Virus record (IMG/VR): IMGVR_UViG_3300024999_000065 | Span: 1-64,000 of that record | DNA length: 64,000 nt | Strand: one strand, 5' to 3' | Source: a virus | Shown here: positions 1-64,000 of the stretch, one piece after another | Layout of the letters: each line of letters opens with the position of its first letter | Numbering within the stretch: position 1 is the stretch's first letter | Position numbers and translations under genes: made by a program | Notes under the pieces: generated by a model | Told to the model about the DNA's origin: nothing | The model's input: only the letters and a program-made list of their open reading frames with translations | The model's database searches: none

Positions 1-463
1 CACCACCAAAAACTTCCTTCAAATACTCAATACTTTTTCCGTCTTTCATAAATTCATCAATCTTATTATTAAATTTCAACATATACTCATTAATTTTTTC
101 TAATTCACTTTCTGGGAATTCACTTACAATCTTGTCGAATACCTCTAAATTAATTAATGAATTCAACACACGAATCTGATATTCAAAATCATCAGTTTTA
201 GCAATTTCCACATTTGTAAATGTTTTTATTGCAAGTAGCATTAAATATGAAACTTTAACTGATTCATCTAAATCTTTTAAATTATCATAATTGCTAATAG
301 ATTCCATAATTAACGCATTTAACTTGGTAGGAAGAAACTTCTGATCCACCAATACTTCATAATCTTTTTTGTTGATATGAATATTTACTTTTTTCTGCAC
401 AAATAATTTTGATTGCTCCTGTAGGAGAATAGAAGAAGTTAATTGTTTGTTTGATTTTGCCAT
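1..463 (-). CDS. hypothetical protein, 3'-truncated by window edge (MAKSNKQLTSS...), tail-region gene
   Basis: ATG at 463 with GGAGG SD upstream; frame open to position 1; absent from the ORF track because it has no stop. Confidence 0.7.
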   Translation of the reverse strand, partial: MAKSNKQLTSSILLQEQSKLFVQKKVNIHINKKDYEVLVDQKFLPTKLNALIMESISNYDNLKDLDESVKVSYLMLLAIKTFTNVEIAKTDDFEYQIRVLNSLINLEVFDKIVSEFPESELEKINEYMLKFNNKIDEFMKDGKSIEYLKEVFGG

Positions 464-654
464 AATAGGGATACCTCCGTTTATTTTATTATATTTTGTT
501 TTTTGTTTTGTTTTTTTAAATTTTGTTTTATTTAATTATGTAAAATTATATTAATAACTATTTAACTTTCTTAACTTTTAATTCACTACATATAAAATTC
601 TGAATCTCTTCTTGAATTCTTCCTCCTAAATCGTCACAAAGTTAATAAATTATA

Positions 655-1095
655 TTAATATTCTATTAATAATTCTGTACGTGGACGTTCTTTGTCATAA
701 TCACCTCTAATAACTAATTCTTTTACATGAGTAAAATCATCATCTTTTAATAATCCACTTTTAACTAAACCATCTCCGATGAATTTGATCGTGTAATTAT
801 CAGCGTCCCTACGTTGCTTAGTTTTGAAATAATATGTTGCAATAATTCTACATTGAGAAATATTAGCATTAGTTAAATTATTTTCTTGAACTAGCCAAAT
901 TACAAATTCACACCATGCTTGTTTAACTGAATTTGCTTTTAGACGTACCATAACCGACCATTGGTTAAGTGACGGTGCAATAGGGGAGTCAATTGGAAAT
1001 TTACGTCTTTTAGGATATTTTTTAAAATAAAAGTCTTTATACTTATCTAACACATTATTATCTATAACTAATTTAATTTCTGGTATATTAATCAC
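655..1095 (-). CDS. rusA: RusA-family Holliday junction resolvase-like endonuclease
   Basis: RRDADNYxxK...DGL...DDD motif typical of RusA; 146 aa. Confidence 0.7.
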   Translation of the reverse strand: MINIPEIKLVIDNNVLDKYKDFYFKKYPKRRKFPIDSPIAPSLNQWSVMVRLKANSVKQAWCEFVIWLVQENNLTNANISQCRIIATYYFKTKQRRDADNYTIKFIGDGLVKSGLLKDDDFTHVKELVIRGDYDKERPRTELLIEY

Positions 1096-1149
1096 TCACT
1101 TTCTAAATTTATAAATTTTAAATCAATTATCAATTAAACTAAAAAACAC

Positions 1150-1178
1150 TTGACAAATCACTATCAATTATATATACT
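1150..1178 (+). promoter_or_regulatory. sigmaA-type promoter driving the CRISPR-repeat-like RNA
   Basis: TTGACA(1150-55)-17 bp-TATACT(1173-78). Confidence 0.75.
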
Positions 1179-1196
1179 AATACTTAATATCAGCAG

Positions 1197-1226
1197 GTTG
1201 TACTACTTCTCATAGGGAATTGAAAT
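1197..1226 (+). CRISPR. solitary CRISPR-repeat-like unit 1 (30 nt, GTTGTACTACTTCTCATAGGGAATTGAAAT); degenerate copy at about 1278-1307
   Basis: 30-nt GTT...ATTGAAAT architecture of Firmicute type I-B/III repeats; TACTTCyCATAGrGA shared with the degenerate copy. Confidence 0.55.
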
Positions 1227-1327
1227 ATCATCACATTAAACTATAAACACAATAATATTAACAAACATTTCAATCAACCTGCGATACTTCCCATAGAGAT
1301 TCTCAAAACTAAATAAAAGACTCTGCT

Positions 1328-1364
1328 AATTAAAATATCTTCCCGATAACAAGGGGATTGAAAC
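1328..1364 (+). CRISPR. solitary CRISPR-repeat-like unit 2 (about 37 nt, ...TCCCGATAACAAGGGGATTGAAAC)
   Basis: TCCC/GGGG hairpin immediately followed by the 8-nt ATTGAAAC handle, as in Cas6-processed repeats. Confidence 0.6.
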
Positions 1365-1478
1365 GAATTTTATTCATTTAAATTCTTTTAAAAAGATATT
1401 TTAATATTAAATAGCAGAGTTTTTTATTTGCTAAATGTTTCAGTTACAGTTATAATCCAATTAGAAAGGACAAGTATT

Positions 1479-1775
1479 ATGTCTAATAAATCTAATAACA
1501 TCTCCGACACTAACAATCTTAAACAATGCCTACATTGTGAAAAATCATTCGCTTCAATAATAACCAAACAAAAATATTGTTGTACTAAATGTAGAGATAT
1601 CATGAAACAAAGAAAATATAGATTACAAAGAAAATTAGAGGGTAGGTGTCCTCAATGTGGAAAAATGATGGATTATCCTGTTAGTAGACATAGAACGAAA
1701 GATAAAATTAGTTATTGTAGTAAGTGTAGAAAATATTTTAAAGAACATAGAGAGAATAAAGGAAATAAATGTTGA
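1479..1775 (+). CDS. small basic Zn-finger protein (several CxxC pairs)
   Basis: ATG 1479 with AAAGGA SD; own promoter TTGCTA(1428)-17-TATAAT(1451); CLHC, CCTKC, CPQC, CSKC. Confidence 0.65.
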   Translation: MSNKSNNISDTNNLKQCLHCEKSFASIITKQKYCCTKCRDIMKQRKYRLQRKLEGRCPQCGKMMDYPVSRHRTKDKISYCSKCRKYFKEHRENKGNKC

Positions 1776-2033
1776 ATTAAATTAACATTTATAAATTTTA
1801 AAAAATCACAAAAAATAAAACCCTTGAAATATAAGGGTTTGTTGACTATTAAATAATCATAAATTACCACAAAACAACGCTTTTGTTATGAAAAATGTAA
1901 AAAATAATTAAGTAGGAGAGATATTAAACTTCAATCCTACTTAATTATTAAATGAATAAAATGCAATTATTATATATGTAATATTCAATTGTATTATATT
2001 CAGTTCCCTAACTAACGCACCTTCGTTAGTTTG

Positions 2034-2264
2034 TTAACCTACCTGCCAATTTAGCACATCAGCATAATTCAATCCCCTTGCGATACACTCAGCCCGTAAC
2101 TCATCGTCCGTCAAAGGGGTTAAATTCTCAATTGGCACATTAGTTTTAATCAAATAACTAGTACAATCGTCACTAGGACAACCAACCCACGACATTCCGG
2201 ACGGAATATCTGGCACTAATGCTTCTTCTCCCATAATAGCCGGAACCACATAATAATAAGGCAT
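2034..2264 (-). CDS. hypothetical protein (fibre-associated small protein)
   Basis: ORF with GGAGG SD, abuts the upstream gene. Confidence 0.6.
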   Translation of the reverse strand: MPYYYVVPAIMGEEALVPDIPSGMSWVGCPSDDCTSYLIKTNVPIENLTPLTDDELRAECIARGLNYADVLNWQVG

Positions 2265-2882
2265 TTAAGCCACCTCCACTTTCAGATTATCCCATCGCTT
2301 ATCGGGTGCCGAGTTTGAAGAAGTGTTACCACTCCGCAAACCTACATAACTACCAGACAAGGTATTATTATTGGCAAAAACTGCCTGCACTTCGTCAATA
2401 TAAACAGTTATGATAGTTCCTATCGCTGATACTTTTAGGTTGTATGAATGCCCATCTACTGGGATAAAAGCATACGAACCTAAAGATGAGTAGGAAGCAC
2501 CATTCCATGAAAACAATGCTAGGCTTGTTGAATTTAATCTAGTTATATAATGCCTTGTATTTGCCTTGATTGCTTCACCATTTCCGCGAAAAACAAGTCC
2601 AGGGCTTGCGTTTGTCACCCATTTCACATCACAGGAAATAATAAAATCTAAAAGACCAGTAGGTATATAGACAAAAGAACCGCTAGAATCTGCCTCAGTT
2701 ATTACGTAGGCTTGATTACCTGATATACCATATACAGGAACCGTTGGCCCCGATTCACTAATAGGGGTCAAATAAACCTGTCCAGTATCAGCAGAACCTA
2801 AGTTATTCATATCATCCTGTCGGTTAAATCCGTCAAAAATCATAAGACGTTTTCTAAGTAAGAGTAAATCGCTCATAGTCAC
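2265..2882 (-). CDS. beta-sandwich/lectin-like virion or receptor-binding accessory protein
   Basis: beta-rich G/S/T sequence with DGFNR...LGxADTG N-terminus and ...DNLKVE C-terminus. Confidence 0.5.
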   Translation of the reverse strand: MTMSDLLLLRKRLMIFDGFNRQDDMNNLGSADTGQVYLTPISESGPTVPVYGISGNQAYVITEADSSGSFVYIPTGLLDFIISCDVKWVTNASPGLVFRGNGEAIKANTRHYITRLNSTSLALFSWNGASYSSLGSYAFIPVDGHSYNLKVSAIGTIITVYIDEVQAVFANNNTLSGSYVGLRSGNTSSNSAPDKRWDNLKVEVA

Positions 2883-2884
2883 AC

Positions 2885-3565
2885 CTACGCCTTCAACATG
2901 ACTTTGATTGTTCTTGCAGTGACCTGAGCAACAGATGCCTCTAAAGATAAGAAGTGAACCCCTGCTATTTTCAGTGCATGAATATCAACACTGTAAATTT
3001 CGTCAACCGCCACAGTCATAACAGGGAAGGGAACACCAGCATCATTTTTAATTACTCTTTTAGTGCCACTTGCAACAGCAGAACCTTTTATGGTTAACGT
3101 GGCTGCTGTCCATTCAGACGGCATTAAAAAGGACAGGTATTTATGCTTTTGAAAATCAATTTCTGATGAAAGGGTTCCATCCTGCGCTATAACTGCATCT
3201 ACCACAACATAACTACCAGTTAGTTTCATACTACCAGGACTAGCATCAGTGAATATCTCATTCCCACTTGCATTTTTATTCACTATACCATTAGTTGTTC
3301 CACCTGTAGTTTGATCAATTCCAAACTTACCAACAATATCACTACCTGCAATTAAACTAGGTAAACTTGTTACACCTACATCACTTAATTTATCAACTAC
3401 ATCTGCTAATGTTTTAACCGTTTCTCCAGTTTTTGTAATTGCATCTCTTAATGCAGATAATGCAATATCAATATTAGCATTAGTTACAGCAGGAATATTT
3501 GTTACTTCTGTTCTTAGAGAATTTGTTCCTCCAGATAATAAATCTGTTAAAGGAATATTTGCCAA
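2885..3565 (-). CDS. virion structural protein, apparently chimeric at KLTGS
   Basis: T/S/G-rich ORF with SD; composition shift at about 3220. Confidence 0.55.
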   Translation of the reverse strand: MANIPLTDLLSGGTNSLRTEVTNIPAVTNANIDIALSALRDAITKTGETVKTLADVVDKLSDVGVTSLPSLIAGSDIVGKFGIDQTTGGTTNGIVNKNASGNEIFTDASPGSMKLTGSYVVVDAVIAQDGTLSSEIDFQKHKYLSFLMPSEWTAATLTIKGSAVASGTKRVIKNDAGVPFPVMTVAVDEIYSVDIHALKIAGVHFLSLEASVAQVTARTIKVMLKA

Positions 3566-3663
3566 ATAAATTCACCTTCCTTAATATAATTTAGTAGTTA
3601 TTACAGATTAAAATATTTAAAATTATTTAATATAATAAATAATTATTTTAATATTTTAAATTT

Positions 3664-3834
3664 CTATATCCAAACTCTATTAATATCAGTATTAATGTTA
3701 ATGTTAAAAAGCAAGTTAAATAATCCACCAATTGACATATTATTGATTGGAGTGGTAGTATTAATAAGATTATTTATATTTATACTTTGAGTTGGATTTA
3801 TTTGTTCATTATTTCCTAACCAAACGTAATTCAT
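3664..3834 (-). CDS. hypothetical small Asn-rich protein
   Basis: GAGGTG SD 9 nt before ATG 3834. Confidence 0.4.
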   Translation of the reverse strand: MNYVWLGNNEQINPTQSININNLINTTTPINNMSIGGLFNLLFNININTDINRVWI

Positions 3835-3937
3835 AGGGAATATCACCTCGTTTAGATATTATAAAATTAATTAATCCAATACTCTATATTGGCATAATTA
3901 CAAAATACAAACTTTATTTGGTTATTGGTTATTTGAA

Positions 3938-5107
3938 TTACTTCAATTGCTTTACTTCAATTCTAAATGACTCAAATTGTAACTCAGGCGTTCCAGTATG
4001 AGAAACGCATTTAAAATTTAAATTAGTATCAACTGTTGGTGTGTAAAATCCACCTGCTACTGGTTGTGAACCTGCATTACCTGTAAAAGTTGTTGTATAA
4101 GATATCCCGTGTGCTAACGAAGAAATTTCTGCACCTCCGCTTACATTAACAAAAGCAAATCTTGCTCCAGAACTACCCGAAGCTACAATTTGTGTGAACG
4201 CACGTAATTCATAAGTTCTCCCCGCCTTCAAAGGTATATTGGGTGATGTTACTGTACCCATGTTAAAGTTATCTCCAACAACAAAGGCTATTATTGTTCC
4301 AGTTGTTACACCACTATTTACCGTTTTATATCCAGACATGTATCCTAGTCCACTTGTCTGTTGCCATGAACCTGTCGCTTTTGACCACGCAACTTGCGTT
4401 TCTGTAGTAATTCCAACTGAAACGGTTATACTTGCTTGTGCATATGATTGGAATTTACTCCAAGCCGAACCATCGAATAATGCGATATCTCCTAATGATA
4501 TTCCAATTGGTAATCCATCTGATGGAGGAATTGTTATAAAAATATAATACCCTGCAACTGTTGGTTTTGGTAATGATAGATTCTGTACGGAAGTAATGAC
4601 TGGATTTGTTATAGTACGTTTTTGCGTTTCTACCGAATAAGTAACTCCTTGTGCCAAAATCTTATAAGTTGCTTCACCACCATCAAAAATTGGTGATGTA
4701 ATCGTATTCGGAGCAACATAAGTCCCACTTGAAGGAGCTGTATTTGCATTTGCAACAACGCAGTATTTATTTATATATGTACTTCCAGTTTGACTTATTT
4801 CTGCTACTAATGAGTTCCAATCATCAAAATAGAATGTACTCGTACTTGTGTTAACCCATGTCGCTGTAGTTGTGTCTGAGAAAACACAAGTAAATGTTAC
4901 CCCACTTACTGTATTTAGCCATGTTGAGCTTTCAAGATATCCGTCTGTTGCATTGTCATTTATAGTGGGGTCTGTTGTAGCTGTTAGATTATTAATTGGC
5001 GATGCTGAATAATATCTAACCCAAGATTGTGTTGAACCAACATAAATATATGTTATTCCATTATTTATTGCTTTATCTCCATCGACTGGACTTACTGGAA
5101 ATGCCAT
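3938..5107 (-). CDS. tail fibre/virion accessory protein
   Basis: start MAFPVSP at 5107 with GGAGG SD; T/S/G-rich, DPTINDN...GY...S.W.NT fibre-like motif. Confidence 0.55.
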   Translation of the reverse strand: MAFPVSPVDGDKAINNGITYIYVGSTQSWVRYYSASPINNLTATTDPTINDNATDGYLESSTWLNTVSGVTFTCVFSDTTTATWVNTSTSTFYFDDWNSLVAEISQTGSTYINKYCVVANANTAPSSGTYVAPNTITSPIFDGGEATYKILAQGVTYSVETQKRTITNPVITSVQNLSLPKPTVAGYYIFITIPPSDGLPIGISLGDIALFDGSAWSKFQSYAQASITVSVGITTETQVAWSKATGSWQQTSGLGYMSGYKTVNSGVTTGTIIAFVVGDNFNMGTVTSPNIPLKAGRTYELRAFTQIVASGSSGARFAFVNVSGGAEISSLAHGISYTTTFTGNAGSQPVAGGFYTPTVDTNLNFKCVSHTGTPELQFESFRIEVKQLK

Positions 5108-5135
5108 ATTAAATTCCTCCTGTTTATCTTTATTG

Positions 5136-6440
5136 TTAGATTTGATACCACACAGAATCATAGACCATCACGCATTGTTGAGTTGTATCGTAAACCATCT
5201 CTCCACCAGATAATCCAGTTAATGCATTTCTTTCAGTTGACGTTAAGTTAGGTAATTTAAAACAATTATCTACTACAAATTTATTATTTATAGTATCGGT
5301 ATGAGCAACCAATGCAACACCATCATTTTTATACAAACCAAAAGAATTTGTACTATCAGTCGATGGTTTTATTTTATTAGCAATTACTACATTGTTGGTT
5401 TTATCAACATCTAATATTACTGTTACACCATCGGCATTATATTCTGGAAGATGGTCATAAATACCATTGTGGCCTGCGGTAAGACCTGTTAATCCAGAAT
5501 GGGTAGTAGTTGTACTAGGTGTATAAGTTGTTGCCCATGCACTATCTATTTGTACGGCATTTTGTGATCCCTTCAATATAATTATTCTACCAATAAGCAT
5601 AGCATTTGTTGATAAAGTTGATGGGGCGTTAGGAGGTTGTGCTGTTTTAGCTTGATTTAAGTCATAATCACCTGTACCTAATAATATAATAATATTTTCT
5701 GCATTAATTCCCATTCCTCTATATATCCAATTGACAGCATAATTTCCATCAGTAAGTGTTGTTAATCCTGTCCCTGTATTATATTGTGAATTATTGTAAG
5801 CAGTAACTACTGAACTAACCCAATCTCCATTAACATCTGTAACTACTTGTTCACAATGATTTGTAACTGAATCAACTTGAATTCTTGAATTTCTATATGA
5901 ACCTTGCCATACTGCACCAGGAGATATAATTATTTTTCTCCCTGTATCTTCGCTTAAATTTAATCCTGATACTCTTTCAAATCTACGTGTTTCCATATCT
6001 CTGCGAAGTATTTTATTGCTTAAACCAAGCCCTGGTTCATCCCAATCAAGAATATCAACATTTGTATCACCTGATCTACTACAAGTATAAACAACTACAT
6101 TATTTGAAAAATTTACAGTTGATAAGTCTGTAGTAACCGAATATTGGGGAGTGCCAGAATTATAATTTGCAACTATATATGAAGTTATTTGATCTGGTAT
6201 ACTTAATGTGACTCCTGCAATTGTATGTTCACTTACTTCACCAGAATAATTTGCTGTATGAAAAAATCTATATTCACCAGTTGCATCAATTGTTACTGTT
6301 CCACCAGCGTTATATGTAATTGTTGGTTTTATTACTGTACCAGAACCAATTAATAAACCTGAACCTGTTGGACTAACAAATGATGCACCTTGTGAGGCTA
6401 ATTCTCTTGCAATTAAATCTACTGTATTATTTAAAGGCAT
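5136..6440 (-). CDS. tail fibre/virion accessory protein
   Basis: 434 aa T/G/N-rich; C-terminal LPNLTSTERNAL...GEMVYDT motif seen in fibre proteins. Confidence 0.55.
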   Translation of the reverse strand: MPLNNTVDLIARELASQGASFVSPTGSGLLIGSGTVIKPTITYNAGGTVTIDATGEYRFFHTANYSGEVSEHTIAGVTLSIPDQITSYIVANYNSGTPQYSVTTDLSTVNFSNNVVVYTCSRSGDTNVDILDWDEPGLGLSNKILRRDMETRRFERVSGLNLSEDTGRKIIISPGAVWQGSYRNSRIQVDSVTNHCEQVVTDVNGDWVSSVVTAYNNSQYNTGTGLTTLTDGNYAVNWIYRGMGINAENIIILLGTGDYDLNQAKTAQPPNAPSTLSTNAMLIGRIIILKGSQNAVQIDSAWATTYTPSTTTTHSGLTGLTAGHNGIYDHLPEYNADGVTVILDVDKTNNVVIANKIKPSTDSTNSFGLYKNDGVALVAHTDTINNKFVVDNCFKLPNLTSTERNALTGLSGGEMVYDTTQQCVMVYDSVWYQI

Positions 6441-6538
6441 TTATACCCCCTCCGTTACTAATAAAGTTACATATATATTATTTTTAAGTATTATCATTAA
6501 TTTACCATTATATTTTTAATATAATTAAAATATTTATA

Positions 6539-7738
6539 TTAATTTAATTCTTTCTCTAATATCTCTTCAATATTGTCAAAATCCCAATACCATATAATCA
6601 ATAAACTTATATTATTATTGTGTGCATATTCACATTTACGTCTATCATGTTCAATTTGTTTTTCAAAATCTTTTATAGATTTATGAAATATACCAGGTAT
6701 ATACCTTTCATGTTGCTCTCCATGATATTCAACAAGTAAATTATATTTTGGTATGTAAAAATCATATGATAGTTTTTTATTACCTACCCCAACAAGACCA
6801 TTAAATTTTTTCTGTGGAATTAAATATTTTTTATTATATTTATTTTTATCAATTAACTGTTCAAATTCTTGTTGTGATATTTTAATCCAATTATTATTAA
6901 TTAAAATTAAACTAATTTTCTTTTCTCCTTTTGATTCTGCACATTCTGGACATCCTGTGTGGGGTTTACTATTTCTACTAGAAATATATGTTTTCCATTC
7001 ATGCCCACACTCTTTACATTTCCACCAAACTTTTTTACCACTATTTGGACAATATTCTTCTGGTTTCTTTATATTCTTTTCATAATCCCATTCTTTACAT
7101 AATTCAGGATTAATAACTAATAAATTATAATCTTCGGAAGGTAATTGTCCTGAACAATAAGGGCATCCATTATTACTATTTGTTCTAGAATTTATACTAA
7201 CATACCATTCATGTTTATGATTTTTATTACATTGCCACCATACGTGTTTACCACTTCCATGTGTAACATCCCAAGGTGTTAAATCACCATTTTTTCTGGG
7301 ATGCCATTCAGTAGCAATATCTGGAAATTTAGTTGCTAAACAATTAGAAATACCTACTTGTCTACCAGCGCAATATCCACAACCATAACCATTTAAAATA
7401 CTCCTATATGATATATTAAGAAATTCTCCACATTCTTCTTTTAAACATTTCCATTTTAAATTTTCTTTTGCATTAATATATGTGTCACTTAATAATTCAA
7501 ACGGTTTATTATTTAACTTTAACCAAAGTTTTATATTTTGAATTGTATATGGATTAGATTTATGAAATTTCATTGGTTTATAACCTTGTTGTAAACTATT
7601 TGATTTAATAATATAATAATAACCATTATAATCTTTTAAAATTAATTTAGAACGATTATTTTTATATTCTTTACTAATTAATTCATAACCTAAATTTTCA
7701 ACAAATTCTTTGATTTCTTGATACGTACATTTTTTCAT
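6539..7738 (-). CDS. homing-endonuclease-like protein (zinc-ribbon repeats plus C-terminal Vsr/PD-(D/E)xK-like nuclease)
   Basis: repeated EW...KVWWKC..CGHEW...GCPxC; SKGE...YDFY...EYHGEQH...D..K motif. Confidence 0.7.
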   Translation of the reverse strand: MKKCTYQEIKEFVENLGYELISKEYKNNRSKLILKDYNGYYYIIKSNSLQQGYKPMKFHKSNPYTIQNIKLWLKLNNKPFELLSDTYINAKENLKWKCLKEECGEFLNISYRSILNGYGCGYCAGRQVGISNCLATKFPDIATEWHPRKNGDLTPWDVTHGSGKHVWWQCNKNHKHEWYVSINSRTNSNNGCPYCSGQLPSEDYNLLVINPELCKEWDYEKNIKKPEEYCPNSGKKVWWKCKECGHEWKTYISSRNSKPHTGCPECAESKGEKKISLILINNNWIKISQQEFEQLIDKNKYNKKYLIPQKKFNGLVGVGNKKLSYDFYIPKYNLLVEYHGEQHERYIPGIFHKSIKDFEKQIEHDRRKCEYAHNNNISLLIIWYWDFDNIEEILEKELN

Positions 7739-7744
7739 TAAAAA

Positions 7745-8299
7745 TTAAACACCTTCTGTAACTAATAAATTTTTAGTTTCTCCAACCACATTATGGATAG
7801 CATTAATTGCCTGAGTTGATATAATCCAAGGATTTTGTTCATAACTGCAATTACTAGAATTTATAGGAATACCTTCACCAATCACAGCATCAGTTCCAAA
7901 TGAAACATAAACATTTGTATCACTATCGTTAACTATAAGTAAATATTTTCTATTAGAATTAGCAGGAAGGACAATAGTAGATGTAGTGGATACTGCGATG
8001 GTTGTATGAGTAAGAGTTAGATTTGGAAATGCTGCTATTACTGTGCGTTGAACACCTAAACCTTGAGGATCTTTTTCGTATGATTGTTCTACAGTCGTAC
8101 CGTCTATAGCAATACCTTTTTGTACTGTGTTTATGGAGGTTTCATCTGGTTCCCATGTTGTGCCATTAAAAAGAAATTCATCACCTGTGTCTAATTCTAT
8201 AAATTTGTCACCGATATCAGTTTTGGTAGGTTTTGAATCTGTGGATAAACCATAGTAGTGTTGTATGTGTTTGTAGTGAGATGTGCTTCTAATTGTCAT
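7745..8299 (-). CDS. hypothetical virion protein
   Basis: YYGLSTDSKPT...GDKFIELDTG N-terminal motif; beta-rich C-terminus. Confidence 0.6.
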   Translation of the reverse strand: MTIRSTSHYKHIQHYYGLSTDSKPTKTDIGDKFIELDTGDEFLFNGTTWEPDETSINTVQKGIAIDGTTVEQSYEKDPQGLGVQRTVIAAFPNLTLTHTTIAVSTTSTIVLPANSNRKYLLIVNDSDTNVYVSFGTDAVIGEGIPINSSNCSYEQNPWIISTQAINAIHNVVGETKNLLVTEGV

Positions 8300-8500
8300 G
8301 TGAATTTATCACCTTCTTTTTTAATTGTTTGTTATGGGCAAAAATAAAAACCCTTATAGATAAAGAGTTTGTGGGATTGAATATTATTATCAAAGCCAAG
8401 TTTGATTAAAATTTTGGTTTTTAAAAAATAGAGAAAAGGTGAAGGTTCTTATCAATTAATTAATTACTCCAACCTATCCCTATTTATCTATATAATTATA

Positions 8501-8839
8501 TTACTTATTATTTTTTTTATATTTGTTATATAACACTGCAAATGTTTTGCCTTTATTATATTCATTTATAACTTGATTTTCAATAATTTCATCTAATCTA
8601 AATATTAAATTCTGGTCAATAATACCATTAGGAGTAAAATCAGTAATTTGTTGCAATTTAATGATTGCATTTTTGGTTTCATCATTATATAAACCATTTA
8701 CATCTAATGGATTATCATTAATTTTAATTTGATTAAGTTTTTCTTGTATTTCTAAAACAAGAGGAAAAGGTTTTTGTTTAGCTTTTATTTCAATTGGTTT
8801 TAATTGTTTTTCTAATACTTCTTTTCCTTTGTCAATCAT
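8501..8839 (-). CDS. peptidoglycan-binding-domain protein
   Basis: IQEKLN...LDVNGLYNDETKNAIIKLQ...NGIID resembles PG_binding_1. Confidence 0.55.
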   Translation of the reverse strand: MIDKGKEVLEKQLKPIEIKAKQKPFPLVLEIQEKLNQIKINDNPLDVNGLYNDETKNAIIKLQQITDFTPNGIIDQNLIFRLDEIIENQVINEYNKGKTFAVLYNKYKKNNK

Positions 8840-8942
8840 TATTATTCACCACCTTTTAAATATTTAAGAAAAGAGGAATAAAAATCATAACTATTTAAAT
8901 CCTCTTTTCTTAATAATACTTAATATTTATTTTAATAAAGAG

Positions 8943-9659
8943 TTAACTCCGTGGGACTTCAATAACTTTCCCAATTACTGATGAACCGGAAGCAACTAAC
9001 GCACGTAATTTAATCTCAGGTGCAATTGGATTGCCATTTTCAAAAGATAAATCAAAATTATCATCAGGTAAAGTTTTATTAAATACAAAGTATATATCAT
9101 TTTTAATTGCATTAGTCTCAATATTATATTCAATTGTTCTATATTCACAGTAATATGCTTCTGAGAATTTAGCGGAATCAATAGATAGTGTATTGCCTGT
9201 TACATCTGCTTGATATAAACAAGTGTAGTATGCTCCACTAGTACCACCAGCAAATGTAACTGTTCCAGTTAAATATGTGCCAGCATATTGCGTACCATCT
9301 GCAGCAATAACTTTAATAATACCACCAGTTTTGGGAGTCCCAATAATTGTAACAGTAGTGCCATTAGATGAGAGTAAATTTTCTTCTTTTTTAAATACTG
9401 TACTAGTTGCTGAAGACCAAGAAGTACCACTTACTAATTCTAAATAATCTGAATCAAATACAGCATTCCGTACAGTTAATTCAACATCTTTCTCATTTTT
9501 AACTATACTTAATAATTTAGAACCAATGCCACCTCTAATATCCTGTGCATTAACTTTTTGAGAAAAACTAGACATTTGTGCTTCACCAGTAAATACAATT
9601 TTATCATCAGAAATTCTACGTAATAAACAGTCACAAACATCTGAAATTATAGTTTTCAT
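8943..9659 (-). CDS. major tail tube protein (SPbeta YomU-like), copy 1
   Basis: position in neck/tail module; paralog of 9725..10558 (DIRGGIGS, FDLSFENG). Confidence 0.6.
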   Translation of the reverse strand: MKTIISDVCDCLLRRISDDKIVFTGEAQMSSFSQKVNAQDIRGGIGSKLLSIVKNEKDVELTVRNAVFDSDYLELVSGTSWSSATSTVFKKEENLLSSNGTTVTIIGTPKTGGIIKVIAADGTQYAGTYLTGTVTFAGGTSGAYYTCLYQADVTGNTLSIDSAKFSEAYYCEYRTIEYNIETNAIKNDIYFVFNKTLPDDNFDLSFENGNPIAPEIKLRALVASGSSVIGKVIEVPRS

Positions 9660-9724
9660 GTTATAAATTCCTCCTATTTATTATATTTATAAAATAAAAA
9701 ATACCTATATTTTATAGGTATTAA

Positions 9725-10558
9725 TTAATTTCTTAATACTTCAATTATTCTTCCTAATTCATTTGTACCAACCTTAGTCAATACTTTAAAATCTATTTCA
9801 CTTGTTAAAACTTTTCCATTTTCAAAACTTAAATCAAAATCTCCAGAAGGTAATGCCTTGTTAAATATAAAATACAAATCATTTATAATTGTATTGCTAA
9901 TCAATGAATATTCAATTGTACTTAATTCTAGTGAATATGCTTCTGGAAATTTACTAATATCAATATTCATTGTATTTCCTGATATTTCATATTCATATAA
10001 TGCAATAAAATCAGTACCTTCAATATCATCAATTAATACAATATAATTATTTATAAATTCATCAACTTCATATTTTATTCCTTCAGAATCAATTACTTTT
10101 ATAATTCCATTTTCTTTTGGAATATTTTGAATTTCTACTTTATTTGTATAAGGAACACCTGTTAAATAATTAATAAGTACAGAAGCATCATCTTGATCAT
10201 CAAATTCATAATTTAAATCAAGTTCTCTTTCTTCATCAATTAAAATTGAATCATCAAATGTTTTACCTATACAAATTAAATTATCTTCTTTTTTAAATAT
10301 AGAATTATCTCCAGTGACTATTAAACCAAATACCATCTCTGTAAAATCAGAATCCCAAATTACAGATTTTATATTTATCTCAATATCTTTATTATTTTTA
10401 TTAATTGATATTAAACGACTACCAATCCCACCTCTAATATCTTCACTAGTAATTTTTTGACTAATAAATGCTAATTGTATTTCGGCAGAAAAAGCAATTT
10501 TATTATCAGATAATCTTTTTGCAATAATATTACAGGTATCATTAATTATTGTTTTCAC
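9725..10558 (-). CDS. tail tube protein paralog, copy 2 (acidic insertion)
   Basis: clear paralogy to 8943..9659. Confidence 0.55.
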   Translation of the reverse strand: MKTIINDTCNIIAKRLSDNKIAFSAEIQLAFISQKITSEDIRGGIGSRLISINKNNKDIEINIKSVIWDSDFTEMVFGLIVTGDNSIFKKEDNLICIGKTFDDSILIDEERELDLNYEFDDQDDASVLINYLTGVPYTNKVEIQNIPKENGIIKVIDSEGIKYEVDEFINNYIVLIDDIEGTDFIALYEYEISGNTMNIDISKFPEAYSLELSTIEYSLISNTIINDLYFIFNKALPSGDFDLSFENGKVLTSEIDFKVLTKVGTNELGRIIEVLRN

Positions 10559-10564
10559 ATTGCA

Positions 10565-11278
10565 TTAACCACCTCCAAAAACACTACCTTTTATTTTATT
10601 AAATTCATCTCTTGAAACACCATCTTTTTCTTCTTTGAATAAATCAATATTCTTACACCAAGATTCAATATTAATTTTTTCAGTTGATACTGTAGAGAAT
10701 AATGTACTTGTATCATAAGATTTAAATGCACTAATACGTTGAAATGTTAAATTAAATTGATATAAAGATAAATTATTTATATATTCATATGTATATCCAG
10801 TACCAACAGCAATACTAGTTACAATATCTTCAAAAGTTAATATTTCTCCATTTTGTTTAAATTTTTTAGATTTATCAATCCATTTTTGTATCTCAGGATT
10901 AGGATTAATTTTTTCTTCTTTAATGCAATTCATATCCATTATTAATTGTCTTAGATATTCAAAATTATTTTCATTTACTTTGTCAAATACATCTTCTTTG
11001 AAAATAAAATAAAATAATTGCGAATATGACTCTTTAACTTCAGGAATATTAATTACCCATTGATATAATGATATGCTATTAATAAAATAATTAATTGCTT
11101 CTTCATCCATATTTTGTTGTTTATACATTGATATAATTTTATCTTTATTTATAGTTAAAATATTTTGAAGCAATGTAAATTCTGGTAGTTGTTTGATTTT
11201 TATGAAATGTGCTGAACCGACATTTTTAATTTTTACAGGTAAACCGAGAATAAAGAAACTCTTATCCATTTTCATCAA
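10565..11278 (-). CDS. conserved tail-module protein (YomV-like)
   Basis: synteny; NPEIQKWIDKSK...SLYQF...STLFSTVS. Confidence 0.5.
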   Translation of the reverse strand: MMKMDKSFFILGLPVKIKNVGSAHFIKIKQLPEFTLLQNILTINKDKIISMYKQQNMDEEAINYFINSISLYQWVINIPEVKESYSQLFYFIFKEDVFDKVNENNFEYLRQLIMDMNCIKEEKINPNPEIQKWIDKSKKFKQNGEILTFEDIVTSIAVGTGYTYEYINNLSLYQFNLTFQRISAFKSYDTSTLFSTVSTEKINIESWCKNIDLFKEEKDGVSRDEFNKIKGSVFGGG

Positions 11279-12476
11279 CTACAATTTTATTATTAATTAT
11301 TATTATAATATTTAATATTTCTTCAATCCTATCAAAATCCCAATACCAAATTTCAAGCAATTTTATATTATTATTTTGTGCGTATTCACATTTTCTTCTA
11401 TCATGTTCAATTTGAATTTCATATTCTTCTTCAGTTTGTTGTTTCGCTGTACCATCATGAAATTCTCCTTGATATTCAATTAATAAATTTAATTTAGGCA
11501 AATAATGATCATATGATAATAAACCTCCACCCATACCTATCAATCCATCAAATTCTTTTTGTGGTATAAAATAATTCTTATTATATTTATTATTATCAAT
11601 TAAATTATCAAAATCTTCTTGTGAAATTTTAATCCAATTTTTATTAATTAATACCTCATTTATTTTCTTTTCACCTTTACTTTTACAGCATTCAGGACAA
11701 CCAATGCTCTTATTTCTACTACTTATTAATGCAAACCATTCATAACCACATTCTTTACATTTCCACCAAACTTTTTTATTGCTATTAGGACAATAATCTT
11801 CAGGTCTTTTCTTATTTTTTTCATAATCCCATTCTTCACATAATTCAGGATTAATAACTAATAAATTATTTTCTTTAGTCGGTAATTGTCCTGCACAATA
11901 CGGACAATTATTGCCATTAGTTCTAGTTTTAATCATTACTTTCCAATCATGCCCTTTACTACATTGCCACCAAACTTTTTTATGACTTCCACATGTCACA
12001 TCCCAAGGTGTTAAATCACCATTTTTAGTAGGATGCCACTCTTTTGCTAATTTTGGATATTTTGTTGCTAGGCAATTAGATAGTGTTACTTGCATACCTT
12101 CACATACTCCACATCCATTTCCATTTAAAATAGCATACCATGCAGTTTTAAATATTTCACTACAATTTTCTTTTAAACACTTCCATTGTAATTTTTTATA
12201 TGTTCCTTCATAAGTTTCACTTAATAATTCAAAAGGTTTATTATTTAACTTACACCACAATTTTATATTTAGAATTGAATAAGGATTATTTTTATGCGTT
12301 AAATTTGGTAAATGACCACTTTTTAAACTATTTAATGTTGTTGTATAATAATATCCAAATTTATCTATTAAAGTTAGTTTAGTATTATTATTTTTATATT
12401 CTTCATCTATCAATTCGTATCCTAAACTTTTAATATATAGTTTTACTTCTTTATAAGGATATTTTCTTCTACCCAT
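11262..12476 (-). CDS. homing-endonuclease-like protein (zinc-ribbon repeats plus nuclease), close paralog of 6539..7738
   Basis: near-identical blocks KNGDLTPWDVT, NLLVINPELC, SKGEKKI. Confidence 0.7.
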   Translation of the reverse strand: MGRRKYPYKEVKLYIKSLGYELIDEEYKNNNTKLTLIDKFGYYYTTTLNSLKSGHLPNLTHKNNPYSILNIKLWCKLNNKPFELLSETYEGTYKKLQWKCLKENCSEIFKTAWYAILNGNGCGVCEGMQVTLSNCLATKYPKLAKEWHPTKNGDLTPWDVTCGSHKKVWWQCSKGHDWKVMIKTRTNGNNCPYCAGQLPTKENNLLVINPELCEEWDYEKNKKRPEDYCPNSNKKVWWKCKECGYEWFALISSRNKSIGCPECCKSKGEKKINEVLINKNWIKISQEDFDNLIDNNKYNKNYFIPQKEFDGLIGMGGGLLSYDHYLPKLNLLIEYQGEFHDGTAKQQTEEEYEIQIEHDRRKCEYAQNNNIKLLEIWYWDFDRIEEILNIIIIINNKIVVDENG

Positions 12477-12562
12477 TACTTACCTCCTCATATTATAAAT
12501 AAAAATGGAAGGTGGGAAGTGTCTATCCTCCAAATCCTTCTTTAAAAATAATATTTATCAAC

Positions 12563-13063
12563 TCAACTTTTTACTGATGTAGAATTAATTTCTATTGGCA
12601 AAGAATAAATTACATAATTAGTATCATTACTTAATCTTGATAAAAAAGCTTCTGGTATAGTTAATTCACCAATTCCTGTTATATGTTTTTGGTCTATCAT
12701 CTGAGTAATTTCATCGGCTATACGTATTACACGTATTTCGCCTTTTCCCTGAATTAAAAAATATTCTATAGGACATACAATATCTAACATATAAATATGT
12801 TTACCTAATGCTTTTGACTTTAAATCACTTCTTAATGGATAGAAAAATAATTTAATTTCTAATATTTCAACAATATTTTTATCAAATGGTGCTAATATTA
12901 TATTTGTATTAATTAAATTATCTTGAATGTTAGGTAGAGATGAATCTAAAGGATCATTATTTAAATATTTTATATACCTTAAGATATTTTGATTTGATAC
13001 AATTAATAATAATATATCTATTAAAGATTTTTCTATAAATTTAAATTTTGGACTTGCACTCAT
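12563..13063 (-). CDS. putative tail terminator/completion protein
   Basis: size and position between head-closure and tail-tube genes. Confidence 0.45.
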   Translation of the reverse strand: MSASPKFKFIEKSLIDILLLIVSNQNILRYIKYLNNDPLDSSLPNIQDNLINTNIILAPFDKNIVEILEIKLFFYPLRSDLKSKALGKHIYMLDIVCPIEYFLIQGKGEIRVIRIADEITQMIDQKHITGIGELTIPEAFLSRLSNDTNYVIYSLPIEINSTSVKS

Positions 13064-13077
13064 ATATTCACCAACTT

Positions 13078-14253
13078 TTAAAACAAATTCTTTAATTTAA
13101 TTTCTTTAGTTATAATTTTAGTATTGTCGCTATCATCAATTGCTTGTAAAGTAATCGTATAACCACTCTTCAATGCCTTTATACTACAATGATTCCCATC
13201 AATAACTGACAATTGATAACTTGAATTATCACCTACAACATTAAAGGTAAACGTCTGTGCTATAGGTAAACCATTATTATATTTTTGTATTTTATAAACT
13301 TTTGATTGATTTAATATAATTTCATTATCAGGTAAACTTGTAGATGTTAAAGTATAAGTTATGTTATTAATTACATCCTCAATAATTTCAACATTAATAT
13401 TATCATTAATATCTTCGTCACTCGCCATAGAGACACTAATCACAACATTTCCTAAACCAATAATACTCACAACACCACCTTCATCAATAGTGGCAATATT
13501 ATCATTACTTGAAGAATAAATTAAATTAGGTGAATCTACAATCTCACCATTATCTTTCAATTCGGCATTAATTGTAAGTAATTGAGATTGTGCAATTTGT
13601 AGATTGTCATTATTAAGGATGGTAAGTACGTATGTATGTTCTTCCTGTGCCTCTTGACTATACTCTATCTCCAATACAAGTAATCCATTTTCCACAATAT
13701 CGTTTATATCTTTAATCTCATATGACTGTAATCCAATTCGATAAATCTCTCCACGTTTAATTTGTCTTGTGATTTCTGTATTAGGAATTTTTAATACAAT
13801 GATAGTGGATGGAGTTTCTATATAAGTAGTTTCATCAGTATCAAGATTTACATTTGAATTTATTATACAAGGGATTTGATATGATGTGTTGTTTTTGTAT
13901 ATGGTTAGTGTGTTGTTTGATTTCACCATACCAGCAGTTTTATATGCTTGTATATCATCAATGCTTCCTGTTACTAACCATTTATAACCATCATAATTAA
14001 CAATAGAACCAGTAGATATATTAGTTTCCATTGGAACATGTAATTTCCTATCATATTTTGCTTGATTTAATGGATTAGTAAAATATTGAACTAATGCTCT
14101 ACATTCAATTCCATCAACAATTACATCTGCACCTTCAGCACTATAATATCTTCTTATATCAAAATTATCTTTTACTTCGTTTATTGTTTCTTCTACAGAA
14201 TAAAATTGGGTAGTATAATCTGTATTATTTAACCATTCTTGTCTTGTATTCAT
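13078..14253 (-). CDS. putative head-closure/neck protein with Ig-like domain
   Basis: YSSSNDNIATIDEGGVV Big_2-like motif; synteny. Confidence 0.55.
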   Translation of the reverse strand: MNTRQEWLNNTDYTTQFYSVEETINEVKDNFDIRRYYSAEGADVIVDGIECRALVQYFTNPLNQAKYDRKLHVPMETNISTGSIVNYDGYKWLVTGSIDDIQAYKTAGMVKSNNTLTIYKNNTSYQIPCIINSNVNLDTDETTYIETPSTIIVLKIPNTEITRQIKRGEIYRIGLQSYEIKDINDIVENGLLVLEIEYSQEAQEEHTYVLTILNNDNLQIAQSQLLTINAELKDNGEIVDSPNLIYSSSNDNIATIDEGGVVSIIGLGNVVISVSMASDEDINDNINVEIIEDVINNITYTLTSTSLPDNEIILNQSKVYKIQKYNNGLPIAQTFTFNVVGDNSSYQLSVIDGNHCSIKALKSGYTITLQAIDDSDNTKIITKEIKLKNLF

Positions 14254-14341
14254 AATTCACAACCTCTTATAATAAATTATATTATTAAAGAGTAAATATG
14301 TTTATTATAATCTACTCTTTAATAACTATTATTATTGATAT

Positions 14342-14620
14342 TTAGAATGGTGCTGTTGCTAATCCTTCAATTCTAAATGCAGAAGTATCAGCAGATGCTT
14401 TGTAATATAATTTCTTAAAAGGTACTGCAATATTTGTTCTTTTTTCTCCTGCTTTAAAAACCATTAAATTTCCAACAGCACTAGCTGATGCCACATCAAA
14501 TGAAAGTGTAATTGTGTTTGGACTATCGTTTACAATAAGATTAATAAATGCCATATTTAATTCTACATTTTGTTCAATTTCATTCGCCACTAGAGATCTA
14601 CCTATGAAGTTAGTTGCCAT
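14342..14620 (-). CDS. hypothetical virion protein
   Basis: ORF with AGGAGG SD. Confidence 0.6.
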   Translation of the reverse strand: MATNFIGRSLVANEIEQNVELNMAFINLIVNDSPNTITLSFDVASASAVGNLMVFKAGEKRTNIAVPFKKLYYKASADTSAFRIEGLATAPF

Positions 14621-14651
14621 AATTTAAATTCCTCCTTATATTTTTATTTTA

Positions 14652-15821
14652 TTAAGTAATAATAATATAATTGTTCAATATTTCTTCAATATTCTTAAAT
14701 TCCCAATAAGGTATTCTAATCAATTGAATACTATTCTCGGCACAATAAAGATTTTTTATAATATCATTTTGTATTTGTATTTTAAAATTTTCTATTGCTC
14801 TTTCCATAGAAATTCCACCAAAACATACAGGTCTGAAATGTTGAATTCCATCGTACTCACAGATCATCCTTAATTTTGTCATTTCTTTATCCCAAAATAC
14901 AGATGAGTCAAATTTTAATAATCCCTTACCAATTCCTCTTAAATCATCAAAGGTATATTGTGAATTATGTGGAATATTATATTTTGTTAATACTCTACTT
15001 ATTTCTTTTTCACCTTTAGATTCTTTACATTGTGAACAACCGACGTTATTATTTCTACTATTAATTGTTGTTTTCCATTTATGATTACATTTACCACATT
15101 TCCACCAAACTTTTTTATTGCTATTAGGACAATAATCTTCAGGTCTTTTCTTATTTTTTTCATAATCCCATTCTTCGCAAAGTTTTGGATTGCAAATTAA
15201 CAAATTATTTTCTTTTGAAGGTAATAAACCTGCACAATATGGACAATTTTTTCCTTGATTTCTACTTGCAATTGCTGCTTTCCATTCATGTCCTTTATTG
15301 CATAGCCACCAAACTTTTCTATCATTGCCACAAGTCACATCATATGGTGTTAAATTTCCATTATTTGCTGGATGCCATTCACTAGCAAGTTCCTGATTTT
15401 TAGTTGCAAGACAATTAGATAATCCTACTTGCCTACCAGCACAATAATTGCAACCAGTACCTATAAGAATACTTTTCCAACACATTTCAAATATTTCTTC
15501 ACACTCTTCTTTTAAACATTGCCATTTTAAATTTTCTTTATTTCCTTTATATTCTTCACTTAATAATATAAATGATTTATTATTTAACTTACACCAAAGT
15601 TTTATATTTTGTATCGAATAAGGATTTCTTTTTTCTACAAAACATGGTGGACTTCCATATTTTAAATTAGTTAAATTTATTGTATAATAATAACCATATC
15701 TATCTTTAATGATAAGTTATTTACTATTACTTATGTATTTTGTGCTAATTAATTCATACCCTTTGTTTTCAACACATTCTTTAACTTCTTCATATGTAAG
15801 TTTAATACTAATTTTAATCAT
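14652..15821 (-). pseudogene. zinc-ribbon homing-endonuclease-like gene interrupted by one in-frame TAA (15717-15719)
   Basis: KYISNSK*LIIKDRYGYYY aligns with paralog EYKNNRSKLILKDYNGYYY; frame continues into 14652..15485. Confidence 0.75.
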
Positions 15822-15934
15822 TCTCCTTCCTATATAAGAGATATAAATGGGAATAGACATATGTATAGGCATATGTCTATTAATTACAATATTTAAGTTT
15901 GCAACCTCAAATATCAACCATTATAATATTTATA

Positions 15935-16429
15935 TTATGCTTTCGTTGCATTTACTACCGTTTGATTCATTGCATATATTACATATAAACTTGAACGTCC
16001 TGCTGTTCCGGTTGCTCCGGTTGTTACTATGGATGCTGTAATTACACCACCAGAAGTATATTTTTTAAATAACCCTTTATATGCACCAGTACCAGTATCT
16101 TCACCTCTAGATGATATACCACCTGCACCATTTACATCTGCTGCTGGAGCAGTTTTTACATCAACTGCTGTAATATAACCATCTGTATCATCTACATCAC
16201 CTACATTTAATGTAGCAGTTCCACTATTATTCCATACAACAGCATTTTTAAAAATTACATCAAGTACTATTGCATTAGCAGGAATAGTTACTGTTGCCGT
16301 ATATGTACCTGCAATTGCTGTTTCTGTAAAACTTCTTGATTCAATTAATTGAATCCCAGCATTATTAGGTGTATTATCTAATTTACTTAATTCTATTTCT
16401 GATACTTTTTCAAATTTAAAACTATCCAT
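15935..16429 (-). CDS. virion structural/decoration-like protein
   Basis: A/T/G-rich beta protein (TIPANAIVLDV...LNVGD) in head module. Confidence 0.55.
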   Translation of the reverse strand: MDSFKFEKVSEIELSKLDNTPNNAGIQLIESRSFTETAIAGTYTATVTIPANAIVLDVIFKNAVVWNNSGTATLNVGDVDDTDGYITAVDVKTAPAADVNGAGGISSRGEDTGTGAYKGLFKKYTSGGVITASIVTTGATGTAGRSSLYVIYAMNQTVVNATKA

Positions 16430-16454
16430 ACTTATAACCTCCTTTAAATAATAT

Positions 16455-16688
16455 TTACATTATCTCTTTTTCCATATTAGGAATCCTCCTAATAAAATTA
16501 CTTATATCAAGAATTTTACCTCTTAGTTCTGGATAATCATGTAAAGAAATATCAAATTCTTTTTCAATCATGTGCATTATATGATTAATTTTTAAATATT
16601 CTTTATTGCACAAATCCTTTAAACTTATCTCATATTGAGGAGTTTTGATAAGAATTTGTTTATTGTGATTATTTTTATTATTTATCAT
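16455..16688 (-). CDS. hypothetical conserved head-module protein
   Basis: ORF with SD; synteny. Confidence 0.5.
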   Translation of the reverse strand: MINNKNNHNKQILIKTPQYEISLKDLCNKEYLKINHIMHMIEKEFDISLHDYPELRGKILDISNFIRRIPNMEKEIM

Positions 16689-16700
16689 AATTTCATCACC

Positions 16701-17381
16701 TTAATTAGAATAAGAATAAAATTCTTGTCTAAAGTTATCAATTTGATCATTTAAATCTTTAAGCATTAGTGAATAAACTTTGTATTCTTCTAATTTATTT
16801 GCTAGACGATTAAAATCTTTAGTACCTAAAGTTGTTTTTAAACGATTTAAAGGTTTTAATAAATATTCTAAATATGCTTTCTTCATATTTAATGAAATTA
16901 ATTCAATTTCATCTATATCTAAATCATTAATCATTATTCCATCATATGTTTTTCTAATAATTAAATTTAAATTTGTATTATTAGTATCTGTAAATAATAA
17001 TGTAATAACATCTGTATCAGTTTTAGTAATTGTTAACATAGGATTTTCAATATCATCTAAAATTACAGTATAATCTAATTCTATTGCTGATTTTATTTTA
17101 TTAGCAATAATTAACTTTGTATCAGTGGTTAATAATGAAATTGTGTATGTATCAGAATTAATATTTAAAGTAATGTAACCACTATTTTCCACTAATCCAT
17201 ATATTATTAAAACTGCATTATTAGGATATAAAATATAATCTAAATCATGTGGTGTAGTTTTGTAACTATACCCAATAGATGTTTCAAAAAACTCAAAAAC
17301 TAAATCTTGTTTATAAGTAAAATCAAAATCTGATACTTTTATAAAAAATTTATCATATATCTTCTGAAGTAAAGTTCCCAA
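16701..17381 (-). CDS. putative head-tail adaptor protein
   Basis: IYDKFFIKVSD N-terminus and TKDFN..AN C-terminus; synteny. Confidence 0.5.
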   Translation of the reverse strand: MGTLLQKIYDKFFIKVSDFDFTYKQDLVFEFFETSIGYSYKTTPHDLDYILYPNNAVLIIYGLVENSGYITLNINSDTYTISLLTTDTKLIIANKIKSAIELDYTVILDDIENPMLTITKTDTDVITLLFTDTNNTNLNLIIRKTYDGIMINDLDIDEIELISLNMKKAYLEYLLKPLNRLKTTLGTKDFNRLANKLEEYKVYSLMLKDLNDQIDNFRQEFYSYSN

Positions 17382-17408
17382 ACTATTTCACCACTTTTCT
17401 TGATATGA

Positions 17409-17897
17409 TTATTCTTTATTTTCATCATTTTTGAATGGTAAATTTGTATATTCGGTTAAAAACTGGATCTTATCATAGTCATTTATCTTATTTTTTTTAG
17501 CATAATTAACCATTTTTGATTTTTCTTGATTAGTAATGATATTTTCAGTTACATGCTTCTTAAATGTGCTAAATGTTTTATAGTCGAATATTTCTTTACA
17601 TTTTTCATCAGTTAGGATTAGTTGAGTACGTTTTTCTTCTTTATTATCAAAACCTAAATGTTCTCTCATTTCTGGATTCTCAATATAAACCCTACTGTGT
17701 GAACCATTTCCTGTTCCAACAAAGAATAAATTATTATTTTGTACTTGTGTTTCAATTTCCATATTAGGAATGTATACTGTTTGGTTAGCTTTGATGAATT
17801 CGTCACCTTCCATAGAATACCTTTCCCATGAAATATTCCAATCACATAAGTTTCTAACCCTTGATCTACTATTCATATCAATAGACATAATATTCAC
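17409..17897 (-). CDS. conserved head-module protein (YonA-like)
   Basis: first structural gene after MCP; FVGTGNGSHSRVYI motif. Confidence 0.5.
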   Translation of the reverse strand: MNIMSIDMNSRSRVRNLCDWNISWERYSMEGDEFIKANQTVYIPNMEIETQVQNNNLFFVGTGNGSHSRVYIENPEMREHLGFDNKEEKRTQLILTDEKCKEIFDYKTFSTFKKHVTENIITNQEKSKMVNYAKKNKINDYDKIQFLTEYTNLPFKNDENKE

Positions 17898-17934
17898 CCT
17901 CCATTAATTTTACCCTTTATATTTTTGGTTTTGT

Positions 17935-19314
17935 TTAATTTAAAATATTTTTAATTTTTTTATCAATTAAAGATTTATATGATTCATTTTTTTCTGTCCA
18001 ATATGGAATAATTAAATATTCATATCCCATTTTTCTTGCATATTCTTCTTTATATTTATCTTTATCTATTTGGTATTGTAGTTCTTCTTCTGGAGAAGTA
18101 TTATTTTTTATTGCAGATTGTATATGCCAACTATTAATTATATAATGTTGACACCCATGAACTTCTATTATTAAATGTTTATCATTTTTAAGTATTATTT
18201 CATTATCATACCTCAACTTAGACGATGATTTTATATTTTTAACTTTTAAAATATTTTTTGGACTAATAGTACAATTGTTTTCATGTAATATTTTATAATT
18301 TAATTCTTCTAAATATGTAACAGTCTTTAATTGTAGTTTAGAATAATTATTTTCAGTTACACAATAAGGACAATCAAATTCACAACTTTGAGAATTTCTT
18401 ATTTCTCTTAAATAATCATCATGTTTACCATCTTTACATTTCCAGTAAACTTGTTGACTACTTTGTGGTGCATACTCATATGGTGATTTATCATTTTTAT
18501 CTGACCATAAATCTAAAACTTCTGGATATAATGTTCCTAAAGAATCTAATGGATGAACTATTCCATGTAGGTTAATACAAAGTGGGCATCTTTTATTACT
18601 TGTGAAATCATTACAAGATGTTTTATAACTTCCATGATAGTCTTTTTCTTGGCACTTAATCCACACTTTTTTATTTTTTGAATTATTACCATAACTAATT
18701 TCCCAAGGATTTATATTTATATTTTTTCCCCAATCCCAGTATTTATCTAGAAAATCTTCACCTATATTATCTATACCCCATTGAGCAAATGAATTACATG
18801 CTTTACAATCTATATTTATTTGTTTACCACTTGTTAAGTCAGCGATACCATTTAATTCAGAATTATGTATATTTATATTACATTTAAACCAATATTTTTT
18901 CGAAGACTTACTTGGAACGTCATATGGTTTTAAATAATTTAATTCATAATCCCAACGATCTAATATATCTTGTCTATTATTATCTAAACACCATTTTTCA
19001 AAAGACTTGCTATTTTTCATCATAGTTGATTTAGTTTCATTATTTTCATCTCTAATTTTAATAGCACATTTATTACAATAATATTTTCCATCTTCATGAA
19101 CACATTTTTTATATACTTTCCATTCAATAGGTTTTAATTCATTCTTACAACCATCACATTTAATATTAACTACATAATGAGAAGAATATGGTAAATCTTC
19201 AACTTTTACTAAAAATTCATCACCATATTTAGTAAATGGATACCCTTTTTCTTCATAATATTTTTTATTAGCATGATGCCAACTTACTAAAACTTCTTTT
19301 GTTATTAGTCCCAT
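17935..19314 (-). CDS. homing-endonuclease-like protein (zinc ribbons plus C-terminal nuclease)
   Basis: YYEEKGY N-terminus, CxxC repeats, RYD...IEVHGCQHY...DKYK. Confidence 0.7.
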   Translation of the reverse strand: MGLITKEVLVSWHHANKKYYEEKGYPFTKYGDEFLVKVEDLPYSSHYVVNIKCDGCKNELKPIEWKVYKKCVHEDGKYYCNKCAIKIRDENNETKSTMMKNSKSFEKWCLDNNRQDILDRWDYELNYLKPYDVPSKSSKKYWFKCNINIHNSELNGIADLTSGKQINIDCKACNSFAQWGIDNIGEDFLDKYWDWGKNININPWEISYGNNSKNKKVWIKCQEKDYHGSYKTSCNDFTSNKRCPLCINLHGIVHPLDSLGTLYPEVLDLWSDKNDKSPYEYAPQSSQQVYWKCKDGKHDDYLREIRNSQSCEFDCPYCVTENNYSKLQLKTVTYLEELNYKILHENNCTISPKNILKVKNIKSSSKLRYDNEIILKNDKHLIIEVHGCQHYIINSWHIQSAIKNNTSPEEELQYQIDKDKYKEEYARKMGYEYLIIPYWTEKNESYKSLIDKKIKNILN

Positions 19315-19479
19315 ATTTAATCCCTCCTATCGAATCACCACCTAAATTTAAACAAAATAAAAGAAGGAGGTCTAGGAAAACCTCCTTGTCAATATTAATT
19401 AAGTTTCGAACCTCAATTAATATCTATCTTAATATGTATTAAACAATTATATTTTTAAATTGTCAAAGTTTATTTTAAT

Positions 19480-20607
19480 TTATTCTGCCAGAGAAGCATC
19501 GTATAAATATCCAATTGCTGGAAGATATTCCGCAATAACGTAATTTCCGAATTCTTGGTCATATCTTGTAACTTCAGCCTTCAAATTAATGTCAGTCGCA
19601 GTCATACTAGTCAACGACCCACGAAGGCCAATCTGCAAAGCGTTGTAAGCACCTTGAGGTAAAAACCACAAATCAGTTGTAGGCAATTGAGGAGCATAGA
19701 AATCACCAGCAGTATTAAGATCAATCATATTATAACTATTAGGCATTTCTACAACAATACTCCCTTTATAATTTTTAATAAGACCAGTTTTCATAACTTC
19801 TTCCATCACATATTCAGGAAATCTAAATTCTGTTCCAGCAGCTACAACGCCAAAACTAGTCAATTCTCCAAGTTTGCTTACTGCACTATAATCACCTAAA
19901 ATAGTAACAGAAGTACCAAAACGTCTAGCTTTCTTTCTAACGCTTTCAACTGATGTTTTAGTAATTCCCTCAGCATAATTTTTTAAAGTAGTAGCAGCAG
20001 TAATAGCACTTCTTAAAGCATTAATATGAGAAAGTACCATTTGATTAGTCATATCTGTAAGCACTTGTTCATTCTGTATTGCAAGACCGTCTAGTGCACC
20101 ACTCTGCAACTCACGAAAATCAGTAACCACACCACCAGTAGAAGTTTGAGTAGTCATAACTCCAGTTCTTTTCTTTACAGTAGGGAATACAAACGAACCA
20201 GAACTTGCTTGAATTCTTGACTTATCCCCTTGCATCTGATATACCTCAAATTTAAGCTCCTCATTATATCCAACTTTTACAACATTTCCCATAGCATTAT
20301 TAATAGCTAATCTCTTTTCTAAAGGTTGCTGAATAGTAATAGTCCTAATGGCATTTAATTCTGCTTTTGCTTTGGTATTGCCATCTTCAGCCATTCCTGC
20401 TAAAGTTTTAATCTTGTCCATCACAGTATCAACTTTTTTACCATATTTAGATACATCTTTACCATAAACAATATTAGTAAAAATTTCCACTTCTTCACTC
20501 GGACGATTGTTTGTCATTGCATTTGATAATTTATTTTTTACAATTTTATTAATTTCAATTTGTTCTGCATTCTCACTTAAATTCTTAAAATCAATTCCTA
20601 AACTCAT
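19480..20607 (-). CDS. major capsid protein (YonB-like)
   Basis: 375 aa, strong SD, follows protease/scaffold and small head gene. Confidence 0.7.
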   Translation of the reverse strand: MSLGIDFKNLSENAEQIEINKIVKNKLSNAMTNNRPSEEVEIFTNIVYGKDVSKYGKKVDTVMDKIKTLAGMAEDGNTKAKAELNAIRTITIQQPLEKRLAINNAMGNVVKVGYNEELKFEVYQMQGDKSRIQASSGSFVFPTVKKRTGVMTTQTSTGGVVTDFRELQSGALDGLAIQNEQVLTDMTNQMVLSHINALRSAITAATTLKNYAEGITKTSVESVRKKARRFGTSVTILGDYSAVSKLGELTSFGVVAAGTEFRFPEYVMEEVMKTGLIKNYKGSIVVEMPNSYNMIDLNTAGDFYAPQLPTTDLWFLPQGAYNALQIGLRGSLTSMTATDINLKAEVTRYDQEFGNYVIAEYLPAIGYLYDASLAE

Positions 20608-20662
20608 ATTAAATACCTCCTATTTTATTTTAATTATTTTAATATTTTATTAAAGTTTAATC

Positions 20663-21181
20663 TTACAAATCGTTAGCCATAATTTCTACAACATAACCAC
20701 CAGGAACAGTACCGCCTCCGGCATCAATAGTGAACGCACCGAAAGTAGTTTTCTTAATCACTTTAAGATAAATTGCATATGTAGAAGGATCAGCAGTTTT
20801 AGTCCATTTTTGAGTATTAGTAGTATCAGCTACAGACCTACCAATAATATAATCACCTACAGCAACATTAGCAAATGTATCAGTAAGTAAATCAGAAGAC
20901 ATGTCCAATTGTTGACCAACATAATCCTTAAGTCTAAATGCTCTGATATACTCACCAGCACTAACTTTGTACTCATCAGTATTAATAATTTCAGGTTTGT
21001 CGATGATATTTAACATTACCCAAATATCACCCAATTTTGCAGTAGCTAAATCAGGGACAATCACCTGAGTATCAGATACAACATTAAACTGATAACCATT
21101 ATATGTATCTGCAATTGCTAACACATTAGGTTTGTTGTAACCATTAAGAAAATTTGAATCATGAAACTTGAATAAACTCAT
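20663..21181 (-). CDS. head decoration/cement-like protein (YonC-like)
   Basis: position between scaffold and MCP. Confidence 0.5.
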   Translation of the reverse strand: MSLFKFHDSNFLNGYNKPNVLAIADTYNGYQFNVVSDTQVIVPDLATAKLGDIWVMLNIIDKPEIINTDEYKVSAGEYIRAFRLKDYVGQQLDMSSDLLTDTFANVAVGDYIIGRSVADTTNTQKWTKTADPSTYAIYLKVIKKTTFGAFTIDAGGGTVPGGYVVEIMANDL

Positions 21182-21237
21182 ATTTATTACCTCCTATTAT
21201 ATTTATATTTTATTTTATATATTTACTCTCTTTAAAA

Positions 21238-22809
21238 TTAGTTAAAGAAAGAAGGGACACTTCCTGGAATTACTTTCTTTTCTTTTTCCTTAATTGCAAT
21301 AAACATATCATTCTTAGTATTAGTTTCTACAGATGCATCTTTAGCAACCAATTCCTTAAATTTCTTAGCACATAATTCTGCTTCTGCTCTTTTTAAACCT
21401 TCTAAATCAACAGCATCTACAAATGATTTAAGTGAATTAACTTCAGATTCTTCAAAACCATTCTTAGTAATTTCTGTTTCAAAATAAGAATTAACTTCTG
21501 CAATTTTTGCTTCTGATTCCAATTTTGTTTTCTCTTCTCTGAAAGAATTAACTTCTACAATAAGAGATTCTTTTTCAGTTTTCTCAGATTCAAGTAGTTT
21601 ATTAACCTCTACAATAGTAGTATTTAATTCTGCAACTTTATCATCTGATTCTTTTACCTTTTCAGTCAAACTATTAATTTCTATTACTTTTTCCTCTGAA
21701 AATTTAGTAAGAGTATTGATTTCTACTTCTTTTTGCTCCAAAGATTTAGTTAATGTATTAATTTCATTAATCTTATCTTCGATTTTTTGATTAAGTTCTA
21801 ATACAATTTTTTCATCCATTTTGTTTTTGTCAGCCTCCTTATATTTATTTATTATATTTTTAATTGGTGTATTAACTTCGATAGATTCTTCACCATTTAT
21901 CGGTTTCCAATCTTCCTCGACTTTCGTTATACTACCAAGTAAAACTTCACCATTTTCAACTGTATATGTAATTTGAAAATATTCACCAGTTTTATCCCAA
22001 CTTTTCATAATAAATGTTGATATAGTTGGATAAAATTTATAAACATAATAATAACAATAATTTGATTCATTTTCATTCATTTTTTTATTGAACTTATTTT
22101 CAATAATCGTTGAAATATCACTATAATTCATAGCATTTATTTCAATGATGTTTTTATCTTTATTAACTGGCAATATAATATCCTCCTTTCTTTTAATATT
22201 AAGTTCTAATAATAATGCGTTCTGATCAGCGGGAACTTCACCAATCACCAAAGCATGTCCACTATACTGATATTCTTTAGGTTTTCTTCCTTGTTTTTTC
22301 CACCCTCCATCATATATTATTTTTTTATTACCTTTTTCCTGATCTGCACAAATTTCAACAGATCCTTCAATCGGTATTCCTTCATTATATTGTTCTTGCA
22401 AATAAGCAACAAGTTCTGGAAATCTTTGGTCATACAAATAACCTGTACCAACTAATGCATCTATGTTTTTATTATTTACTTCAATATTTTCTATAATTTC
22501 TGCACTTTCAAAAGAACCAACAACTAAACTATCTTCAAAAATAATTTTATTTTCTTCGATAATTTCCATATTTCCATGTGATCCAAAAGGAATTTTATGT
22601 TCATTATCTATAAATTGTGCAACTATAGGCATACCATTTACAGAATGCATATTAATTTCTGTAAAATCCCTCATCCATGAAATACCATTTCCATTAAAAT
22701 CATTTTCATCCTTATTAATTGAATGTAAAATAAGTTTGACTGGTGTTCTGCCAGCTTTAGATGTTTTTTTAGATATTTCTATAATTGAATTATTCGATTT
22801 TATCACCAC
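21238..22809 (-). CDS. prohead protease/scaffold (YonD-like)
   Basis: N-terminal protease-like domain (GSHG, GSVEI, GHAL...PAD) plus long C-terminal coiled coil. Confidence 0.65.
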   Translation of the reverse strand: MVIKSNNSIIEISKKTSKAGRTPVKLILHSINKDENDFNGNGISWMRDFTEINMHSVNGMPIVAQFIDNEHKIPFGSHGNMEIIEENKIIFEDSLVVGSFESAEIIENIEVNNKNIDALVGTGYLYDQRFPELVAYLQEQYNEGIPIEGSVEICADQEKGNKKIIYDGGWKKQGRKPKEYQYSGHALVIGEVPADQNALLLELNIKRKEDIILPVNKDKNIIEINAMNYSDISTIIENKFNKKMNENESNYCYYYVYKFYPTISTFIMKSWDKTGEYFQITYTVENGEVLLGSITKVEEDWKPINGEESIEVNTPIKNIINKYKEADKNKMDEKIVLELNQKIEDKINEINTLTKSLEQKEVEINTLTKFSEEKVIEINSLTEKVKESDDKVAELNTTIVEVNKLLESEKTEKESLIVEVNSFREEKTKLESEAKIAEVNSYFETEITKNGFEESEVNSLKSFVDAVDLEGLKRAEAELCAKKFKELVAKDASVETNTKNDMFIAIKEKEKKVIPGSVPSFFN

Positions 22810-22839
22810 CTTTATATAATTATAATATTATTTATTAAG

Positions 22840-23879
22840 TTAATTATTCAAAACCCATTTATAGCCTTTATATTGAGGTTTTATATTTTTAATACATTGG
22901 TATATTGCAGAATTATTATAATTTAATTCCTTACAAATATCAGATACATTATTCCAAATCTTTATTAAGTTTCCTTTTAAATCATATTGTAAAATTGAAT
23001 TATATTGACTATTTCTTTTAATTTCTAAATTAAAAATTTCATCATTATTATAATCTTTTATAAATCTCCAAATAAAATTTTTATATGTTTTTCTTTCACC
23101 ATTACAACATCTAGAAATACTATTTATATTACAATTATAGTAATCAGCTATTTCTCTTGTATTATTCCATTCTTTAATAATATTTCCACTCTTATCAATT
23201 TGATAAACAGGAAAATTTTTATTATGAGTAACTTTTCCTATATTTTGACATTTAGTATAACTCCATTGATACCCTTTATGTGTACCAAAACCATCTAAAC
23301 AACATCAGGATTAAAATTATATTCTTTTAGAGAAATTATTCCTTTATATTCTTTAATAAATTCTCCATTTAAAGAATATTGATATACGTATTTTTTACGT
23401 GATTCACTCATTTTCTTTTTTGTTTGTTCTGATGCTTTTTTATTAAGATGAGAATTCTTCAATTTAATTCTTGTCTCTTCTGTTATTGCTAAATGTGGTG
23501 GTCTACCAGCAATTGGATTAATATTATAACCAATACTACTATCATGACATTGTGTTTTATCTAACCAATACTGCTCTCTATTAATAAGCATATCTATATT
23601 CTCTACTTGTTCCAACACTAAAAATAAAAATTTATCTTTATCAAAAATTTTATTATATGATCTTTGTAAATAAACATTATAATGATTACCATTTATTAAA
23701 TTATTATAATGTCTTTTATATCTTTTATAAATATTTTGACTACTGCCTATGTAATATTTATTATTATTTAAATTATAAATAATATAAACTCCTGAGTATT
23801 TATCATTGGTATCTATTATTTTTAAATTACCAAATTGATCTATTTTATAAGTATTAATTATTTCATTCATTTTTATCAT
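22840..23879 (-). pseudogene. GIY-YIG homing endonuclease with NUMOD repeats, frameshifted near 23300
   Basis: SGVYIIYN...YYIGSS; a second frame continues CCLDGFGTHKGYQW...VYQIDKSGNIIKEW...YKGYKW to TAA 22840. Confidence 0.7.
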
Positions 23880-24017
23880 CCCTTTCTAATGAATTTCTTT
23901 CTTCCTTTCATAGTTTGAAATTAAACAATAAAAGAAGGAGAGCGAAAGGTACTCTCCTTGTTAATAAGGTTAATTACTCCTTATCTATCTTTTATAAAAT
24001 TGACTAAATATTAAATA

Positions 24018-25646
24018 TTAATCTGTACTTTGCTTTTTCTGTTTATTACTACCTAAATTGCGTTGAATTTGGCCTCCTGGTTTTAAATCTTTAGTTTTTT
24101 TTAATGGTGCTCCACCTTTATCATTTATATCTCCACCATTTGAATTGAATGATGTGGCATGTACAGGATATTTATTTTCAAAATCTTCATCTAATTCTTC
24201 ATCCATTAAACTTAAATAATCATCAACATCAACGCCCAAAGTAGATATCCAGAATTTTAATGAACCTCTTCCTTGAGTATATAATTTTTCTGCTTTTTCA
24301 AACATATCATCCTTATTTAACCAAGAAATAGGCAAATACTTAATATCTATATAATCTTTAGGTTTAATATTTAATAATTCATTAATAACTCTTGTATATT
24401 CTCTAGCTATCTCATTAACTGATTGAAATACTTGTGAAGATACTAAATCTAAATTAACTGCTAAATTTGCATATGAACTTCCACCACTTGATTCTGCGTT
24501 TAATGCACTACTAGCAAAACCTAAACTTGTACTTATCTTCTTCATATTTTCATCGCTTAAAGTATTTTCAATTAACGAAGAATCTTTACTTAATCTATCA
24601 ATTTTTGTACCTGGAGCAAGAGACAAAGTTGAAATTTTAGCAGTATTACCGTTTGTATTAACTTTAACAGCATTTTTAAATGCTTCTATTATATTATCTT
24701 GTTGTGTTTTATTTAAACTGCAAGACCCTGCTTTTTCTCCTTCTGGTAGAATAAGGAAATATATACTACTAGCTAATTCACAAATTAACTGATATTGACT
24801 ATCATCATAATCTCCACTTAATTTCATATCTGTAAATGCAGAAAGTCCTAAAGGTCTACCATATGGTTCATCCTCTTTTGCTTTAGATTTTAATGCAATT
24901 GTTTTTCTATAATCAAGAATAAACCATCTTTTACTAGCATCTTTTTTATAATCCATATATGCTTTTATAAAATCTTTAGGATAATTTTTAATTTCATTTA
25001 TTAATCCACCATATTTAAATTGATCAAAATACATCATATCAAATGCTGCAATAGATATATTATTTTGAAATCCAATTATTTTACAATAATCTAAATCTAA
25101 AGGTTGTATCATAAAATTATCATCTAATGATAATCCTTCAATTCTATCAATTGAATCTACTATTACTGCTCCGGTATCAATTTTTTTATTACTTGCTGTG
25201 GTATCTCTCAATATACCAATATATGTTCCAAAAATATATAAATTTCTCAATATATCTCTTGTTGATCTATCGTGATTTAATAATTTTAATAGTAAATTAA
25301 ATTTTTTCTTTTTTTCTTTTAATTTATCTGTTTTATTTCTCATAGTTGTTATATGAGATAATATTGGTATGGCAATCATATAATCAACTATGTTAGAATA
25401 TATCCCTTGTTCGTTATATGCTTGTTCAGATATAGTCCTTAATATTTCATTATATATCATAGGATATTTTATATATTGTTTTAAATCACTCATAGATATA
25501 TAATCTGTATCTAATCTACTCATTGAAAAAGAATTATAAGATAATGAATTTAATTCTATTTCATTAGAATTAGATAGTGGGGGAGATGTATTAGTATTTA
25601 TTTCTGTTTGCTGTGTTTGAGGATCTTCTATTTGTTTTTTTGACAA
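24018..25646 (-). CDS. portal protein (YonE-like)
   Basis: 542 aa directly after terminase; PYGRPL motif. Confidence 0.7.
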   Translation of the reverse strand: MSKKQIEDPQTQQTEINTNTSPPLSNSNEIELNSLSYNSFSMSRLDTDYISMSDLKQYIKYPMIYNEILRTISEQAYNEQGIYSNIVDYMIAIPILSHITTMRNKTDKLKEKKKKFNLLLKLLNHDRSTRDILRNLYIFGTYIGILRDTTASNKKIDTGAVIVDSIDRIEGLSLDDNFMIQPLDLDYCKIIGFQNNISIAAFDMMYFDQFKYGGLINEIKNYPKDFIKAYMDYKKDASKRWFILDYRKTIALKSKAKEDEPYGRPLGLSAFTDMKLSGDYDDSQYQLICELASSIYFLILPEGEKAGSCSLNKTQQDNIIEAFKNAVKVNTNGNTAKISTLSLAPGTKIDRLSKDSSLIENTLSDENMKKISTSLGFASSALNAESSGGSSYANLAVNLDLVSSQVFQSVNEIAREYTRVINELLNIKPKDYIDIKYLPISWLNKDDMFEKAEKLYTQGRGSLKFWISTLGVDVDDYLSLMDEELDEDFENKYPVHATSFNSNGGDINDKGGAPLKKTKDLKPGGQIQRNLGSNKQKKQSTD

Positions 25647-25717
25647 TTAAATCCTCCTTTCTTTATTGATATTATAAATTTTTATAAATGTCAATTAATT
25701 ATATTAATAATGTGTTA

Positions 25718-27454
25718 TTATGAAAATGAAAATACGAAATCATAATCTGAATCTTTTACATTTTTCCTATTTTCTTCTTCCATTTCATTTACAATAGAAA
25801 TACCGTATGCTAAACTTGTTGCTCTATCTCTTTTTACTGTTTTTACAATACGATCATAAATAATATTTCCAGAATTACTCATTATTTGTTTAATATTAGA
25901 CAATTCTTGAATCATTAAATCTGTTTGAATATACATTAAAAATTCTTCAATACTCATTTGATCAGATTTATATGCTTCATCCATTTCAGTTGAATGTTTC
26001 AATAGTCTTAAAGATCCATTCTCAAAACTTGCTTTTAAATATGTATGCATTGTATTATTACTGCTCTGAGTAGCAGTAATTCCTCTAATTATTGGTACAG
26101 CATTCCTTATACTAATACCTTTTTCATCATTATCTAATACAAGAGGAGGAAATTCTAAAATTTCTTTTGTTTTTTCATCTTTATATTCCCAGGACTCATA
26201 GAACAATGATGGTAGAGGTTCTCCATTGCCTCTCATATCAATAATTATTTTAATTGCATTAGGAAATTTCAGATGATATAATTCTCTTATAAAATCTTTT
26301 TGATCAGGAAGTGTCATTCCATTGTGAGTTTTAGTATAAACAACATCTTTAAAATATGTACCATTACTTCTTTCTTTTAATTTTATAACATGAGTACACG
26401 CATTATCAGAATTTTTAGCATCAGAAATAGCAACGTCATGCACAATAATATATTGAGATTTACTTTTTTTAGGCTGTGTTAATTCACATTGATCTAATGT
26501 TCTACAAGGGTTTGTAACATCATAAGGATAATAACTTTCTCCGCTAGAACCTACAAATTGACCACAGTATTCATAAAGAAATATTTCTTCAGTAGTATCT
26601 GGTTTATTTCTTTCTTCTTCAATATCTTCTGCATCAAATATCATAGATTCAATTCCAACTTTATAATCTAATGCACATACAAAATAATTTTTATTTCCTT
26701 CCTTCATTTTATCAAAAAAATAAGTAAATCTTTTATATAAATCACTTGTTTTTAAAAAAGCAGAAGATATAAAAATAACTTTACCTTTTTCTGATTGCAT
26801 ATGATCAATCGCAACAGGTCTTTTAGTTTTTGTCATCGGAATTAAAATTGTTGATATTATAGAATCTAGAACTAGACGAGCCTCATCAATTAACAAATAA
26901 TGGAATCTCCAACTTCTCGCTCCATCACCTTGATTTCTTCCTAATACAATTGCTCTTATTTCACTACCATTTCTAAAATTTACAACACAATCACTAGCAC
27001 TTGTATTTATTGGGAATACTATTTCCCTTGCTATATTTGGATTATTGGCAAGTTCTCCCTTAATTTTTTGAACAATTACGTTTCTAGCTTGTTGCCCTTG
27101 ACCTGACGCTATTCCACATTTAAGTCCCTTGTAAAGAATAGCAGAACAAACAAAGAAAACAGCACTTATCCAAGATTTACCAAGTCCTCTGCAACATATT
27201 AGCATCGTATACTGATATCTTGCCATTGCCCTAAGTATTAATCGTTGGAAAAGATGAAGCTTCAAACCCAAAATATCAATGGCAAATTTATCCAAATGGA
27301 TTCTATAGTATGCTATGAATTTTTTCCATTCTTCATCATTAAGATTATCACTTTCATTATTAATTGGATCGTAACTAAAACTACTATCTAAATTATCATA
27401 ATCACCATCTTTTATACGCCTACTTTTATGACTAAAATTTTTAAATACTGCCAA
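25718..27454 (-). CDS. terL: terminase large subunit
   Basis: Walker A RGLGKS, Walker B LLIDEAR, C-terminal nuclease acidic residues (HDVA...D, KRDRAT). Confidence 0.85.
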   Translation of the reverse strand: MAVFKNFSHKSRRIKDGDYDNLDSSFSYDPINNESDNLNDEEWKKFIAYYRIHLDKFAIDILGLKLHLFQRLILRAMARYQYTMLICCRGLGKSWISAVFFVCSAILYKGLKCGIASGQGQQARNVIVQKIKGELANNPNIAREIVFPINTSASDCVVNFRNGSEIRAIVLGRNQGDGARSWRFHYLLIDEARLVLDSIISTILIPMTKTKRPVAIDHMQSEKGKVIFISSAFLKTSDLYKRFTYFFDKMKEGNKNYFVCALDYKVGIESMIFDAEDIEEERNKPDTTEEIFLYEYCGQFVGSSGESYYPYDVTNPCRTLDQCELTQPKKSKSQYIIVHDVAISDAKNSDNACTHVIKLKERSNGTYFKDVVYTKTHNGMTLPDQKDFIRELYHLKFPNAIKIIIDMRGNGEPLPSLFYESWEYKDEKTKEILEFPPLVLDNDEKGISIRNAVPIIRGITATQSSNNTMHTYLKASFENGSLRLLKHSTEMDEAYKSDQMSIEEFLMYIQTDLMIQELSNIKQIMSNSGNIIYDRIVKTVKRDRATSLAYGISIVNEMEEENRKNVKDSDYDFVFSFS

Positions 27455-27462
27455 ATTATCAC

Positions 27463-28296
27463 CTACAATGACTTATGTATATTATTAAATTGATCTAACA
27501 AATGCTCAATAGCATCTTTTTCAAATTCATCTGGTTCGTATATCCAACACTTACTTTCAATTTTATCAACTACTTGGCTAATACTATTTATCCCTGCACT
27601 CATACTTGATCTAGAATTTTCACTAAATTGTGCAGACTTAGATAAAGTATCAAAAGTAGCTTGTAAATCTTTATATTTTTTATCTGCTCCTGTTGTTCCA
27701 TCTAACATTTCTTGATATGCTTTATTAACCGCTAAACTAGCACAACATATTTTTTTTGCATAATCCTTATAACTTGTGGTATTAATTTTAAAATCATTGT
27801 GCAATCCAGTTAAATATTTATTTAAATAATTTATATCTGTTTGCGTATATCTACCATTCCATTCTTCACTATATATTCTTGTTTGATCTTCAAAAACTGT
27901 TTGTGTACCTTGTAAAGAATTTCTGTCAAATATACTATTATTAAATCTTAATATTCCTTGCTTTTTCCACTGTTGCATCGATGAATTTTTAAAATACAAA
28001 CCAAGAATTTTTTTATTATCTTTTTCTTTCTCATATGTACTAAAAAATACTTCTTCAATATATGGTCTATCTAATAATTCACATATTTTTATAACTGCTC
28101 CTCTTATATCAGAACCACTTTGTATATGTGCATTAAATAATTCGTAGATACAATTTTTACATGTTGGGAAATATTCACCATATAAAGGATTATCAGTTTT
28201 AAAAAAATTACTTATAATTGCTGATTTTATTAATCCACATTTACTACATGTAATTTCATTACGTTTTATTTTAGTTATATTTTTATTTGTTGCCAT
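27463..28296 (-). CDS. Zn-finger protein upstream of terL (possible terminase small subunit, YonG-like)
   Basis: CSKC...CKNC; synteny. Confidence 0.45.
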   Translation of the reverse strand: MATNKNITKIKRNEITCSKCGLIKSAIISNFFKTDNPLYGEYFPTCKNCIYELFNAHIQSGSDIRGAVIKICELLDRPYIEEVFFSTYEKEKDNKKILGLYFKNSSMQQWKKQGILRFNNSIFDRNSLQGTQTVFEDQTRIYSEEWNGRYTQTDINYLNKYLTGLHNDFKINTTSYKDYAKKICCASLAVNKAYQEMLDGTTGADKKYKDLQATFDTLSKSAQFSENSRSSMSAGINSISQVVDKIESKCWIYEPDEFEKDAIEHLLDQFNNIHKSL

Positions 28297-28343
28297 TTAA
28301 AATAACTCCTTTGGTTAATTATTTAATAAATAAAATAAACAAT

Positions 28344-29564
28344 TTAATTAATTGTTTTCAACACATTACAATATTTATATTTATTATCTAATAAATTATC
28401 AAATTCAAAATTTTTATATCTTTGTGTAAATTCATTGAATTGTTCTGGTGTATTCTTTCCAAATCCATAATTTTTGTGAAAAATTACATGCAAACTATTA
28501 ATAATACAAACACCAAGATATTTTTTATGTTTTTCAATACATTGAATTTTAAAAATTTCTAACTCGTCTTTCTCATATTCAGATATTGATTGTTTAAAAA
28601 TTAAATTATTTTCATTTAAAATTTCTTCTAATATTAAATCAAATCCAAATAAATGATGTATTATATCAAATCGTTGATTAGTTAAAACACATTTATAATT
28701 ACAATTCTTCATAGATTCTTTTTTCCAATCAACAATACAATTTCTTAAATATTCATATAAAGATGATCTTCCACCTTTCCAATTATGATTATTTTCTCCT
28801 GAATTCCTTTCAATAGCACATATAGGACATCCACTACCGCTTACTAAATTACTATATGAAGTTTGTTGAATATCATTTTTATGAAATGGACATATATATT
28901 TTAAATTTGATTCATTATTTATATAATCTTCTTTAGTGGATGTAAGAATATATTCTCTTTGTTTAAATAATTCTTCTACTATACTAAAATCCATTCTTTT
29001 TTGTTGACTTAACTTGTCATATGAACAATACTTACAACCTTGATTTTTATATTTAAAATTTCCATATTTAATAGATTGAATACCTTTATCTTTATGACTT
29101 GGACAAATAAATTCCATATAATCATCTGGACTATAATATTCTTTTGTTAATAAAATTAAATTTCTTTCTTCAAATTCTTTTCTAACTAAATTAATATTAT
29201 TTTTACGAATACTATTTACAATTTTTTCATGAATTACTGGAACTTTAACTGAAGATTTTACACCTTTCTTTAATAAACATAATTCAACTTGTTTATCATG
29301 TTTATGCTTTTCACAAGCATCTTTAATTATTGGTTGATTTTTATGACTAATAATATATTTATAATATGGTTTTGGTATTATTGTTTCTATCCCTTCTTCT
29401 AAACAATAATCACACAAACATTCAATTCCTATATTGCTACCTTCTAACAATTTATTAACATCTATTGTATGAACTTTATTATATTCCCATTTTAATCCTA
29501 AACTTTTTATGTATGGTTTGTTGTTAGACAAGCATGTTACCTCGACCTCTTTTGTAATTAACAT
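28344..29564 (-). CDS. HNH-type homing-endonuclease-like protein
   Basis: GENNHNWKGG; CVLT...IHH...LH..FH..YG. Confidence 0.65.
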   Translation of the reverse strand: MLITKEVEVTCLSNNKPYIKSLGLKWEYNKVHTIDVNKLLEGSNIGIECLCDYCLEEGIETIIPKPYYKYIISHKNQPIIKDACEKHKHDKQVELCLLKKGVKSSVKVPVIHEKIVNSIRKNNINLVRKEFEERNLILLTKEYYSPDDYMEFICPSHKDKGIQSIKYGNFKYKNQGCKYCSYDKLSQQKRMDFSIVEELFKQREYILTSTKEDYINNESNLKYICPFHKNDIQQTSYSNLVSGSGCPICAIERNSGENNHNWKGGRSSLYEYLRNCIVDWKKESMKNCNYKCVLTNQRFDIIHHLFGFDLILEEILNENNLIFKQSISEYEKDELEIFKIQCIEKHKKYLGVCIINSLHVIFHKNYGFGKNTPEQFNEFTQRYKNFEFDNLLDNKYKYCNVLKTIN

Positions 29565-29867
29565 TTTATCACCAAATCCCTTCTATTTTATTTTCCCTTT
29601 CTGCTTTTTCTATACATTTTCTATACTTATTAATTAAAAATAAAAAGAATTGGTGCATACGCAGAAAGGAAAGAGGGAGCTACCCTCTAATCATCTACAC
29701 CAATTCAAAAAACAATATTATATTTATAACCTAATACTAACCTACTAACCTAAAAATATCACAACCAAATCTCACTTCTATCACTATTTTAAAACATAAT
29801 AAAACCCACCTAAAGTATAGATGGATTCTATATATCTTAAATTAAATTTAATTATCTTTATATTATT

Positions 29868-30593
29868 TTATTCTACTAATGCTTCATCCATCAATTCTCT
29901 CATAAAGCAACAATGATCATTCCATCCAATACTTTTACCTGTCTTATACAATCTATATAATTCATTTCTTAATTCTGCACCACATTTAATATTCATAACA
30001 TTATCCGTAAATTCTTCAATTAGATCAATTTCTGCTAATTGTTCATCGGTGAATTCTCCGTTTTCAGATTCACATGTACATTGACAATCATTGCAACTAC
30101 AATCTTCTAATTCCTTATTAAATTCATCTTCATCATAATCTTCAATAAAATTATCAGCGAATTCATCTAAGATAGATTTAATAGAATTTTTATTTCCATT
30201 TGTTTCTTGAATTCTTTCCACAAAAATTTCTAACAATTCATCATAATCAAATTCTTCTACTTTACAATCTTCACATTCACAACAATCATTCTCACAATCA
30301 CAAAAATCATTACAACATTCATCACAATTCATATATTTACAATCATCATCACAACTATCATATTTCTTTTTATCTTTGTATTTACATTCATCACATTCAC
30401 AAACTTCATCTTCATCAACGTATTCATAAGGATTATCTTCTACTTTTTCTTCTTCATCCTTATTATATTCTTCTAAACCACCAATAAAATCCATATAAGA
30501 TTCAAAATCCACTTCTTCACCATCAATATAAAATTTACTCAATACATGTTCAAAAGTTTCATCATCATAGTAATGTTTGGTTGTTAGTTGCAT
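29868..30593 (-). CDS. acidic Cys-rich hypothetical protein
   Basis: ORF with SD; dense CxC/CC clusters in a D/E-rich sequence. Confidence 0.6.
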   Translation of the reverse strand: MQLTTKHYYDDETFEHVLSKFYIDGEEVDFESYMDFIGGLEEYNKDEEEKVEDNPYEYVDEDEVCECDECKYKDKKKYDSCDDDCKYMNCDECCNDFCDCENDCCECEDCKVEEFDYDELLEIFVERIQETNGNKNSIKSILDEFADNFIEDYDEDEFNKELEDCSCNDCQCTCESENGEFTDEQLAEIDLIEEFTDNVMNIKCGAELRNELYRLYKTGKSIGWNDHCCFMRELMDEALVE

Positions 30594-30670
30594 GTTTTAG
30601 ATTTCTCCTTTAAATTTATAAATTATTTTATAATTGTAATATTATTATTTTAATATCTATAATCTACTAA

Positions 30671-31951
30671 TTACAACATTTCTTTTTCCTTTAATATTGT
30701 CGCATTTTTAGATGATTCAATACTTGCATTAGCATTTATATTTGTTATTTGCACACTATGATCAACATTCATTTTATTAATTAAATCTATTTTATTATTA
30801 ATTAAATATTTCCAAGTTTCTTCATTATTGTCTGTAAAATATGGAATTATAAGATATTCATAACCTTTAGATAAAGCGTATTCTTCTTTATATTTATCTT
30901 TTTCTTGTTGGTATTTAAATTCTTGTTCAGGTGTCGTATTATATTTTTTTGATTGTAATTTATGAAAATATGATAATTCATAATGTTGTATACCATGTAC
31001 TTCAATAATTAAGTGTTTATTATTTATTATAATCTCATTGTCATATTTTAAAATTCCGAAATTCCTTTTTATAATTAAACTATTAGGAGCAATTATTATA
31101 TTAATTGGATTTAAGGTACATTTATTTTCATGTAAAATTTTATAATTTAAACTTTCCAAATATAATCTAACTTTTTCTTGAAGTAAACTTTCATCTCTTT
31201 CCCTTACACATTCGGGACATCTATAACCACAATTATTTGAACTTTGTATATTCCTATAATAATCATCATGCTTTCCTTCTGGACATTTCCACCATACCCA
31301 TTGATTACTATTAATTCCGTAATCATAAACAGTATCTTTATTTTTATCAGACCATATATTTAATACTTGTGGATATAAATGTCCTAAACTATCTAAATAA
31401 TGTAATTTATAAGTTCCACAATATGAACATCTGCGATTTTCAATAAACATATGACATGATATTTCATAACTGCCATGATAATCTTTTTCCTGACATTTAA
31501 TCCATACTTTAGGTTTATTACACCCTTTTGTTATCTTCCAAGGATCAATACCTAACTCATTATTTTTATCCCAATCCCAATACTTATCAAGAAAATCTTC
31601 ACCTAAATTATTAATACCCCATTGGGCAAAAGAATCTCCGTTATTAATTTTTAATAATCTTTTCTTTACACTTCCTTTTAAAATTGCAGAACATTTTTTA
31701 CAATAATGTTTTTCTTTTTTTAAATAATTACACCAACTAATATTTAAAATAGTTTCACAATTATTTTCATCACAATTGTTTCCGTCACATTTTACTTCAA
31801 CCATAACACTACTACCATCACATAAATCGTTAACATTTACTAAAAATTCATCATATAATTTAGTAAATTTATGTCCTAAATTTTCATAATGTTTTTTAGT
31901 CCTAGAATTCCATGTTGTAGTTACTACTGTTGAAATTAATATATAAAACAT
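30671..31951 (-). CDS. homing-endonuclease-like protein, paralog of 17935..19314
   Basis: SFAQWGI.N.GEDFLDKYWDW and KVWIKCQEKDYHGSY shared. Confidence 0.7.
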   Translation of the reverse strand: MFYILISTVVTTTWNSRTKKHYENLGHKFTKLYDEFLVNVNDLCDGSSVMVEVKCDGNNCDENNCETILNISWCNYLKKEKHYCKKCSAILKGSVKKRLLKINNGDSFAQWGINNLGEDFLDKYWDWDKNNELGIDPWKITKGCNKPKVWIKCQEKDYHGSYEISCHMFIENRRCSYCGTYKLHYLDSLGHLYPQVLNIWSDKNKDTVYDYGINSNQWVWWKCPEGKHDDYYRNIQSSNNCGYRCPECVRERDESLLQEKVRLYLESLNYKILHENKCTLNPINIIIAPNSLIIKRNFGILKYDNEIIINNKHLIIEVHGIQHYELSYFHKLQSKKYNTTPEQEFKYQQEKDKYKEEYALSKGYEYLIIPYFTDNNEETWKYLINNKIDLINKMNVDHSVQITNINANASIESSKNATILKEKEML

Positions 31952-31987
31952 CTCCTTTTTTATGAATTTTTTGCAAATAAAAAACTG

Positions 31988-32152
31988 CTACTTGGTAATA
32001 GCAGTTAAATCATTTCTTAATTTTTCAGTGTCTTCAAAAACAAAAACGGTTTCATTCAGATTATATTTATTTGGTTTAATATCAATTATTTGATTTCCTT
32101 TGTGTAATAATGTTCTTGCAATAGGAGGTTTAATTATAACTTTATAATTCAT
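31988..32152 (-). CDS. small hypothetical protein (MNYKVIIKPPIARTLLHKG..., 54 aa)
   Basis: GAGGT SD; below the ORF-track size cut-off. Confidence 0.55.
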   Translation of the reverse strand: MNYKVIIKPPIARTLLHKGNQIIDIKPNKYNLNETVFVFEDTEKLRNDLTAITK

Positions 32153-32180
32153 ATTCATACCTCACAATTATATTTTAAGT

Positions 32181-32795
32181 TTAAATAATCTCATCAACTA
32201 ATCCGTATTTTAACATTTCTTCACTCGTAAGATACCATTCATGTCTTGACATCTTTTCATATTCATCTTCTGTAATTTTACTATTACACAACATAAAATC
32301 TTTTATCTTTTTCTCATATTTAGTAGTAAAATTATAATAATCTTTTATTTGTGAAGCAGTTCCTTGTAAATAATCAGATCCTCCATGAATCAAAGCAGTA
32401 GTGAATGGATAACATTTTACAGTTACATTAGGATTATTATAAGCGCTCATTAAAAGAAGACTGCCCATTGAATACGCATACGCTAAAACTGTAATTGTAG
32501 TTTTTGTTTTTAATTTAGATATTACATCACAAAGTAATAATCCATTATAAACTTGACCACCAAGAGTATTAAGTAAAATATTTATTTCTTTTCCTGTACC
32601 ATCATTATTCATTTCTAATAATGGCAATACAGCAAATTCTATAATAGATTCATCAATTTGTTCATTAATAACTATTGTTCTTTTTTCTAAATGTCTAAAA
32701 TATTGATAAAAAATAGGATTAGAAGTTTCTTTTAATTGTTCCACTAATTGATTAATATCAATACTTCCTATTTCAGTAGCCATATGAATACACAT
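32181..32795 (-). CDS. clpP: ClpP-family protease
   Basis: NTLGG, AYSMGS (Ser), LIHG (His), WYLTSEEMLKYGLVDEII. Confidence 0.75.
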   Translation of the reverse strand: MCIHMATEIGSIDINQLVEQLKETSNPIFYQYFRHLEKRTIVINEQIDESIIEFAVLPLLEMNNDGTGKEINILLNTLGGQVYNGLLLCDVISKLKTKTTITVLAYAYSMGSLLLMSAYNNPNVTVKCYPFTTALIHGGSDYLQGTASQIKDYYNFTTKYEKKIKDFMLCNSKITEDEYEKMSRHEWYLTSEEMLKYGLVDEII

Positions 32796-32816
32796 TTAAT
32801 CCTTTCAATATATAAT

Positions 32817-34184
32817 TTATTTTATTATTGTATTAATTACATCTGTAATACCTAAATCATCATTAATAATAAAACTTTGGTTCTTCTTTTCAGATTGAAT
32901 ATATCCACTATCATTAGACCAACGTGAAGTTCCTGAAACTGTTGGCAATCTCATAATTTCTAAATATCCTTGTTTTTCATACACCATAGACTGATGAAGA
33001 TGGGCTAACATGCAAATTATATGTTCTGATTGACTCCACATATCTTTTGCTTCCGTAGTTATAATCTTCAATGCATCTTTAATTTTCATATCATGAGATA
33101 AACATAATAATGTTTTACCTATTCTACAATATTTACGAGGTAGGGGAGAAGAATCAATTTTAATATTATCCTCATTCTTATACCAAGCATTTATTGTTTG
33201 CATTATTCCAAACATAGTATGTAAATCATGATTAGATGGTACATATTGAACATCTACTGGAGCAATTTCCGTAAGCATGTCAATTCCATTAATAATTAAT
33301 TGAGTTGCTTTTACAACAGTAGTAAACCATAATGCAGAATTATCTTGTGGAGTTAAACGAGTTGTAGAACCAGATAAATTATCAAAATTTGTAAAATCAT
33401 TTCCGATCATAAATACTACTTTTTCAAATTTTCTATGTTTTACTCTATTAATAATATCATTTAAGATATAATAATAAATTTGTTCTGCAATTTCTAAATT
33501 ATATTCATTACTAGTTGAATAATTATCTGATAATAAAGCATAATGAAAATCTGCGATAGGAACAATTAAAGTATCACCGTTTTGTTCATATTGTTTAGGT
33601 GAGATATTGAATTTATTTTTATAATCTGTTTTTACAATAGAGAATAATTTTTTAATATCTTCAATATTCCATTTATATTCTGTGACAGGTTTAACCACAA
33701 TCTTACTTGAATAAAGAACCATAATACCATCTTTTTTACTATAACTATTCCATATATTATTTCTAGCAGATACTAACTGAAATATTTTAGAATCATAGCC
33801 ATGAGCATTTAAAAGAAATTCTGTATCTTTCGCATCATTTTTTGACATTTGAATTAATTTACTACTAGTCTGTGTATTATCCTTGTTTAACTCAATAGTA
33901 GATTTTGAATTTAATAATTCACTTTCTAAATCTTTATTAATATTATTTTTATTATTGTCATTATTATTAATACTATGTATTTTCTTATCTATATTACTTT
34001 TCTTATATTCATCAATAGTCATTTGTAGATTAGTCAAGCACTTTCTAGCATGATCTGACGATACCTGAGTACCATATAATAATTCATACACTTCAATTTT
34101 ATCCAAATCATAATCTTTTCTATTTATTAATAATCTTTCTGCATATTCCATGAAATCTTCTGTTGATTTTCTTAAATGTTCCAT
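32817..34184 (-). CDS. calcineurin-like metallophosphoesterase (YonJ-like)
   Basis: IADFH, GNDF, SNHD, SHD, AHLH motifs. Confidence 0.7.
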   Translation of the reverse strand: MEHLRKSTEDFMEYAERLLINRKDYDLDKIEVYELLYGTQVSSDHARKCLTNLQMTIDEYKKSNIDKKIHSINNNDNNKNNINKDLESELLNSKSTIELNKDNTQTSSKLIQMSKNDAKDTEFLLNAHGYDSKIFQLVSARNNIWNSYSKKDGIMVLYSSKIVVKPVTEYKWNIEDIKKLFSIVKTDYKNKFNISPKQYEQNGDTLIVPIADFHYALLSDNYSTSNEYNLEIAEQIYYYILNDIINRVKHRKFEKVVFMIGNDFTNFDNLSGSTTRLTPQDNSALWFTTVVKATQLIINGIDMLTEIAPVDVQYVPSNHDLHTMFGIMQTINAWYKNEDNIKIDSSPLPRKYCRIGKTLLCLSHDMKIKDALKIITTEAKDMWSQSEHIICMLAHLHQSMVYEKQGYLEIMRLPTVSGTSRWSNDSGYIQSEKKNQSFIINDDLGITDVINTIIK

Positions 34185-34283
34185 TTATTCCTCCGTCAGA
34201 ATAAATTTAAAATAGGGTAGAGGACGTTAAAATTAATATTAATCCTATTACCCGTAATCGACCATTATATTATAAAATAAAAT

Positions 34284-34312
34284 AAGACTATAGAGATTAC
34301 ACACTCTATAGT
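34284..34312 (-). terminator. hairpin/terminator downstream of the Ro60-like gene
   Basis: GACTATAGAG/CTCTATAGTC inverted repeat followed by a U-rich tract on the minus strand. Confidence 0.55.
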
Positions 34313-34376
34313 CCTTTGCTAAAATAACATATTTATATTATATATTACTATAATAATAAATACTTTAATTAATAAA

Positions 34377-35846
34377 TTAAACAACTATACAATCATAAAC
34401 TGGATCACTTAAAGTATCAATCATCGCTTCATATGGTGTTTTGCCAATATTCTTTAATATAGACTTAAACACAGAAGGAGATTGACCACTCGCTAATTGT
34501 ACTCCTTTATATTCACTAGTAACTTGAAAATTATCATGCCTACTATCTACGTTCCAATATATAATATTTGGCATTTCATATCCATTTTGATTATACATTT
34601 TAACCATAGCATCATGCCAAGTCATATCAGAATCATTAGTTTGTGCATCAAATTCCATATCCGAAATTACAACTAAAGATTTAGGCATATCTTCATTATT
34701 AAGTTTATTCTTAATAGCAACATCTAAAATCAACCTAAATGTTGCTTCTAAATCTGTATTATCTACAATTTCAGGTACACATTTAATTTTTTCATAAATA
34801 GTTTCACCTTTTAATTGAACAAAAGATGGTTCAGATGAAAATGTCATAAATACATCTTTAAATACACCTTGATTTCTTTCTGCAAAATATATTGCTAGAC
34901 CAACAGCCGTTGCCATTGGTCTACCACGCATACTCGCCGAAGTATCTGCCATAATAAGGATACTATTTTCACCATCAATATAATTAGGTAACACTTTCCA
35001 CTGTTCTTCCAATACTTTATCATAATTTACTTCATCTAAATCAAAACCACAAGAACACATCTTTTCTAAAATATCATATGGAAATAATGTACTAGCATTT
35101 ATTTTTTCTTCACCTTTAGATACCTTCTCAATAAAACTACTAAAACCTTCTTCATCATGTTTCTCAAATGAATTTCTATAAATACTCATTGCTCTTGAAG
35201 GAACAGATGAATATTTAATATCTGTCCATTGATTACCAGACATTTTAACTTCAATAACATCTAAATATTTTCTTAATTTAGATAAAGTTTTTCTATATTC
35301 TTTTTCTGATAAACCAAGATTTTTAGCAGTTAATTTTCCAAGTTTAATTGATTCTTTAGAACTAGTATTACAAGATTTCATCCATTTTGCTAAGAGACTA
35401 ATAGGTTTATTTTCATTCATATTTTGAATATCTAAATTCCATTGTTCTTTAATTAAATTCCACATAGCAGATTCTACTTTTGTATTAATAAATTCATATA
35501 AATCATCCCATCTACCGAAGTGACTAATATGTTGAATATTTTTCTTTGCAATTTCAGGATGTACCTTTGCAAGAAATTTCATTATCACTTTAAAAGTTCT
35601 TCTTTCACCAAGTCCACCTTTTATTAATCTAGCATAAAACGCCATTTTAGTTGCTAATAATTTATCTTCATCAAATGCTTTAATAAATAAAGTTTCAATA
35701 TCTTGTTCAGTACGATTTCTCAATGCACCAATTTGTCCAAATAAATCAACTAATGAATTATATGTACTTTTTAATGCAGTTGCACCATTTTCAGTTAATG
35801 TAAAATTATCTTCACTTTTTAAAGCATTTACAAATTTCTCAGTCAT
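34377..35846 (-). CDS. Ro60/TROVE-like helical protein with C-terminal vWA domain (DUF2828-like)
   Basis: TENGA..LKST...LVDLF, R.IKGGLGERR, GRWDDL, AKW, MIDAS DTSAS, SDMEFD, IIYWNV. Confidence 0.75.
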   Translation of the reverse strand: MTEKFVNALKSEDNFTLTENGATALKSTYNSLVDLFGQIGALRNRTEQDIETLFIKAFDEDKLLATKMAFYARLIKGGLGERRTFKVIMKFLAKVHPEIAKKNIQHISHFGRWDDLYEFINTKVESAMWNLIKEQWNLDIQNMNENKPISLLAKWMKSCNTSSKESIKLGKLTAKNLGLSEKEYRKTLSKLRKYLDVIEVKMSGNQWTDIKYSSVPSRAMSIYRNSFEKHDEEGFSSFIEKVSKGEEKINASTLFPYDILEKMCSCGFDLDEVNYDKVLEEQWKVLPNYIDGENSILIMADTSASMRGRPMATAVGLAIYFAERNQGVFKDVFMTFSSEPSFVQLKGETIYEKIKCVPEIVDNTDLEATFRLILDVAIKNKLNNEDMPKSLVVISDMEFDAQTNDSDMTWHDAMVKMYNQNGYEMPNIIYWNVDSRHDNFQVTSEYKGVQLASGQSPSVFKSILKNIGKTPYEAMIDTLSDPVYDCIVV

Positions 35847-35885
35847 AAAATCCTCTCTCCTTTTATTCTATAAATTTAATTTTTA

Positions 35886-36450
35886 CAAGACACAGCATTT
35901 TATTCATTGATAATTCTCTTCATTGTAATTTTTGATTATTCATTTTAATTTTTAGTTTTTATATAAATTATATTATTAGTTTGCTGTAATTGTCTTATAC
36001 AAGACATATAGATAATCTTAAATTTGATTTAATTCTTCTTGTTTTTTGTATTCATATGTATGAAAATTTGCTGTATGTGTCTTTCTTAAAAATTAATCCC
36101 AAGATACTAAAATTAAATATTAAATTTTTAATTCACTTAAAAAGTATTATATTATTTTTGCTGTAAGTATCTTATGAGGAATTTTAATATTTTCAAGATG
36201 CAATTTTTGCCTTTTAAAAATGAGTCATCACAACTCTTGCAATTAAATCATTATAACTTGATTTTAAAAATATTTGCTGTATGCATCTTATTTTAATATT
36301 ACTAGGCACAAAGATAAAACTATCAATAATGTATTATTTGATTTTAAAATTGCTGATAGTGCCTAAAATTATTAATTCTATTTGTCAAGACGATTTTAAG
36401 ATGTAATATTCATACAAAGAATTAAATTTACAAATTGCTGTTATCGTCTT
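35886..36450 (-). ncRNA. tandem array of six stem-loop RNA units with invariant CAGCAA
   Basis: units 36386-36450, 36302-36365, 36194-36289, 36100-36173, 36000-36083, 35886-35996; covarying 6-8 bp terminal stems. Confidence 0.75.
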
Positions 36451-36459
36451 TCTAAATAT

Positions 36460-36488
36460 ATATTAGCATATTAAATTTAAATTGTCAA
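36460..36488 (-). promoter_or_regulatory. sigmaA promoter P2; predicted start site at the first array unit
   Basis: TTGACA-17-TAATAT with extended TG. Confidence 0.75.
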
Positions 36489-36541
36489 CAACTATTTATA
36501 TTATTAGTTTATAGAAAATTGTTGTGTTTATTTCTATTAAT

Positions 36542-36570
36542 ATATTAACATAGAGAGGAATGAATGTCAA
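36542..36570 (-). promoter_or_regulatory. sigmaA promoter P1, tandem with P2
   Basis: TTGACA-17-TAATAT with extended TG. Confidence 0.7.
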
Positions 36571-36719
36571 TATATTTATTTTATTATTTTGATATAATTT
36601 AAAGTTAAATTAATTCAATTGACGTACAATCCCACTATTGTAGTCTTTGTCCCAAAAAGCAGAGTATAGTACAGGTACTATCTCTACAAAAACAACACCG
36701 TTTTTGTTCTATTTATTTT

Positions 36720-38012
36720 TTAAATATTCTGTGCAATATCAGCAATTGGACTTCTATAAACATTTTTTAATTTCACACAAGAGAAATACTCAGTGCCTTT
36801 AAATACATCTATAATTCTCTGCATACCATTTTCTCTACAATTACGTAAATCCTGCTGTTCTAACATATCTCCTTCTATTATGATCTTACATCCTTCTTTT
36901 GCTCTTTGAATAATTGTTCTCATAGTATAAGCATCTGTATTCTGCCCTTCACTAACAAATAGACAATCATTTTCTGATATTTCAATACCTCTAATATCAC
37001 TAGTTGGAATTATCATTAATTTACCATTATTAATCAATGATTCAACTAAATTCATATCACCAAATTTACTCGATAATATACCACCTATACTATTTTGTAA
37101 AAGTTTTTCTGTTCTATTTCCGCTATAGAAACCAAGTTGTTCATTATTTCTTAATTTAACTGGATTAAATACGATTACACATTTACCTATTTTACCAGTA
37201 TGTATATTTTGCATTATCCAAGATAAAGAAATCATCGTTTTAGCTACTCCAGCTTTTCCAAACAATAAAGTTAAATCATTGTTTATTAATGATTCCATTG
37301 CTAATATTTGATATTCATCTCTTGGTTTAAAATCAGGAAAATAAATTGATTTAAATGGTTTATATTTTACAGGAATAAATGTAAAACTTTTATCATTCCA
37401 CTTCTGTTTATCCACTACATTACCATTCTCATCCCTAATAATTAAATATTCATTATTTAATAAATCCCATCTATTAATAGGATTCTGATAATGTTCTGCC
37501 AATTCTATATTTGATAGAATAACTTCTTTATATCCATTATACTTGTCATCACTCTTATCATCCCCATCAAATTTATCACATCTAATACCTAACAATTTAC
37601 ACTTTTGCCTAAATAATAAATCATTACTCAAACCAATAATTTCAATACCATTTTCTTTACCGAATTCTTCATTACTAAAATATAGATTATTTAATACTGC
37701 AATAATATTATTATCCATACTATCTTTATCAAAAGATAAAGGAAGTGTATATTCAAAATTATTTTCTCTAATTACATATTCAATCATGTCTTGATTTGCT
37801 TCTATATCTCTACTTGCTTGTCTTGCTTTATATTTTTTACTTTCATCAGAGGATAATTTGTGTTTGTCTAATTCATTTAGAACGTATCCACTAATCAATA
37901 TTTTTGTATTGGTATCTTTATACTTATTAAAAATTTGTGCGGAATTAGACATAAGTACATTCGTATCACAAAAAACTTTAAGTGTTTTTCGTTCTTCTTT
38001 CATAAATTTCAT
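36720..38012 (-). CDS. phoH: PIN-domain PhoH-family ATPase
   Basis: DTNVL...ELD PIN domain; GKAGVAKT, IRG, EGQN, GD..Q.D, YRS.IA PhoH motifs. Confidence 0.8.
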   Translation of the reverse strand: MKFMKEERKTLKVFCDTNVLMSNSAQIFNKYKDTNTKILISGYVLNELDKHKLSSDESKKYKARQASRDIEANQDMIEYVIRENNFEYTLPLSFDKDSMDNNIIAVLNNLYFSNEEFGKENGIEIIGLSNDLLFRQKCKLLGIRCDKFDGDDKSDDKYNGYKEVILSNIELAEHYQNPINRWDLLNNEYLIIRDENGNVVDKQKWNDKSFTFIPVKYKPFKSIYFPDFKPRDEYQILAMESLINNDLTLLFGKAGVAKTMISLSWIMQNIHTGKIGKCVIVFNPVKLRNNEQLGFYSGNRTEKLLQNSIGGILSSKFGDMNLVESLINNGKLMIIPTSDIRGIEISENDCLFVSEGQNTDAYTMRTIIQRAKEGCKIIIEGDMLEQQDLRNCRENGMQRIIDVFKGTEYFSCVKLKNVYRSPIADIAQNI

Positions 38013-38050
38013 TCCTTTACAGAAAATTTTTATTACTACTTATTTAGTTT

Positions 38051-38233
38051 TTATTTGTTGCTAAATTTTAGTTTATCCATCAGTACATTTACCATATAAT
38101 CAGGAACATAATACCTTTTCCTATGTTTCTTGCGTTTTGATGTGATACTTAAATCAGGATACTTACCCATTTCCATTTTGAGTATATTGTGTTTTATTAG
38201 TAAATCTTTCTCTTCTTTTGTGACTTGTTTCAA
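38051..38233 (-). CDS. small basic hypothetical protein
   Basis: TTG start with AAGGAG SD. Confidence 0.55.
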   Translation of the reverse strand: MKQVTKEEKDLLIKHNILKMEMGKYPDLSITSKRKKHRKRYYVPDYMVNVLMDKLKFSNK

Positions 38234-38543
38234 GTTAAATTTAATTCTCCTTTTATATTGAATTTTTATTTAGTTTTTTGTTTTGTATTTAATTAGCATT
38301 CACTCATCATGAGTAAATTTATTTGTCAAAATAAAAAGAGAGCAAGGTATTAACCAAACTCTCTTCCGCATAAATCCGTTCCAACTTTAATTAATATTTT
38401 ATTATTAATAAGGTATAGACTCTCCTTAAAAGACTATTATCTATAAATGATTAATAAACAATCAATAAGTGTTAATATTACTTTGTTTATTACAATAATA
38501 TATAATATTTTATAAAATATAATATATTAAACAAACCCTTTAT

Positions 38544-41500
38544 TTATAGAAGTTTACTGGTAGTTTCTAATTGCGTAACATTTTTATTTCTCATTTTTCT
38601 CATTCTTAATTTAGCATTACTTCTTTCTTGTTTTCTTCTAATTTCCTTCCAGCAAATGGAGCAAAATTTTTGACGATTATTTGTAGGTTTGATTAATTTA
38701 TTACAATTCTTGCATTGAATATAACCTTCAGATAATTTTTTATTAATATTAATTATTATATTATCTACAATTACATCGCCAAAACTAGACCATAGAGTAG
38801 TTTTATAATTGCTTTTTTTATTCTTATATAAATATTCAATTAATACATCAGTAATATACTTTTTATTATTATTAATACTAAGAATATCTTCTCTGATTGT
38901 TTTATACATATAAATAATATTTTTTACCTTGTCATTATCGTCTTCTTTTTTATTAATTATAAAATATTTTTTTAAATCTAATTCATTATACTTATCTATA
39001 ATCTTTATTGCACTATCAATTGTAATATCTATATTATTACTACTCATAAGCATTTTATAATCAAACTTATTTAATCCTATTGATTTAAAATTAATTCTAG
39101 TATTAGGAATAATATCTTGCAACATATTTACTGTACTATTATTTCTTTTCTCTACTTGTTTGATTGTTTTATTTTTTGCATATATAAAAAAATTAGGAAG
39201 TTTGTTTTTAGTATATTGTCGTATCTTTTTATTTAACTTTATTGGTCTTTTAGGTTTATATAATGTCTTTGCATAATCTATAATAAAATTATTCTCCATA
39301 CATAATAATTTTATTATATTTAAATCAACATCTTCACTATTCCAAATTTTAGAAATATCATTACTAATTATACCAATATTACCACCTTTATATGCTGAAA
39401 TTAAACCGTTATATATAGTTAAATCATTTATTTTTTCTTTACTTGCGGTTTTCATTTCATAATAAAGTGGAACTATATTTTTCATATTTCGTTCTGCAAT
39501 ATTTACAAGGTCTTTTTCAGCAATTACTAAAGACTTATCTCCATCTACCATGTTATCCATACTTTCATATGGCACAGACTATATCTTCATAATAATATAT
39601 CTCAATACTATTATGCTTGGCGTTTCGAGTTATGATTTTCACATAATCTCTACTCTACTCGGTTATTCAGAAATATTTTTCAATTTCTTATCCTTTCGAT
39701 AGTCGTTAGAGGTTATTGGTCTATTCTTTATAACTATAATTTAATAAATTTAAATCCCTTATATGGTGTGTCAAATTTAATGCTTCTTCTAATTCCAACC
39801 CTTATAACTTCTGGATTGTTTGAAAAACCATGATTTTTATGTAAATATTCACAACATAAACCTATATAATCAAATTCTTTTACAAAATTTATATTATCAT
39901 CATATAATTGTATTTTTGTTGACATTCCATTTTGTATTCCTTTTCTTGATTGTTTTTCTAATGCTAATTGTGGATTTTCCTTATATTTTATTTTTAAAGT
40001 ATTATTGTTATAATTAGGATTAGAAGAACCATTTTTATTCTTATTAACATTAATCAACCAATCATCATATTTATCTCCCATTCTTTCTTTTGGAGAAATT
40101 CCAAATTGACTATTTTGTTCTCCTTTATGTTTTTCGGACATTGCTCTTTTTGTTGATTCAGAATGTGTATACCCACTAATACCTTCACCACCATTTGTAT
40201 AATTACAATTACATTGATTAATTAATTTGTATTTAGCAATAGTATCAATTTCTAGTTTAAATGCTTCATCTTCTTTTAAATTAGAATATATTATTCTAAC
40301 ATTGCAATTGTATTTATTTTTATAATTTATAAAGTGTTTATTTCTAACAGATTTAGTAGATAATTTATATCTTCCATCAATTCCTTTACCAACATAAAAA
40401 ACATATCCTGTATCAATATTATACCATTCATATATGTAATAATTATTTTTTACTTTTAAACCTCCTCTAAGTTTAAAAGAATAGACCAATCTTCCTACGG
40501 GATTGTCGGTGACATTACTCAGTACGATTTCCCCGTTAGCCATATAACTATTTTTTTAATGTTATATGACACCCTATTTTTATAGGTTAGCCAAGTTTTT
40601 ATTCGACATATAATGTCTATCGAATTGTAATATTTTTGAAATTAAATCATGACAACTAGTATATACACCATTTGTAATAAACCAATTATCTTTTTTATCA
40701 TCTATAATATTCTTTCTTATCGCATGTTCTCTGAAAAGATGTGGACTTCTCACACAATCTAATTTTTCAATATCTTTATATAATTTACAATATACTTCAC
40801 CATCTTTAAGTAAACCTTTTGGTTCTTTTTTTAAAATAAACCACTCACAAAATGAATACAAGTCAGGTATGATAAAAGTATAATTACTAAGTTGTTCTAT
40901 TTTAGCTGACCATGCCTTTCTTACCATACTTTTCTTTACATTTTTCAAAATCTCTTTACTATATACATCACTCAATAATTCAGGATAAATTTCTATTGCT
41001 TGTTGTAAATAATTTTTATCATTATTCGATTTAGTTACCCCTAATACTTTTAACATGGTTTTTCTATCATTACCTATATTTAATATATCTTTTTTAGTTT
41101 TATAACAAAGTTTTTCTAATTCATTATATGTAATATCTGTTAATGATTGAAGTATCTGATAACTAATCTCTGCATTATTAAATAAATCACCTTCTTCATT
41201 ACATTTACCTGCTTGACAATGATAATATTTGTAATTTTCTTTATAAATATCCCAACCATATTTTATTACTTTATTATTTTCATCTAATATATTAGGGTAG
41301 TATTTCCACATTTTAAACTGACTTTTTACAAAGATAACTTCTATATCATCTTTTAATAAATCCCATTCTTTACCAAAAATATCTTTAACTTTACCATAAT
41401 ATTTATTATTATTTGTATTTTCATTTGCTTTATGTATAAAAGAATCAAATAAAAATGGAGATAATAAACCTTTTATCCAAGGTAGACGCACCATCATATT

Positions 41501-42301
41501 TTTTTTAGATACTCTTGGTAATATCATTCCGCAACCATCCGTATGTGTAATTGGAACTTTCATTGTTTTTCTTGTGACTTCATAACTTATATCACTAATA
41601 AAATCTACTTCACCTTCAACTAATGTTTCCATATCTTCAACAACAATTGCTTTATCAATATTAAAATCTGTCCATTCATCTGTTGCAGAATTACACAAAG
41701 CTAAATATGCAAGATATTTATTAATGTTAACTCCTTCTAATTTATTAATATTATCAATTGTTAATCCACACATTAATGTATTTTGATATTTTTTAAATAA
41801 ACTTTCTTTAATAAAAACTGATTTTTTTGTTCTAATTTGTCCAGCAGAGGAGGAAAAATAAATATACTTTTCTCCTCCATAAATAAAACCATTAAGAACA
41901 ATATCTTTAAGTACATCAAAAAAATAAGTCTGAACAATAAAAATATCTGTAGTAAGTTTATCTATAGGTATTTTTAATGTCCTAGTTAAAACTGAATCAA
42001 ACATAGAAATTACTTTATGAACACTTAAGCAATCTTTATTTAAAAATCTAATATCAATATTACATCTTAATTCATTCTTAAGTTTATCTTTAAGATTTCT
42101 AATTCTTCTATTTGCATTTGTTATATATTTATCTAATTTATTTAATGTTATATTGTCTAAATTCTTTTTATTTCTTTTTTCTCTCAAAGTCTTTCTAAAT
42201 AAATATATTTTATTTAATTGCTTATGTATTTTCATTTCTTTTTCATTATAAAAACAACTTGTATCAACCATATATAAATGTATTTGTTTATCTAGTGCCA
42301 A
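38544..42301 (-). CDS. yonO: YonO-like single-subunit RNA polymerase, spliced (exon 1 42301-40619, exon 2 39548-38544, about 895 aa)
   Basis: SSAGQIR, TDGCGM, RLPWIKG, RSPHL motifs; splicing restores LQFD-VDGD (DxDGD). Confidence 0.85.
39549..40618 (-). mobile_element. group I intron (1070 nt) with internal endonuclease ORF
   Basis: P1 UUCGAU/GUCGAA with U-G pair at the 5' splice site; terminal G at 39549; P7 GACUA/UAGUC; 15-bp inverted repeat (39715-29/40476-90) looping out the ORF. Confidence 0.85.
39734..40543 (-). CDS. intron-encoded GIY-YIG homing endonuclease (true start probably near 40450)
   Basis: YYIYEWY...FYVGKG...R; N.TNGGEG; NUMOD3-like HSESTKRAMS. Confidence 0.8.
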   Translation of the reverse strand: MANGEIVLSNVTDNPVGRLVYSFKLRGGLKVKNNYYIYEWYNIDTGYVFYVGKGIDGRYKLSTKSVRNKHFINYKNKYNCNVRIIYSNLKEDEAFKLEIDTIAKYKLINQCNCNYTNGGEGISGYTHSESTKRAMSEKHKGEQNSQFGISPKERMGDKYDDWLINVNKNKNGSSNPNYNNNTLKIKYKENPQLALEKQSRKGIQNGMSTKIQLYDDNINFVKEFDYIGLCCEYLHKNHGFSNNPEVIRVGIRRSIKFDTPYKGFKFIKL

Positions 42302-42318
42302 ATATATTGCCCTCCTTT

Positions 42319-42999
42319 TTAATAAATATCAAAATTATAGTCAGGTAATTTTATATTTAATTTATTAATTGCATCAATAATAGTTTTTTGTGTTTTTACA
42401 TCATCACAATAATTATAAAAAATATAATTCGCAATTGCTCTTTTCTTAGTATCTTCTTCATCTAAACCTAAATATTTTAAAAACTCTATTAACTCATAAT
42501 TAATATCATTATATTCTAAATTCAAATAATTCATTAATTTTAACAAATCATCCAAATAAAAGTATTCTAAATTATAGATAATATCTGTTTCATCTTCTTC
42601 TCTATAATTATCTAAATAATACATTATAGATTCATCACCATCCCAATCAGGATATTCATGTTCTGGTGTGAAGTTATCATATTCATAACTATTGCAACTT
42701 TCTTCAAATTCTTTTTCTGCTTCTATCAAACATAATTTAACTAAATTTAAATTTTCAATATTAAAAATTCTTCCTTCATCTATTTTGTATAATTTTTCTG
42801 TAATTATTTCATTTTCTTTTTGTCCATAATATGAAAAAACTATTTCTTTATCATTATCTAAATAATTTATAAATTGAACCTCAACAAAACCTTTAACCTT
42901 ACCACCTTTTAATTTATTAATTACTTTAAACTTAACAATTTTTTCTTCATCTATTGTATAATATTCTTTTCCTATTTTTAAATCTTTTAAATTTATCAT
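42319..42999 (-). CDS. hypothetical protein
   Basis: ORF with AAGGAG SD. Confidence 0.6.
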   Translation of the reverse strand: MINLKDLKIGKEYYTIDEEKIVKFKVINKLKGGKVKGFVEVQFINYLDNDKEIVFSYYGQKENEIITEKLYKIDEGRIFNIENLNLVKLCLIEAEKEFEESCNSYEYDNFTPEHEYPDWDGDESIMYYLDNYREEDETDIIYNLEYFYLDDLLKLMNYLNLEYNDINYELIEFLKYLGLDEEDTKKRAIANYIFYNYCDDVKTQKTIIDAINKLNIKLPDYNFDIY

Positions 43000-43109
43000 A
43001 ATATAATCTCCTTTTAAAATTTATATTTATAAAATATTTAGTTTAGTACAAGAGATATTTCACTCTTGTACTAACGTCTATCTAATCACTATCTCCTAAT
43101 CCCAACTAA

Positions 43110-43550
43110 CTAACAATCCATCATATAATCATTAAACCTCTCATAAACTTCTTCTTTCCCAATCCCATATATACTTTCACACTTCTGTATAATTCCACCT
43201 TGTATCCATTCAAAAACATTTCTACTCTCAAACTTATTGTCAATATAAAATGGTTGACTACCTTTGAATTCCAACATCATACCTACACTTTCATTTCTAA
43301 CTCCATGACCTTTAACTAAATAATTATATTGTGAGAAAATAACTTCTAACCACAATTCACATCTTAATTCATCCTTAAAACACTTCATATTATCATCCAT
43401 ATATTCTATATACTCTGCTTTAACTTTTATATTATTAGAAATTTCTTCACCAAAAGTTTCTACTACAAAATTATGTAATTTTTCTTCCATAATTGTTTCA
43501 ATTTCATCTAAATCATATTCAGATACAATAAAATTCTTGTCAATAGTCAT
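43110..43550 (-). CDS. hypothetical protein
   Basis: ORF in co-oriented cluster. Confidence 0.55.
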   Translation of the reverse strand: MTIDKNFIVSEYDLDEIETIMEEKLHNFVVETFGEEISNNIKVKAEYIEYMDDNMKCFKDELRCELWLEVIFSQYNYLVKGHGVRNESVGMMLEFKGSQPFYIDNKFESRNVFEWIQGGIIQKCESIYGIGKEEVYERFNDYMMDC

Positions 43551-43584
43551 AATATTAATCTTCTTTATTATTTATAATTTATAT

Positions 43585-44061
43585 TTATTGTGTTTTATCT
43601 GTCGTTAAACTAATCAAATCCATCATCAACTTTTTATCTTTCTCACTCATATAATTAACTTTATGTACAACATCAATCAACTTTTCAATAGAATAAGTCG
43701 ATATACCACTTAAAGCATTGCTAACTTCTTTAATCTGACTAGTAACCTTTTCTAACTCAGGTTTTAATTGTGTAATCTTATTTTTCAATTTATAAATCTT
43801 CTCATCATGCTCTCCCCATAATTCTTCTAATACTTTTTGCTGTTCATCATAAACTTTTTTAAGTTCAGTTTTATAAGTTAAACCAAATGATTTCAATCTT
43901 AATAAATCATCATCTAAACTTTCAATACTATTTTGAATATCTAATTTTCTTTCTTTAATTAATTTATCAACAAAATTCTTTCTATTATCATCTAAATCTA
44001 ATTCTTTAAACATTTCTGCTTGTTCTTTTGTGACCCAAATTAATTCTCTGTTATCACTCAT
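43585..44061 (-). CDS. hypothetical coiled-coil protein
   Basis: ORF with AAGGAG SD. Confidence 0.6.
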   Translation of the reverse strand: MSDNRELIWVTKEQAEMFKELDLDDNRKNFVDKLIKERKLDIQNSIESLDDDLLRLKSFGLTYKTELKKVYDEQQKVLEELWGEHDEKIYKLKNKITQLKPELEKVTSQIKEVSNALSGISTYSIEKLIDVVHKVNYMSEKDKKLMMDLISLTTDKTQ

Positions 44062-44115
44062 AATATAATCTCCTTTATTTATATTTATTATTTTAAATTT
44101 ATATATAAATACTAC

Positions 44116-44340
44116 TTAATATCCTATAATTTCTAGAATTAATAAATAATTCTCCTTATAAAATTCACTTCTGCATATCTTATCACAGAATAAATTGTTA
44201 TCTACATCTTTCACAATATCTCTATCCTTACTATCTAATTCCTTTAAACAATTAGCACAAAAATATGTATTATCACTATTACTATCATTAATCTCTTTAA
44301 ATCCATTACTCCTTTCAATTATATTATTATTTTGTCCCAT
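44116..44340 (-). CDS. small Zn-finger protein
   Basis: CANC...FCDKIC. Confidence 0.55.
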   Translation of the reverse strand: MGQNNNIIERSNGFKEINDSNSDNTYFCANCLKELDSKDRDIVKDVDNNLFCDKICRSEFYKENYLLILEIIGY

Positions 44341-44716
44341 ATAAATTCTCTACTCCTTGCTTCCTACCCATATCATCTAAAATTTCACTACTAATTTCAA
44401 TATCTACAAAATCATCACAATTATTAAATAGCACTGATTCTAAATCCTCACTATTAACATGATAACTAAGCAATCCATTTTTATCATCAATCTTATTTAA
44501 TAGTCTGCCTGATTCATTAAATAATATCTTACAACCTTTCATAATTTTAATTTCTATTTGATTATTTGAAGAGTAGCATATATTATATAATATGTCTGAT
44601 ATGTTGATTGTTGATTTAGTAGTGGGGGAGTATGATGTATAAATATTTCCGTCATTATAAATAAGTTTCCCACTATAAACATGTAAATTCTTACTTATTG
44701 TTTTATTATTACCCAT
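44327..44716 (-). CDS. hypothetical protein
   Basis: ORF with SD. Confidence 0.55.
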   Translation of the reverse strand: MGNNKTISKNLHVYSGKLIYNDGNIYTSYSPTTKSTINISDILYNICYSSNNQIEIKIMKGCKILFNESGRLLNKIDDKNGLLSYHVNSEDLESVLFNNCDDFVDIEISSEILDDMGRKQGVENLYGTK

Positions 44717-44827
44717 ATGTAATTCCTTCTTTCTATTTTATTTATTTTTATAATCTATGAAATTTATTTTAGTGATTTACAAAGTGAAATTTAAACATTG
44801 CTTTGTAAATCACTAGCCTTACATCAA

Positions 44828-45094
44828 TCACAATTCATGCAATGTATTTCTAACTCTTCTTACTAACCAAAACCATTTTTCTGTTTCATATTTCTGTCTA
44901 AGCAAATCATCAATATCAAACCAATAACTTTTAAAATTGCCACCATTCATAAATTTAACCATTGCTAAATATGCTTCATCACTTGTTAATTTATTGTTTT
45001 CATGTTCTTCATTAAGAATTTTAGCACTATTCATTACTATTGGTGCTTTTCTAGCAACAGTTTTTACACGGTCTATTCTTAGCATAATAATCAC
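44828..45094 (-). CDS. hypothetical protein
   Basis: GAGGTG SD. Confidence 0.5.
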   Translation of the reverse strand: MIIMLRIDRVKTVARKAPIVMNSAKILNEEHENNKLTSDEAYLAMVKFMNGGNFKSYWFDIDDLLRQKYETEKWFWLVRRVRNTLHEL

Positions 45095-45159
45095 CTCAAG
45101 GATATTATACCACTTATTATTATATTTATCAATATGTATTTTTATTTTATGTATAATAA

Positions 45160-45885
45160 TTATATTTCCATTTTATAATTCATTTTTAAATACATTTCAT
45201 CTAATTCTTTCTTAAATCTATTTTCCAGATCCTGAATACTTTCTTTTGCTCTAAACTGATTCCAAGACCTATTATCCATATCTTTAAGTTTTCCCCATAA
45301 ATCAGGGTAATATATGTATAGATTTCTTAATTCTCTTAAACTAGAGAAAGGACAACACCAACAACTAACTCTATTAAATTTAGTATACAAACCACCCCAA
45401 TCAAAACCTTTATCATAACAATATTTTAATGCTTCCCCTTCTGTCATTTTCCAATCAATTAATGGATATCTTTTAAATTGATTATCATCTACTCTATTTA
45501 ATTCATCCATACAAATACCTATGTATTGAATATAATTGCCATTATTATACTTCTTATTTAAATATGATTTTATTAAATCTCTTTTTAATACTGAAGTACA
45601 CCATCTATTTTTACCTTGAGATGCCCATGCATATCCTTTTTGTCCTTTATTTTTTCCTCTTGTTTTTTCATGATCAAACATCCAGTAGTCGAATGTACGA
45701 TTTTACAAAATCGTACATTGCATATTTATGTATTGTTTAACATTTTCAATATGTTTATAAAGTTGTGGAAATTCTTTTGTTGTATCACAAAATACAATTT
45801 CATCTATTTGCATACCCTTTTCAATCATCATTAGCAACATTGCTGTTGAATCTTTTCCACCTGAAAAACTAACTATGTGTTTCAA
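45160..45885 (-). pseudogene. PAPS-reductase-like (PP-loop, Fe-S) gene split by in-frame TAA at 45703-45705
   Basis: SFSGGKDS in 5' part; RWCT, YPL, RVSCWCCP in 3' part; same frame. Confidence 0.75.
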
Positions 45886-45930
45886 TATGTAATTTCTCCT
45901 TTTGTATTATTAATTAACTGATATATTTAA

Positions 45931-46224
45931 TCAAACCAATTGTAAAACCTCATCCCAATCATATCTAACAATATTACCAGTTTTAATATCAACAATCTCT
46001 CTATAATAATCTCCGTCTATCATCATATACCCATATTCCTTTAATATATCTGAATTAAATTCATTAGTTTCATATGGAGCAAATACCAATTTCTCTTGAT
46101 TAGTTTCTTCATCCAATATGTATAGGTTTGCTTCTATGTTCCATGATGTGTATATTGCTTTAGGTAAATTATCTTCTATGAAATATCCACTATCACCCAT
46201 ATTGTTTTCATAATAAAATTTCAT
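45931..46224 (-). CDS. hypothetical protein
   Basis: AAGGAG SD. Confidence 0.55.
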   Translation of the reverse strand: MKFYYENNMGDSGYFIEDNLPKAIYTSWNIEANLYILDEETNQEKLVFAPYETNEFNSDILKEYGYMMIDGDYYREIVDIKTGNIVRYDWDEVLQLV

Positions 46225-46517
46225 ACCTTTATTTCTCCTTTATTAGAATTTATTTTTATCATTAAAATAATTCAAATTAGCGACTTAAAATCACTAAACA
46301 TAAACTTACACATGAATTTTGAATTCAACCTAAAATATCTTCAATTTTTACCAACAAAAACATTAATAAACTATTGTTATTATTGTATTTGTAAGCATTT
46401 TTAATATTTTATAAAATCAAATCGCTTACAAATCCTTAATCTATAAGGGTTTTGACGCATTTTATAAAACTATGTATTTTTATATTGAGGTACGGAATTC
46501 AATCAAAAAATTATATA

Positions 46518-46901
46518 TTAAACTTTACTATTATTATTACCTTCTTTCAATTTTGATTTATGTTCTTTTAATTGTTCTAGTTTTCCTTTGATTTGTAATT
46601 TAACACATTCATGTAATACATCTATATACTTTTCATCACAAATATAAATACTTTCTGAATCACCTTCACATAATAAATTTAATTTTACACCTTTTGATTC
46701 TAATTGTGGTACAATATTATTACTTGTTTGTGTAGAAGGGAAGAAGATACCTAGTTTGTTTTTATCATATCTGTATATTTCTATATTATATTTTCCTTTT
46801 AAATATGTATTATTTTTCTTTGTGTGTTTGTCTATAATTGTTTTTTGTGTTAATAAATCAGACTCGTAAAATAAAGTATAGATACCTAAATATTTATTTA
46901 T
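46518..46901 (-). CDS. hypothetical protein, 127 aa, apparent ATA start (not in ORF track)
   Basis: AAAGGAGGT-9nt-ATA AAT AAA TAT TTA GGT...; open frame to TAA 46518. Confidence 0.6.
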   Translation of the reverse strand: MNKYLGIYTLFYESDLLTQKTIIDKHTKKNNTYLKGKYNIEIYRYDKNKLGIFFPSTQTSNNIVPQLESKGVKLNLLCEGDSESIYICDEKYIDVLHECVKLQIKGKLEQLKEHKSKLKEGNNNSKV

Positions 46902-46951
46902 GGAAACATAACCTCCTTTCTTATAAAATTTATATAAATTTAACTTAAACT

Positions 46952-47110
46952 TTATTTAACCTCCTTTTCTAATATTGTAAAAGTAACCATAGAATTATCT
47001 ACATATTGTAATAATTCTGTTCTAATTATATTAGTTATTTTATCAAGAATAATAGGAATTGTTTCTGGTTTGTTTGTTTCAAACTCAACTTTATATTCAT
47101 ATTTATCCAT
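46952..47110 (-). CDS. small hypothetical protein (MDKYEYKVEF..., about 52 aa)
   Basis: AAGGAG SD, ATG 47110. Confidence 0.5.
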   Translation of the reverse strand: MDKYEYKVEFETNKPETIPIILDKITNIIRTELLQYVDNSMVTFTILEKEVK

Positions 47111-47115
47111 ATAAA

Positions 47116-47319
47116 TTATTCTCCTTTCTTATAAAAATCATCATAACATTTATTTTCAATTTTTAACATATTGCAAATATTCATACCATTGTCATCAATC
47201 CAGTTTAAAAATTTAAAAACATTACATTCATTATATTTAATTTCTATATCACAAATGTTTTTATATCTACATTCTTCTGTACAAAATTTATCAATTATAC
47301 ATTGATTTATAAAATTAAT
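47116..47319 (-). CDS. small Cys-rich protein, 67 aa, apparent ATT start
   Basis: AAGGAGGT-7nt-ATT; open frame to TAA 47116; promoter TTGACT-18-TATAAT at 47430-47401. Confidence 0.5.
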   Translation of the reverse strand: MNFINQCIIDKFCTEECRYKNICDIEIKYNECNVFKFLNWIDDNGMNICNMLKIENKCYDDFYKKGE

Positions 47320-47470
47320 AATAAAAACCTCCTTTCTTTATGGATTTGTGTTGCTTTTTTTAAGATTGCTTGTTTATGTATTTGTTTATTGATTAATTGT
47401 ATTATAGCATGAGAGTAGGTTATAAGTCAATATATTTATTTTTATATTATGTTAAATATTTAATATATTA

Positions 47471-48802
47471 TTATATACCTTTATTATTATTCGATCTCTT
47501 TTCTGCAATATCACAATAATCCTTATTCATCTCAAAACCTATGTAATCAAATCCTAATTCTTCACAACTGACAGCATGTGTACCAGAACCTTCAAATGGA
47601 TCTAAACATATACCATCAGGAGGAGTAACTAATGTAACTAAATATTTAATTAATGATAATGGTTTTACTGTAGGATGATTATTACCTTCACCACGTTCTT
47701 TTTTACTTGCTTTAGCACAATACATAAAATTTGCTTCATAATCATTATTATCATAGTTACATTGTTTGAAGAATCTACTTCCTCCACCTGTATCACCATG
47801 TTGATTTTGCATTGTAGTAATCCCTCTTAAAAATCCTGTATTAGATTCTCCTTTATAAGCATCTTTATTTTCTTTTACTTTGCCACTTTTAGTAATACCA
47901 CTCTGTGAATCTAAGATTTTACCTGCATATTCATCCATAATTATATTTGCAGGAAATCTGCCTATTTGGTTAGCAGGACTTGCTTTATCTAAAGCATATT
48001 TACCATATATTTTATCATCTTTATCTGAATAATTAGTTGTTGGATTTTTAGATGCTTTTTTATCCATTATAATTTTGTCTTCTTCTGAAGATTCAACCCT
48101 ACAATCATCAATATTAATTCCACCAGTGTTCCATTTTAGAACATTATCTACTATAGTTTTTTCACTTAAAGGTTTTCTTGCTACTATAATTGGTTCGTGT
48201 GCTGGTTTTAAATTCGTACCCCAACCCTCGAATTGTTTTGCTTCGTCTGTTACTGGTTCTGTAATATAACCATTACTACCATGTCTTTTTCCTATTTCAG
48301 AAGAAAATCCTGTAACATTACATGACGCTAATCCATTTGGTTGACGATTAAAATATTTTCCTTCTCCAACAATTTCTCTTTCTGCTCCAAACTGTTTATC
48401 AATTTGTTTACTTATATCCATTGATTTGGGAAATCCACTCCCGAAAATCCAGTCAATTTGATCTCTAATTTCAAATCCTGCCAATCTTAAACTTATACAC
48501 ATTAAATCATATGTACGTGTTCCTGCAAAACATAATAAGTATCCTCCTGGTTTTAATACTCTATATGCTTCTTTCCATATAGAAGGATTAGGAACAAATG
48601 AGTCCCAGTCTTTTCCCATAAATCCTTTTGAATTATGTATGTATTCTTCATTATTTAACCAATTAGTTAATACTTCTACTATATTAGGTTGTTTAGATAA
48701 TCCATAAGGTGGATCAGTGACGATTGATGATATAGAATTATCAGGTAGTAATTTCATACCTTCTTTACAATTTTGATTATAGATTTTATTTAGTTGTAAC
48801 AA
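47471..48802 (-). CDS. DNA methyltransferase (N6-A/N4-C, beta class)
   Basis: TDPPY catalytic motif before DPFEGSGT SAM-binding motif; HPTVKP. Confidence 0.85.
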   Translation of the reverse strand: MLQLNKIYNQNCKEGMKLLPDNSISSIVTDPPYGLSKQPNIVEVLTNWLNNEEYIHNSKGFMGKDWDSFVPNPSIWKEAYRVLKPGGYLLCFAGTRTYDLMCISLRLAGFEIRDQIDWIFGSGFPKSMDISKQIDKQFGAEREIVGEGKYFNRQPNGLASCNVTGFSSEIGKRHGSNGYITEPVTDEAKQFEGWGTNLKPAHEPIIVARKPLSEKTIVDNVLKWNTGGINIDDCRVESSEEDKIIMDKKASKNPTTNYSDKDDKIYGKYALDKASPANQIGRFPANIIMDEYAGKILDSQSGITKSGKVKENKDAYKGESNTGFLRGITTMQNQHGDTGGGSRFFKQCNYDNNDYEANFMYCAKASKKERGEGNNHPTVKPLSLIKYLVTLVTPPDGICLDPFEGSGTHAVSCEELGFDYIGFEMNKDYCDIAEKRSNNNKGI

Positions 48803-48847
48803 TAGGGGAGTCCTCCTTTTTATTTTTATATTTATAAAATAGTTATA

Positions 48848-49456
48848 TTATTTATTTAAATCTAAATTAATAATGAGTTTATATCTATATTGTATTTTTT
48901 GCTTTTTTCTTTTTCTCTTATCTATAATAGAAAAACCAAAACAATTTTCAATATATTTCATTACTCTATTGAATGTAATATGGCTTTTACATAAATTAAA
49001 AATATTACATTCAATTGCTTTATTCAATATCTCATCTCTATCTTCTTTTTTATAAATCCTATATTTCTCTAAATCTTTATGAATATCAGAAATAACCCAT
49101 TTAGATTCTATATATTCTAAAAAATCAAGGATATTATGTTTTAATACAGAAATTTTAGAATTATAAATATTATAATTACTATCAAAGTCAATTTTATTTA
49201 AATACTCCTGTTCTCTTTTAATTAAATTTTCTTTACCTTCTAATAATTCTAGTATTTTAAAATTAAATGCCAACAAACCATATGTATTAAAATCATCTTG
49301 TAATTTAAAATTATGATGTATATTCTTTATAAGATTATCTAAATGAGTATGCCATCTAAAAGTTATATGTGTACTATGTCCTATATAAACCTTATTGTTA
49401 ATTATATTAGTAATTTGATATATACCTGATAATTTATTTAATGTAATATCTTTCAA
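48848..49456 (-). CDS. GIY-YIG endonuclease
   Basis: SGIYQITN...VYIGHS...RW..H. Confidence 0.75.
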   Translation of the reverse strand: MKDITLNKLSGIYQITNIINNKVYIGHSTHITFRWHTHLDNLIKNIHHNFKLQDDFNTYGLLAFNFKILELLEGKENLIKREQEYLNKIDFDSNYNIYNSKISVLKHNILDFLEYIESKWVISDIHKDLEKYRIYKKEDRDEILNKAIECNIFNLCKSHITFNRVMKYIENCFGFSIIDKRKRKKQKIQYRYKLIINLDLNK

Positions 49457-49510
49457 AAAATTATCCTCCTTTACACATTATTAATCTTTATATAATATTA
49501 ATTTAATAAA

Positions 49511-51280
49511 TTATTTAAAATAATTATATCTAGTTATTAAATAATCTTTAAGTTTATCTGGAAAAACAATGGTTGAATACGGTCTAGTAATCGCTACATA
49601 TACAATATTTGTCTCTTCATAATAATCTTCTATTTTAAAATCTTTATCACTACCTCTATCTATAAATTCCTTTCTGAAAACCATAGGGATATCAAATATA
49701 TCATCAGATACATAAACAGGAATAGTGAAGGTCATGCCTTTGCTTTTATGACAGGTAGAAAATAAAACATCTGCCTTATTTTTGTCTTTAACTGTGTTAT
49801 TCTTAATTCCATCAACTATTTTTGGAATAAGACTACCATATTTTTCAACCAATCTATTAATTGCAAGTAATTCAATATCTTGCACACGTTCAGCATATTC
49901 AGTCATAGAAAAATAATCCTCAAATTTATTAAATAATTGATTTTTTACTTTATGTCCTTGAGAGAACCAATATCCATCTTTCAATGTATTAAAATTATAA
50001 CCTGAGTATCCTCCCTCGAAGTAAAGTTTAGCAAATTTATTAGACTTTATAACTTCTATAACTTCTGCTAGAATATAAGAATTAGTTCTACATAAACAAA
50101 CATAAGGTTTTGATTTATCAATTTCATGTACAATTGTTTGTTTATTATTAAATCCCTTCATATTAATATCTATTTTATAAATATCTTTAATAAGTAAATT
50201 AGCTATATTTGCAATATTTTGACTTACTCTAAAAGAAGTAGTAAGTTTATATTCTTTTCCATCAAAATGATTCATTATATTTGTTGCTTTCCTCCAACCA
50301 TATATCATCTGAAACATATCACCTACAAGAACAACACCTGGAACATTTGATGATTTTATTATGTCTAAGATTAACATAGATCCATCCTGCATTTCATCCC
50401 CAAGAATAATGTCGAATTTTGAAGATAAATCTTTTTTACTCAAATGAAAAAGTTTAAGGTAAAAATCGTGAGTAATCTTAATATTGTTATTATAATCTTT
50501 CATTAAATTCCATAATCGTTTTGAATATTTAATAATTAATTCTCTTTCATCTGTTGTATTACCATTTATATCTTTAAATAATTCTAATTCTTCAAATTCT
50601 ATTACATCAGATAGCATATATTCTTTCATCATTGCATTTATTTTTACTGCTAATTCCATATCTCTATCCCAATCTAATTTTAAATCTTTAATAACATCAA
50701 CAGCATTATAATTTAAAGTTAATTTATTTTTATAAAATTTTCCTACATAACCATAGGCTAATCCATGTTGAGTTTTTATTGTGACATGATGTAATTTAGT
50801 ATATAATTTATCTGCTTCATCCTTCATTGATCGGTTATACACAATATAGAGAATTTTTTTAAAGGGACGTGTTTTAGCATAGTAATATAAAGTCGTGGAT
50901 TTGCTAGAACCTGCTAATGCAGCAATTTTAATTTTTTCTTCCTTTGCAAATATAATATCTTTCTGTTCTTGCGTTAAATAATATCCTTCTTCAGACATAT
51001 AATCAGACAATTCAATATTAACATCATCAAATGATTTGTTGTAATATTCATTTTTTAATATATCTAAATCTTTTTCAGATAATATTTTTTCATTATTCTT
51101 TAACATTAAATTAAATTTTAATTCACAATCTTCACTCCCATTAGGATGAGAAAAATATTGTCTACTAATACCAAAGTTCCTTATTAATTCTTCTTTACAT
51201 ACTGGACATATGTATGTTTCTTCTTTAATAGATTCTATAATATCTACTAATTTCCCATATTTATTTAATGCTTTTTTCAT
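49511..51280 (-). CDS. UvrD/Rep-like SF1 helicase with N-terminal Zn finger
   Basis: AGSSKST, DEMQD, GD..Q.IYGWR, SFR, CRTN, HKSKG, YVAITR. Confidence 0.8.
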   Translation of the reverse strand: MKKALNKYGKLVDIIESIKEETYICPVCKEELIRNFGISRQYFSHPNGSEDCELKFNLMLKNNEKILSEKDLDILKNEYYNKSFDDVNIELSDYMSEEGYYLTQEQKDIIFAKEEKIKIAALAGSSKSTTLYYYAKTRPFKKILYIVYNRSMKDEADKLYTKLHHVTIKTQHGLAYGYVGKFYKNKLTLNYNAVDVIKDLKLDWDRDMELAVKINAMMKEYMLSDVIEFEELELFKDINGNTTDERELIIKYSKRLWNLMKDYNNNIKITHDFYLKLFHLSKKDLSSKFDIILGDEMQDGSMLILDIIKSSNVPGVVLVGDMFQMIYGWRKATNIMNHFDGKEYKLTTSFRVSQNIANIANLLIKDIYKIDINMKGFNNKQTIVHEIDKSKPYVCLCRTNSYILAEVIEVIKSNKFAKLYFEGGYSGYNFNTLKDGYWFSQGHKVKNQLFNKFEDYFSMTEYAERVQDIELLAINRLVEKYGSLIPKIVDGIKNNTVKDKNKADVLFSTCHKSKGMTFTIPVYVSDDIFDIPMVFRKEFIDRGSDKDFKIEDYYEETNIVYVAITRPYSTIVFPDKLKDYLITRYNYFK

Positions 51281-51313
51281 GTGTTAATTTTATCTCCTTT
51301 TTAATTTATTTAA

Positions 51314-52474
51314 TTAATGTTTATTATTTAAATCATTAACATTAATATGATTCTTTTCTGCTGCTGTGATTATTATTTCTTTAGTTAAATCTCTATTAAT
51401 ATCTTTAGGTACAGTTAATTCAGATAATGATTTAAAATCATTTATATATGTATCTGCTAATCTAAATTTTTTTATATAATTAATTTCTTTTGGGTCTGCA
51501 TTACAATCTTCCAATAATTTATTTAATTTATCTTGTTCTCTTTTATTAACTCTTTTTGCTTTATCTTTAATATAATCAATAAAAATATTATTAAAATTTT
51601 CAATAAATTTTTCATCATTATAATCTACTATATAATCAAATTTAGATAGAACTTTTTGAACTTCTATTTTATTTTTACAAAAAATATTATATGCTTGATA
51701 TGTAAATAAAATTTTTCTTTTAAAAAGTAATTCACTTAATTTCTTTTTATATATTTCAGATTTTAATCCATAAAATTTTTCTCTATTATCAGTGATTCCA
51801 GCTTCTTCTTTTGCTTTATTTTCACAATCAATTACAAATTTTCTGTCTTCATCTGAGATAATTTCATCTGGTGAATTACAATCATAATTAATATTGATTC
51901 CACTAATACTTTCATTACGAATTAATTTTCTAACTTTAGTAACTGAATCAAATTCTATCAAATCTAATCCACTTGAATTGCTTAAAATTTTTAATACTTT
52001 TTCCAAATAGTACCTAATACAATCATCCATTTTATCAAAATAATCAAAAATAATATCACTATTCAATTTTAAATGTTCACCACTTCTTTTTTGATTAATT
52101 CTAATAAATGAATAATTACTATTAATTATCTCAAACCTTTGTGCCCATTTTATAAAAGATAAAGTTATTTTATAATTTTCATCTTGTTCAGTTAATAATT
52201 TAGTTAATATTATAGGAGTTATGTATTGTGATAAACCCTTAAATAATGGTAAAATTAATCCATCTTTATCAATATCAATATTAGAAACTTTATGTATAAT
52301 AAATTTACCTTGTCCTACATCTTCTATTTCACAAAATTTACTTGCTTTAGTTAAAATTCTTGTTTTTGCTGTACTATTTAATTTTTTATCTCTTTTATAA
52401 TTAAATATTTGTTTGTCTGTACCAAAATAATCTAATAACTTTTTAGTATCTATTTCTCCCACTTTTAATTTCAT
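51314..52474 (-). CDS. hypothetical protein (possible replication-initiation or DNA-binding protein)
   Basis: 386 aa ORF upstream of helicase; function inferred from context only. Confidence 0.5.
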   Translation of the reverse strand: MKLKVGEIDTKKLLDYFGTDKQIFNYKRDKKLNSTAKTRILTKASKFCEIEDVGQGKFIIHKVSNIDIDKDGLILPLFKGLSQYITPIILTKLLTEQDENYKITLSFIKWAQRFEIINSNYSFIRINQKRSGEHLKLNSDIIFDYFDKMDDCIRYYLEKVLKILSNSSGLDLIEFDSVTKVRKLIRNESISGININYDCNSPDEIISDEDRKFVIDCENKAKEEAGITDNREKFYGLKSEIYKKKLSELLFKRKILFTYQAYNIFCKNKIEVQKVLSKFDYIVDYNDEKFIENFNNIFIDYIKDKAKRVNKREQDKLNKLLEDCNADPKEINYIKKFRLADTYINDFKSLSELTVPKDINRDLTKEIIITAAEKNHINVNDLNNKH

Positions 52475-52640
52475 AAAATAGCATCTACTCCTTATTATTA
52501 ATGGATTTATTTTATTTTTTATGTGCTACAAAGTTTTCTAATAAGTATTTATATATGTAGACAAATTGTAGTACATACAAACACACTATAAACACAATTA
52601 TATTAATACTTTGTTAACTATTTAATCAATAAAAATAATA

Positions 52641-52700
52641 TTATCTTTTAAATACTAAAAAATAAAATCCACAAACAATTAATACAGAAATTAAATGCAC
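52641..52700 (-). CDS. 19-aa hydrophobic peptide MHLISVLIVCGFYFLVFKR
   Basis: AAGGAGGT-7nt-GTG; promoter TTGACA-17-TATAAT at 52781-52753. Confidence 0.45.
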   Translation of the reverse strand: MHLISVLIVCGFYFLVFKR

Positions 52701-52844
52701 CTTTTCCACCTCCTTTAATAATATTAATATTAATATATTTTAACTTGTTTACATTATACACAATAATAAAATAAATGTCAACACTTATTTATATATTATT
52801 ATTATATAAATAAAAAATAATAAAAAATAAATATTTGGACAGAT

Positions 52845-52874
52845 TTATTTTCCCCGTTTAAACGGGGAAAATAA
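52845..52874. repeat. perfect 30-bp palindrome TTATTTTCCCCGTTT/AAACGGGGAAAATAA
   Basis: directly visible, no loop. Confidence 0.85.
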
Positions 52875-53025
52875 TATGGACAAAAAACCGCTGAAAGCGG
52901 AACATATACTTTTCCTGTCCATATTATACTAAATACTAACATAGAAGTCAATAGAATAATAAAATAAATATTAATAAATAATATACTTCATAAAATATAC
53001 CTAAAACTACAAATATAATTCACAT

Positions 53026-53868
53026 CTACAAACCAATCCTCAAATTATTAATTTTCTTCTTAATATTTTCTTTTCTTGCATGAGTATATTTGCCACTGGT
53101 TGAAATAGAGGAGTGCCCTAATTGATCTTGTAATTCAGGCAATGTTAATATACCTTGTTCTTGTGTAGACGTTGCCCAGTTATGGCGAAGTGAATGCACT
53201 CCAACCTTACAATTACCATAACTATTAAATATATAATTAATTGTACTTTTATCTAGTTTCTCACTTCTTTCAGATAAAAATATATATTGACTATTAGCAA
53301 ATTTATATTTTTCTCTAATTTTTAAATAATCTTTAATAACATTTATTGCAATATCATTTAATAATACAGTTCTTTCCTTATCACCTTTACCAATTAACTT
53401 CAATTCTCCTTTTTCTATATCTAAATTTCTCAATTTTAAATTTGTAATTTCTTCTCTCCTAATTCCTGTATGAGCAATAAGAAAAACAATAGCAATATTT
53501 CTATCTCTATGCAAACTATACTTATTACTAACCTTATCTAAAAAATCAGATACTTGTAATTCTGTTATATTTGTTGGATTTCCTTTACCTTGTATTTTAA
53601 TGAAATCTCGCTTTATAATTTTTATACTATCAATTAATCCTAACATTAATAAAAATTCATTAAACGATTTAATTGCAGATAACTTCCTATTAATAGAACT
53701 AGATGATAAACCACTAATATCATCTTTATATTTAATAATAGAATCTCTACTAATCTCATCATGTAATGTAAAGAAATGATTTAAGTCTGACACATATGAT
53801 GATATTGTATTATTTGATTTTGCTTGATTAATTAAATAATTTTTATATTGCTCAATTTTATTTTTCAT
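53026..53868 (-). CDS. tyrosine recombinase (XerC/D-like)
   Basis: GIRREE, GKGDKER, HSLRH, LGHSSISTSGKY. Confidence 0.85.
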   Translation of the reverse strand: MKNKIEQYKNYLINQAKSNNTISSYVSDLNHFFTLHDEISRDSIIKYKDDISGLSSSSINRKLSAIKSFNEFLLMLGLIDSIKIIKRDFIKIQGKGNPTNITELQVSDFLDKVSNKYSLHRDRNIAIVFLIAHTGIRREEITNLKLRNLDIEKGELKLIGKGDKERTVLLNDIAINVIKDYLKIREKYKFANSQYIFLSERSEKLDKSTINYIFNSYGNCKVGVHSLRHNWATSTQEQGILTLPELQDQLGHSSISTSGKYTHARKENIKKKINNLRIGL

Positions 53869-54143
53869 ATTATATACTCCTTTTGTAATTTATTTGTAAA
53901 ATAATTCTACCATAATAATATTATTGTTGTCAATATGAATATAAAAATAATTTTATAATATTTATTGCAAAAACATCACCTAAATATTACCTATCATAAA
54001 TCACATCCCACACAAATATACTCAAATATAAAGTTTAAGACGATTCTAAATAATATGCAACAGACCAATTTACTAACTATTGTTAAGACGATTTTTAAGA
54101 CCACTGAATTATCACATTTAATAAACAAAAAGGAGGATAGGAA

Positions 54144-54413
54144 ATGAGAATATCATTTAAATTAAACAGAGAATATGATACAGAATTAATCAAACAATTA
54201 GAAAAATATAAGGATAGAAATTTATCACAAGTTATTAGAAAGATATTAAGAGATAATCTAGTTAATAAGAATAATAAAGTTGAAGTTGAAGATGTATTTG
54301 CTGAAGATAAACCTGCATCCAATACGGATAATGTTGAAGTTAGGAAGATTAATAAGAAAACAGAGATTAATAAATCTAAATCAATTAAATGGAATAATCC
54401 AAAATTAAAATAA
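54144..54413 (+). CDS. ribbon-helix-helix-like regulator
   Basis: MRISFKLN...LIKQLE...NLSQVIRKILR pattern; TTAAGACGATT direct repeats upstream (54035, 54083). Confidence 0.5.
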   Translation: MRISFKLNREYDTELIKQLEKYKDRNLSQVIRKILRDNLVNKNNKVEVEDVFAEDKPASNTDNVEVRKINKKTEINKSKSIKWNNPKLK

Positions 54414-54435
54414 TAAAAATATAAGGAGGTATACC

Positions 54436-54723
54436 ATGTATAAATATATCTTCATCCTAATTTGTTTACTATACCCCACCCCTTGCTATGCAATGACAGT
54501 ATATGGTTTAATGCAAGAAACTGTTGGAGTAGGTAAACCAGGATTTGCTATATTATTAATAGTAGGTTTTGCTATTGCTGCTTTTATAGGAGAGCAAATA
54601 TGTAAAATAATAGGTAAGCAAAATTTTGCTGTATTGGTAGTAATAGTTGCTACATTTGCAGCCACACTTACAATGTTAAATTCAGGTTTAGAAATAGTGA
54701 ATAAATTATTAGCATATTTCTAG
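54436..54723 (+). CDS. small membrane protein (pilin/SpoIIIAC-like)
   Basis: signal-like N-terminus (PCYA-M) plus two hydrophobic helices. Confidence 0.55.
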   Translation: MYKYIFILICLLYPTPCYAMTVYGLMQETVGVGKPGFAILLIVGFAIAAFIGEQICKIIGKQNFAVLVVIVATFAATLTMLNSGLEIVNKLLAYF

Positions 54724-54733
54724 GAGTGATAAA

Positions 54734-55132
54734 ATGCTATTAATAATTCCAATATTAATATTTGTAATAACTTGTTTATGTCTACCTCAGTTAATGATAC
54801 AGACACTAATAGGAGTATTTGGATATGTGATTTGTAGAGCATTGAGTAAGAGGAATATGGCAAAAATGATAATTGTTATAACTATATTTTCTTGTTTGAG
54901 TATTATTATGGAAAAAGTATTACCTATAATTGAAGAGGAACAAAAGAAACAAAAATATGTAGAAGAAAAAATAGATTATATTAAGAAATATATTGATCCA
55001 ACTGCTAAATTATATACTCAAGAACAAGTAGATAAATATATTGATGATAAAATAAATGATGGTATGCCTGATAAATTAAAATTTATTAATCAGTATCCTA
55101 AAGTTAAATATGATAAAAATAAAGAGGAGTGA
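54734..55132 (+). CDS. membrane protein
   Basis: three N-terminal hydrophobic segments. Confidence 0.55.
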   Translation: MLLIIPILIFVITCLCLPQLMIQTLIGVFGYVICRALSKRNMAKMIIVITIFSCLSIIMEKVLPIIEEEQKKQKYVEEKIDYIKKYIDPTAKLYTQEQVDKYIDDKINDGMPDKLKFINQYPKVKYDKNKEE

Positions 55133-55821
55133 TTAATAAAATGATACAGAGTATATTTATCAATAAATGTATAGTAGGAATAATGGCATTGTTCGTTATG
55201 TTTGGTATGAATAATTTATTGTTTACTAAACATGGAGTGATAGATGCTAAAATTTATAGACATGAAAAAACTCAATATGGTAATAAATTTTATGGTGATT
55301 TGATTATTGGAGATAAAAAAATGCCAATCATAATAAATGTTGAGGAAGATACTAACAATAAAACATATAATTACAATGAAGATAAAACTTATGATGAAAA
55401 TAAGCAATATAATGAAAATAAACAACATAATATTAACAATAATATCAATAAAAAAGAGGAAATAATTAATAAAAATGAACAAAAAATAAATAATAATTCT
55501 AATATTAATAAGAAGGAAGATAAGCATAATGAAAATATTAAGATAACTGATGATAAGACACCTGGAAGTTTTACTGTAACAATTAAAAATGATAAAGGTG
55601 AAGAAAGAATTATATATCGTGATATGGGAAGTAGAGAAATGTCAGAGATAGATGGTAAATGTTTTGGGAAAATAATTGATGGAGTAATGGAGGATATAAG
55701 TAAAAGTAGAGATGGAAGTATACGAAAAGGTGTTATTGAGAAAATAAAAGGATTTAAGGATTATCTAAATAAACCAAAAGAAAGTAAATTGAATAAATGG
55801 GTAGATAAAATTAAGAAATAA
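55129..55821 (+). CDS. membrane-anchored low-complexity protein
   Basis: N-terminal TM segment, Asn-rich linker. Confidence 0.55.
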   Translation: MINKMIQSIFINKCIVGIMALFVMFGMNNLLFTKHGVIDAKIYRHEKTQYGNKFYGDLIIGDKKMPIIINVEEDTNNKTYNYNEDKTYDENKQYNENKQHNINNNINKKEEIINKNEQKINNNSNINKKEDKHNENIKITDDKTPGSFTVTIKNDKGEERIIYRDMGSREMSEIDGKCFGKIIDGVMEDISKSRDGSIRKGVIEKIKGFKDYLNKPKESKLNKWVDKIKK

Positions 55822-55894
55822 AAATATATTATAAGAGATAGTAGACAGTAAAATTGCTTATGGGATTATGTTTCACCCATAAGCAAAATAAAAA

Positions 55895-56983
55895 TTAATA
55901 ATTTATATTCATATTGTTATAATATTTTTCATAATTACCACTTTTTAAATTAGTACCTGCGTTTTCACCATATAATTCTATTGCTTTTTTGTCATATGCT
56001 TGTGCTGCATCTATTACATTATTAAAAGATCCTATGTATATACTCTTTTTATTATAATTTATATATGCTTCATATTTATTTCTATTATTTTTCCAATGTA
56101 CACCTGTGAATCCTGATTTATTTTTACGTGTTTTATTTTGGTCATTAAAACCTTCAGTAACAACTCTTAAATTAGATTTTCTATTATTTAGAGTATTTTG
56201 ATCTATATGGTCTACTACTAAATTATTTATTGGTTGACCTATTACAAACCAATATGCTCTAATATGACAATTGTTATTTGTAGTGGATAAATAACCCTTA
56301 TTATCTTGCCAATTATAACATTTTAATATATCTTTATATTCTTTATCAAAAATATAATTATTGTCAGAATTAGATGGAATAAGTATAATAAAATTATCTT
56401 TTTCTATAATAGTAGAATTTTTAAAATAATCTATTTGTAAATTATCTTTTCTATAATCAAAATAATTATTATTTTTAAATTTAATATAATATTTATTTCG
56501 TTCACTTTTGCATTTTAATAAAAAATTTGATAAAGTAGTATTTAGATTCCTAGTTTCTAGTAAATTACTTTTATATTTTATATGCCATGTAAATTTGCTA
56601 ATTTTATCATAATCTTCAATATCTAAAATATACTTATTATTATTTAATATTAAATATACTATAGTATTATCAGAATCATCAAAACAAAATATATTTCCTT
56701 TTTGATATTTATCAGTTATTAATAAATTATTTTTAGTAAGGTTAAATATATTATTATCTTTATATTTAATATATTTATATTTATCATTATGAATATTCAT
56801 TAAAAATCTATGTAGTAGTAAATTATTTATTCTTTCGACAATATATTTATTCTTTTCAAATACCCAACTAAAATTTTTAATCTTATCATAATCCTCCTTA
56901 TCTAATGTAAATTTAATATCTGGTTTATTAGTAGGATATAAGTACATTAAATTTCCTTCAAATTCTATCCTGTTCTTTTTCAA
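55895..56983 (-). CDS. HNH/AP2-domain homing endonuclease
   Basis: VDHIDQNTLNNRKSNLR; GFTGV...IGSF..AAQAYD..A..LYG; own promoter TTGACC-17-TATAAT (57050-57022). Confidence 0.75.
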   Translation of the reverse strand: MKKNRIEFEGNLMYLYPTNKPDIKFTLDKEDYDKIKNFSWVFEKNKYIVERINNLLLHRFLMNIHNDKYKYIKYKDNNIFNLTKNNLLITDKYQKGNIFCFDDSDNTIVYLILNNNKYILDIEDYDKISKFTWHIKYKSNLLETRNLNTTLSNFLLKCKSERNKYYIKFKNNNYFDYRKDNLQIDYFKNSTIIEKDNFIILIPSNSDNNYIFDKEYKDILKCYNWQDNKGYLSTTNNNCHIRAYWFVIGQPINNLVVDHIDQNTLNNRKSNLRVVTEGFNDQNKTRKNKSGFTGVHWKNNRNKYEAYINYNKKSIYIGSFNNVIDAAQAYDKKAIELYGENAGTNLKSGNYEKYYNNMNINY

Positions 56984-57095
56984 AATAAATCTCTCCTTTA
57001 AATTTTATTTGTTTTATGTGTATTATAGCATATTTAAATTATATGGTCAAGCATATATTTATATTAATATTCTATAAGAAGGGAGTAATTATATT

Positions 57096-58403
57096 ATGGT
57101 AGATAAGAATAAGATTAAAGAAAATTTTGCTAAGTATCTTCAACAATTATCATATAATCCTGTTAAAGTTAAGAAACCAGAAGATTTAAAAACTTCAATA
57201 AAGAAAATGATTAGAAATAGAAAAGGTAGAGAAATAGAAGCAGAGATAGAAAATGTATTCATACAAACTAATTGTTATAATTCCGAAGGTAAATATCCAT
57301 ACCATATAGCAACAAATAAAAAGAATGATAATTGCGTTCAAGTAATGTTTAAATTGCCATATGGATTAAATTATAAATCAATTATTGATAAGGTTAAATA
57401 TTTCTCTGATTCTATGACGGCACAAGTTAATATAGAAAATAGAAGAGGATTATTAATGATAGAAGTATTTAAAGGTATCATACCTGAAAAATATAGATAT
57501 AACTTTAATTATATTGAACATATGGATAAAATTATTCCTATCCCTATAGGTGTTAGTGTTAATGGTATGCCAATAATTGTTGACTTAGCTATAGTCCCAC
57601 ATATTATATTAGGAGGTGTAACAAGATCAGGTAAGAGTATTTTGCTTACAGGAATTTCTGATTCCCTAATGCAGAATCATAATGTTAAATTATTTATTAT
57701 TGATTTAGCAATGACTGATTTTGTACATTTAAAGGATTATTGTGTATTTGGATATAATTTAAATAATGCAGAGATTATATTAGAATATTTAATGCAAGAA
57801 TTAGAAAGAAGAAGATATTTACTTGTTGAAGGCAATTGTGTAAATCTTATTAAATACAATGAAAAATATCCTGATAATAAAATGAAATATTATGTGTTAA
57901 TTATTGATGAATTTGCTTTTACTTCTCCTAGAAAAAGTGATGATAAAGATACAAAAAAACGTAGACAAAGATTACAAAGTATTGTTACTGATTTAGGTAT
58001 GATGTCTGCTAAAACTGGAATACATTTAATTATAGCAATGCAAAGACCATCTAAAGAATTAATACCTATGGAAATAAAATCAAATTTTCCATGTGCTATA
58101 AGTTTTAAATGTGTTAATTTTGGAACATCTATGACAATATTAGGAAATACAGATGCTTATTATTTGCCTAATATTAAAGGTAGAATGATATTTCAATATG
58201 GATCTAGACAAATGGAATTACAGGCTATGTTATTAGAGCAAGAAGAAGCAATAGAAAGACTTAGGATGTATGATAAGATAGATGATAAATTTAATAATTA
58301 TAATAAAGCATCATACTTCCATAAAGGTGATGATATTTATGTTGGAGAACAATTTCAAATACAAGAACATGAACACCAGACAAAAAGGTTATTACCGAGA
58401 TAA
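57096..58403 (+). CDS. FtsK/SpoIIIE-family ATPase
   Basis: PHIILGGVTRSGKS, IIDEFA, GIHLIIAMQRP, A..L...KGR. Confidence 0.8.
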   Translation: MVDKNKIKENFAKYLQQLSYNPVKVKKPEDLKTSIKKMIRNRKGREIEAEIENVFIQTNCYNSEGKYPYHIATNKKNDNCVQVMFKLPYGLNYKSIIDKVKYFSDSMTAQVNIENRRGLLMIEVFKGIIPEKYRYNFNYIEHMDKIIPIPIGVSVNGMPIIVDLAIVPHIILGGVTRSGKSILLTGISDSLMQNHNVKLFIIDLAMTDFVHLKDYCVFGYNLNNAEIILEYLMQELERRRYLLVEGNCVNLIKYNEKYPDNKMKYYVLIIDEFAFTSPRKSDDKDTKKRRQRLQSIVTDLGMMSAKTGIHLIIAMQRPSKELIPMEIKSNFPCAISFKCVNFGTSMTILGNTDAYYLPNIKGRMIFQYGSRQMELQAMLLEQEEAIERLRMYDKIDDKFNNYNKASYFHKGDDIYVGEQFQIQEHEHQTKRLLPR

Positions 58404-59094
58404 GTGTATAGTAGAAGCAATTGAAATGTTTGAAGTATTATCTACAGAGCAAATATATTATTTGATTTTTACTAATATAAAGTTTGGAATTGTTAAGTGT
58501 AGAGAAAGATTAAGGGTACTTAAAGAAAAAGGTAAAATTAATTCAATTAGAGTAGATATTAATGAATGTAATTATTATTTTATAGATAAGAAATCTAAAT
58601 TTATGATTCATGATATTAATAGAAATTGGGGATATATTTATTTACTTTATCTGTATAAGTTTAAGGAATATTATAAATTTGTTGATATCAATAATGAATA
58701 TGTTTTTAAATATGGACAAAGAGCAGATGGTATAATTGGATTTAAAAATTATGTTACTAATGAATATAGATATGTGATAATTGAAAGTGATAGAGTGGAT
58801 AGTAGGAATAAATTCAATAAAATTAAAGAGTATATTGATATTTATAGAGAAGGTAGATATAAGAAAGAGTTTTGGTATAGTGAAGTTAAAAGATTTCCTC
58901 ATGTATTAATTGTTTGTGATAGTGAGAAGAAAAAAGTAAAAGTGTTAGAGATTGAGAAGAGAGATAATATTAAGTTTGTAGTAATTGATGAAAGTATAGG
59001 GAAGGAAGTTAAGTTAAGTTTAAAGTTTATTATAGTTACTGTAGATGAAATAAAAAAGGAGATTATTAACTATGGAAAAAGAATTAGTTATTAA
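58339..59094 (+). CDS. replication-relaxation family protein
   Basis: RD..I...LSTEQI...RL..L winged helix; H, RADG, IESD, K...Y; overlaps the FtsK gene. Confidence 0.6.
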   Translation: MLENNFKYKNMNTRQKGYYRDKCIVEAIEMFEVLSTEQIYYLIFTNIKFGIVKCRERLRVLKEKGKINSIRVDINECNYYFIDKKSKFMIHDINRNWGYIYLLYLYKFKEYYKFVDINNEYVFKYGQRADGIIGFKNYVTNEYRYVIIESDRVDSRNKFNKIKEYIDIYREGRYKKEFWYSEVKRFPHVLIVCDSEKKKVKVLEIEKRDNIKFVVIDESIGKEVKLSLKFIIVTVDEIKKEIINYGKRISY

Positions 59095-59224
59095 TTTAGA
59101 GGAAGTTGCAAAATATATTAGTAAGAAAGCATTAATACCATATTCAATTGTTTATAGAGTGTTAGAAGTAGAAACTGAATGGATGGAGGAAAACGTATTT
59201 ATAGAAGAAGAAATAGGTAATTGA
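59072..59224 (+). CDS. small hypothetical protein (MEKELVINLEEVAK..., 50 aa)
   Basis: AAGGAG SD; followed by terminator at about 59249-59277. Confidence 0.5.
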   Translation: MEKELVINLEEVAKYISKKALIPYSIVYRVLEVETEWMEENVFIEEEIGN

Positions 59225-59724
59225 ATATAATATTTGTAATATTATTTGAATCAATCAGAAATGGTTGATTTTTTTATGTGTTTATATAGTTTGTACATTA
59301 GGATATTAAAAAATTATAGATTACTACAATATAGATGAGAATATGAATTACAATATGAGTCAGAATATATATTAGAATACATATTGTAGAAAATATAAAT
59401 TACCTTGTCCAATACTATATAATTACTATAAAATTAAAAAAGACTAAGAAGTTAAAGGAACGAAAACTTCTTATGTGAGATAATTTTAAGTAAATTTTGG
59501 GTGGTAGGTGTAGTGGTGTGTGAGTGGTATGGTATGTGAAATTGTTTAAATTATGCCCCTTGGTTAATTGATTAATTGAATAATTTATTAGTTAATTATA
59601 TGGTTATTATATTAATAATTTAAAAATATTACAATGAATAAAATTTGAAATAGTGGATATGATATGGGTAAGATTATAATAGGCAAGATAATACAATTAG
59701 AAAAAGAAAAAGGAGAAATGTTAC

Positions 59725-60027
59725 ATGGAAAATAATATTACAGGTGAATTAAAGAATGAAAATGTTAAAACAAATAGTAATGTTAACGTAAATGTAAAGA
59801 ATATAATGTACATATCATCAATATTAAGTTTATCATTATTTAGTATAGCTGGTTTTAATATTGAAGATGTAGGTAATATGAGTGGTAGTAATATATTAGG
59901 AATAGGTGATTTATTTAAAAGTATTAGTTATATATGCTATGGATTTGGTGTTTTTAGTTTTAGTTTGTTATGGTATTTGGGTTATAATTATAGGGGTTCA
60001 TGGATGAATATATATTATGATAGGTAG
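59725..60027 (+). CDS. small membrane protein
   Basis: SD; two hydrophobic segments. Confidence 0.5.
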   Translation: MENNITGELKNENVKTNSNVNVNVKNIMYISSILSLSLFSIAGFNIEDVGNMSGSNILGIGDLFKSISYICYGFGVFSFSLLWYLGYNYRGSWMNIYYDR

Positions 60028-60198
60028 GGAATAGGGTAGATAATGTAAATAGATTTGATATGGTTTTTAATCCTCTTTATGAGAATTATTTTTTGTTAAA
60101 TATAATGGATATAAAATATTAAAATAATTATAGAAATATATATATTATGGGTAGATTAATTATATAGAAAAAAATAAACATATAAAGGAGAGATATAA

Positions 60199-60405
60199 AT
60201 GAAATGTTTAAAATGTGGTAATACTGATTTAAGTATATTGGTTAGAATGATAGTTGAATTTCCTATGGATGAGAATGGGAATATTTATATTAATGATTAT
60301 GAGGGATATGATGATTTATTAGGTAATGCTATGAGAGATGTTGAGAGTAAAGATAAAATGTATAGATGTTGGAAATGTGGATTAGAGTGGAGAATTGAAA
60401 AGTAG
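60199..60405 (+). CDS. small Zn-ribbon protein
   Basis: CLKC...CWKC; AAGGAG SD. Confidence 0.6.
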   Translation: MKCLKCGNTDLSILVRMIVEFPMDENGNIYINDYEGYDDLLGNAMRDVESKDKMYRCWKCGLEWRIEK

Positions 60406-60879
60406 GTTATAGAATATTATATTGTATAATATAAAAATTTACCAAAGGTGAAAAAACAATGAATCGCTATAAATCATTGTTAAATAAGCGTTTAAAGCAT
60501 ATAGCATGGACAAGTTGTATTATATTATATACACTTTATCCGATGGATGTTGACTAAAATGTTATGTGGTAAGGAATTGATGGTTATTTGGTTTAAGTTA
60601 AATTTGGTAAATTTTTAGGTTATTATTTAAAACAAAAATTATAAACAAAAATTAAAATAGTTTATATAGTTAAAAATCTAACCAACGTATCCAAATTAGG
60701 TTTAGTTATATTGGTTGGTTTTTGTAAAAGTGATATAAATGTAGTGTTGATAATGTTTATTAACGATAAATAAAATATAAAAATAAATATTGACAAGTAT
60801 ATTAATTAGTTGTATAATATCAACAGGCAGAAGTATGCCTAATAATAAAATAATAAAAAATATAAAGGAGGAAGGTTAT

Positions 60880-62610
60880 TTGCAAGATGAAATTATTATT
60901 AATGATGTAAAGATTCCAGTTATTAAAGAGAGTGAGGTGATATATTATCCAATTAGTTATATGGGAAGTAAGGTATTATTAAAAATATTAACAGGAAATC
61001 AATTAATTAAAAATGGATATGGTGAATATATAAAAGAATTGAATATTAATTATGGTGAAGATACTGGAGGATTACAAAATACATATTGCATATCTGAAAA
61101 TGGATTAAGGGTTATATTAAAGAATAGTAAGGTAGGAAGGTTGAAAGTTGAGCAGAAAAGAGCAATGAATAAAGTTTTAGAATATCTTGATATGGAAACG
61201 ATTATAGAAGATGAAAGATTTATAAAAACTATAAATATAAATAAAAATAAAATATTAGAGTATTCAGAATATACACAAGATTGTATTAATGATGTATTGC
61301 AAGAAGATACTAATATAATATGGCAAAAATGTGGTAAATGTAATAATTATTATCCTTACCATGTTAATTTTTTTGGAGAAAATCCACATGCAGGTCATGA
61401 ATACCCATTATATACTAATTGTAGAGATTGTAAATGGACAGAAGGTAGGAGTAGAGATTGGATTAGATTAAATGATAAATTATTATCTAGCATATATAGA
61501 ATATGTGGAATTGATACATATAGATTATATAAAAATAATAATATAATTGGAATATATAAAGATTGGATAGAAAAACAATATTATAATAAATTGCCTAAAA
61601 TAATAAACAATAAAGAAAGTTTATTAGTTATAATAAAGTATTTATATGAAATTGGAAAAATTACTGTAGATAATTTAATTATAAAAAATATTGCTAAAAA
61701 ATATAAATTATATTCATTAGAACAAAAAGTTAAATCTAATGAAATATATCAATATTTATTCAACGATGATCCAATTAATTATCCTTGGAAATATCCACAT
61801 TTTTTATTACCTCAAGATATGAAATTTAATCAATATAAAAAAATATTTAATAATTATATGGAGATTAATAATATAAAAATAGATAGTATATATGATTTTG
61901 ATTATTATAATATATGTAAAAAATGCAGATTAGTTAGTTATATGAATAGCGATTTGTTAGGATTTGTTATGAAATATTATGATAATAAATATTCTGCTTA
62001 TAAATTTAAAATTAAATCAGTTAATTATTGGAAAGATAAAAATAATAGAATACAAGCGTTAAAATATTTAATTGAAGAAGATATGAAAACACCAATTGAA
62101 AAAGTACCATTATATTTAACATTAACTACTATACGTAAAATACCAAATAATGATACATTATATCATTTATTAAGAAAATATTATAAAAGTAATCTATGGG
62201 AATGGGTAAATGAAGTTTATCCTAATAAATTTGTTGAAGAAGATTTTAATATTGGTGTTATTAGGAATGTATTTGATAGTGCAGAAGAACATACTATACA
62301 TGATATTTTATATGGTAAATTTAAAAATGTATTATATAATCAAAGAAATACAAAGAATACAATCAGAATATCAGGAATGGAACCAGATTGGTTTATATTT
62401 ACTGATAATGGGGTATGGGTAATTGAATATTTTGGGATAAGTATGAATAATAAAGATTATAACACAAGAGTTACATTTTATAAAAAGAAAACATTAAAGA
62501 AAATAGGTAAATATGAAGGTATGAAATGGTTAGGAAAAGTTTATATTTATCCTGAAGATTTAAAGGATAATTTTAAAGGATTAGAGGAAAAGTTAAAGTT
62601 AATTAGTTAG
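60880..62610 (+). CDS. endonuclease-like protein (helical repeats plus C-terminal PD-(D/E)xK domain)
   Basis: TTG start with AAGGAGG SD (the track start at 60790 is the -35 of TTGACA-17-TATAAT); DSAEE...PDW...IEYFG...K..K. Confidence 0.6.
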   Translation: MQDEIIINDVKIPVIKESEVIYYPISYMGSKVLLKILTGNQLIKNGYGEYIKELNINYGEDTGGLQNTYCISENGLRVILKNSKVGRLKVEQKRAMNKVLEYLDMETIIEDERFIKTININKNKILEYSEYTQDCINDVLQEDTNIIWQKCGKCNNYYPYHVNFFGENPHAGHEYPLYTNCRDCKWTEGRSRDWIRLNDKLLSSIYRICGIDTYRLYKNNNIIGIYKDWIEKQYYNKLPKIINNKESLLVIIKYLYEIGKITVDNLIIKNIAKKYKLYSLEQKVKSNEIYQYLFNDDPINYPWKYPHFLLPQDMKFNQYKKIFNNYMEINNIKIDSIYDFDYYNICKKCRLVSYMNSDLLGFVMKYYDNKYSAYKFKIKSVNYWKDKNNRIQALKYLIEEDMKTPIEKVPLYLTLTTIRKIPNNDTLYHLLRKYYKSNLWEWVNEVYPNKFVEEDFNIGVIRNVFDSAEEHTIHDILYGKFKNVLYNQRNTKNTIRISGMEPDWFIFTDNGVWVIEYFGISMNNKDYNTRVTFYKKKTLKKIGKYEGMKWLGKVYIYPEDLKDNFKGLEEKLKLIS

Positions 62611-63373
62611 ATAATTAGATGATTTAATTAATCGTACATATGAAATGACAATATTTATAATATAAAAATAATTATTTATAATCCATTGATATTACTTATT
62701 TTAGTAGTATTGATGGATTTGTTTTATTGTTAGAATAAGGTATAATTAATATAGTGTATATAATAATATAGTGGGTGATGGATAAATATTGTTTATGTTG
62801 TTTTATATAGAATTGATACGAATATAATACGATATAAAATAGGTTAGTCGCATCGTTATTTAAATTTGATGGGTGTTGGGAATTGATCTGGTGGCATATG
62901 ATAATGATAATCACTCTCAATTTGTAAACCATGCCCCGGTCTGCTCATCCATCTTTGAATAACTCTAAATATCTCTACATAATTAACCTTATGTGGTGAA
63001 TTGTTGGATAGAATTGGTAGTATTGGGAATAAATAGTGTATTTGAGTTGTTTGTTTTGCCGGTTGTGTATATGTATAAATGCTAGTAAAGTTATGAGCGG
63101 AACCATAATAAACTATTTTATCGTAGATTATTTTGAGGGTAAAAATAGTTAAAATAATGACACAAATAAACCTTAAATAAAGCCAAAATAAGCCTCTATA
63201 ATCTATCTATAGGTATAAATCCCTAGAACTATATTTACATTTGATGTCGTAGTCGTGAGGCTGTGTAGGATAAAATAAGGTAAGATAGATAAGGTAAGCT
63301 GGCTATAGTCGAACCGGAAACAATGAGAGGGTAATCTGTGAAGCTGTGAAACAAAATGATAAAATAAATATAT

Positions 63374-63389
63374 TGTTCCACGTGGAACA
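63374..63389. promoter_or_regulatory. parS: parS-like site TGTTCCACGTGGAACA
   Basis: perfect 16-bp palindrome, one base from the ParB/Spo0J consensus TGTTNCACGTGAAACA. Confidence 0.8.
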
Positions 63390-64000
63390 ATGAGTGCTAT
63401 AGTATACATTTTGGGTACTGTAGCACTCACTCGGAAAGTATAACATTTGACAGTTTTTGTAACTATTGTATTAGTGTACTAGCAATCTCATACACTGTAT
63501 CAAAATGAAACACAATTACACAGTGTGTAACTTTATACAACGTATATAAATAAACAATATATAATAATATACAAATACAATATATCTAACAACTCCGACC
63601 ACTAAAACAGAACAACATAAAACATAATATACATATATCTATATATTCAGATAATACAATATACTATACCAGTGTACTACCTTACTCATACACTCAAATT
63701 AATCTCCAATTCCCCACTTTACCCACTTTACATTAATAATAGATAAATAAAATAATAAACAATACTATAAATTATCTATAAAATACATAAACATATAATA
63801 ATATTATCTAAATTATCTATAATATCTATACAATAAAACTATACTAAACCAGTATACAATTAAACATACATATAATATCTACTATGTACCATACTAAAAT
63901 ATATAAAACTAACAACTAATAAAACTATACATGACAGCTATTTTATTACCAGTCATGATACTAAATAAATTAACATCGTTACCAATACCACTATAGACAT

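Follow-up and report, generated by a model that had tools for sequence, protein, structure and literature searches.

A phage RNA gene with two clamped CRISPR repeat-like modules, a candidate Racr-like decoy for two Cas6 specificities

Type I-B and related CRISPR systems are common in Clostridia and archaea, and a Cas6-type endoribonuclease recognizes the hairpin and the 8-nt handle of a CRISPR repeat. For solitary repeat units (SRUs), the basis of the RNA anti-CRISPRs (Racrs), the tool SRUFinder accepts a candidate if its identity to a known CRISPR repeat and its coverage of that repeat are both 90% or higher (Camara-Wilpert et al. 2023, PMC10651486); a type I-B Racr is not named in the main text of that paper, where "I-B" has 0 occurrences. 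Cracrs are defined by a spacer which matches a host cas or creT promoter, and the members of a single array are directed at variants of one type (Liu et al., bioRxiv 10.1101/2024.10.29.618823). On the host side, repeat clusters of 30 nt and of 37 nt co-exist in Clostridium thermocellum, where both repeat classes yield a AUUGAAAC tag, AUUGAAAU tags occurring too, and each Cas6b cuts only its own repeat class (Richter et al. 2012, PMC3479195). One host with both classes and class-specific Cas6b enzymes would thus provide a rationale for a decoy with two heads, such as may be encoded at the locus described here.

The stretch of DNA analysed, in the following called the window, comprises the first 64 kb of a virus entry of 92,135 bp in IMG/VR, a Clostridium-type jumbo phage, for which CheckV gave a completeness of about 53%. 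Its large terminase has a counterpart with 72.5% identity in the Clostridium phage c-st, the next-best named relatives are from Clostridium species, the portal and other genes resemble those of SPbeta-like phages, and the record has a GC content of 26%; the host of the phage is therefore probably a low-GC, Clostridium-like anaerobe. Among the structural genes of the window are large HNH/homing-endonuclease-like ORFs (6539-7738 and 17935-19314), one of them with a DUF4379 treble-clef zinc finger. An ORF of 434 aa (5136-6440) contains a Colicin D-like stretch which scored below threshold (18.3 bits, cut-off 25) and possibly represents a tail-associated or nuclease domain.

The RNA gene is situated on the plus strand, as are all of its parts given below. 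It begins with a sigma-70/sigmaA-type promoter, TTGACA-17-TATACT (1150-1178), which agrees with the consensus at 11 of 12 positions, and the predicted non-coding transcript of about 245 nt ends with a long terminator hairpin, reaching to approximately position 1428. The outer stem of this hairpin, ACTCTGCTA/TAGCAGAGT, forms together with a T-run from 1420 onwards an intrinsic terminator (1320-1428; stem search and folding) which encloses the second of the two modules of the RNA; in close relatives the two arms of this stem enclose only a simple terminator loop. A preliminary description of this DNA had proposed a stand-alone transcript with a sigmaA promoter, four long-range stems and a T-run. 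Promoter, T-run and all four stems are indeed in place, and the layout from promoter to terminator was found again, both being kept, in three relatives (L014, L016, L021). Equivalent promoters lie 5' of every homologous module (L014, L016, L021, L234, L233, L242, L255). The plus strand folds with -57.3 kcal/mol versus -28 for shuffled sequences (z = -8.3), none of the 200 shuffles being as good. The two modules share one architecture, consisting of a clamp (P1), a short hairpin (P2), an 8-nt handle ATTGAAA(T/C) and a second hairpin (P3). On both strands of the 92-kb record the motif GG[AG]ATTGAAA[CT] occurs twice, both times within the RNA; about 0.26 occurrences would be expected from base composition. 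Neither a Cas6 match (TIGR01877) nor a repeat array was found in the 92-kb record, and the earlier statement that cas genes are missing therefore holds for Cas6, the sole cas family scanned. Megablast and blastn searches with the RNA region revealed no relevant match among phage and plasmid records, and a motif search in the full text of the literature returned unrelated primers only.

Module 1 (1191-1283; 93 nt) is composed of P1, P2, the handle, a variable region and P1', the returning arm of the clamp, and is matched over its full length by the covariance model R1 with 94.2 bits. The 5' arm of P1, GCAGGTTG (1193-1200), shares 4 nt with the start of unit 1 and pairs with the 3' arm, CAACCTGC (1275-1282), according to stem search and fold. 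Unit 1 (1197-1226), a 30-nt mimic of a type I-B-like repeat as judged by template fit, array comparison and Rfam, contains the hairpin TCTC-ATA-GGGA (1208-1218) and the 8-nt handle ATTGAAAT (1219-1226), and a cut by Cas6 is predicted between 1218 and 1219. There follows a variable, spacer-like stretch (1227-1266), in which the window and its relatives differ and where the relatives have the P3 hairpin, and then the complement of the handle, ATTTCAAT (1267-1274), whose pairing with ATTGAAAT at 1219-1226 is specific for the window. A degenerate copy of the repeat, designated PsiR, with a decayed handle, occupies positions 1283-1309, with 87% identity between 1204-1218 and 1285-1299. Both the 30-nt unit and the degenerate copy had been pointed out before and are present. 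The copy is offset from unit 1 by an irregular 81 nt, the stretch between them measuring 51 nt; one full unit and one degenerate copy do not make up a tandem array of the 30-nt type I-B class with unique spacers.

The likeness of unit 1 to real repeats was assessed at several levels. In Rfam, the CRISPR-DR families DR2, DR38, DR10, DR32 and DR54 scored 13.9-21.1 bits, below gathering thresholds of 37-48, though the alignments span whole models with exact boundaries of the units; DR2 and DR38 cover unit 1 from end to end. A loosened form of unit 1, GTT-N9-YCY-N3-RGGAATTGAAAY, to which unit 1 as its origin has 0 mismatches, was used as a template for scanning 401 evenly drawn genomes of the class Clostridia. 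Large arrays with a period of about 66 nt were recovered in dozens of the 401 genomes, with near zero for the reversed control; an example of their repeats is GTTTTTAGCCTACCTATAAGGAATTGAAAC. One such array is flanked by genes for Cas6, Cas8b, Cas7/Csh2, Cas5b and Cas3, and on its other side by Cas4 and Cas1b, and is on this account of type I-B. In genome G043, two fragments of IS110-family transposases (L111:13115-14372) lie between type I-B adaptation genes and an array of 83 repeats.

Common to unit 1 and the 30-nt class are the length, the start GTT (GTTG in full), the place of the 3-bp stem and 3-nt loop at positions 13-21 and the 3' end GGAATTGAAA(C/T), so that unit 1 resembles members of a real repeat class, the 30-nt type I-B repeats. 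The nearest array repeats found are identical to it at 20-22 of 30 positions. Where real repeats have the stem CCT/AGG, unit 1 has CTC/GGG and its relatives have CCC/GGG, with GGAATTGAAAC kept; the pairing is thus maintained by compensatory change. Full unit 1 with three Ns had no match in GTDB genomes, and its 3' 20-mer, searched in the 185,579 species genomes of GTDB, revealed no array and 10 single chance matches. An exact scan for both units in IMG/VR found none.

More information was obtained from the relatives. Close relatives (L003/L021, L014, L016) keep the promoter, unit 1, its partner CAACCTGC and a simple terminator; they are without the degenerate copy, unit 2 and the zinc-ribbon ORF which follows the RNA in the window. 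The design with two units was found only in the window phage, three close relatives carrying module 1 alone. Five additional phage lineages have the clamped module, again preceded by a promoter, and their P1 arms differ and nevertheless stay complementary; in every lineage the modules are 89-96 nt long, with a TTGACA promoter upstream and P3 as second hairpin. Taking GCAGGTTG/CAACCTGC of the window (record of 26% GC), L014, L016 and L021 as reference, the arms GCAGATTG/CAATCTGC of L234 (26% GC) show a compensatory change from G-C to A-U, those of L233 (42% GC), AGCGTCCACA/TGTGGACGCT, are unrelated in sequence and paired, and L242 and L255 (29-33% GC) possess unrelated clamps of 13 bp around the canonical core CCTATGAGGAATTGAAAC. 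The latter two lineages have the same layout, followed 3' of the clamp by a degenerate repeat (PsiR) and a terminator, and their canonical repeat sequence is identical to real arrays over 27 nt. Invariant across all lineages are the Cas6-type hairpin and GGAATTGAAAC, while P1 and P3 change freely. P1 pairs were read for each sequence by itself, a gap in the L233 row shifting the P1 columns of the MAFFT alignment. Clamps of 10-13 bp were better than nearly all shuffles, and the 8-bp arm of the window alone was marginal, with a p of about 0.06. Model R1, which was built from six members, four of them near-identical, recovered L255 with 31.5 bits and L242 with 24.4 bits, both over the full length. 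It would appear from these comparisons of sequences that the structure of the clamped module is under selection.

The pairing of the handle behaves differently. In the relatives ATTGAAAC faces ATTTAAAT with two mismatches, or the pairing is absent, so that the stem between handle and anti-handle is peculiar to the window. The suggestion in the preliminary description that an anti-repeat pairing gates processing did not find support, because it is the outer clamp P1 that is conserved, and not the pairing of the handle. A second unit with a ATTTAAAT handle in the relatives was also considered, and was dropped, there being no supporting Rfam match.

Other arrangements of repeat-like units were encountered in phage contigs. 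In an unrelated contig of 42% GC (L233:640-870), a truncated fragment of a canonical type I-B repeat, TTAGCCTACCTATGAGGGAT, abuts the 5' clamp arm of the module, and fragment and module share one promoter, before a GC-rich terminator; the fragment may represent either another head that has decayed or a remnant of the process by which modules of this kind originate. In a 250-kb phage contig (L235:520-660), two different solitary units ending in GGAATTGAAAC are located about 83 nt apart in a tRNA gene cluster; they have no clamp and fold no better than shuffles (z = -1.2). Four further loci (L277, L290, L289, L246) contain an unclamped repeat of the same type I-B class, a spacer-like stretch of about 30-75 nt, a degenerate repeat and a terminator, and are candidates for mini-arrays or crRNA-like regulators.

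Module 2 (1323-1417; 95 nt), nested in the terminator stem, is matched by R1 over its full length with 23.7 bits, a weak match (E = 6e-4 within 401 nt, 0.63 within 430 kb), and is besides L255 and L242 the sole match in 430 kb outside the training set. It is on the strength of this full-length match that the RNA of the window is regarded as a tandem of two like modules, and both possess the marks of the family, i.e., a length of 89-96 nt, a P1 of 8-13 bp, P2 with handle, P3 and a promoter. The fold of module 2 has a z of -7.9 against shuffles, and its stem ATTAAAATATCTT/AAGATATTTTAAT is formed by 1329-1341 and 1393-1405. The repeat-like unit 2 comprises 37 nt (1328-1364), with a hairpin of CCC (1342-1344), GATAACAA and GGG (1353-1355), and the handle ATTGAAAC (1357-1364); the Cas6 cut is predicted between 1356 and 1357. 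A second unit, unrelated to the first and ending at 1364, had been claimed and is there. The three best Rfam matches in the 1.2-kb region, CRISPR-DR32, DR10 and DR54, all below threshold, cover exactly 1328-1364, and the unit was in addition compared with arrays.

For the latter purpose the pattern CTTCCC-N7-9-GGGGATTGAAAC was scanned in metagenomes. Among the matches listed are many true arrays, with a period of 73-77 nt and at least 52 copies in the largest. The closest repeats among the matches listed, of 36-37 nt, agree with unit 2 at 23 of 26 positions of its 3' part and at 27 of 37 overall; the array contigs among these matches are from soil and have 54-64% GC, unlike the expected AT-rich host. 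The cas genes beside the listed arrays, mostly absent on short contigs, are one RT-Cas1 and one Cas1: a reverse transcriptase-Cas1 fusion adjoins an array of 28 copies of the 36-37-nt class resembling unit 2 (L192:3-1688), and Cas1 adjoins another one among the matches listed. RT-Cas1 points to type III. Arrays resembling unit 2 were found neither in the 401 sampled Clostridia nor in the five genomes which hold 30-nt arrays, and a 23-mer of unit 2 had no match in the metagenomes. The earlier view that both units are mimics of repeats can thus be upheld in part. Similarity to real repeats does exist, in the proportions given above for unit 1 and for the 3' part of unit 2, and the units resemble Cas6-type repeats of 30 nt and of 36-37 nt; neither of them is a close copy.

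Phage c-st contains arrays at record positions of about 20.1 kb and 130.3 kb (L022:20100-20290 and L027:350-650), in agreement with the arrays of 5 and 2 spacers which Skarin et al. are said to have reported in 2011. As a source they were rejected, their 28-29-nt repeat GTATTAATTGAACTATGTTAGTTATAAA being unrelated to units 1 and 2, and the element being absent from that phage.

The surroundings of the RNA gene indicate an insert. Upstream lies a divergent gene for a RusA-like resolvase (655-1095, minus strand; phrog_34, phrog_1682), with synteny extending to L003/L021 and L016. The RNA is missing from RusA loci that are more distant. A tie between the RNA and the RusA-like gene was considered and rejected, since among 60 loci with RusA homologues the RNA was present only in the known close relative. 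Directly after the terminator of the RNA, an ORF of 98 aa with a double CxxC zinc ribbon (1479-1775, plus strand) has its own promoter (1428-1456). It had no match in Pfam or PHROG, and its homologue clusters number 3. This ORF is missing beside the RNA in the close relatives, so that it may have been acquired at the same time as unit 2; an anti-defence or regulator function of the gene is possible. At another locus (L060:1990-2500, minus strand) both the RNA and the zinc-ribbon ORF are missing between the same flanks, namely the start of the RusA-like gene and the terminator of the converging operon; the RNA is thus an accessory insert, and the region a variable insertion site.

From these data the RNA is best read as a Racr-like decoy for two specificities of Cas6/Cascade, a reading for and against which the chances appear evenly balanced. 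It is favoured by the invariance of that part which Cas6b could recognize, by helices that change and yet remain paired, and by the fact that the RNA is an accessory insert equipped with a promoter and a terminator of its own. A further point concerns the variant hairpin CCC-(G/A)TA-GGG, which occurs in IMG/VR in 8 contigs, all with solitary copies and none with an array; the canonical core is represented there by about 18 arrays and 36 solitary copies. That a variant is confined to solitary copies in phages is more readily understood if the unit is a decoy shaped by evolution than if it is a repeat captured recently. What has been observed are the sequence features, the conservation of the structure and the likeness to real repeats, which themselves occur in a type I-B context. 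Against a decoy may be held that no near-identical array repeat was found for unit 1 or unit 2, and that a degenerate second repeat, as in the window, L242 and L255, would fit a guide-producing mini-array too. The sub-threshold Rfam scores, the weak match of R1 to module 2 and, for unit 2, the GC-rich contigs of its nearest arrays among the matches listed and the lack of such arrays in the 401 Clostridia also speak against it.

The decoy could be imagined to work as follows; transcription, binding of Cas6 and inhibition are the steps which we infer. The RNA would be transcribed from its own strong promoter, and each module would display a Cas6-type hairpin and handle inside a loop closed by P1, module 1 imitating the 30-nt type I-B class of Clostridia and module 2 a class of 36-37 nt. 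Cas6 enzymes of the host would bind the RNA and perhaps cut it 8 nt before the end of each unit, whereupon Cas5/Cas7 may bind the handle. Subunits for crRNA processing and effector subunits would in this way be tied up in useless complexes, and fewer working crRNAs would be formed. The clamp would serve as a scaffold for folding and stability, so that the hairpin, very short as it is, would be sure to fold properly where no array surrounds it. A more far-reaching version, which is tentative and rather doubtful, holds that a specialized "Cas6 trap" of about 90 nt, P1-P2-P3, with a GC-strengthened hairpin that no host array uses, has evolved in phages whose hosts are low-GC anaerobes, and that this scaffold can be duplicated and re-headed, one transcript disabling two Cas6 specificities (30-nt and 37-nt). 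In that case the RNA would be a modular and evolvable platform of RNA anti-CRISPRs, not a copied host repeat.

The degenerate repeats downstream keep a different explanation in contention, namely, that the RNA is a guide-producing element, either a mini-array or a crRNA-like regulatory RNA similar to Cracr or CreA. Cas6 would then cut unit 1 and the degenerate repeat, and the RNA made up of handle and spacer-like stretch would be loaded into Cascade or a type III complex, for repression of host cas or toxin promoters or for attack on competing phages. The order of repeat, 51-nt stretch and degenerate repeat in the window is compatible with this, as is the degenerate repeat by which the clamp is followed in L242 and in L255; unclamped units of repeat, spacer and degenerate repeat, with terminators, are numerous in IMG/VR (e.g., L277, L289, L246), and the 5' part of the spacer-like stretch differs between phages. 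Viral Cracr RNAs, including type I-B, have moreover been described (bioRxiv 10.1101/2024.10.29.618823). The stretch, however, measures 51-72 nt as compared to about 36 in real arrays, a fold with P3 and P1' is predicted for it, and what its 3' part conserves is pairing, not a target; in addition, L014, L016, L021, L234 and L233 have no downstream repeat. In a Cracr, 9 or more PAM-proximal bp of the spacer-like part would be complementary to the promoter of cas or creT in the host. The first 21-mer of the stretch, a weak probe when used alone, had no protospacer in IMG/VR, nor in the window. On the whole the production of guides seems unlikely, if still worth serious consideration.

Less probable again is a structured small RNA of the phage with a role outside CRISPR, as scaffold or partner of an RNA-binding protein or as antisense RNA, whose likeness to repeats would be incidental or ancestral. 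Stable small RNAs typically have a clamp and hairpins, the same genome has a gene for a Ro60/TROVE-like RNA-binding protein (phrog_850), and the identity to real repeats is moderate; yet the sole invariant element is precisely the Cas6-type hairpin with GGAATTGAAAC, two lineages carry the canonical repeat of hosts with 27 nt identical to arrays, and Rfam produced no match to Y-RNA or another family. That the RNA is an inert, decaying relic of a host array, acquired by recombination or array integration, is very improbable, since despite the degenerate copies and the truncated canonical fragment beside the L233 module, dedicated promoters and terminators were kept in six lineages, the stems of P1 and P2 show compensatory changes, and the variant hairpin exists only as solitary copies in phages.

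Should the decoy reading prove correct, the first structured design rules for an RNA inhibitor directed at Cas6 of type I-B and related systems would become available, and it would be explained how one small RNA could cover a host with several Cas6 enzymes. A compact laboratory tool for switching off type I-B and related systems would result as well. The P1 clamp provides a clean handle for testing, as its pairing can be disrupted and then restored by mutation. RNA anti-CRISPRs have been catalogued by their near-identity to host repeats, and the clamped family demonstrates what such a filter misses, i.e., diverged repeat mimics in a conserved scaffold, one of them with two different heads.

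The trick of a decoy is known in outline; the structured, two-headed form is new. With the SRUs and Racrs (Camara-Wilpert et al. 2023, PMC10651486) the RNA shares the intergenic, promoter-proximal situation and a single repeat-like hairpin with handle, in a phage and without cas genes. In the window and in all homologues the unit is intergenic, lies just 3' of the promoter and has the orientation of a crRNA; it is also solitary in the 92-kb record, which has neither array nor Cas6 match, the flanks being the RusA-like gene and the zinc-ribbon ORF. Identities of 67-73% (20-22/30 for unit 1; 27/37 for unit 2, the closest among the matches listed) are below the limit of SRUFinder. In the portion of the supplementary SRU data of PMC10651486 considered here, the unit of L242 (IMGVR_UViG_3300025012_000035) is contained as a type I-B SRU, with 27 nt, 100% identity and 90% coverage; contigs of the family of the window itself do not appear in that portion, which fits their falling below the 90% identity filter. 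Unlike the Racrs of PMC10651486, the units of the window are held in a P1-P2-P3 scaffold of about 90 nt, with two length classes on one transcript. The Cracr arrays (Liu et al., bioRxiv 10.1101/2024.10.29.618823) are likewise repeat-derived RNAs of phages, sometimes multiplexed, type I-B included, and with degenerate repeats; the RNA of the window is distinguished from them by a long, structured spacer-like part and by units from different repeat classes. With type I-B repeats of Clostridia (PMC3479195) it has in common the 30/37-nt classes, the small hairpin and the 8-nt 5' tag AUUGAAAC or AUUGAAAU. In contrast to those repeats, the phage units stand outside arrays, their stem is strengthened to CCC/GGG, and the 5' third, rather than being conserved as a repeat, co-varies with its partner in the clamp (L234).
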